Program-made: the position numbers and the translations under genes | The notes under the pieces: generated by a model | The model's database searches: none | What the model was told of the DNA's origin: nothing | What the model saw: only the letters and a program-made list of their open reading frames with translations | Source of the DNA: Sphyrna mokarran | Lineage: Eukaryota | DNA: 64,000 nt | Direction of reading: 5' to 3' | NCBI GenBank assembly: GCA_024679065.1 | Contig: JAGIQG010000012.1 | Span: 38,812,001 to 38,876,000 of the forward strand | Shown: in pieces, positions 1 to 64,000 of the stretch | Numbering within the stretch: position 1 is the first letter of the stretch | How the letters are laid out: each line of letters begins with the position of its first letter

Positions 1-1447
1 TACTGAGTATTGTGTACATGCTTATAATCTTAAAAACACTAAGAGGTTAAGTGACAGCCTGTATACTTTTAAAACATGGATTTATATTGAACTCATGGGG
101 TTCCTGATGTGAAACTACTGACTGAAGCTGGTCATGTCCATTACTTTAGTGTATTCAGGAGTTTAATTAGCAACCCGATCTCTGGACTGCATCTTCCCTG
201 CGTACTGATGTGGATCTGAAACGTTAACACAACAATTCATAAATTTATATAACTGCAGACAAAAAACATCTCACTGGGTTACAATAAAATCCAAAAGAAC
301 TGACAAAAGAAGACAGTAGTGGAATATGTGCTGAATAACTAAGGTAGTGCAGCATTTCCCATGAACATCAGCAAAGCATGTCATGTCACATGTGTTCTGT
401 CTGTAGGCAGGTCCTTGGCTCATTCATGGTTCATCCCATGCTGTTTTCTTGGCAGTTTTTGTCAGTGGTTTGCCCTTGCCTTCCATTCTCAGGGGCAGGG
501 CAAAGAGGCAGTCCCAAGTCTGCCTCAGCTGGAACAGGAATCAAATCCACTCACTGTTGGCATTACTCTGAACCACACATTAACCACCCAGCTGACTGAA
601 CTGAGTGGTTCATATTCGCAACACAGTGGAGATATAATTACTAATTCCCAAAACATTAACTCCTGTAGAAAAGCTAGCCTTAAAACATAGAAAACCAAAC
701 AAAGTACCAACTGATAAGTAGATAAAGGAAAGGAATGGGTAATTTAATTATTCTAGTTCAAGAAAAGAGAAAAATGGATAAAGACGAAAGCCTTTATGGT
801 TATGGAACTGTAGCCCATATAAGAAAAATAATAAAAATGAATGGCTAGTGGCACCATAGTGCAAATCACTAACTACGTCTGAGACTTTCTACCTGCTGAG
901 CATTACAATTTAATACCATTCAGATACTTTTCATTGCTCAGACTTCCTATGAACTGAAACATGGTCTTATGTGTGAAGCAATAGAGATGGGGGAGAGTGC
1001 TGTATTTGTGTTTGGGGAGTAACAGCAGACATCTCTCACTAACGGGCAAATAACACTGATTAATAATATATCTCGGACTATACTTTGAATCAAATTTACT
1101 AAGAAATTACATTACAGTGAAGCAAGAGCAAACTGCATATTTCACTGGATTATAGAGCTTAATTCAGTTCACATTCTCTACTCCTAAGTAATAGAACATC
1201 TTAAAGTCCTATCCATTCTCCGGGTTTTACACTTCTGTTTTGGACATATGCACGCAATGTGAAGCCAGTACATATATTAATACTGTTCTGTACGCCTCAG
1301 CTTACTAGTTTCCTGGCAAAATTTTATTTCAGGAAGTCGCTATATTTGCTTTAAAGAGCAAACTAAGATAAGTGAATGATGTCTTGACAATTAAATAAAT
1401 TTATCAAACTGAAAATTGATTTCAAATGTTCATACATTCCTCAGTAA

Positions 1448-1792
1448 GGGCGGCATGGTAGCACACTGGTTAGCACTGCTGCTTCACTGCTCCAAAGACC
1501 TGGGTTCGATTCCCAGCTTGGGTCACTGTCTATGTGGAGTTTGCACATTCTCCTCGTGTCTGCGTGGATTTCTCCGGGTGCCTTGGTTTCCTCCCACAAT
1601 CCAAAGATGTGTGGGTTAGGTTGATTGGCCATGCTAAAACTTATGCCTTACTGTCCTGAGATGTGTAGATTAGAGGGATTAGTGGATAAATGTATAGGGA
1701 TATGGAGATGAGGCCTGGGTGGGATTGTGGTCTGTACAGACTTGATGGACCAAATGGCCTCATTCTGCACAGTAGGGTTTCTATGATTCTAT
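1448..1792 (+). mobile_element. HE1-like V-SINE (tRNA-derived head, V domain, CR1-type tail)
   Basis: A-box-like TAGCACACTGG and B-box GGTTCGATTCCC; V-domain TGTGGAGTTTGCACATTCTCC...TCCAAAGATGTG...TTGATTGGCC; tail GGACCAAATGGCCT...TCTATGATTCTA. A related copy lies at 29950-30218. Confidence 0.88.
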
Positions 1793-1869
1793 AAATAAGG
1801 CAGCAGCTAATCAATTCACGATTTCAATATATATTCAAACTGAGGGAGTCTTGTTTACAGGATTGTCTT

Positions 1870-2954
1870 GGTTCCTTGAACCTACACTCAGTCAAATGCT
1901 GCCTTCAGATCAAGGCATTCAATCTCACATCACCACTCGAATTTTGTCCAAACTTGGACCAAAGTTGCAATGAAGTCTGGAGCTGAGTGGAATCCAAACA
2001 GAGCATCAGTAAATGGTTTACAGGTGTGTAAGTACCAACACTGTCAATTACATCTTCCATCGCTTTGATAATGATTAGAATAGATGATTGGATGGTAATT
2101 GGCCAAATTTAATTTGTCCTGCTTTTTGTAGGCAGGACACAACTGGGCAATTCTCCACAATATCTCCAGGTAGATGCCGGTATTGCACCTGTACTGAAGC
2201 AGCTTGACTGATGGTGCACCTCGTTCTGAAGCACACCTCTTTGGCATTACAGCTGGGATGTTGCCAAGCTGTACTCTGTTTAGAGTATTATTGGCTGAAG
2301 ACTATTAAGATGCTGGGGACTTCAGGAGGTCTCAATGCCTTGTGACATTTCTGGTTGAAGGTTTTTGCAAATGTTTCAATCTTGCCTTTTCCACTGACTT
2401 TGCGTTCCACAATCATGAATGATGGAGATGTTTGTGGAGCCCTCTCCCCAGGTTGGTTGTTTAATTATCCATCAGCATTCATGCCTAGTTATGGCAGGTT
2501 TCCAGAGTTTTGATCTGATCCATTGGTTGTGGGATTGCTGAACTTTGTCTATCGCATGCTGCTTCTGCTATTTAGTATGCATGTAATCCTGTGCTGCAGC
2601 TGCAATAGGTTAGCTCATTTCTGATATGCCTGCATCTACCTCTGGCAAGCTTTCCTACACATTTCATTGAGCCAGGTTCTCTCATGGTGGTTCTCTCACC
2701 ACCTATTGCAGACCCAGTCTGGCAGATCAGTCCTTCAGGACTTGCCCAGGCCAACCAATAGTGGTGCTACTGTGCTGCTCTCAGTGATGTGCAATAGGGT
2801 CCCCCATGTGTATTCTATGTCCCTCAGTACTTTTCCAAGTGTTGTTCAACATGGAGGAGTACAGATTCATTAGTTGAGGGGTTGGCAGAGGAGGGAGGAG
2901 GGATCGGAAATGGTGCGTGATAATCAGCAGGAGTTTTCCTCTCCACGTTTGACC
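1870..2954 (-). mobile_element. Decayed CR1/L2-group LINE ORF2 fragment
   Basis: Minus-strand translation TGIY...WRIAQLCPAYKKQDKLNLANYHPI resembles the pre-RT motif WKxAxVxPxxKK...NYRPIS. Boundaries approximate. Confidence 0.75.
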
Positions 2955-3428
2955 TAGTCCTTGACTTTATGATGTTCCAGTTACGATGAATGGCACTTAT
3001 AACATGTAAAAATTAACACCCTGTTTTGAATTTACGATGTCAGTTGTGACTTTATGACGCCATGCCAGTAAATAAGTTCAACCATTCATCCATGCACATT
3101 GTCTTCTGCGCTGCACAACTCCTTTATTTAAAATGCTCAATTGCTTTTCCAACACATTTTTAACTTGGTTAATCTTTGTCTTTTCAAACTTTTTCTTAAA
3201 ATTTATATTTTGTGATATTAATTTATTGCTATATTACTGTCTTTATAAATGATGGAGTACAGAATTCTGGGTTAATTTGGTGAAAAAAGGTATTGAACCT
3301 TGGTTCAAGTATGAACCCTCAATACATAATATAGTTTTTCTGGGAAAATTGGTTCCAAGTTATGACATTTCAAATTAACAGGTGGTTTTCAGGACCCAAT
3401 TGTGTTGTAGATTGAAGGACTTCCTGTA
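2955..3428. mobile_element. Tigger/pogo-like non-autonomous DNA transposon remnant nested in the LINE
   Basis: Left AGTCCTTGACTTTA versus reverse complement of the right end TA-CAGGAAGTCCTTCAATCTA; AT-rich interior; LINE-like sequence resumes at ~3430. Confidence 0.5.
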
Positions 3429-3429
3429 T

Positions 3430-4050
3430 TTCAATGAAACTTCATGATGTCTAGGGTCACTGTTGAAGACTTCCATAAACATTTCCTCCCAATTGTATAC
3501 CACTGTGCCACCATCTCTTATGTGACAAGACTAAATCAAGGATTGTTATGCATGAGTATGGGATGTTAAGTGAAATGCATGATTCAGAGAGTATGACTAA
3601 TAGCATGCTGTTGTTTGGCCAGTCTGTGTGACAGCTTCCCCAATTTTGGTATGTTCCACAATGTTAGCGAGGAAGACTTTGCAGAGTCAACATAGCTGGT
3701 GTGTCTTTGTCATATCTAGTGGCTAAGTCAATATTGAGTGGTCTGTCTAAGTTTTATTCTTCTTTGACTTTTTTGTAACAGTGGTTCACTCAGCCATTTC
3801 AGAATCAGCTATATTACTGTTGGTCTGGTCATATATAAGCAAAAATGGGTTAGGATGACAGATTCCCTTCCCTGAAAGACATTAGTGAACCAGATAGAAT
3901 TTTTCATTAATCTGGTAGTTTCATAGTCATCATTAGCGATGCTAGTTTTTTATTCCAGATTTATTGAATTAACTGAATTTAAATTCTTCACTTGATGGTG
4001 TGATATTGAACTCCTTTTGAACTGAAACATTAGTCCAGACCTTTAGATTG
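3430..4050 (-). mobile_element. Continuation of the decayed LINE plus adjoining old repeat
   Basis: TGTATACCACTGTGCCACC and GACATTAGTGAACCAGAT match motifs I recall from abundant shark repeats. Family not resolved. Confidence 0.5.
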
Positions 4051-4072
4051 CTGAATTTAGGTTGGCAACCAG

Positions 4073-4150
4073 CAACATTAACTTTATTTCTCTCTCTCGC
4101 TTCAGATGCTACCAAACCTGCTGAGTATTTCCAGCCTTTTCTGTTTTGCT
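4073..4150 (+). mobile_element. Penelope-like terminal fragment
   Basis: CAGATGCTACCAAACCTGCTGAGTATTTCCAG is similar to 39472-39505 and 42551-42585. Confidence 0.6.
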
Positions 4151-7100
4151 CTGGATTAATAGCCAGTAATTTAACCCCCACTATGAATTTAGTATTAGTT
4201 CTCAAGCCAATATTATACTTCCTTTTATCTTTACTCATGTATGAGCAATAGCCCAAGTACTAAATTAGCCTTATCTGAAGTTAAGCACATTTGTAATTGC
4301 AACTATCATTCCCTACTCTACATTTTGTATACACCAATCCCCATAAATTAATGTTTGTGTGTGTTAATTTTCACTTAAAAGGCAGTCAACCCTTAGGTTA
4401 CCTCTTGAACTTGTACCAAAAATATACTGTGGCAACGTCGATTCTGAACTTCGTTGCTTTGTCAACCTGTGAAGAAGATTCCTGTTTAACATTATCTTAA
4501 TTCTTGTTTCATCTTCACATCTACTTTGATTTATTCCCTGATCAATATATCGAATGGAAAAAAGGTGGTCTCATCTTAACTACCATGTAGTCGTCACATT
4601 TACCTCCTTTTTCAACTCTTTTCACTGTGAAGTAAATCATATGACCTGATGTTTACACCTCATGAGAAAAGTAACTTAAACTATATACATACCTATTTCA
4701 ATGTTCACAAGTACATATAAAACGCATATATTTACTGTAAAACTCAATTTATTAAATATATTTTATTTCCTTCGGTGAACTAAAAATGCTTCCAATTTTA
4801 GTTTCCTAACACCTTTATTATTGTATCTGCGTCCAATGATTATTAACAACTTGTACTATCTGACTTAAACAGACGGGATTTGATAATAGAAATTGTAACA
4901 GCGAGTTAACATTTGCAAAATTCATTTGAGCATTAATGTTTTTACATCACAAGCATCCAGACAAATCTCGAAGAAACGGGGACTTATTGATGTCTTGAAT
5001 ATCTTATAATGACATAATTGTCTTAGCAACAGACCTCCCATAGATTGGCGCTTGACCAGACATCTAATACTGCTACTGTGTTTGATGTTTGCTGTGACCT
5101 AGTTCTGTGGCTGTGGGTGTACAGTGCTGCCTTTGCCCTGTTGATGGCGCGCGTTCATTACAAACTGCCGGACAGTGCAGCACCTCTGACAAAGAAACTC
5201 AAACTCCCTTTTTTCCCTCTCTGCCAATCTCCTCACCGTTGAAAGGCGTGCTCACGCCTTATCTGAGCTGATCTAAAGAATAACTTATTCAATCTATCTA
5301 CACAAAATTGAAATTGATCTTTATCGTTCGCTGTCTCTTTCTCTATTTGATTTGCAATATTCCTGATTAGCAATTGAGCACGGCACTCTTTCAAAACTAA
5401 TCATATGTGGGGTAGAACGATTCTTAAGAACTGGTAATCGCAAAGAAAAAAAAAACAAACTATTTAAATGATCAGCAAACTTTTGTTTCAAACCATGTTC
5501 AGGGTAAAATACGTTCAGATACTATTAGGGAAAGTAACTAAATATAAACGTTATATACTGAATACATGCCCACATATATGTGTATATAACTCTTAGAACT
5601 ACAGTAGAAATTATATCATGGTTTTTTTTTGTAATAGGAATAATATTGTAAACTTAACCTGCAATATAGCGGTGCAATATATCAGTTTACATATTTCCAT
5701 TTGAACCACAGCGCTGCATAGTCCCGTTTAAAATAAATTTCATTTTTGCTAAGTTGATTTGACTGACTTTTATTTGTTCGTTTCCCTAGATTTCAAAGGT
5801 GAGGGGTTTTGGCTGAGTTGCCGGATCTTCGGCCACTTCACACGCGAGAAATGCTGAAGGAACACCAATCTTCCGAATCAAAATCCCGCTTTTCACGCGT
5901 GAGATAAATTTGTGGTCCCATGTGTGTGATCACAGCCTCCTCATTTGTCATCATAACAACCGTTTAGTGTAAAATTAACAACAACTTAACTACACCAGTT
6001 ATAAACAAGATCATGCATTACGATAGATTGATGGACAGTGGGCAGCAATAATCAGCCAAGTATGGTGTGAAACAAACGATTTTAAAAACAAAAGTAAAAT
6101 ATACCGAGTTTAAGACTTTTCACGTGCCAAGGTTCTGATTTGACAGGTGAATATGTGTTGTAAATCCATGCGCACAAAATAACGTTTTATGCGTCTTTCT
6201 AAATGTATTTTATTTCAGAATCTTAAATTCATTTTTTAAGAACCTCAGTAACATTCACACATATTGTATCGTTCAAGAGTGACTTGTGTAGCCTTATATA
6301 ACTTAAAATGCCCGAATTCATGTATAAGTAGTTTGTTTTTATAAATTATTACATTCTGCGTATTAATCTACTGCAATATAGTACATCTCAATGGCGTGGA
6401 AGAAACGTCTGAACTTTGCTTTTTTCTTATCACACAACATTATTTTCCACTTAAAATGTGTAAAATGTAATGTAATTTATCGTTAGGGAGAATGGGACTG
6501 CCTATGTTATATATTCATATGTCTTAGTAACAAATCCTGTCAACAAACACTGTAAAAAAACGAATTAAAGGAAATGGCCAAAACATATCAAATTTATTCA
6601 AATACTTTTTCTGGTCAAGTAATCCGTTTTGATTACTGCTAATGCTTGCCAAAACCCGGATCATATACCCACCCCGTTACACAGTATGATAATGCCCAGT
6701 GCGAAATCTTCACATTAATATTCATTGCCAGCCACCGATTTAAAGCTGTTCTGATAAGTGATTTGCCAGATCTGACGATTGTGTTTAAAATACATATCCT
6801 GTCTTAGATGAGATTTTAAGTTAATTTTTTTATTTTAAACCACTGAAATGTTAAATAACAACAATCAATATCTTTTATGCAATTGTTCTATGATTCCAGC
6901 TTTATGTGGGTACCACCAAAGATCTGCTTATATATATTGGCATATAGATATATCAGAAAGACAACAAAGCATTATGTAACATCACGATCAGTTGACGAAA
7001 GATTATTGGTTACGAGGTGTGCACAGGTGGACTAAATATTACACTTTACTGAAAAGTTCAGGTGTTTTTTAAAAAATGACTTCGGGAGCTTTGGTTATTT

Positions 7101-7319
7101 GGAACGATTTCAATGTGTCCTGTAGCAGTTAGCGGGAATGTATACAATGAATTTAGATTCTGATCAATACTTTATTTAGAAATAAATCCATGTCCTTATT
7201 CCATCCATCCCAGTGCCCAAAATATAATTACCTTGCTTGCAGACACACTGTGTCTCGCAATACAACTTGATATGACAGTAGAAAGAAACTCTAACAGATG
7301 TCAAGTTTTTATTTTGCAA

Positions 7320-7700
7320 TGGCAAATTCCATGATATATTACTGCCCAAATACATGAAGTCTAGGAACATTCTGAGGCACATTTTGACCCAATATTCTAA
7401 ATAGTTGGAAGATGTTTCCAAAGAAGTAATGCAATTCGAAGTGAACCTCCTATGTAAAGTGGTAGCTGGTCGTTTAATAATGTGCAGTAGTGTTGTTATT
7501 AAGAATGTTTTGTGTGCCGGTGCATGACTATAATTCAACTCTAACAACAGACTGGCTGAGTGGGGTCCCCCTGAAAGGGTCGATGCAGGGCTTGGCAAAC
7601 GTAACCTCTTGGCTCTATGCGCCGTCCATCTGTCTGCACTTGAGTCCAGACAGATTCAATAGGTCCTTGTATGCTTATGTCTGGCCGCAAAAAGGTGAAA
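7320..7700 (-). mobile_element. Possible RTE-clade LINE remnant
   Basis: Minus-strand DFMYLGSNIS resembles the RT C-terminal FxYLGS motif; otherwise highly degraded. Confidence 0.35.
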
Positions 7701-9773
7701 TGGTCTGTATTAAGACTAGCTAACTGTTCAAGTGTTTATCATAGTGGTGACCGTTGGATTAAAAGAAACTTAAAATGATGTCCAAGAGTGGTGTCTCTCG
7801 TGATGTGTGGGCATTCCAGGAAATTAAAAGCAAATAGTTAATAGTGTCTTCGTCAATAAAGCACACCTAGAGAATATGTGGACCGACAAAACACCTGTAA
7901 ATATATTGACATGGAGGGGATAGCAAATGAGATATACGATGCTATTATTTAAAACACAAATTAACTTATTTTTAAATTGTCCATCAATGAAATTTAAAAG
8001 ATTGTTAGATTTGACTTTTTAGGGAATAACTTTCTGTTGAGACAAAATATAACCAATGACTCCTGGTAGGAAATGATATACATAAACCTAAGAAGACATA
8101 AAGTCATTAGGATCCAGTGAAGACGATACTGTGCTATAAATTGTACAAAAGCCAGTTGGTGAGCAATAGAAAGAGGATATACAAACGATAAAACATAGTC
8201 GCAAGAAAATATTGAAGTGACACATATGGGACAACTTTGGCATTTGGATGTGCAGTTCTAAAAAGTTAAGGAAAAGAAAATAAATGCAGCATGGCACAGC
8301 CGGTTTCTCTTTCCTGTAAGGTTGCTATAGTTTGCAAGAGATGATCCCTAGGTTTTGGTGGAGTGGGAGGAGAGAGAAGAATGCTCACGGTATATCCAAG
8401 CTAATGAAAGGTACTTGTTTTCATCTTATTTGATGAAAGCCAAAATCCAGTTTTACAAGTTTCTTTTTTTCACACCTGGACGGCAGGGCGGGGGAGGGAA
8501 AGAGGGGGGAGAGCAATACAGATCCAGCTACAGACAAAACAATCTTTGTTGTACTACTACCTCTCGGTTGCCTGTCTCATCTTGAACAAAGGCAATGAAT
8601 ATTATAGCACCAGATCCATATGTATAACATAACACACAGCATGCATGCCACCAATTACGTTTGGATTGTACAGCAGGGGCATTTCAAATGCTACACTTTC
8701 TCACTCAATTTTGTATGCCGAGACACACATCTTTTGTTCGCGATTAGTTTTGGTACAAAGCCTACACGATTTGCACTTCTGAATATAGTGCAAACGTCAT
8801 CTGAGCGCTTTCTGCTCAAGTGCCTCCTAATATGTGGGATGGAATATGGGAGCTTGTAATTGACACTCATTTTTACTGGCAAGCGCTGGCACGTCTTCAA
8901 GACTCTGCAGACAATACAGAAAACATCGCTAACTTCGCCTTTATCTTCAATAGGTACTGCGGCGAACCTATGCAATAAAGCTCGTCGGATGTGTGGTAAT
9001 GAGAAAAAAATGTGGCCGAAAGTGTTGTATTATTGTTAATAGATCAGTCTTGTCAGCGGACAGACATCAAACAGTGCTCTCAGTTTAATGTACTGAAAAC
9101 GACTAAAGTCGCATGTTGCCACAACTGTCCACTAACCCAATACAATAGTTCATTCAAATTTACAATCTCTTTTGCAACAAAAACGCGCTTCGAAGTTAGA
9201 TATCGGCGAGCAAATCAATTAGTTAATCAAGCATTAGTTGTCATGTTACAAACTAAGACTCTGCCTTTATCATCCTGACAATTGAATTAAACTTTCGAAT
9301 TATGCATGCTGTTGACCACTGACCGCAGAAGCTATGTAGATTATGCAAAACATTTGATTACAATCAGCAACTACAAGGCCCTGATCACCGAGTAAAGGTT
9401 GGCGGCGGTGGGGTGGGTGTGTATGTGCTGGGGGGGGGGGGGGAGGTGAGGGGGTGGTAACTTCTGCAAATACCCGGTGAGAAAACAATAAAAAAAAGTA
9501 CATTTATTCAATGATCGAGGGAGAAAAAAATAATGACAAAACAGCAGAGTGATTTGATTTATTTTGCGAGTGGGTCGCGACTGTTAATGCCTGATCATTT
9601 ACATATTGAAATGCGACCAAGCGGACACTCAATTTTCCTGCCCATGTTTTGCACATGGCTCTCTCGATTTTCAAGCAGCCAGGTTACCTCGCAACGCCCC
9701 TTGAGGAGGTCAGGCGGTCGATTCCGCGTTGATCAATTTTGACTGCAAGGCATCAACATTATGAAAAACACCC

Positions 9774-9790
9774 TGGCACCAGATGGAGCG
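9774..9790 (+). promoter_or_regulatory. Candidate CTCF site upstream of BCL11A
   Basis: TGGCACCAGATGGAGCG is close to the CTCF core CCASYAGRKGGCRS. Motif match only. Confidence 0.35.
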
Positions 9791-12299
9791 AGGTCTAGGT
9801 AAAGGTCAAGGTTAGCTCAGCCTGCTATTGAATCGGCTGCGTGATAGATCGTTGACTTGCTTTGCTCGGAGGCACCCATAGGGGTTTCTGCGAATAAAAG
9901 GAGTCACAAGTGAAACGCTTCGACGCTGCTCTGAATGCTAAAATAATTATTAGGATGCATTAAAAACGAGTAGCCAAATTCTTCTTTGGGAAAATATATA
10001 CATACACACACACACAGAGATCCGCGCTCGGAACATTTACTAAGCAAATCAACCGACTTTGAATACACAACTCCAGTCACTGGGTACATAGCATAAAGTT
10101 ATAATTACTAAGCTAATCAAAAGATGGAATTAATTTCTTCACTACGGACTTGTCCACAAAGTGATCACCAGATTCGCAATTGAATGCCCCAGCGTTCTCC
10201 CAACCACTATCTCTCCTCACTCTCCCTGCCATTCGAGCGGGTAGTGGGGGATGATTGTGCTGGGTCCGAACCGCAGAAGGCGGACATTACACACAAAAGT
10301 AACTTTTATTTGCCCACGTCGCTAATGTAAATCGCGAAAGTATAGAAGAGACGGGGGTGGGGGGGGGGGGGGAGGGGAAGGAGGTGTTGTTGCTTGGTGT
10401 GGGCTACGTTGTTTGGCTGAGACTGGGCAATGCATGGATCAGCTAACTCAGTTTAGTAACTACTGGACAAGATGGCAGATAAAAAGCTGACCAGGTTAGC
10501 AGCCAGCCAGCTCCCAGATGCAGATTAGATCAGAAATCATTTTGCATTAAAAGTGGGGGAGGTCTGCTCGAAGGAACTTGGCTCTGGCAGTTCTGCAGCT
10601 CTTTGCCCTTCGCTCACTATAAATTTACAGGACCCTCTCCTGCAGAAAACCGCACGTTAAAAGAAAAATCAACCTACAGTCATTTAGGACCCCTGCAGAT
10701 GGGAAATGTACTTTCACCGTTTTAAAAGAAGTGCATCCACCCTGAGTTTAAGAGTTATAAAACCATTTTGTTTTACATCCATGACTTTAAGTAACCTAAC
10801 TTCCTCGTGTAAGAGGGACGGTACAGCTGCAACCGCAGATCTTATCGGATCGTTGAGTGTCAGTAAAAATAGTTAACCCTTCAACCACTTGCTCCAGCTG
10901 GTGAAAAGAAAAAAATGGCGCAGTTTCTGTTAACATATCTTACCATTGATCACAAATGAGTTCAATTTCACTTCTGCTGCCTGAATTGTTCGGTTGGCCA
11001 TATTCACGTTCGGGGCTCTCCAGCTAAAAGCATTTAGACTTCATAAAAAAAAGCACCATCATATACACAAGGTTACGGTGGGGGTGGGGGGGTGGTGGTA
11101 GTAAGCACATTTATACTTCATGGAAACAATGACTTTAAACGACTCTGAAATCTTCCATATTATACAGTCCCTGTTGCATCAGTACAGATTTATTGAACAG
11201 TACAAGTTTTATAAAAACAAGATTCTTTAAACTCTCTACCCCGAAAGCTATCTCGCTGCATTCCCCAATCCTGGATCCGCGCGAAAATAAATTCTTCCTT
11301 ATTTACCGTTCCCTAATTGCAAAGCATTATGTTACACATAATCTTTTTCTAGTTTGTTGTGCAAATTTTATTTTAAATCAACATGGAAGGGCTGATTTGG
11401 AAAAAAATATTTTATTTCATATTGATTTACTAGACTTCCAGCCATCGTATTTAATGAAACCATCCAAGTATCACCAAGGGCAACAGGATTAACATAAAAT
11501 CATTTTTCCCTTTAAAAAAATCATGTGCTTTGAAATGTTATTACTTTTTAAAATAAAACGGTCGATGCAGGTGCAAAATCTTCAAAGGTTACTCGAACAC
11601 TTTTTTCTCACCTCGCATAAATGAGTAGGGCCGTATGTGTATCTTGAAATGAGAAGCAGCATGGCTATTTTAAACACGATTTGCATTCAACTCAAATACC
11701 TGCAACTAAAATACCTGCAAATCCATTGAAAAATGAGAATGAACTGTGTGAAGATCAATTATCAAGCCGTTCTGCGTTTAACATACTGTATAGAATGAGC
11801 GACACAAAGGGTAGAGAAATAATAGGATTAACATGTTCACTTTATATTTTATATTCACGTTACTTGATGCATTTCCACAGTCTTGTGAAATATCCTACGA
11901 TAAGTGACCGAAAATAAAAGACCTGGTTAACAGGTAACGTCACGGAAATAGACTGTCGAGGACACATTTTATTTTACAAAAATGAACATGATATAATGTA
12001 TACATTTTAAAAGAAACACATACACACATAAAGGGTCAACAACCTCCAGAAGCAGTTGGTTTTGTGTTAGAAAGTGAAAGAAACCCATTGACTAGATTTA
12101 TGATTTTAATTTAAAATAATATACAAATGTAAATATCTGCTGTCTGTCCAAGTGCACAATCTGGCTCACGTGTACGCAGTCGACATTTCAGTAATCTGGA
12201 ATTCTAACACCCCGCTTTGCTATTTATATACCGCGAAACACTTTGCAAACCTGGTCCATTCTGCCTCCCCACCACCCCTCCCCTTTACTCCCCTAAAAA

Positions 12300-12850
12300 G
12301 AAATGAACTCTTGTGAATAATGTCATCCTTCCGCTGGCAGTTGACAAATAATAACGGACGCAGGCTAAAGATCTGTGTGTATGTGTCTCTGTGTGTGTAT
12401 GTGTCTCTGTGTGTGTATTTGTGTGTGTGCCTTCTTCCTGATAGCCCTGCTCGTACTTGTGCAGAGCACGAATGTTAAAAGCTTTTTTCTGGGGGAGTGC
12501 ATTTGACCAGTCGCCCTGTGCCCATGAGTTGCAGGCAGTTTGGGTTGGTTAGGGTTGGGTAGTGGTGGTGGGGTGGCATGGTGGCGAGGAGGGGGGGGGG
12601 GAGGGGAAGGAAGAGTATTGGAGTGGTTTTTGAAGAGAGAGAGAGAGAGGAGGAGGAGGTGCTGTGGGTGGGTGGGTGGGTGGTGGGGGGGATGATGGAT
12701 TGATTGGAAAGCTGCCTGGAGCTGCTATTGGGTAAGCTGTAGCAGTGAGTGTGAGTGTGAGTGTGTGTCTCTGATCAGTGGGCTTTGTCCAGCCCCGTGT
12801 CCCTGGGTATGTATCATTGGCTTGCTGTCTCCTCTCGCCCTGCCCAGCCA
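12300..12850 (+). promoter_or_regulatory. BCL11A: BCL11A promoter region with simple repeats and G-tracts
   Basis: Immediately upstream of the UTR-like block; TG-rich 12375-12429, poly-G 12591-12601, (GA)n 12633-12648, (GTGTGA)n 12745-12768. The TSS cannot be determined from sequence. Confidence 0.6.
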
Positions 12851-13041
12851 CCTCCTGACGTTCAAGTTCGCGGGCACGTCACGTACGCACTTGAACTTGG
12901 TGGTTTTAAAGCCATGACGGCTATCCCACAATCCATCTCCAGCCGCCATCTTTGTATTATTTCTAATTTATTTTATGTCAAGCCATTGATGAAGATATTT
13001 TCTCTGGAGTCTCCTTCTTCCCGCTCCCGATGTGACCGAGC
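12851..13041 (+). other. BCL11A: BCL11A 5'UTR (non-coding part of exon 1)
   Basis: Blocks CTCCTGACGTTCAAGTTCGC, GCACTTGAACTTG, AAAGCCATGACGGCT, GCCATCTTTGTATTATTTCTAATTTATTTT and TGATGAAGATATTTTCTCTGGAGTCTCCTTCTT match my recollection of the human 5'UTR and directly precede the start codon. Confidence 0.8.
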
Positions 13042-13096
13042 ATGTCTCGCCGCAAGCAAGGCAACCCTCAGCACTTGAGTAAACGGGAATTTTCAC
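13042..13096 (+). CDS. BCL11A: BCL11A coding exon 1 (55 nt; MSRRKQGNPQHLSKREFS plus 1 nt)
   Basis: N-terminal MSRRKQxxP NuRD/RBBP4-binding motif; BCL11A-type SKREFS; phase-1 donor GTGAGT at 13097. Too short for the ORF track. Confidence 0.97.
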
Positions 13097-13494
13097 GTGA
13101 GTAGCTTTTTTTGGGGGGGGGGGAAATTTTTTTTTTCTTTCTTGTTTGTTGTTACTTTTCTTCTCCTTCCTCCTCCTCACCACCCCCCCCACCGATTTTT
13201 CTTTTTTCTTCAAAAAAAATTAAATTGTGAAAAAGGGAAGAGAGAAAAATCAAAGCTGGTGGTTGCTCTCTTAGGAAAGTGGAGGTAGTTTAGTGAGGGA
13301 AGGTGGTAGAGGTGGGGGGGGGGGTGAGGGGGCAGTGAGCGCCGGGCTGTCCGGACCGTTTGACAGCAAGTGGCCGGAGAGAGGGAGCGGGACAGCGGCT
13401 GTGGTCCGAGACACCCCCCTTCCTCCTCCCCAGCCCGCGCCTGTTTCAGCTGCAGCTCTCTCCCCTCCTTTCCTCCTCACAAACTCCTTGTCCG

Positions 13495-14798
13495 AAAGTC
13501 CGGACACTCTCCCCTTCTCAAGCCGGCGGACACACTCTCTCCTCAGCCCCGCTCCGGACACACTCTCCCTTCTTCAGCCCCGCTCCGGACACTTTCCTTC
13601 CCTCTTCAGCCTCGCTCCGGACACTCAGCCTCGCTCCGGACACTCTCCTTCCCTCTTCAGCCCCGCTCCGACACTCTCCCTTCCCTCTTCAGCCCCGCTC
13701 CGGACACTCTCCCTTCCCTCTTCAGCCCCGCTCCGGACACTCTCCCTTCCCTCTTCAGCCCCGCTCCGGACACTCTCCCTTCCCTCGTCAGCCCCGCTCC
13801 GGACACTCTCCCTTCCCTCTTCAGCCCCGCTCCGGACACTCTCCCTTCCCTCTTCAGCCCCGCTCCGGACACTCTCCCTTCCCTCTTCAGCCCCGCTCCG
13901 GACACTCTCCCTTCCCTCTTCAGCCCCGCTCCGGACACTCTCCCTTCCCTCTTCAGCCCCGCTCCGGACACTCTCCCTTCCCTCTTCAGCCCCGCTCCGG
14001 ACACTCTCCCTTCCCTCGTCAGCCCCGCTCCGGACACTCTCCCTTCCCTCGTCAGCCCCGCTCCGGACACTCTCCCTTCCCTCTCAGCCCCGCTCCGGAC
14101 ACTCTCCCTTCCCTCTTCAGCCCCGCTCCGGACACTCTCCCTTCCCTCTTCAGCCCCGCTCCGGACACTCTCCCTTCCCTCTTCAGCCCCGCTCCGGACA
14201 CTCTCCCTTCCCTCTTCAGCTTCGCTCCGGACACTCTCCCTCCCTCTTCAGCTTCGCTCCGGACACTCTCCCTTCCCTCTTCAGCCCCGCTCCGGACACT
14301 CTCCCTTCCCTCTTCAGCCCCGCTCCGGACACTCTCCCTTCCCTCGTCAGCCCCGCTCCGGACACTCTCCCTTCCCTCTTCAGCCCCGCTCCGGACACTC
14401 TCTTCCCTCTTCAGCCCCGCTCCGGACACTCTCCTTCCCTCTTCAGCCCCGCTCCGGACACTCTCCCTTCCTCTTCGCCCCGCTCCGGACACTCTCCCTT
14501 CCCTCGTCAGCCCCGCTCCGGACACTCTCCCTTCCTCGTCAGCCCCGCCCGGACACCTCCCTTCCCTCGTCAGCCCCGCTCCGGACACTCTCCCTTCCCT
14601 CGTCAGCCCGCTCCGGACACTCTCCCTTCCCTCTTCAGCCCCGCTCCGGACACTCTCCCTTCCCTCTCAGCCCCGCTCCGGACGGACACTCTCCCTTTCC
14701 TCTTCAGCCCCGCTTCCGGACACTCCCTCCCTCTTCAGCCCCGCTCCGGACACACACTCTCCCTTTCTGAGCCCCGCTCCGGACACTCTCTCAGCCCC
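13495..14798. repeat. 33-bp tandem minisatellite, about 40 copies, in intron 1
   Basis: Unit CAGCCCCGCTCCGGACACTCTCCCTTCCCTCTT; 11-aa periodicity in the ORF track; homogeneous centre with degenerate edges. Confidence 0.97.
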
Positions 14799-15360
14799 GG
14801 TACTTTCCAACCCTGCCGGCGGCTCGATTGATCCCCTGCCACCGCCCTGCCAAAGGGCATCAGTCCGCTGTCCGAGGGCACATCTCCCTCTCTCCATCCC
14901 TCCTTCCTCCCTCCCCACACTTTTAGCCGCCGTAACTTTTTTTTAATATTATTTACCCGCTCAACTTCGCCTTCCCTCCTCTTCACTATATTTTTTTGGA
15001 AGGTTTTCAAAAACGCTGCAAGTAGATTGTGATTGGGAAAAATCTCGTGCTGAATGTTTACAACAAGCTGCAGCTCCGCGTGTGCGGAAACCTCATGGAG
15101 AAAGCCGCCCGCCCCGCTCTGCCCTGCACCGCCAATCCTCCCGGCTCCGATACTCATTCAAACACCGAATTAACTCCCCGGCTTAACCCCTCTGATCGCC
15201 CAGCTTCCCCTGGCCCGGTCACACGCCGGGTCTCTCTTCCCGGGGGTGGGTGAGGGGGGAGCTGGGCTGGAAGCGGCTCCTTCTCCGGGACACGTGTAAC
15301 CGAGCAGCCCGGAGACAGCGTCCCGCAGCCTGGGAGAGAGGAGGGGGAGGGGGTGGGGGC

Positions 15361-15595
15361 GAGGCGTCCCGGGCATCGAGAGCCGAAAGAGAGGGTCCCG
15401 AGAGAGAGAGAGAGAGAGGGCGAGGGTCCCGGGCACCCAGAACCGAGCCCGGGGGAAAGAGTGCGAGGGTTCTGTGCACCAAGAGCCCGGAGAAAGAGAG
15501 GGGTCCCGGGCACCGAGAGCCGTGGAGAGGATCCCGGGCACTGAGACCCTTCTGGGGGGGGGGGGGGGAAGGTCCAGGGTCCCGGGCAGCGAGAG
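15361..15595. repeat. Interspersed degenerate GAGGGTCCCGGGCA(C)CGAGA motif cluster
   Basis: TCCCGGGCA occurs at 15367, 15427, 15504, 15532 and 15580. Confidence 0.7.
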
Positions 15596-18500
15596 TCTGA
15601 AAGCCCGGGGGTTGGGGGAGTGGGGGGAGCTGGTGGTTGAGGTCCTGGGGAGGAGAGGCGAGCTTCCCTGGGGTGTTGGGGCCGGGGCTCACAAGGAAGT
15701 TAGTTCCCCACATTGCCCGGGGTCAGGCAGTTTTCCAATTTTATTTTAGATTTTGTTGGGGGAAACCCGCCTGTTTCTTGTCAGATTCTCCAGTGTTGCC
15801 ATCAGAATGCGATCTGATGGGAATTCACAATGAAATTTTCCGAGGCAGGGGAATGGGTCGGCGCTGGCGGGCCAGACAAAAGGATTACCTGGCGAATAAA
15901 GTGCAGTCGCCTTCAAAAAAGTGGGAGTTTCCCTCGCGTTTTTTTTAATTTTCCTAATTCAAAAGTGCCGTGAACGGGATAGTGAAGTGCAAAATAAGGA
16001 GGAGTAAAATGTGATTCCATTTGCCAATAAAAATCATTGACTTTTGGCTTTCTAAAGATTTATGTTTGAGAAAGTCCAGGTTAGATTGTGTAAATGTAGA
16101 AGAGTATTGTACTGCTCGGTTCTTGAAGGGAGATGTCAAGTTGTTTAATGGATGGGGGTGGGGGACAGCGCAGTTGGTTTGTGTCGCTAGGAGGCAGAGT
16201 AACCTCAGGAACAAGTCCAGACTGCAACCTGTATACGTTTCAACAGTATTTCCTCTCGACGACTCACATTTCTTTATGTGCCTCACCTCCCAGAAAAATA
16301 ACCGAAAGATACTGAACTCCCCCTCTCCCTTCCCAAAATACTCTTTGCTTCAATGGCCGTTTTCCATACGATGATCTCCCAGGTAAAGAAATCTTTTTGA
16401 TACTAAACTTTACCTGCATGAAGGTTCATATGTACTAGCCCCAAATTTCACTGCTTTAAGAGGTATCAAACATCGAATAAAAACAATTTTTTTTTACAAT
16501 TGCAATGTCATCCATCCTCTTTCCACAAACGATAAGAATCGTGGAGTAAAAGGGAATTTGTTTTTTTAAAATCAATATAGGTACTATTACAATACAAAAA
16601 CAAAGTTTGTTCAGTAATGGCAGCCGGTTGTTTGTCGTGGGGATATTTTGCTTTGACCCACGTGTGTGGAGTGCGGTGATTCCCGGTTGTTTTATTATTG
16701 TGGGGAAGTACTTTGAAACAAAACACAAGCCCGGAACAATGAGGATGTCTGGAGCTACAGCTCCAAACCAAAGTGTTGGCGTGTTAAGACTCAGTACTCC
16801 CGCTCTCTCCCAACACTTGCAGAGATTTCACATCGCACTTTATCTTGTTTGTAACGTTATTGCCATTTGCAAACCTCTTCTCAAACCGACACTTCCCTAC
16901 AGTTTTGCGAGTGACATTTGTATGAAAATCGAGTAAGGCTTCCAACAGTTCGCAGCAAGCCGGTCCAGCGATAGTTGCGGACGCTTCTATTCAGATAGGA
17001 AAATACATCGCGATATTGTTTGGATAGATTTTGACAGCTGAAACTCGAGACTTTATTGGGAACACATTACTATGCTAGTACTTTTTTCGCGGATTTATTG
17101 AGAGCTGAAAGTAATAATGTTGAAGCCGCTTGACTCGACTGTATGTATATCTGTTTGAATTACATCCCGTGAATTTCTTCCTTATCTTAAAATACAACGA
17201 ATTAAAATAACCGAAAGGGAGCCCAAACTCTCTGACAGCGTAAATATATTTCTTCGCATGATTTGAAACGGATAGTTTCCACTTTTACATTGTCCAGAAC
17301 AACACACCATTTTTGTTTCTGAGCCCCATATTAAAGCCCAAAATCACCCTTCTCGAAGTGGTACCATATAAACCCAGTACAAGTAGCAATAAAATTACAT
17401 CTTCAAATGCATCGAAGTGTAGAATTCTAATACTCGAGGCAATAAAGCTGTTAACTTGGTGAATGGATAGCCCATCGATTCTGTAATTCAGTGTATATGT
17501 ATACACATTCTTCTGCATATTTATGATAACATGCTTCACTATTTCACATTCATTGCAAAAATATGTAGGACTAATCACTTGGATTAAGGTGCATAACTCA
17601 TTTAGTATTTTGTGATTTAAAATGAAAAAGTGATTTACTATATGTGGATGCTTCTTTCTTGCGGTGTCACCACGCCATCGGTTAATATGAATTCAAATCT
17701 ATGTGTCACTTGAAAATAAAATGAGGTTTTTTTCTCAATCAGTATTGAAATCTCAGAAAATCATGACAAATAACTGAAATAAAGCTGTAATCTTTCTTGC
17801 CCCTTCTTCACAAGCCTCTGTGTTAAATAAGCTTAAAAATAAAGTTTGCAAGATCATTCTTCTACAATTATATTTCTCCCAAAGTGCCAGCGAAATTCTA
17901 ATCAATTGTCTTGATTTGTCTATATAAATTTCCATTACAAGCAGACATGAATTTGCACTTTAATATGATGTTTTGAATTTTAAATTTTGTTTGATTTGTA
18001 AAATGTTTTTGAGCATTAGTTTTGATGGCTGTGTCACAACTGGTTACTAGATGAATGTGAGGATAAGGAAGGTGTATTCACATTTGGTCTAATTAGGAGT
18101 TATGAAAAGGATATCGTTAGGTGGTTGCAATTCTCAATACCAAGGAATAAATTTGACTGGTACTGATCAAATTCCTTTAGTTGCCAAAATGTTTAATAAA
18201 CTTGTATAGTCTGTTATTGTGGAACTAAAATCTTGGTGTGATTCTTTGCGATATCAGGTAATCAAAACCAATTTGTTAGCTTTCCTTGGAAAAGGGCTGC
18301 AAGTGGTTGTAAAGGGAGGGCAGCTTTTCCAATGCTATTAACATTTATGGTAAAATATTAATAAATTAATGCTTTTGTTCAGTGCAGCTAAGTGTCAGAG
18401 AAGGTATTTGGGCTCCCACCAAGAGGCTTTAACAAAGGGAGGAAGAGAGGCAATAGCTTCTGTCACAAAGCCCATCCTTGGCATGTAGGGCTATGTAATG

Positions 18501-19047
18501 TAAAGCTACCAGCTGTTTGGAACGAGCACTAAAACTGAAATAATCAAGCCAGTTCCTCTGAGCCGAACAAACCCCTTTATTTCTACAACATTAAAATAAT
18601 TAAAAATAATTTTGAGGAGGAGAAAAGCAACTGAAAAGTCTCCTCTTGCTCTAATACCACTACACTTTAAATGTACTCGGCCTTTCCCAAAGCAATCAGG
18701 TCAGTTATAAGGGAATTGTGAAGTAACACCACGTATAAAACAATTACTCATTTTTCATTGGCACGTTTTACTGTTTGTGATAAAGAGGATGCGATCTTAA
18801 TCAGATACTGCTATCCCTAAAACTTCTGTGCTTTTGTACATAAATTGCCATACACTAAGTTTTCTGGAAAAGCCGCACAGTTCAGCAGGACAGAGACCCT
18901 TCCCTCCAAATACAGCCTCTCATATTCATTCTGTTATTGATATAGCCCTATGGGGAAAGTTGAGGAAGAAAGATTAAAGTTGTTTGTTGAGAAGAATTGT
19001 CTGATTTTTTTTTTGCTTTTTTTTCCCCCCCTGTTCCTCTACTGTAG

Positions 19048-19380
19048 CTGATTCCCTGGAAGCCATTCTCACAGATGAAGAAGAGGAACATGGCACCTTG
19101 GGAGCCCCTGAGGGTGACCACGACCTCCTTACCTGCGGCCAGTGTCAGATGAATTTCCCACTGGGAGACATTCTGATCTTTATTGAGCACAAAAGGAAGC
19201 AATGCAATGGCAGCCTCTGCTTGGACAAAGCTGTGGATAAGCCACCATCACCGTCTCCCAGTGAGCTGAAAAAGGCATCCACACCTGTCGAGGTTGGCAT
19301 ACAGGTCACACCAGATGATGATGATTGCCTTTCTACATCATCGAAGGGAGTTTGCCCCAAACAGGAAAGCACAGCGGCAG
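19048..19380 (+). CDS. BCL11A: BCL11A coding exon 2 (333 nt), C2HC zinc finger ZnF0
   Basis: Polypyrimidine tract and AG at 19046-19047; joins exon 1 in frame as [71 protein letters not shown]...CPKQESTAA; donor CAG|GTAAA at 19381. Confidence 0.98.
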
Positions 19381-19524
19381 GTAAAAAATACCAAACACAA
19401 TATCAAACCAAACAAACATCCATACACAAACAGAAATAAGCAGAGAAAAACACAAACCTTGTTGTATCCCTTTTTCCCCCTGTTTTTGTTTTAATCAGAG
19501 TGCTGCTGCTAGTCCCTGAGTTTC

Positions 19525-19812
19525 TATCAGCTGTCAGCATTTGCACTGTAATTAAACATAGCCCCTTGGCAAAATGACATGGGTGACCTTGACTTTAAGA
19601 TGCCATTTATACTCGCCAGGCCAGAGTTAAGAGGGCAGTTGCTGAAGCGCACAGACATGCTTATTCGAAAGTTTAAGGGCATGTTAGAAATTTCAAAGGT
19701 TGGTTTGACAGGAAAGGCCACTCGATGCACCAAGTCTCCTCAGTGGAATGATAAATGCCTCTCGCTTTCTCTCTGTTTTGTGATGTGGTTCTGACAGATG
19801 TATCTTGATTTT
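19525..19812 (+). promoter_or_regulatory. Probable conserved non-coding element at the start of intron 2
   Basis: TGTAATTAAACA...TGACCTTGACTTTAAGATGCCATTT...GAGGGCAGTTGCTGAAGCGCACAGACATGC...TGACAGATGTATCTTGATT resembles human BCL11A intron 2 as I recall it; contains homeodomain, nuclear-receptor (TGACCTTG) and YY1-like motifs. Confidence 0.6.
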
Positions 19813-22800
19813 TCTTTCTACTGTGGTTTCTCCTGCTACATTTCACCCTCTTATGCTTTCTCTGTTTCTCTGTCACTGCATGAGTGTTGCTCTTTCTATC
19901 TCTTTCTCTCTTTTTTGTTTGCGTCTGACTCTCCTCTTCCTATCTTTCTCTCTCATTCTCCTGATGTCAAATCAAAATTTACCAAATTTTACTTACTTAA
20001 GAGTTCTTGCAGAAATTCCAGTTTATCTTTTGAGTGGTTAAATTTAGTCTTTCTTTAAATTTGATTATTATTTTTGTAGTTAATTATCCAGAATATTGGT
20101 AGCAAAAATAGCAATGTATAAATTTAAACCATTATCCATTTGAGTTCATATTGAGTGTAAATTATCACTGTTACAGTGCTCAGTTCTCTTAACTCTGATA
20201 TGAAATAATCAAATCTCTGTAAATTCCTTTTGCTAGTGCTTTGTGATAGGAAATAAAGAAATTAAAATAGAATGAATTATTCCTTGTTTTTAACAAAAAT
20301 GTTTTTAATTTGGGGAAAAATTATAGAGCTTAGAATAAATGTGTGTCATGATTCCTTGTTGCTGAGTCGTCATTGGAAATCTTATTTTCCTTTTATTAAA
20401 AATATTAAGTCTGTATGCACATTAGTTACTTAACCACTGAAGCTGTATTAAATCTAATTTCATTATAATAATTTATAATTGCTTAATCAAAGATGCAAAA
20501 TCACAAAAAAACTCCAATATAGGAATGTATTTCAGATATTTATTTAATGATATGTAATTATATAGGAAGATATCCAGCACACACTTACAGGAGAAAAATG
20601 CTTTATTTTGATTGAAAATGTAATTCAGGCTTTTACCTCCTTCAGTTGCCTCTTTTTGTTCACTGTTTAGATAAATTATGTTTCTACTTTTTCTCTGAAG
20701 ATTTAGTGGGTTGCATTATCATTCCAATAAATGTGAAGCTTCTGTATTGCAGTGAGAAGCGAGTTAGAGATTCTTTGAGGGGACAAATAATACAGCAACC
20801 ATTTATATATGTTGTCTGAGATATGAAGGAAAATGAATACAAATACAGAGCATGATTAATGAATCAGGAGTCTGGCGGAAGGGGCTTCTAGCCTTTAGAG
20901 ACTGAAAAAGCCATGCTAAATCGCCAAATATGGAGTATTGCTTAAGTGATGCAACCTCCTATTTACATATTGAGAAGAGCAGCTCAAAAGACATACCACA
21001 CAAATACCGTCAAACAAATGTGATCTAGATTGCTCAGAATGGACCCTGAAAGTCTAGAGTGCGCAGTAGATTTATGTGCATTGGAAAAGCACAGATATGC
21101 AGTAGGACAACAGGCGGTCACACTCACAAATAGGGTGTATTTAATATATATATATATATCTATATAGTATATATGATGCTTGATTCGCATGAGAAATGGA
21201 AAGCAAATAATGTTGCCTTGAGATGTGTGTTTTTGGGAGTTAAATGGTGGAAGATATTTTGTTCAATCAGTATCGCTCAATTATTATTCAAAATTGTAAA
21301 TATTTGAAAATTCTGTAACAAAATTCTATAATGTGCCCTTTAATAATTTTTATATTTTACACAGTAACCGTGTGTCTACACATATGCTAGAGCTCCCTGT
21401 CCTGGCACTAAGTAATAGAAAAGTTAAAATTGTTTCTCTTGATTAATTTGTTGTAATTTTACAGCCCACGTTCACAAACTTGTTTTTTCTGTCTGTGATG
21501 ATAATGTGCTTTCATTTTACTAAAGGATCCCTGAGAAATTGTTAGTATTCTGACCAAGTTGTCATGTTCAAGTTTGTCATTGCCAGTTGTGGAAGATTGT
21601 AAAGGAAGTGCAATCATGGGCTTTTTCATTACATTAAACAGATTGACCATTAAACAGTTTATTTATTGCCCATTTTGATGGTGGTGGTGAGCTTTGTAGT
21701 GTACACGGTGTGTTTATTCTTCAGTGATGTAGGAAATAAACATTGTATTTTTGTTACTTTAACAAACTTGACAATAGATTGTGCTTTACTTTGATAAATC
21801 AGGTTAGATGAAAGTTTTATTGTATTTTCAGCTTTGTAAAAAATTAGAAGCAAGGCTGGCTGCCTAATGTGGTACATCATTTGTTAGCCAGGGTAATCAG
21901 CCACTGTCTTAGGATACCATCCTAGCCAGAAGCGTCTGCACTCCGTTCTCTTTGTTGTAATTAGCTAATTGACAAATATGAAATTAAGTGACGAGTTTAT
22001 TTTATATATTATTCAGTTTTAAAAAGTTGTCAAAAGAATTGCATTATGTAGCAGATAATTTACCATCTGAATTTTTATATTCATATTGGCAAGCCTTTGT
22101 GAAATAAAGGCATTTAGTGCCTAGTCGGCCATTTCCTGGCACCACGCCATTTCTTTCCCTAAAGCTCGAAGCACTGGGCATCTTGAGCGTTCAACATCGT
22201 GCTCTATGCTGGTTACGTATTGAACACTGGTTCAACAGTACTGACCAGGGCCACTGGCTTCTTCTCATTTTATGATGTTTTTTTTCTCTCATTGATTTGG
22301 CACCAGTGTCTTGACATGTTCCTTATTCAGTGTCTGAGAGACACCTTGGCACGGGAAAGAGCAAGGTGCAGAGTGGATGAGGTCAACCTAGATCCCAGCA
22401 GGGTTTTAGTGTTCTTCATTTGCCTTTACAATCAGAGCTCAATTATCAAGCCTGAGTGTGGCCCTCAGGTGTGAGCTCAGATGGGATCATGTAAATGTCC
22501 TGTGAGATGCGATGCTGTAATATTAATGTTATTCATGAGTGCACAGTAATATTGTTCTGCACTGGAAGTGGCAGCTCTGGGTATGCCACCTTTTGGGAAA
22601 TGGGCACGGCCCTTTTTTTAATAGAAAGAAATAAGAATTCTCCTGCAACGTTTCACGGTCGTATGATGAATGTTGATGAACAATAAATAAATTGCAATTT
22701 GCAGCACATTGCCAATTTTTTTTGCTAGATTGCAAGTTGTCAGCAGTGTTTGTTATAGTGCTGTCTACATTTGTATCTGAACAGTAAGATGCTTTACGAG

Positions 22801-24289
22801 AGAAGGCACCCAAATTCAAACCACATTTGAAAATAATCATTCTGATCATTACTTTAATATTTTTAATATATATTTCCTTAAACTAAACAACTGTCGTCTG
22901 TGTTGGCTGAAAAACATGATGCCAATTAGCTGAAGCTCATTCAGCGTGACGTTAACACATTCTGTAAGACTCTGAACGCATATTTAACTGGGAAGTTGTG
23001 CCATTTTTTATGACAGTTTAATGTAGTATCAAAATAAGCCAATGAATCGTTTCAATAATGAGGAGAATATTATTTGATCTTCCAAATAAACAGTGACTGC
23101 AGCCTTAATATGTACGTGGGGGAAGGGAGAAGAAACAGGAGAAGCGGATTTTCTTGTTGTGCATTATAAAGACAAATAGTTTGAATCAGCTCTCAATATC
23201 AGTTAACTATTAATATTGAATGCTGATTTTAATAGAAGACCTGTTACCTGCTTTATGCATTTGATTGTGGCATGGTCCAATATGGAAAGCCATCATTGTT
23301 CTTTAAGCTGAGAAATCGGTTGGCTTGGATTGGCAGTGAGAAAGATGGAGAGACTGAGATCAACTCTGTTCTAGATATTTGGAGAATGAAGGGTTATTGC
23401 ATGGTGAGCTCCTGTCCTTGAGAAACTGCCTTATTCTTGCAATGTCATTAATGTACAAGAGCAGCAGAAAATTTAGAATGGATGCCTATGAGTATCATGC
23501 TCTCAACTTGTGGATTTTCTTTTGAAATTCAGAAATGATTGTTGCTATTTTGTTGGTGTAATTGCTTGCCATTTCCTTCTCATTTCCACAGTTCTCTTTT
23601 TGGGTTGGTGATTTGTGGAATTCCATGATAAAACCTAATAGAAAATAACATCATTGGAGCAAAATATCACAGGGTATAAACATTTATGCGTTCACAAATT
23701 AACTGTCAAAGAATTGTGAAAAATTTACACTCTTTTATTTAAACCATTGCAGTATCTGCTTACTTTACTGCCTGCCTTCCAGCATTTATCTTGCTAAATA
23801 TCCTGATAAAATTACGGGACGTGTACTGGAAGGTGTTAGGCACTGAATGAGTGAGGTATGGGATGGTCATGAATATGTTAGTACACCTAACATAAAGCAA
23901 AAAATTGAAATTTATTTGTCCTTGGTGCATGTTGTTGTGGAGATACTCCTATCAAATGCTCAGTGGTTGTAAAGTGATAGTGCAACAATCTATGCTGTAG
24001 TCTTATCATGACTGTAACAGCAGTTTTCGAGTAAGCTAATTGCCTTTATATTTAATATATAGAAATGTGTATGTGGGACACATTGTTAGATATTTTGTCA
24101 GGATTCTGAATGGAAGTTGGGATCCGTGGATGCCAATGTAATTGTTCTGGTGTTTTTATTGTTCCTATGCTTTGGCTTGACGATCCTTGCTTGTAGAAAG
24201 CTTAGATTAACAGACCTAATATTTTTGTCATTAAAAAAACTTAAAGAAATGGCTTAGAATAACCTGCACTTCCTGGATGAATCTTGCTG

Positions 24290-24485
24290 NNNNNNNNNNN
24301 NNNNNNNNNNNNNNNNNNNNNNNNNNNNNNNNNNNNNNNNNNNNNNNNNNNNNNNNNNNNNNNNNNNNNNNNNNNNNNNNNNNNNNNNNNNNNNNNNNNN
24401 NNNNNNNNNNNNNNNNNNNNNNNNNNNNNNNNNNNNNNNNNNNNNNNNNNNNNNNNNNNNNNNNNNNNNNNNNNNNNNNNNNNNN
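24290..24485. other. Assembly gap (196 N)
   Basis: Run of N. Confidence 1.
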
Positions 24486-36060: not shown

Positions 36061-38649
36061 CAGAAAAAATGATGCAACATTCCTGTCCTTACAAAAACAG
36101 CGTATCATCCTACATTGAGTGAATATGCTATGAGAAATCTGCCAATATTTTATTGAATTTATGCTTTCTGTTTCACTCTTTCTGTTTTTGTCTTTGTCAG
36201 TTTTACTGTTTACTTCATTATATTCACTGTCTGATCACGTTTCACTAAAGATTCAGAGGACTGTGTGAAGCATGCCTTTCTTAATTGTATTTTTTTATTT
36301 TTTCCCTTTGATAGGATCACTAACATTCAGTCCTTATCTAGGGCAATGTCTGGTTAGTTGAACGTGACCTTTGAATTTTCTTAGTATCCATGTGACAGGG
36401 GCTGAAAGTGAAACCTGGGATGCTATTATGCACTGTTGACTTGCAAAAAGCTTCTTTAGAGGCATTATTATATTCAGAAGCTGATTCTGATGTCTGGAGG
36501 TGTAATATGAGCTTTATTCTGGATAAGCAACTATTCCAGATCTAATGGGCATTTAAAATGGGCATTGTTAACATGAATGGTGTGTCTGTGGAACAAATCC
36601 ATGTCCTTCTAAATGCCAGCTCAAAATTTGCCTCACTAAATGGATTGCCATCAAGTTGGTATCAGTGCCCCAATTTAAATGCTTGCAGTTAATATTCTTG
36701 TGATCTAATTTGTGATGATGATGGTCCAATTTGTGAAATAATACATTACCATCATTCAACACTCAGCTACCATGTTTTCTTCGACGATATTATTGCTTTT
36801 AGGACTAGGAACAGTAGGGTAAGATTCTCCAGTGACTCATTTTAAAAAATATGGTGTATGTCATTACAATGGAATAGCATGCAATTGCTTCTGTCGTTCA
36901 AAACTGAAACTAGTGGAAAATAGAATAAAATATTTGCATTGTTTTAGTAAATGTAATAAAAGTAATGTTTATGTTTTCTCTTTTTGCCTTACTTCCCTTT
37001 CATGCCTTATCCATAATGGAGAGGGGAAGAATCATCAGTCACTAAAACTCTGCATTCAGGCAGTGCTGCATTTTGGTTCATCCACCAGGAGGTGCTTTTG
37101 AGCAGTGAGGAAGGGACTCAAAGCAGCTCCCCCCTCCCCCAGCTCCAGAGGACCCAGTTTAATCTGTTTTCTCCTGATGTCTGAAAGTGAGATTGGTCTC
37201 TCTAGGGATTTCCAGAATGTGAACAGTCCAGACTCAGATTTGAACTCTGGACTCCCATTTGAAAGCTCTTTGCAGGGTTGTGCTGTCAGGCCACCCCAGT
37301 GAAAAGTAATTCGGAAAGAAGCAAATTATTACTAAGTGCCACTTTTGGACTTAGTAGATGTATGTAACCATTCCTGGTAACTGAGTGTGGTTAGATACAA
37401 GCCTTTTGCTTGATCTTGACCTATTGCTTGGAACAGGATTCCACTTTGTTTTGCATTTTTTTCAAGGCTGTGATCAAACCTGTTTACAATTTCTCAGGTG
37501 CTTCATGTCTGGGAACTGCAGTGACCCTCCCACGCAAAGTACTGTGCAAACTGATGACAACATTTTCACTAATGGAGACAGTCACTATCCTTCCCTCACC
37601 ACATCTCAGCATATGAAGGAGACTGGCAGCTCTGGTAGCAGAGTAGTAGGGGGAATTTGGAAATGGAATGTATAACCATCCATGGTAATGTTGTTTATAA
37701 TGTTTCTTGATGTCACTAAAGAAGCTAGAAATACATTTTGTCACCATTTATATACCTCATGTACAATATCTGTTCTTGATACTTGTAGAAAATGGACAAT
37801 CTGTAGCTCAGCTGGAAAACTAAGGTTAACTTTCAAACTTGTTGAGTTCTAAAAATAGAATTCTGTATGTAACTTTTATATTGGAGGTAACACTAGAATT
37901 CTTCTCTTTCCTGCTTCCCTCCATTATTGTCACTGTAATTTCTGTGGACCTGGCTTGCCTTTTGACTCTGCAAAGTTTGTGGTTCAAGCCCTACTTTCTT
38001 TTGGTCTCTGGATAATTGGAGTCTGGGGGTAACTCCTACCCCCACCTCCACCTTACACTATGAGATTCTAAGAAGTCCCAATTTCCAAGGAGCCCACTCC
38101 TTCGAAATTGTCTAGAAAATTTGAACTTACGATGAGCAGTTCCTCTCCTCTTCAATCCTCTGAAAAAGTCTCCAACTTTTTTTTAAGAATTGGAGACTTT
38201 GACAGCTTTGATTTATTAACCTGGATAAATGCTGCCCAATTAAAACCTACACTAATCCTTGGTAACTATAGAATTGACTCCTTGACCTGACTGGCCTAAC
38301 CCATCCCAATCCAATTGATGACATTGACCCTTCCCCAACTCCTGACTCTCTATCCACCCCACCTGATCACCTTATCCACTTGCCCACCCTAACTTCCCAC
38401 TAATTTTCTCTCTATAGCTTTTTAAAGAAGCTTTGGGACCTTTATACTCTTTATTTCCCAGGACATGGTATCTAGTACCAGGAAAAAAAAAGGGTGTAGT
38501 TTCTGCATGGATTTCTCTGCCGCTACCTCAGGTTTCCTGCGTTGACTGAGTTTGACTGAATCAATTGAGTTTGTGTCTTTATATGCCCTGTTTGTGAGCA
38601 GAACTCCCACATGCTGTGGAAGTTAGTGACTTCTGCTACCATATAAATC

Positions 38650-38688
38650 TATTGGACTTTAACCTGGTGTTGTGAAACTTCTTGACTG
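38650..38688. mobile_element. Penelope-like arm fragment
   Basis: TTGGACTTTAACCTGGTGTTGTGA matches the right arm of 29582-29758. Confidence 0.7.
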
Positions 38689-38699
38689 AGTTCTGCCCG

Positions 38700-39100
38700 A
38701 TCCTGCATCAGAAGAGTCAGAATAGGGGTTTCAAATCCAATGGAAGACTTAGGCTGTAATCTAAGATGACACTTCAATGCAGTGGCGACAGAGTGCTGCA
38801 TTGTGAGAGTTGTCATCTTTTAGTTAGGGCATTAAACCAGGTCTCTGTCTGCCTGTTCAGCTGTAAAAGAATTTATGGCACTGCTTGAAGAAGAAAGTTA
38901 TTACAAGTAACATTTGTCCCTCAATCAATAATTCCAAAAGTTAACTGGTCTTGAATCACATTGCTGTTTGTATTGCTTTGTGCAAATGACTGTCACATTT
39001 GCAGTGCTGGAACTATTATGTAAGTAAAGGTCATTTTCTTAGTTGTGAAGTTGCATAAGACACCGTGGAATCATTTGAGATGATGTATAAATAAATTCTA
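38700..39100 (+). mobile_element. Deu-domain SINE (SacSINE1/AmnSINE1-like), decayed
   Basis: TGTAAAAGAATTTATGGCACTGCTTGAAGAAGA...TCCCTCAA...TCACATTGCTGTTTGT resembles the Deu domain. Confidence 0.65.
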
Positions 39101-39321
39101 AAATAAAGCTTTGACCTCTTAATGAACAGGTTTCTTGTGCCATCTTACAGTTATAATATTTCAAGTTCTCTTCCTCCCACAAACCCAAGATTTCTCTTGC
39201 TGTGTAATTGGTAAGAGCCAAAAATGTTTTAATTTCTAAGTGGAATATTACTTAAAGTGATGTCATCTTAATATCTTGATTTCTGAGCCATGACACCAGA
39301 AATAAACTTCATTAAATTGAC

Positions 39322-39522
39322 TAAAAGCAAAATACTGAGAATGCTGGAAATCTGAAATTTCAACAGGAAGTGCTGGAGGAATCAGCAGGTCTGGCTGCAT
39401 CTATGGAGAAAAACTAAGTTAACATTTTGAAGAAGTTGTAAGGACTTAACAGTAACTTGGTTTCTCTCTCCACAGATGCTGCCAGACCTGCTGCGCTTTC
39501 CAGTATTTTCTATTTTTATATT
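39322..39522. mobile_element. Penelope-like palindromic element
   Basis: CAGCAGGTCTGGCTGCATCTATGGAGA and TCTCCACAGATGCTGCCAGACCTGCTG form inverted arms. Confidence 0.75.
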
Positions 39523-39531
39523 TAAATTGAG

Positions 39532-39690
39532 CTTCACTGTCACAGGATCCAAATCCTGGAATTTGCTTCCTAACAGCACTGTACACGGAGATTGCAATGG
39601 TTCAAGAAGGTAGCACACCAGCACCTCTTGAGAGCATTTAGAGATAGGCAATAAATGCTGGTTTGGTTAGCAACAGTCATGTCTCATGAA
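39532..39690 (+). mobile_element. LINE 3'-end fragment, same family as 35880-36060
   Basis: Direct similarity between the two copies. Confidence 0.7.
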
Positions 39691-40976
39691 CACATTTTTA
39701 AAATCCTTTTGGTTCTGGGCCAACTTGAGCAAAAGTTGCTAACTAAACAAAACGGTCAACATTTGGCGAATATAACAGCATTATAAACTTTCAAGTTGGT
39801 GACCTGTTTGCTGATCATCAGTGACCAAAGTCACTGTTCTTGGGCTCTGTTTCATTGTAAACTGCTGTGAATACCTCCACATAGCATTGGTGCCACTATC
39901 TGCTAGAAAGTATCTGTTAAAGACTGAATAGGATATTTGGGGATTTTTTAGAGTGCATATTTTGCATTATTAAATGATGATTTTCCTTTGTATGCTGTAA
40001 AATGTTAACTCAGTTTGGTACGGTGCTGTAAAGCAAATGATTTCTGTAATTTATGTTGATTCCATTCAAATAAATATTTACTTTGAGGGAACATTTAAAA
40101 GTTCCATTCCTCATAATTTGCCTTTGCATTGTAACAATGGAAGAAAAGTTTACATTACAGATTTACAGATTGTGGTTGTTACTCCATCAGCCCACCCCAC
40201 CCCCACCAAACCAAAAGCACTAACATAAAAGAGCTGGAAAGGTCACTGCTGGTAACAGTAACATTGAGCTTGGTAATTTAGGATTTCTTTATTTTTGCTG
40301 TTAGTCTGTGCCATTCCTATATTCAGGTTCTTCTTCTGTTTCATAAAATGCCTGATTCTGCTCTTGGCATGTATAGCTATTATTAGCAAGTGTCCATCTG
40401 AGAGTGGCGCTTTTAGCTGCCATTTAAGTATTTGACACTTGGTTTATAGCAGATTAAATGAAATTTTAGGCTGGTTTGGCTTCACTGAAGGTAGACAAAA
40501 GGAACAGCTGCCATGGAAATGTAATCTAGCATTAAGTACAGGGTGCCATGACTGACATATTACTTAAAAAAAAACAAAATTAAAGACCTAATGTGCAGGT
40601 GAATGGTTTAGACTTTTGTCAATTGAAATCCTTTTTTTGGGGACGAGTAATTTTGAATTTTTTTGCAATTGTCCAACTCTGGAGAGGAGAGAATTTGTGT
40701 TCAGGTTGCCAGATCCTCCTGCTACAAGTATGCTGTAGGAGTTGGCTAGCTAATCATTTAAAATGCAAAATAATTTTCTGAATATCCAGTGAAAGGACAG
40801 TCAATAGTAATAGTTGGCTGCACAGTGGGAGCGTGCAGACACAACTGTTGCATGCTGCAGAGCTGCACCATAGTGTTTATTTTAAACACAGGTATGTGGG
40901 CAGTTTGTTGAATTGCAGCCTGCTGGGGCCTTCTGGGATACACACCTTTCAATTTCTTGTTTGGAATAAATGATAT

Positions 40977-41065
40977 TAAGAACATAAGAACATAAACAGG
41001 AGCAGGAGTAGGCCTTTCAGCTCTTCGAATTTGTACTGCCATTCAGTAAGTTCATGGCTGATCTT
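40977..41065 (-). mobile_element. CR1-type 3' tail fragment
   Basis: TAAGAACATAAGAACATA tail repeat followed by GGAGCAGGAGTAGGCC...CCATTCA...CATGGCTGATC; weaker copy at ~41237-41300. Confidence 0.7.
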
Positions 41066-41869
41066 CTACCACATCTCCACCACACTTTATAATGTTTCTC
41101 TTGCCAGTTTTTTACATGGTAAATATAGAATTCATTTGTTTTACTTTCCAACGAAAATATGTCCCTTACTTTAAAAAGAACACAGGGCAATCAGTCAGCT
41201 TTAAATTGCTGATCATTGTACAAAGGGCATATATTCAAGGATGGGCCATTCAGCTCCTCAAGCATGTTCTCCCATTCAATCTGGTCGTGGCTAACCTGCA
41301 TCTGTACAAAGGAATTGAAATTCATGAAATACCCCCTTTTTTTTAAGATTTGAATAAGAGTCACAGTTACCAAATATGGGGGCTGGTAAACCACAATTTG
41401 ATCATTAAAAAAAAATGTAACTTTTATCCCATTAAAACACAAATAGGCGTATACTTTAAAAGTTTAAGCTGCCTGTAGGTGCACCACAAATTGGACATTA
41501 GCAACTGTGGCCTACGATTTTCTGACCATTCATTTGAACAAAAAATCATGGGTAGAATCCTCCCTAAATTTTTGAAATGCTCCATCTGCGATGCCGAGTC
41601 AAAAAGTTACTCCAATGACCCTGTGGAGACAGTTAAGCAGGAGTTCTAACCTCTAGCTAGCACCAAAATTTGTAACAATCATCTAGTGCTAGGTAAGAAG
41701 ATGGGTCAAGAATTGGATGTATGCTGATTCTGGGTGATCTATTGCACGGAATGCTTCAGAAAAGAGACCTGGAAGAAAGGTTTATTTAGTCTATGTAAAT
41801 TATATGGATTAGGAAATACATAATAAACTGGTTATCTTTGCACATCGTGCTAAACGTGGATGGAGGAAG

Positions 41870-42860
41870 GAGGTTAATAGCGCTGGATAAAGCAGCAAGA
41901 AGCTACAGAAGGACCTGAACAATAGGTAAATGAGAAAATCTATATGGCAGCTATATTTCAAAAAAGATCTGTGCAAAATCTTACACATTGGTGTGAAATG
42001 TTGGGGCATGCTAAATGAATGGTGTTCAAGTAATAGGGATGAGGCTGAAGGAGATCTCAGAATACAGGTGATAGTTGATCATTGACTGTGTTTAATTATC
42101 ACACAACAGCAGTTTTTAAAAAAAAACAAACAATGCTTAGATGTACACCAAGTCAGTAGGGACCTCTGTGCCATTGAAGCTTTTTAATGGTTCTACATTT
42201 TCATTATATTTTTATGGTCACTGAGCAAGCAAAATATCCAAGTATTTCAAAAGCTGCAGAAAATCACCACTAAACTGACTTGTGACAAAGGATCAGCGTT
42301 ATAAAGAAAGTGTAGAAAATCTTGGGACTTTTCAGCCTGGGGTGTGTGGAGAAAAGATGACTGAGAGGATCAGATCTCTTTCAGCTTCATCCCAACTGGC
42401 TGAACACCACTGATTTATCATGGCTCAATATTTTGTTCCAATGTGTAAGATTTTGTGTTGATCTGTATTGAAATACATTGAGCCAAATAAAATACACTGG
42501 AAGTTCTGTTGAAAGGTCATTGACCTGAAATTTTAATTCTGTTTCTCTTCACAGATGCTGCCTGACCCGCTGGGTTTTTCCAGATTTTTAGTTCTATATT
42601 ATTTTAAGTAAAATATTCAGTGGAATAATGCAGATTAAATCCTCAGCAGTCTTTCAAGTTAAACCGCAACTGGTATGCAAGAGGACTTAACTATGAAGTC
42701 AAGGCAATTTCAGGACTGATGTCAAGAGGCATATCTTCAAACAAAGTGGTGAATAACACTGAAGAAGATAGTAGACGTAGCAACTCTGGAATTATTGGAG
42801 AATCACTTGGATGATGTGAGGGGGAAGTTGTTGATCTCTCTGGAACGAGCTAAATGGCTT
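41870..42860 (+). mobile_element. Ancient CR1 RT C-terminal remnant, interrupted
   Basis: Degenerate equivalents of LQxDL, KCKILHIG and ERDLG, with a GAGCTAAATGGC tail. Confidence 0.5.
42499..42600 (+). mobile_element. Penelope-like end with degenerate hammerhead
   Basis: GTT-CTGTTGA-A-AGGTC-ATT-GACCT-GAAA-TTTT-AATTC followed by CAGATGCTGCCTGACCCGCTG. Confidence 0.65.
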
Positions 42861-43517
42861 CTGTGTACTTCAGTGACAAAATTACTATGATGAGAGAAAA
42901 ATTATAAATATATCAATATATTTCCTACTGAATCAGCGCTATGAACAGTGTGGTTCAGGGAGAGTATATGCAGCACCATTTTATGATAAATTGCTAACAT
43001 TTCACTTGAGCTGATTTGTTCTTTTAGATGAATTTTTGGATCCGATGTACTGGACTGGATGGGCCAGATTTAGTTGGCTGTCTAGTCACTGTGTTCTGTT
43101 TACCATCCTCAGTTCCTTATCCATGTATTGTTAGGTTAACCTTCAGCCAGTCAAGACATTGTGATAAATAAAAGTAGCTATAGAATTACTGAGAGCTGAT
43201 GACAAAAATATGTGCTGAGTGCATGCCTGTGGACTTGCAGTATTCATTTTTTGATGGAAAGGCTAAACAACCAATCACTGAGCTCCTCCTATTTTGCTTC
43301 TCCCATCTTGGTTCAGATTTTGTAGTCGACAAGAGTAAATAAATTCTGTCGAGAATTTGAATACAAGTTTTTTGCTGCCTCCAGGGAATTTGCCAGTGAT
43401 GTTTGGATTTCTTTTCACATCTGTTCTGGTTCTTTAGATTATAAATACATGTGTGGGAATGAGTGGCGTCTAAAGGTCAGGTAAGATTTCTGACTAACAA
43501 TAAACTGGGCAGTTCAT

Positions 43518-44049
43518 TTATTACCTCCACCATTGAAGATGGGCAGAGGTAATGTTTTTGCCCTGTTTGTTAGTCTGTTTGAAAACAATATATCTTGAAA
43601 CCTAATAGTCAGATTACAGTAAAACTTGCTACACTAATAGGATATGGCCAAGAAAGAACTGATCTTGTTTTTTGTTGAAGACGCAAATCTGGATCCATAT
43701 CCTGTATGTTTCTTTAAAGGATTTGTTAACATTGAGCAATAGGTTAAATAGATTTTGTTTTAAGATGATGCTGCTTGTTTTAGAATTGTCTGAACTGCCC
43801 TACATCAATTTGTCACAGCTGCCAAATGTGAGCAGAGTTTTCAGAGCAGGTTGCTGGATGTAGTTTGGTCTGAAGCTTCCTCAATGAGATGGAAACCTTT
43901 GATGTCAAGATTTTTCTTTACCTTTGTAGTTATAGAGCATCAATCAGGCAGGGAAAAGCCTCAAGGAAGAGCTTTGTAATTGTAACAATGTTGAGTTAAC
44001 ACAGTATAACGGAGGTTATGTGCTCTACTGAGTATCCTCTTCACTTGTT
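43518..44049 (+). mobile_element. Non-autonomous Helentron-like (HINE-type) element
   Basis: 5' TTATTACCTCC with nearby inverted GAGGTAAT (43546-43553); 3' GGAGGT (44011) followed by the short stem-loop GTGCTC-TACT-GAGTAT. Confidence 0.6.
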
Positions 44050-46094
44050 TCAATCTTTATTCATTTGTTGAAACTTCTTGCACCTTTCCCTGGCAAATAA
44101 CCAAAAGGAGTGCAAGTAAATTATAAACAAGTAGACGGAAAGAACGTAGGTGTGTTTAACACTTAACAAAAGAAACTAATGATTGAAAAAATTTAGAGAC
44201 AGCAAAAAGTTGTTTTTGATTAGCTTTTGAGGAAAAAGCAACTTGTATTAACTTATTAAAATGTTTGCATCCATCTATGTCAAGTTGTTAGAGACCAAAA
44301 TAAGGCTTGATCTCGGATTCTCTTTGTCCTTCTCTCTAGGGCAATGAGTCTAGCCAGTTAGTTTACATATAAACACCATAGATGAAATTTTCTCAAAGTT
44401 TTTAGTATCATAAGGATGAAAATGGGAGTCTTCTGCACCAGTCTTTTTGATGAGCCGGCACTCTGTCAATTTTTCTGACAGGTGGGAGCTTTGCATCAGA
44501 ATAGGAGCATGGAGCCTAAGCACGCCAGGGAAGCCATCTACAGAGCACTCAGGCACCATTACAGCAGGCTCCCCAATCTGCTGGTGAACCGGGTGATCCC
44601 TGTCCTGTCATCATTGGTAGCATTGTCATTGCCACACACCACTACCACCACCCACCCCCTCTCCCCTGACTTTTGAGCATCAGGACCTTCATGATGAGTT
44701 GCCTTGTGGACTCCTGACATGTCCCCCTCCTTGTACAATCATTCCCCTTGCATATGTCCTTCAGGTTATTGTGCATAGCCCCACCCCATTGCCACTGCCT
44801 TAGCACACTTGTGGAGTTGCCCAACTGTACACTACCACGGTATGAGCATATGATGCATTTGTATACGAACTTAGTTGATTTGTGTCTCTTTTTTACGTCT
44901 ATTTTCTGGGCTGTATATCCCGGCCCCATGGAAACGAGTCTGGAGATGGGACTGGGATCAGATTCTGAAAGTATCATGTGAGATTCACTTTGCAATGCTT
45001 TTGCTGTCAGCCGCGCTTAATGTGACATGAGCCACCTGCTTGGTAGGGGTGACTAGCCAGTTTACCTGGCATTGGTCCACTCCTGCTGAATCAGGAGATT
45101 GAAGGCACTTCCTGGCTGTAGCCTGCAAAGAATCATTGTGCCTCCACTCCGTCATCCTAGCATAAAGCTAGGCTGATAGAGTTGTGGTGCATTGACTATA
45201 GCGATGGCTCCACAAGGATAATCTGACAGCTGGGACAATCTGGGACTTTTCATTTTAGTCCTAGTACTGCAGAGACTATCTCTGTTTTCAGGCACCCTTG
45301 CATGATCCCTGGCTGCCTCTTCGGCACCCACCTCTCCTGCCAGCTGGCCATTGCTACAGACTCTTCTGGTGAGCTTCCCTTTTTCCCTGCTCAGCTTCCT
45401 TAACTGGGCAGGATTCCTGGATGCAACATCTTAATTGGTATTGGCACTGATGTTGAGCTTCAACCCAACCGGGAAAATTAGGTCCTGTTTCTCTGTACGA
45501 GTGTCTCCGCCTATGTCATTGTTAGGCAATGTTTTTGTTTCTGCACTATTCATATTGTTACCCCTTTCCTCTCAAATCTGCCTTGCATTCACTTATACAC
45601 TTATTATTCTACCTTCCTGACATCAGTGGCTCTGCTCTTTTCTATTCCCCCAGAGGTCCTATCTACACTTTCTCTCTCTGTTCTGGTAAGCACTTTGTTT
45701 AATTTTGTCCCCTTTTAAATTATCTGAAGGTGTACTACCTTTATGAAAAAGTGATTAGCTTTATTGGTGAACACTTTCACAGTCGCTTCCATTATATCAT
45801 TTATTGGGGTAATGATGTCAGACAATTCTTCACAAACAAAAATAAAAAGCTTTCACAAAGACAATGCTTCTTTAAATCCCTCTCAAGTGTTTGGATTCAG
45901 TGTTGGACTGATTTAGTCAGCTTAAATTCATAAGAAAATCAGAGCATGAGTGAGAAAATTAATTGTGTTGAGATTTTCAGAGAAACAATTGTCCTGTGTG
46001 TGTGTTGTGGAGGGGCTCAGTTGTCATAAAAATGCAAAGGGAATTTATTTTGGGTACAGCAAAATAAGCTGGAACAAACTTGATTCTTCTATTT

Positions 46095-46336
46095 GTGATT
46101 TAATTTATTATTGTCATATGTTTACAGCAAAAAGTATTGTTTCTTGTGTGCTATTCAGACAAAGCATGCTGAATGTAGCGCAGGAAAGGAGAGAGTGCAG
46201 AATATAATGTTACAGCCATAGCTAAAGACCAACTTGATGCGAGATAGGTCATTCAAAAGTTTGATGGCAGCAGGGAAAGATGTTCTTAAGATGGTTGATA
46301 CGTGACCTCAGATTTTTGTGTCTTTTTCCTGACCGA
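46095..46336 (-). mobile_element. Rex1/Babar fragment, left of the CR1 insertion
   Basis: Aligns with 28961-29170, e.g. GGAAAGGAGAGAGTG and CATTCAAAAGTYTGATGGCAGCAGGGAA. Confidence 0.8.
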
Positions 46337-49206
46337 CATGCCATTATAGTGGCAAACGGAAGGGTGGTTTGAAGTGTGTATACTTTAATGCGAGGAGCAT
46401 ACGCAATAAGGTGGATGAACTTGAAGCCTGGATTGGTGCTTGGGACTTCGATGTTGTGGCCATTTCAGAGACGTGGATAGAGCAGGGGCAGGAATGGTTG
46501 TTGCAGGTTGCGGGGTTCAGATGTTTCAGTCAGAGCAGAGGTGGTGGTAGAAGAGGGGGAGAAGTGGCATTGTTAGTTAAGGACAGCATTACGGTGGCAG
46601 AAAAGACGTTTGATGTGGACTTGTCTGCTGAGGTAGTGTGGGCTGAGATTAGAAACAAGAAAGGAGAGGTCACACTGTTGGGAGTTTTTTATAGGCCTCC
46701 AAAAAAGTTCCAGAGAAGTAGAGGAAGGGATTGCAAAGTTGATCCTGGATAGGTGTGAAAGTAACAGTGTAGTTGTAATGGGGGACTTTAACTTTTCTAA
46801 TATCGATTGGAAAAGCTATAGTTCAAGTACGTTAGAGGGGTCAGTTTTTGTTCAATGTGTGCAAGAAGGTTTCATGACTCAGTATGTAGATAGGCCAACA
46901 AGAGGTGAGGCTATATTGGATTTGGTACTGGGTAATGAACCAGACCAGATGTTAGACTTGGAGGTGGGTGAGCACTTTGGTGATAGTGACCACAATTCGG
47001 TTACATTTACCTTAGTGTTGGAAAGGGATGGGCACATACTGAATAACAGTAGTTATAGCTGGGGGAAAGGTAATTATGAGGCTATTAGGAGAGATTTAGG
47101 ATGCATAGGGTGGAGCAGGAAATTGCAGGGGCGGGGGACATCTGAAATGTGGAGCATATTTAAGGAACAGCTTCTGCATGTCCTTAATGAATATGTACCT
47201 GCCAGGCAGGGAGGAAGTGGTCGAGTGAGGGAACCATGGTGTACTAGGGAAGTTGAATCTCTGGTGAAGAGGAAGAAAGAGGCTTATATAATGATGAGAC
47301 GTGAAGGCTCAGTTAGGGCAATGGAGAGCTATAAATCAGCCAGGAAGGAGCTAAAGAGGGAGTTGAGAAGAGCTAGAAGAGGACACGAGAAGACTTTGGC
47401 AGATAGGATTAAGGAGAATTCTAAAGCTTTTTACAGGTATATAAATAATAAAAGATTGGTTAGGGCAAGATTAGGGCCAGTCAGAGATAGCAGTGGGAAG
47501 TTGTGCGTAGAGCCTGAGGAGATAGGAGAGACACTGGATGAGTATTTTTCGTCAGTATTCACGCAGGAGAAAGACAATGTTGTCGGGGAGAATACTGCGA
47601 TACTAGGTTGTAGACTGGGCAGGATTGAGGTTCATAAGGAGGAGGTGTTAGCGAATATTGAGGGTATGAAAATTGATAAGTCCCCTGGGCCAGATGGGAT
47701 TTACCCTAGGATTCTCTGGGAGGCTAGAGAGGAGATTGCAGAGCCTTTGGCTTTGATCTTCATGTCGTCGTTAGCTACAGGTATAGTGCCGGAAGACTGG
47801 AGGATGGCAAATGTTGTCCCTTTGTTCAAAAAGGGGAGTGGGGACCATCCTGGAAATTATAGACCGGTGAGCCTGACTTCTGTTGTGGGCAATGTCTTGG
47901 AAAGAATTATAAGGGATAGGATTTATAAGCATCTAGAGAGGAATAAATTGATTAGGGATAGTCAGCACGGTTTTGTGAAGGGTAGGTCGTGCATCACAAA
48001 CCTTATTGAGTTTTTTGAGGAGGTGACCAAAGAGGTAGATAAGGGTAAGGCAGTTGATGTAGTGTATATGGATTTTAGCAAAGTGTTTGATAAGGTTTCC
48101 CATGGTAGGCTACTGCAGAAAGTGCAGATGCATGGGATTGAAGGTGATTTAGCAGTTTGGATTAGGAATTGGCTAGCTGATAGAAGACAGAGGGTGGTGG
48201 TTGATGGGAAATATTCAACCTGGAGTGCAGTGACAAGTGGTGTACCTCAAGGATCTGTTTTAGGGTCACTGCTGTTTGTCATTTTTATAAATGACCTAGA
48301 TGAGGGTGTAGAGGGGTGGATTAGTAAATTTGCTGACGATACCAAAGTGGGGGGAGTTGTAGACAGCGAGGATGGATGTTACAGTTTGCAGAGGGACATA
48401 GGTAGGTTGCAGAGCTGGGCCGTGAGGTGGCAACTGGAATTCAATACGGATAAGTGTGAGGTGATTCACTTTGGTAGGAATAACAGGCATTTGAAATATA
48501 GGGCTAATGGAAGGACCCTTAATAGCGTTGTCGAGCAGAGGGATCTTGGGGTACAAGTACATAGCTCTTTGAAAGTTGGCACCCAGGTTGATAAAGTTGT
48601 TAAGAAGGCAACAATGTGTTAGCTTTTATTGGTAGAGGGATTGAATTTAGGAGCCGTGAGGTTATGTTACAACTGTACAAAACTCTGGTGCGGCCGCACT
48701 TGGAGTATTGCGTACATTTCTGGTCGCCGCATTATAAGAAAGATGTGGAAGCATTGGAAAGGGTGCAGAGGAGGTTTACCAGGATGTTGCCTGGTATGGT
48801 GGGAAGGCCTTATGAGGAAAGGCTGAAGGACCTGAGGTTATTTTCATTAGAGAGAAGAAGGTTACGCGGTGACCTAATTGAGGCGTTATAAGATGATCAA
48901 GGGATTGGATAGGGTGGATAGTGAGAGCCTTTTTCCTCGGATGGTGATGACCAACACGAGGGGACATAACTTTAATTAAGAGGTGGTAGTTATAGGACGG
49001 ATGTCAGAGGCAGGTTCTTTACACAGAGGGTGGTGAGGGCGTGGAATGCCCTGCCTGCAGCAGTTGTGGACTCGCCCACTTTGGGGGCATTCAAATGGTC
49101 AGTGGATAGGCATATGGATGATATTGGAATAGTTTAGGTTAGAGGGTCCACTCGCCGGCGCAACATTGAGGGCTGAAGGGCCTGTACTGCGCTGTAATGT
49201 TCTATG
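46337..49206 (+). mobile_element. CR1 LINE, 5'-truncated near the ORF2 start; APE endonuclease plus reverse transcriptase, frameshifted
   Basis: EN motifs YFNARS, ISETW, FYRPP, MGDFN, SDHN; RT motifs KSPGPDG, NYRPVSLTS, QHGF, GVPQGSVLG, FADD; frameshifts near 46703, 48611, 48886 and 48975; stop 49135-49137; short 3'UTR with stem-loop and TTCTATG tail. Confidence 0.96.
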
Positions 49207-49682
49207 AAGAGAATATATCTGGGTGCTTGGGGCTTTTAATTATTCTCTACTTTTCTGAGGCAGTGGGAAATGTAGATAGTGTCAGTGGGGGGAAGGCTGG
49301 TTTAAGTGATAGACTGGGCTTCGTTCACGACTCTTTGTAGTTTTTGCAGTCTTGGACTGAGCAGGGGTCATACCAAGCTATGATATTACCAAGAAAGAAT
49401 GCTTTCTATGGTACATCTTTAAAAGTTGGTGAAAATTGCAGCGGACATACCAAATTTTCTTTGTCTTCTGAGAAAGTAAATGCATTGGTGGGCTTTCTTA
49501 ACTATAGTGTCAGCATGTGGAGGAGTGAGTGAGGAACCATGACAGGTTGTTGGTGATCCAGACACCTAAAAACCTGAAGCTCTCAACCATTTCTACTGCA
49601 TTCCCATCGATGTAGATAGGGCACGTTTTCCATTACACTTCCTGATATCAGTGACTATCTCCTTTGTTTCGTTGACATTGAG
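49207..49682 (-). mobile_element. Rex1/Babar fragment, right of the CR1 insertion
   Basis: Aligns with 29180-29570, e.g. TGCAGTCTTGGA and CATACCAAGCT. Confidence 0.8.
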
Positions 49683-50002
49683 TTATCAAAATATATATCA
49701 TTTTCATTTGTTATTTACAATATTAACTATTTTTAGTGTTAATATGTTTTAAGTTTATGTTTCATTTCGATTGAAATGAAAGCTTTGAGATTAAATTAAT
49801 TATAGTGATGGAGGGAAGTTGCAAGCATGCAAATTGGGCTGAAAGAAACGTTTAAGATGGCAATAGTGTGAGGGGAGTCAAAATGGCTCTCTTCAATATA
49901 CATTCTTTATGGTTGATCCCTAAAGCCCTGAGAGAGATTCCTGGAAAGAGAAGAGAGGCTTATATCTGGGCAGTGAGCATGAGGACCAGATTGATCTTTA
50001 AG

Positions 50003-50310
50003 ACTAGCATTTATATTGCACCTTTGAACTTTTAGAAAACCATCTACATCACTGGAGCATTCTCAAACAAAATTTTATACAAAAGTGAGGTATTAGGACA
50101 GATGGCCAAAAGCAAGAGTTGAGTTTTAGGAGTGTCTATAAAGTTTCGAGTAAAATAAGAAATGGAAAGATTTAGGAAGGAAATTCAAGGGCTTTCAAAT
50201 GAAGTTACGGCTGTCAGTGATGAAGTGATTAAATTGTGTGCTCAACAGGCCAGATTGGAAGAACACAGGTATCCAAGAGTGTTGTAAAGTTGGAGGAAGT
50301 TAGAGATGTA
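50003..50310 (-). mobile_element. L2-like 3' end remnant
   Basis: GCATTTATATTGCACCTTT and GGAAGGAAATTCAAG resemble the reverse complement of L2 3' ends. Confidence 0.5.
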
Positions 50311-52724
50311 TGTCCTTACTCGAGTGCTTAAACTATTTGCTTTTTCCCCTTTTTTTGTGAAACGGATTGTTGGTGATTTTGCAGTAACAACTCTTAGCAT
50401 TGATGATGAGGTTAGTTTTCATTAAAGTATCTTTCATGCTTTCTGTGGTTGCAGATTTTGCTTTCTGTAAGTCTCTTTAGATATGTTACATATTTGTTGA
50501 GTTGGTAGAAAGAATCATTGTTATTGCTTATTTGTAAACATGGAGATCAAAAAGAGGGAAGAGGTCTGGTTGCTCCAACATTTGGACTTGAACCATTGTG
50601 TAACAGTTTTATTCAGCCTTGACAGATATGTTGGCATGTCAGCCCATTGGTGAGTGAATTTGACTGCCCATCTTGGAGTTTGCTGATTTGTGAGTTTCAG
50701 CATGGTTCTGGGACAGGAGGTGAAATCCCAATAGGGTAGTGGGATTTCAAAGAGTGAATCTGAAAGGTAAACAAATTGTGAGGAAGTTTAGTTCCTTTCG
50801 ACCATTTGGAGGATTATTATCAGAGTAAGTCTCATTCTGAACCACAGGGATTCTATGATTCTGGATTTAAAATTGTAATCTTTGCTGTCTTCTACAATAG
50901 AATACCTCCAGGTTTCAGGTCCTGAACTATTACTGAAATTGCTAACATTAATGCTTGTGCTGAGTGGATTCATTCAGCGATATTACTGCTGTAGCTAATG
51001 TGCGTCAAGGTACATCTTTTGAGGAACAACTGGAGAGTGAGATAGAGAGAGGGAGGATGGAATTTCAATGAAATTGGCAATTCTAGATTGTATAAATGGA
51101 ATGTTCAGTGAGTGAAACAAAAGGCATTGAATAATACATTCAGCTATATCAAATCATGATGAAAATATTACAGCTTTGTGGTACATTTTAGATTCCAAAC
51201 TGTGCCTAGGGAAGATATCCCAGGTTGTTTAGATGGCACATTTTGGCCGGCATGTATGTTAATTGCCCAGCTGAAGATCTGAAATCTACTTTAGTGCTTG
51301 TTTTGTTAGCTTAACATCAGCTGTTTCCTGTAGAACAGGATCTGAATGACTGGGTCCAGTGTGTGCACAGCATTGTGGCGTGCCAATACCTGCTGGCACA
51401 ATGACAGATTTCTTATTTAATTTGTAATTGATTAAACTATTTAACAAATTGATTTTAGAATCTGCTTTTAAACCCAGACTGTTCTAAATCAGCTATAGTC
51501 TTCATTAAGTAATGTAGATTTGTTTTACATACTGCAGTAAGGAGGAACTTTGACATATGGCACCACAGATTGGAAGGGGAGCTGATGATGGCAGTATTAG
51601 TTGTGGTGGAGATGATCTCTGAGTTCCTAATCCCAGTCTGATCTCTGTGACAAGATCTTGAAAGTTATCTAATTTTCTTTCTCCTAGTTCTCACCTGAAG
51701 GTGCTGACTGGTGCAAAGAAGCTGTCATTCATTTAGTTCCTTGCCCAAGTGGTAGCTGTCAAGATGTTAGCTGAGAAAGTACATGGCTGCAGCCTATTCC
51801 ACTGTGGGGAGAATTGCAACTCAGAAAAGTTAAGGTCATTTGTAGAAATTTACATCATTTGCATCAATGTTTTCAGATAACTTTGCAGACCAAGAATCAG
51901 AGCTGAAATTTGCTTCATGTTTGTGATTTATTGCAACAATATGTGGTGGATCCACCCATTGAGAAACCAATATATCATGTGCTTTTTTAAGATTGGTTTC
52001 AATGATTCTTGAATACTTAAGTTATAATTGTGTTGAATTTATGCACCTGTATAGGAGGGAATGGGGATAGAAAATATAACTAGATATTTTTGATGTTAAA
52101 ATGTGCACTGTCATTTCTTTTTACTTTTCCCTTATACATTATGTAGATTGGGGATCATGCAGGCAGTGCCAAATAGTATACAATCTTTAATTGTCTATTC
52201 ATTCTTGCACTATAGCCCAGTACCAATAATTAATTGTAAGGCATATGTGTGCAACTGAAATGAACCTCATTTGCTCGCCAGCACTCATGATTTTCCTTAA
52301 GAATAAATGGGCCAGAATCATGGCCTCTAAACTCAATATGGAAAGAGTTCCAAGTTTTTGCAGTACACTAATCAATGCAGCTTGAACCAGGGACTTGCAT
52401 TTTCTAACCCTGAAATTATTTCTTAGAAAGATGGACGTAATTTCAATTGTCTGGGAATTACATATGATGTACACTGATTACAATGGTACATTTTGCTGTT
52501 AACCTGAGACACTATATCTTCAGCACTCCCAATGTTGGTTGGATCCAAAGTTTCAGAACATTGAGAAGCAGTTCATGTACTCCATCTAAATACCCATTAA
52601 AATAAGGAAGGATTTGATTTTGTTTTTGTTGTGTAATTTGGAAATTTTTTGGAATGATTCTAATTAAAATAACTTGGCAGCAAAAAGGAAACAAAATCAT
52701 GACGGGATAATGAAAAAAAACCAT

Positions 52725-52852
52725 GGGGTGCATTTTCTCGTTCTGCCCACCATGGGAATCGTAGTGGGCGAAGGGTGGACCATGGAAAGGTCCATTGACC
52801 TCAGGTGGGATTTTCTGATTTTTGGGTTGAGCGTAGGTGGAAAATCCTGCCC
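52725..52852. mobile_element. Short MITE (Harbinger-like ends)
   Basis: GGGGTGCATTTTC and GGAAAATCCTGCCC are imperfect TIRs; inverted copy at 63921-64000. Confidence 0.6.
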
Positions 52853-53167
52853 ACAGTCTTTCTACAGTGTCATGAAATGAAAAAATGCTTGGAAATGTCT
52901 TGAAGTATTTTTCTTGCTTTGCATTGCAATATGTGTATATGAAAGTGTTAAAGTGGCATGAATTGATTACTATCTTTAGCAGTTGTCATGAAGTTGGCTT
53001 AGTTACTGTATGTTCCTTGTAGACAAAGAGGATGCCCGTATTTCCCACCCTTACACCTGCGATTGGGAAACCTATTGTGGCGAAAGATACTGGTACTTGA
53101 AGCATTTTTGTGAATCTGCATCTGATGATCTTGAGGACATTGGAGGGGGGACAAAACCCATTTTATG

Positions 53168-53245
53168 ATGATTGAATTGCATCCCTGCCAAAACTGAGCA
53201 GGTACATATATGTGTTAAGTTTTGGCAGAGATGCAATTCAATCAT
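53168..53245. repeat. Near-perfect inverted repeat, 28-bp arms with 22-nt spacer
   Basis: ATGATTGAATTGCATCCCTGCCAAAACT and AGTTTTGGCAGAGATGCAATTCAATCAT differ from perfect complementarity at one position. Confidence 0.95.
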
Positions 53246-56200
53246 TGAGTTTTTTTTTCAAATCTGTGTGGTCTGTAATGGAAGTTTTACTCACCAGTTG
53301 GTTAATAGTGATTGTATGTAGTAAGTATTCTTTGTTGCTTCCTAGTTAATATTTGCCACCTAGTTATGTTTCTTTATTCATAATGTTAGATTTTCCAATA
53401 AGGAACTTTTATTTTTCTTGAAATGAAATCTTATTTTTGTTTAACTTGTGGATAATGCAAATCTATTGTTCTGTAGATGTTTTTCTGACCAACTAGAATT
53501 AGTGTTAAATTTTACACTTAGAATAGGTTCTGGCTCCACTGCTGGACCTTGCCACTGTCTCAAAATGTTTTCACTGCAGCAGAAGTTCTGCATCTTTTCC
53601 TGTTGCTTAGAGTCTTTAACCTACAATACAACATGATTCTTCCATTTCTTAGTATTTTCATACTCGTGCACCAAGTGCTTTCTATAAATGTCGAATGTTG
53701 ATTGGAAAGCTATTTCAATTGAGTTTCTGGTGGCAAATGTGAAGTGTTCATTTTTTATGATCATGGTTTGACCTCCCATTTGGCAAAGGAACTGTTGGGT
53801 GAAATTTATTTTTCCCTGTTTTCTTTTGTCTATTTGTATTATGGGCAGAAAATACTCCAGATATTAAAACTATCGGTTCTCATTGGCTAAATGATTTCCT
53901 TGGTGGAACCTGGGGGAGAAACATAATTGTTTATTCTAAAGAAAGGGATTGAAGTGTGGATGTGATGTGTGGATACTTTTTGCATAATCAGGAAGAAAGA
54001 ATCAGTGAACATAAAAGCCAGAAGTCTTAAATGTAATTTGAAGGGAAACTCCAGACATGATTCATGAAATATGTCCCAACATTCTGAGTAATAACTGCTA
54101 ATTCAACAAGGGTTTAGGATCTGAAATTGGTGCCAAGGTTGGGGTTCACAAAAATGGTCTATGGCATTCCTCTGGCAACTGAATAACTGTTGCACTTTGA
54201 TGTACAGATTGCTTATTATCACAAGTTTTGTGCATGTGATATATAGTGAATATTTAAGGCTATGATTGGAAATTCTATCCAAACCCTATTATGGTGAGCA
54301 TTGTGTTGTAGTTAGCATTGTTTTATCTGGTTTCTGTGTAGAAGCCATAAATGCTGTGTGCTCTGTTGTATGTCATAGTATAAAGCAGACAGCTGTACTG
54401 AGGAGCTACTGTAAAATATTTTCTGGCAGCAGATAAAGCAGAAAACCTGCTTGTCTGGCTACTGCTACAATGTCACCAGTGTGCTCAGCACCATGGGAGA
54501 GTTTTAATCCAAACCTCCTGAAACGTCTGCCTGTGTTACCAAGAACAATATTGCCAGAGGCACCTGCTTTACTTGAGCTGACTAAAGTTCAGATCTAAAC
54601 ATTATTTTAACTTTGCCTGCCATTTTCGTTCAGCACGTAACGTGATTAGCCCTCTCTGAAGGGAAAGGTGAGGACTTGTGGCCATTTAGGCTTAATTTAA
54701 AACTTGTTTTCTTTTTCCAGTTTTCTTTCCTGGTGGCAGATACTTTTACTGGGAATGACTCATAAAGCCCTTAAGTGCCTTGCCCAAGTGACCATTCCTT
54801 AAACAGAAGTTTAAATGTTGAGTCTTAACTGGCTAAATCCTATTCGTGGGTTACCAGAATCAAACCCAATTCTCTGTCTTGCAAACATACATTTGCTGGT
54901 TAGCCACCAGTTTGGGAACCTTGCCTCATTATGCTTTTCCCCTTCATAGACCTTGTAATGTAATGGGCTATTACATTAATTGACACTACCTGTCTGGCAT
55001 GTGTGGAGCTAGCTCAACATATACCAGGAACTTTTTCCTTTGGGTGGCAGAGTACTTTTTCACATAGCCTCTCTACCCAGTAAGTCATGCCAGGAAACTA
55101 TTGTGAACTGTTTTCACAATGTGTGTATAGGGACAGATTTTTCTCCTCTTCACATGCAGCAGGGTGAATGTGGGCGCCAAGGAGTGGTTGGGGTTCAAAT
55201 TCAGCCCACTTCCTGCAGATCACAGTTTGAATTGTGTTTGCACTTCCAGATGAGGCGGTTGAAACAAAAAGGCTCATGATCCCCAGAGGTCTTAAAAAAT
55301 GTGCATGGGTCAGTGTTTCAAATTAATGTGTCTTCTCTGCACTGATGATACCTAATGGATTTGTAGTTTCTGTTAGCTGGAGTGAAAAATCTATTCCTCA
55401 TTAGGCCAAGTGTTTTTAATGCAATGTGACAAATGCAGCATTTTTATCCATTTGCTGCATAGTTTGTTACCTTACATAAAATGATCCACAGGCAATGAAA
55501 ATGGCGATTCCTAATCAGATCGGAGTGATAACAAATTATTTATTTTAACTATTATGGATGTGGGGTTACTTGGATCACATTGGGATCCTACCAGTACAAA
55601 AGTATAATAGAGCAAAGAATAGTTTGTAAGTGTGATGAATGAATGAATAATGGAGCACGCCGTCATAACAATTGTGGCAAATTAGTGACCTCCTTTCATT
55701 CTCCTTAGCTACAAATTTGTTGATTCAAACTGACAAATGTGGAAATTTTCAGTCACAGTTTTAATAAAAGTTTGGACGATGCTCTTTATTACTTAAGACT
55801 GACTGATTTTAGTACATTTATGCTGTATCTGTTCTATCAGAATTCCAAACAAGCCATTCTGAAAATCTTTGTTTTTCCTTTAAATAAAACGTGTTGTGGG
55901 ACATCACTGCAAAAAGAGCAGGCCAAAACATGTTTATACTCATCAATTTGATCATTTAAATTGGTTGACCTCTTCAAGGTAAAACATCAACCTACATAAA
56001 ATATATTAATACCTGCAAGAGTTTTTTTCAGTTGTTTTCTGTTATTATAGTGCTTTTAGTTTTTTCTGACCGATTTTTTTTTTCTGTTTCTTACGTTGAC
56101 ATTTTTTGCTATACTTAGAATGTCAAACCCTTTCAGACGGGAGGTTGCTTTAGAAAACCTGTATACAAGCTGGAAAAGTAAGTACAAATTATTCCCATCC

Positions 56201-58789
56201 CCTGCTTCTTCCATTAATTTACTGTTTTAAACAGAGGCCTAGATTTTTGCAGAGTTGTGGAAACTGTACGATGTATCCAAAATGATGGATAGACCTCTGA
56301 TCTGAAAGTTCTGTCCCTATATCCATTAGAGCCCATTTTCAATAGGAGAATATTGGGGGGAAGTGGTGGAAGGGGCAGGCAGTGACTCTCTTATTAGGGA
56401 AACCAACCTCAGTAGTGCGTATTTAAAATCAGTGCTGGAGTAAGGGCCTTATTCTGCAGCTTGAGAATTATGGCTTTTTTGAATTGATGTAAATGTTATT
56501 GAAGGAGAGCTTAGCATGTAGCATTTAAATGCCCAGCCCATTAAAAATTGGATACTAAACACTGCTTGCCTCTGTTTGAGGGTTGAAAGAAGTCAGTTCT
56601 AGCTGTTTGTTTACATAACCTTAAGTGCTATCATTATTAATACTTCCCAAAATCTAGCATTATCACAACAGAGCGGCTGTACGTTCATAGTTGACAGTTA
56701 AAGAGATTGATAAATTGGGACAATAGTGCATTGAATGGGCTTTTATGAATTACAGTTTATTTATGTACTAGTAAAGTCTGTAATAGATAGAGCTTTAATA
56801 CATCTCAACTTAACATGGCTCCTAAGTCTGCTGATAGTGAATACTGGGTAAGTTGATATAGGGACTATAAAGGGCTATGGGATTAATGGGTGTCATGAGT
56901 TGGCATGGAGGCTATGCAAGGTCATTTGGATAGGAATGTGTTGGCATGAGATGACATGTATGGGCATGGTGCATTAAGGGTGAGAGCTAGAAAACCTAGT
57001 GTTTAAGAAAGCAGTTGGACCAAGTCCCGGAGCACTATGGTGAACCTTTTAACCAACTGTTTTGGCACTGAGCAATTTGCGTAGTCACCTTCAATCTTCC
57101 ACTGGTACCTGATTCCATTTTGCCATTTATGTCATTTTTTTCCTGAGGCAGGTGCAGTGAGTTGTTAAATTTCCTGGCGCTGTGCACCCACTTTAGAAGT
57201 GAAGACCCAGGATATAGAATCTGTCTGGCTCATGCCAATATGGACATGTTGTTGCTCTATTTTAGGATTTGTAAGTCATGTTTCTTTAGTTAAATGGAGG
57301 TAGTGATTGACACCCTATAAGTGATTTAAATGTGCAAGAGATTTTGCTGCCTCTCCAACAGGCTGAAACCTTTATGATTCTATTTCCTATTTTAATGAAA
57401 AGTGAAGCAGCTGGGTCATAGAAGCTATAGTCCCAATGTCGAAGGATTTTTGAGAGTGAATGCAATACTAAATAAGGGCCTATGCCAAAATTCAATCAAA
57501 ATGCCTTCGAGTGTGCAGACTTTTTTGAGAGCTAAAAGGGATGGATGGGATAGTTTTTTCCTTTCGGAATAGATTTATAGGAAGGCCATGAGAATAATTC
57601 TTTGGGGAGAAGTCAGCTATTGTAACCAAGCTGGAGAGGTCAAAATGTAAGGAATATTTGAATTCTCTATGAAAATATACAGAATTGTAGTGTGGCTTCT
57701 GCATTTCTAAAATTTTCTGTTTGTTTTGAGGGGCAGAACATAGTAGTGAGCACTATGTTCCTTTCTGTTGACATACAGCTTTGTCTACTGAGGTTTTTGC
57801 AGGTGTTTGAAATGTGGAAGCAGAAGTGCTTTAAATGGTGGTTTTTGCAGAAACTGGGTAACCAGTTTAGCAGAACTCTGCTCATTTGAATGCTATTCAA
57901 TTAGACCCACCCCCGCAAACCTCCTTTTACACTGTCTTGCATCTCTGGTCTGTCTGATTTTAACATGGTTGTATAATTTCCGCTCAAGAGGATTTTCACA
58001 GTAATTTCATTGCAGAGTTAATGTAAGCCTACTTAGGAGACTAATAAACTTTAAAGTAGTTGTTCACCAGAGACAGACAAACCATTGCAAGTCCTGTTCA
58101 ACTTACACAGGGAACAACGATTGCAGGCAAAGGATAACTCATTACATGACCCAGCTTTGATCTCTCTCTTCTTCTGCCCCCTCTCGACTTGCTCTATCAC
58201 TTCTGCCTCTATCCTTCCGCATCCTCCTGACGTTTTCTGAGAACAATCTCCTAAATGCCTGCCAGGAGAGTGGGGATTTGGTGCTGGACTCTCTTCATGT
58301 GCAGATGCCAAGGAGATCCTTTGCTCTGTGCTATATTTAATTTACTATCTCCCCACCCTCAATTCCATCCCCCGCCCCATTGCAGAGTGATGGCTTGTGT
58401 TATATTATGTACTTCAGAAAGTTAACAGAAAATGCAACAAATAGATCACTGCTACTTTCACTCAATGCAGTGTGAAAGATTCCAACTTATAAATATCGAC
58501 TGTACTGAGAACTCACAAAGGCAACTTTGCATTTAGTCAGAAACTTATCAGATTTGTTAAGGTTAAAGTTGAAGAAAATGTTTGGTTTTATTCCCAACAA
58601 AATGACTACAACATTGATTTCTATTTGCCTCTGGTAATTTTAATTCTCTCTTACATTGCAACCTCGTTATGTAACTGTTTCTTTGCTTCTCTTGCTCTGT
58701 GATAGGTGTGGTTCTGTGTTTATATGGGGCTAGCCATAAAACTATATTCTTAGTTCCTCTATTTTCCTCATACACCATCCCCATTTTCT

Positions 58790-59581
58790 ACAAATTTGAA
58801 GTTATCCACTTTGGTAGCAAAAGCAGGAAGACAGATTATTATGTTAATGGCTATAAATTAAGAGAAGGGAACTGTGCAACGAGACCTGGGTGTCCAAGTA
58901 CTCCAACTGCTGAATGTAAGCATGCAAGTACAGCAGGTGGTAAAGAAGGCAAATGTTGGCCTTTGTAGTGCGAAGATTCGAATACAAGAGCAGGGGTGTC
59001 TTGCTGCAATTCACGGGACCTTGAAGTGGCCACACTTGAAATATTATGTGCAATTTTGATCTCCTTATCTGAGGAAGAATGTTCTTGCTCTTCAGGGAAT
59101 ACAGAAAAGGTTTACCAGACTGAATCCTGGGATGGCAGTACTGACATAAGGATACTTTAAGTCAGTTAGGATTATATTTGCTGGAGTTTAGGAGAACAAG
59201 GGAAATCTCATAGAAGCTTAAAATTTTAACAGGACTATGAAGAGTAGATGTAGGAAGGATGTTCCCAATAGTGGTGGTGTTCAGGACCAGGGATCATAGT
59301 CTAAAGATATGGGATAGACCATGTAGTAATGGGATGAAGAGAAGTTTCTTCACCCAGAAAGTGGCAAGCCTGCAGAATTAGTTACCACAGAAAGCACTTG
59401 AGGCCAAAACACAGTTTTCGAGAAGAGATTAGATGTAGTTCTGGCGGTAAGGGGGAATCAAATGATATGGGGGAAAATGGGATCAAGCTATTGAGTTGGG
59501 TGATCAACTATGATCATAATGAATGGTGGAGCAGGCTTGAAAGGTCAGCTGACCTTTTACAACTACTATTTCTATGTTTCT
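58790..59581 (+). mobile_element. CR1 3' fragment, decayed
   Basis: EVIHFGSK, QRDLGV, QVQQVVKKAN, PHLKYYVQF; TTTCTATGTTTCT tail. Confidence 0.9.
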
Positions 59582-61974
59582 CATCACCATCATTCCCAGA
59601 TTAGAGAGTGCAAATTTCTCAATTTAACAACCAAACAAGAACTGATCTAAGTCATTATATGAAGCCAAAACTGTTCCAGCTGTGATTCAACTATATTTGG
59701 CATGTGTCCAATGCCCAAACAGTTGAACCAACAAGTTATCTGTTGTGGATCTAAGTCTTTCTTTTAAAAACAGGTGATAAATATACCTTTTTTTTGTTCT
59801 TTTGAATTCACAAATGTTGAGAAGCAAATTGGTCGATATCTTCTCCATTCCTTTTTTTATTTTGAATTGTAGATACCTAAGATTAGAATCATGCATTCCT
59901 ACAAAGAATGCCTTGTGTCTGTGATCCTGAGCAATCAGGAATTATGATGTTAGACAATGCTTTCAACATACTCAGACTAGAATAGAATATGTAGTCTTGA
60001 GCAGAATGTATCTGGCTTCCATGGCAACTTTGAGTCATGAGTGTCCAATCCCAAGATACAAATATTTTTATTGAAAATATAATTCATTACGCAAAAAGGA
60101 GGATTATTCTAGTAACTTTGACTTGAGTGACTTTTAATTTTATATTAATTCATAATTGCCCCATGTGTCTTTCTTTCATGTTCAAATCTTTTTATTTTCA
60201 TGCATGGAATAGTTAATAGAGATACTTATTTGCCTCTGTGTACTTTTCTAAAAAAAATTAAGTTCTGTCAGCTCAGTGGGTTTATGGAAGTTTTCATCTG
60301 AGAATGATTTTAGGTCAATAAAATATACTGTGTCCCTGATCAGAGTTCTGTGAAGCCCAAGAGCATGCAAAGCCACTCTATGCAGTACCGGATTTCACCT
60401 TCTCCTTGATGGAGAAATCTGAGGTTAATGTTGTGCTTAATGCTTTGTACAAAGCTCCTTTTTTCCCTATTGTAGTGGAAAAGTTAACCTATTTATTTTT
60501 GAATAACTAAACTCTTTGTTAAAAAAGAGTGAAGGAGAATCCTGTGAATATGTTAAGTGTTCGTTAATATTCACCCTCTGTTATTTAAAGGCCTGGAGAG
60601 AATATTTAGTCCTGATTTCTGAAGGCTTAAAGCACTGCACCTGAACAAGTCTATTTTTAGGTCCAAAGTTGCTTCCTGAATAAATTAATCTGTATTTCAG
60701 CTTTTACTAGCTCCAGTCTTTTGTATGCTCTCAATCAAAGTTTGCATAAAAATGCAGAAAACAAAATTTGTAATGCAAGTTTCACTTGAAGGGGAAAAAA
60801 ATGAAAGCAATATTTTGAGATGAGAAAAAAATACGAAACAAAAAGTCAAATAACAAGAGTGTAATGTTCTGCAGAATAAAGCTGTTGCTGCGTTTTTGTT
60901 GTCCCTTGGCAGTGCTGAGTCCATCTAAATCCACTGCCTCTATTATATGTTTGTATTACCAATGCTTATCATTGCAGTACAAAATAACAAGCACCTGTAT
61001 GCAGTGCTGATTGAAAGATTAAAGGTGGAGACTGCAGATTTAGAAGGGCAGGGAGTGCTGCATGAATTAGTTTGGTTGAAATGTTTGTCCAGCCTGAACT
61101 CATCCCACCCTGATACTGTAGCTGTTGAGTGATTCTAGGTCAGACAGCTGCTTTTGGGCTGCCTTTACAGTAGCTGCAAGTCCCAACAAATCCTTAGCTG
61201 TGGCTGGCCCCTCATGTTGCTGTGAATCTTCTAACCCGTGCTGTATGTGACGAATGGGAATATTTAATTCAAGCTACTGTCTTCCACACCTCTCTCATTA
61301 AAACTAATTGCCTGTCACTTTCCATTGGAAAATGCAGACTTGTGAATGGAATGTACTAAATGCACAGTTACATTTACTGGAAGTAATTTTTTTGTCCCTG
61401 TGTTGTTTCCATTATTGTATTTTACTATATTTTTTCTGAAAGACATTTTTAAAAGAAGTTTTTTTTGAAAGTAATACATTGAACAGCACAGTGATCTGCA
61501 TTCTTGTGGGAAGGTTAACTGACCTCATACCAAATGGGTATATTTAGTCACCTCCAATATAAGCTATTTTGGGATGGCTTCAGGGATTAGACCAAGTGCA
61601 AAATAGGGCTAAACTGTTCATTGTAGTTAGTTGAAGAATTTTATTGAGTTTTTAAAGAAATTCACAAGTTGTTGAACTGTTAAAGTTTGTTAACACAATA
61701 CTTTTCAGTCCCATGTTTAGGGTTGTTAAGAAGATGGTCAATATTTGGAAGACATTATGAATTATGGACAGTCCAGCGGTTTGTTAATATAGCACCATTG
61801 CCATTGGAAGTAATTGCATGAGGGTAGCAGGGAAGAGAATGAAAATATTATTTTATTTGGATGGTATTTTTTCACCCCAAGTAGCTTTTTAGAATAAGGA
61901 ATCATTATTTAGCCTGCATGGCATTCCCAGTCTTTCTAGTTGAGTGTGATGGAGGTAGAGCTGAGACTGAAAGG

Positions 61975-62105
61975 TTTTGTTGGTTAAGGATAATAAGGGA
62001 TATGGAAAATAGATAGGAAAGTAAGTTAGATGTAGACTATAATCAAATTTCTAATTGAATGGTGGAATAGTCTCAGGGAACTGAATGGGCCTACTCCTGA
62101 TTTAT
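61975..62105 (+). mobile_element. CR1-type 3' tail fragment
   Basis: AAGGGATATGG...TTGAATGGTGGA...CTGAATGGGCCTACTCCTG is similar to 59450-59570. Confidence 0.6.
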
Positions 62106-63068
62106 TGTGCCTGTACCTATATTTTCAAAGCTGGGCTTTTTCTTTCTGTTGTGCAAATTTTATTATATTCACATATGAATCATACATATTTTATCTACAT
62201 GTTGCTGTGAGAGTGAGGGCACCAGATGCATCTCCGGATTCAGTTCCCAGGATAGTTTAGTTTCACTTTTGAAGTGGAGAAACAAAATGAAACTCATTTT
62301 TGAAATAAAATTTGCTATTTAAGAGAATTTTAAAAAGCCACATTTCAAAATAGCATTAAGTGCTGTAACTGAGCTACTGTAGATGACATTTAACCCCACG
62401 CTAACATTTTCTTTCAAGAAAGTCCATGTCAAGTCAAAGCAACTACAATTATAGGATAATAGTTTTGACTGAGAAATTGCAGAGTGCATTTGTGGTCTTA
62501 TTGCTGAGGTTAGAAATGCTGCTCAACCACAAAACTCCAGATCTAGCCTTTGTGGAAATTGTATAACTTGATTGGTGTTTTGCTTTCTTCACCAGGGTCC
62601 ATATGTTAATAATCCCTGCTTTACGGTGGCTGTTCAGAATCAGCAAGTGTACCTTCAGAGACCAGCCACCTCATTTAACATTATGGTAGTGCCTATACAA
62701 CCATCATCTTTTCTTTAGCTTGTTAAGAATATTTCTGTAGGGGTGTAAACTAAACAAACAACAAAAAGGAAGTTGAAATAAAATTACAAAGGTAACTATT
62801 CCTATGTTCAATAGTAAAATTCTATGTTCGTCAGCATCCAGCTGTTATATATTCCTGAACAGTATACTCTTTTAGATTTCATAAATCTCTCTGGACTTGC
62901 TATACATTGCGTAGCTGTGACTTTGAGCTTTATATTAACGCAAACAAAGAAGGGGAAAGAGTCAGTGTATTTGTAAATCGCAAAGAAAATGAAATGGAAA
63001 TACCTATACCTGTTCATGTTCTGTATTTAGGACTTAGCTTCAGAAAGTGCAAATTATTAAAAATTTAT

Positions 63069-63264
63069 TTGAGTGTTGTTGAAATAAGAGATTGTAGCTT
63101 TTTGTCTTGCATTCATCAGGACAGCTCACAAGAAATGATCAATTTATTTTGTTATTTGATTGTAATTTTTTAAAACAACTTATGTTGATAGTTTCTTGCA
63201 AGCAGTCCTGATGAGTGCAACATGAAAAACTTGAACAGCATCTTATTTTTTCAGCAATACTCAA
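63069..63264. mobile_element. Penelope-like palindromic element with two degenerate hammerhead cores
   Basis: TTGAGTGTTGTTGAAA...TTGCATTCATCAGGAC is inverted relative to GTCCTGATGAGTGCAA...TTCAGCAATACTCAA. Confidence 0.65.
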
Positions 63265-63920
63265 GTTCCTTTATTACTTTTGAAATCTAAAACCCCTTCC
63301 TTGCTCTTTTTTTAAGAGTTTTCTAATCAAAAATCTACAACCAAAAAAATTAAGATCCTCTTCCATTTGTTGTTAAATATTTATATTGTCATTCGCTTTG
63401 TCCTTTTGATTTCTCAGCAATTCAACTGCCATAAAGGAGGAGGGGGGAGACAGTTGTGAAGCACACTCTGATATAACATCTATGGGGCTGGTATTTAGGT
63501 TTGGAAAAGGTGTGCGAACTCTGTTCTTGAACTATCTGAGCATTGAGATTTAAGAGCAATGCTTACTCTACTGATGTACAAGACCAGGCTGCGTATCATT
63601 GACCTGAAAATAATATTTGGCTAAACAGTGATTGAATGAATGGTGCTTTGGTCTCTTGATTAATGGCCCTTGTTCTTAATGTTTTCATTGGCTGCTTCAG
63701 AACTCATAAATGAAATGCTGGTTAAATAAACTGCGCAATGATAATTGTGATGACATTGACACAGTGATTTTTTTTTTAAAATTGTTTTGATTCTGCAGTA
63801 TGGTTAAAAGCAACACTTCACATCACATCCACTTGGCAATGCTAGTCCCACACACACACAATAATACACATCTGAGAGAGATTTGGAGTACACCAACTTG
63901 GTAAGGGGCTCAGATGATAC

Positions 63921-64000
63921 AATGGGTGAAATTTCATGGCCTCGCTTGTCCCAAAACCATAAAATCCTGCCTGATGTCAACAGACCTCTCCATGCTCCCC
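63921..64000. mobile_element. Second copy of the MITE, opposite orientation, cut by the window end
   Basis: Reverse complement CATGGAGAGGTCTGTTGACATCAGGCAGGATTTT matches 52781-52815. Confidence 0.6.

Follow-up and report, generated by a model that had tools for sequence, protein, structure and literature searches.

A conserved element with an acceptor-like AG near the start of BCL11A intron 2 in Sphyrna mokarran

Known routes to short BCL11A products

Fetal haemoglobin silencing and the development of B cells and of the brain depend on BCL11A dosage. ZnF0-only isoforms of the protein are already known (PMC1526750, PMC7158892), and it has been proposed in PMC12006351 that they modulate multimer formation. 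According to PMC4974071, BCL11A-S is cytoplasmic unless paired with L or XL, so that a form with ZnF0 alone would probably work through heteromers, and it may have a dominant-negative effect. The 22 human GenBank isoforms include a 142-aa form (XS) and a 130-aa read-through form, both without DNA-binding fingers; short human isoforms, which an earlier note on this DNA invoked, do exist, and a 131-aa form is absent among the 22.

Human BCL11A transcripts also end within intron 2. The supplement of Singh et al. 2018 (PMC5928244) lists a poly(A) peak at hg19 chr2:60,768,920-60,769,019 that retains 385 coding nt (exons 1-2) and is used at 0.19 in naive B cells, 0.61 in blood B cells and 0.82 in plasma cells; early termination in intron 2 is real in human B cells. 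Two general results from the same paper bear on how such ends are made: skipped terminal exons prefer 5' sites in long introns, and 61.6% of assembled intronic polyadenylation (IpA) isoforms are composite, a type that does without an acceptor. The main text of the paper does not name BCL11A, despite the 0.82 use in plasma cells. With XS lacking DNA-binding fingers and a polyadenylation site present in human intron 2, the core concept of a short BCL11A product is largely known.

Exon layout and the candidate acceptor in shark

The window, 64,000 nt of a Sphyrna mokarran contig, contains the cartilaginous-fish BCL11A. Its exon 2 shares 98% identity with whale shark protein P0138, the shark ZnF0 matches the solved human fragment PDB 9BV0 at 27/27 residues, and the promoter and 5' UTR (window 12830-13040) match CONDOR elements 4623 and 4624. 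The 5' part of the gene is laid out as follows.

13042..13096, + strand: BCL11A exon 1 coding part (MSRRKQ NuRD motif), 55 nt; phase-1 donor at 13097
19048..19380, + strand: BCL11A exon 2, encoding ZnF0, 333 nt; donor GT at 19381
19381..19439, + strand: exon-2 donor read-through, reaching a stop at 19437-19439 and giving a 148-aa ZnF0-only product that requires no new acceptor

Exons 1 and 2 together hold 55 + 333 = 388 coding nt, or 129 codons plus one nucleotide. The intron that begins at the exon-2 donor is 108,065 nt long, with exon 4 as the first exon identified beyond it; no exon 3 of mammalian type was detected in it (window 19381 to G000:C224:38939445), which fits the shorter non-mammalian spacer described in PMC12006351. 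Judged from the genomic sequence, shark exon 2 would splice directly to exon 4, like that of other non-mammals. A third, divergent BCL11-like gene lies at G000:C949:6265346-6293340 (L003, L008), with 46-48% identity in exon-2-like and exon-4-like parts that are ~28 kb apart; we take it to be a possible ZNF296 orthologue.

The earlier note had read a splice from the exon-2 donor into a short exon that stops almost at once, and the sequence facts it gave for this hold. The AG at 19742-43 is followed by 52 nt without AG up to the next one at 19796-97, and joining 19380 to 19798 reads G|AT GTA TCT TGA, with the stop at 19806-19808 and a product of 132 aa.

19744..19795, + strand: AG-free run, 75% pyrimidine at -40..-5 and 56% at -20..-5
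19793..19811, + strand: conserved 19-nt core with the candidate acceptor AG 19796-97, D-V-S codons, TGA 19806-08 and E-box CAGATG
19810..19960, + strand: long pyrimidine-rich stretch past the stop, up to 88% pyrimidine, with an RBFOX-type TGCATG at 19877

As an acceptor the site is weak. Upstream of the AG the branch-point-like yTnAy occurs at about -90 and -4 only, with no branch consensus at -18..-40, and the pyrimidine stretch after the stop is stronger than the tract that precedes the AG. On an approximate matrix, 656 of 6957 AGs in the intron score at least as high as the candidate; the corresponding counts are 166 for the real exon 2 acceptor and 3 for that of exon 4. Sixteen of 6954 intron AGs are YAGs that equal the candidate in AG-free run and in pyrimidine content at -40..-5. 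Four of these sixteen add to this a stop within 20 codons as well as an AATAAA no more than 600 nt away (two of them with two AATAAA), on thresholds that were set on the candidate site itself. A stop within 20 codons follows 72% of all intron AGs, and one within the first three codons follows 17%. The single-genome features of the site are modest against chance; what exceeds chance is the identity of the core in three species.

Several neighbouring signals were considered. CTGAC at 19791-19795, just 5' of the candidate AG, itself fits the branch-point consensus and has a long pyrimidine run behind it, and a second CTGAC at 19925-19929 is followed by a 95% pyrimidine run, with AGs downstream that score poorly. 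Other acceptors after the long tract (19883, 20000, 20011, 20020, 20078) were rejected, each scoring below 19796; a U12-type donor at 19800 was rejected in view of 37 similar 7-mers in the intron, and a recursive splice site because the junction is not AG|GT. Two ORFs spanning the site had no homologues.

A protein with the predicted tail was sought among BCL11A homologues. Of 239 proteins fetched, 235 contain the end of exon 2 (the other four were left out), and none of the 235 carries a D-V/I-S tail, a count of limited power since only 59 start at MSRRKQ, most of the others being genomic read-through or ab initio calls; the main mammalian cluster is represented by 15 of its 36 members among the matches listed. 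Products in which exons 1 and 2 are spliced and intron 2 is read through are present in the databases (P0139, P0003, P0122); the shark-like Logan protein P0139 joins exon 1 to exon 2 and runs on into the intron. Known mammalian short tails did not map onto the shark intron.

An element shared with human and zebrafish

In both the human and the zebrafish file of PMC3261376, a 12-nt motif from the junction matched CONDOR element CRCNE00004626; it also matched one unrelated human element, 2550, with different flanks. Since its neighbours 4623 and 4624 correspond to the 5' region of BCL11A in shark, 4626 can be taken as the orthologue of the shark site. It is catalogued as a human-fugu-zebrafish conserved non-coding element (CNE) (Parker et al. 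2011, PMC3261376, additional files 7 and 9).

19769..19850, unstranded: shark orthologue of CRCNE00004626, ends approximate, compared by eye

In this by-eye comparison positions 19793-19811 are identical across shark, human and zebrafish, so that AG, D-V-S codons and TGA are all retained, with every degenerate codon position fixed. The sequence upstream of the AG is AG-free and ~70% pyrimidine in all three species; the differences at -9..-6 are pyrimidine-to-pyrimidine only, and a T-to-C change in zebrafish destroys TGACAG while the acceptor is retained. Conservation extends ~40 nt beyond the stop and takes in a second TGTGG. High mammal-fish identity, a place outside coding sequence and location in the orthologous gene, by which vertebrate CNEs are recognized, were all found here. 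The earlier note had made conservation of the AG and stop its test, and both are kept in human and zebrafish, with transcription-factor-like motifs kept alongside; the human junction that it described is real, and a 13-nt motif from the "upstream block" that it also placed in human has no match in the CONDOR files.

The 12-nt core motif gave no match in the 2011 VISTA file, in which line breaks could mask one, and a 12-nt motif of the next CNE is absent from the window. An ultraconserved element (UCE) that we take to overlap human BCL11A exon 2 has a near neighbour. The supplement of PMC11276968 lists a human UCE 553 nt from that one. A blastn search with 19381-21000 found nothing in the initial 30 kb of the BCL11B-like locus (roughly one fifth of intron 2 there), in 30 kb of the third paralogue or in L009, and a 17-nt pattern for a paralogous copy had four genome matches, as did its control (four). 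A metagenome scan for orthologous loci reduced 139 pattern matches to one locus, an uninformative BCL11B-like fish contig.

The element and its upstream flank carry the following motifs.

19528..19592, unstranded: upstream motif cluster, with an E-box/MEIS composite at 19528-36, TAATTA at 19549-54 and a nuclear-receptor-like 9-mer at 19584-92
19784..19789, unstranded: RUNX-like TGTGGT, unchanged across shark, human and zebrafish, lying within the supposed pyrimidine tract
19822..19827, unstranded: second RUNX-like TGTGGT, the same in human and TGTGGG in zebrafish, 3' of the stop

The names RUNX-like, E-box and nuclear-receptor-like are presumptive; MEIS and PBX-HOX are names taken from papers. 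RUNX-like pairs no more than 40 bp apart number four in 108 kb. With motifs chosen after looking, four TGACAG in 340 bp make this the densest spot of the intron (shuffle P=0.001), and the region holds two of the intron's six TGACAG plus E-box composites. The RUNX-like motif and the E-box are kept in the three species and the MEIS motif is lost in zebrafish; MEIS motifs mark CNE enhancers (PMC3261376, PMC4489388). A PBX-HOX-type TGATNNAT (also GATA-like) lies at 19749-19756, 43 bp from TGACAG sites on either side. The spacing of TGATNNAT agrees with the loose hindbrain enhancer syntax given in PMC4489388, without the stricter KR ending.

How is the element best read? At roughly even odds (about 0.5), it acts as DNA, a transcription-factor binding module, and the AG-DVS-stop is a by-product. 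The site is the core of a CNE that lies close to the 5' end of BCL11A intron 2 and is common to the three species. RUNX and bHLH factors, with MEIS-type factors too in shark and human, would bind it and enhance BCL11A transcription, and short ZnF0-only RNAs would arise by known routes, either donor read-through to intronic poly(A) or intron-2 exons such as XS. An enhancer is favoured over a terminal-exon acceptor because the RUNX-like and E-box motifs are conserved together with the AG. Also counted in its favour are invariant purines that an acceptor does not need or disfavours (TGTGG at -14..-10, G at -5, A at -4), the paired RUNX-like motifs around the E-box, the dense TGACAG cluster, the fixed degenerate codon positions and the conservation past the stop, as well as the weak acceptor, the 0/235 DVS tails and the missing 131-aa human form, the 130-aa read-through form being listed. 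Counting against it are the pyrimidine-preserving changes at -9..-6 and the zebrafish change that breaks TGACAG and spares the acceptor; the AG-free, pyrimidine-rich upstream part common to all three species counts the same way, and regulated alternative exons also have splice sites that are weak and conserved base for base.

Competing readings and comparison with known systems

Could the AG be a real, weak and regulated acceptor after all? It would then open a skipped terminal exon whose RNA ends at an intron-2 poly(A) site, yielding a 131/132-aa protein with the NuRD motif and ZnF0 at the expense of full-length product. We regard this as possible, though rather unlikely. Both AATAAA hexamers that the earlier note placed downstream are there, each in a good context.

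20252..20257, + strand: AATAAA, upstream TGTA, downstream T-rich (3/98 intron hexamers as T-rich)
20334..20339, + strand: second AATAAA, downstream G/T-rich (4/98 intron hexamers as G+T-rich, 6/98 as T-rich)

The intron holds 0.91 AATAAA per kb, and two are no excess over the 1.47 expected in shuffles of this locally A+T-rich stretch (P(>=2)=0.45). Between 9.5 and 14.5% of local 40-mers are as T-rich as the hexamers' downstream context, which is therefore partly explained by local T background. What keeps the terminal-exon reading live is the conserved CAG, with AG, frame and stop identical in three lineages, the upstream changes that keep a pyrimidine, and the human poly(A) data, in which the peak leaves exactly 385 coding nt at a use of 0.19-0.82 (supplement of PMC5928244); the preference of skipped terminal exons for 5' sites in long introns also suits it. 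Set against these are the weak score, the lack of a branch consensus, the conserved purines in the tract, and the failure to find an annotated product in the 235 homologues or the 22 human isoforms. By what we take to be the exon-2 coordinate, the human peak also lies ~4 kb into the intron, not 0.9 kb as the shark hexamers do. The predominance of composite IpA isoforms (PMC5928244) weighs against it as well.

The fullest form of the terminal-exon reading is doubtful. Here an acceptor kept base for base since the shark-human split would divert BCL11A RNA, ahead of the 108-kb intron, to a short terminal exon. This exon would be the as yet unannotated 5' end of the intron-2 poly(A) isoform dominant in human plasma cells, whose ZnF0-only subunit would dilute BCL11A tetramers; the arrangement would be a built-in dimmer, and splice-switching oligonucleotides could engage it to reduce BCL11A.

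The same landmarks could matter in RNA that is never spliced at this point, as a decoy acceptor or a platform for RNA-binding proteins that slows use of the exon-2 donor and promotes read-through to intronic poly(A). The sense-strand pyrimidine bias on both sides of the AG, the RBFOX-type motif (which falls outside the published CNE), the exon-1/2-spliced read-through products and the heavy intron-2 polyadenylation in human (supplement of PMC5928244) are in line with such a role, but any gene with so long an intron should yield read-through contigs from its nascent RNA, and we consider it improbable.

Very improbable is a poison cassette exon that triggers nonsense-mediated decay (NMD), the other version put forward in the earlier note. 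A conserved AG followed at once by a stop is what such an exon would present, poison exons often overlap ultraconserved sequence (PMC13542418), and NMD would conceal the product from protein databases. This version lacks a credible donor: within 600 nt of the AG the best scores 4.76 (at 20341) and the second best 1.99, where the real donors reach 6.73 and 8.55 (approximate matrix), and by eye nothing resembling a donor stands out where the human and zebrafish elements are conserved.

On the best reading, the transcription-factor binding module, the site is one more catalogued CNE, a putative enhancer, in a CNE-rich gene (21 UCEs are listed in BCL11A). If the AG is used, a jawed-vertebrate-wide element would be tied to an already measured, strongly regulated early termination (19-82% in human B-lineage cells), with a single editable dinucleotide available. 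A literature search, thin on subscription papers, found no published description of the junction or of a splice reading of the element.

Among known systems, the ultraconserved poison exons of SR-protein genes are similar in their base-level conservation around a splice-like site and premature stop, but they are cassettes with a conserved donor, and none is apparent at the shark site. Human BCL11A-XS (142 aa, AAU04557.1) and the 130-aa CRA_d (EAX00038.1, P0122) likewise consist of exons 1-2, with the NuRD motif and ZnF0 and no C2H2 fingers. XS differs in its 13-residue tail, which comes from another exon that tblastn did not find in the shark intron, and CRA_d in that it reads through the donor, like the shark 148-aa read-through. 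The human 5' IpA isoform resembles the shark candidate in ending in intron 2, retaining 385 coding nt and being regulated over B-cell stages, while its site is farther from exon 2 than the shark hexamers. CRCNE00004626, finally, is the same sequence as the shark site, with an identical 19-nt core and matching flanks; it is listed as a human-fugu-zebrafish CNE only, with no function or splice reading of it seen in PMC3261376, and the shark copy is added here.
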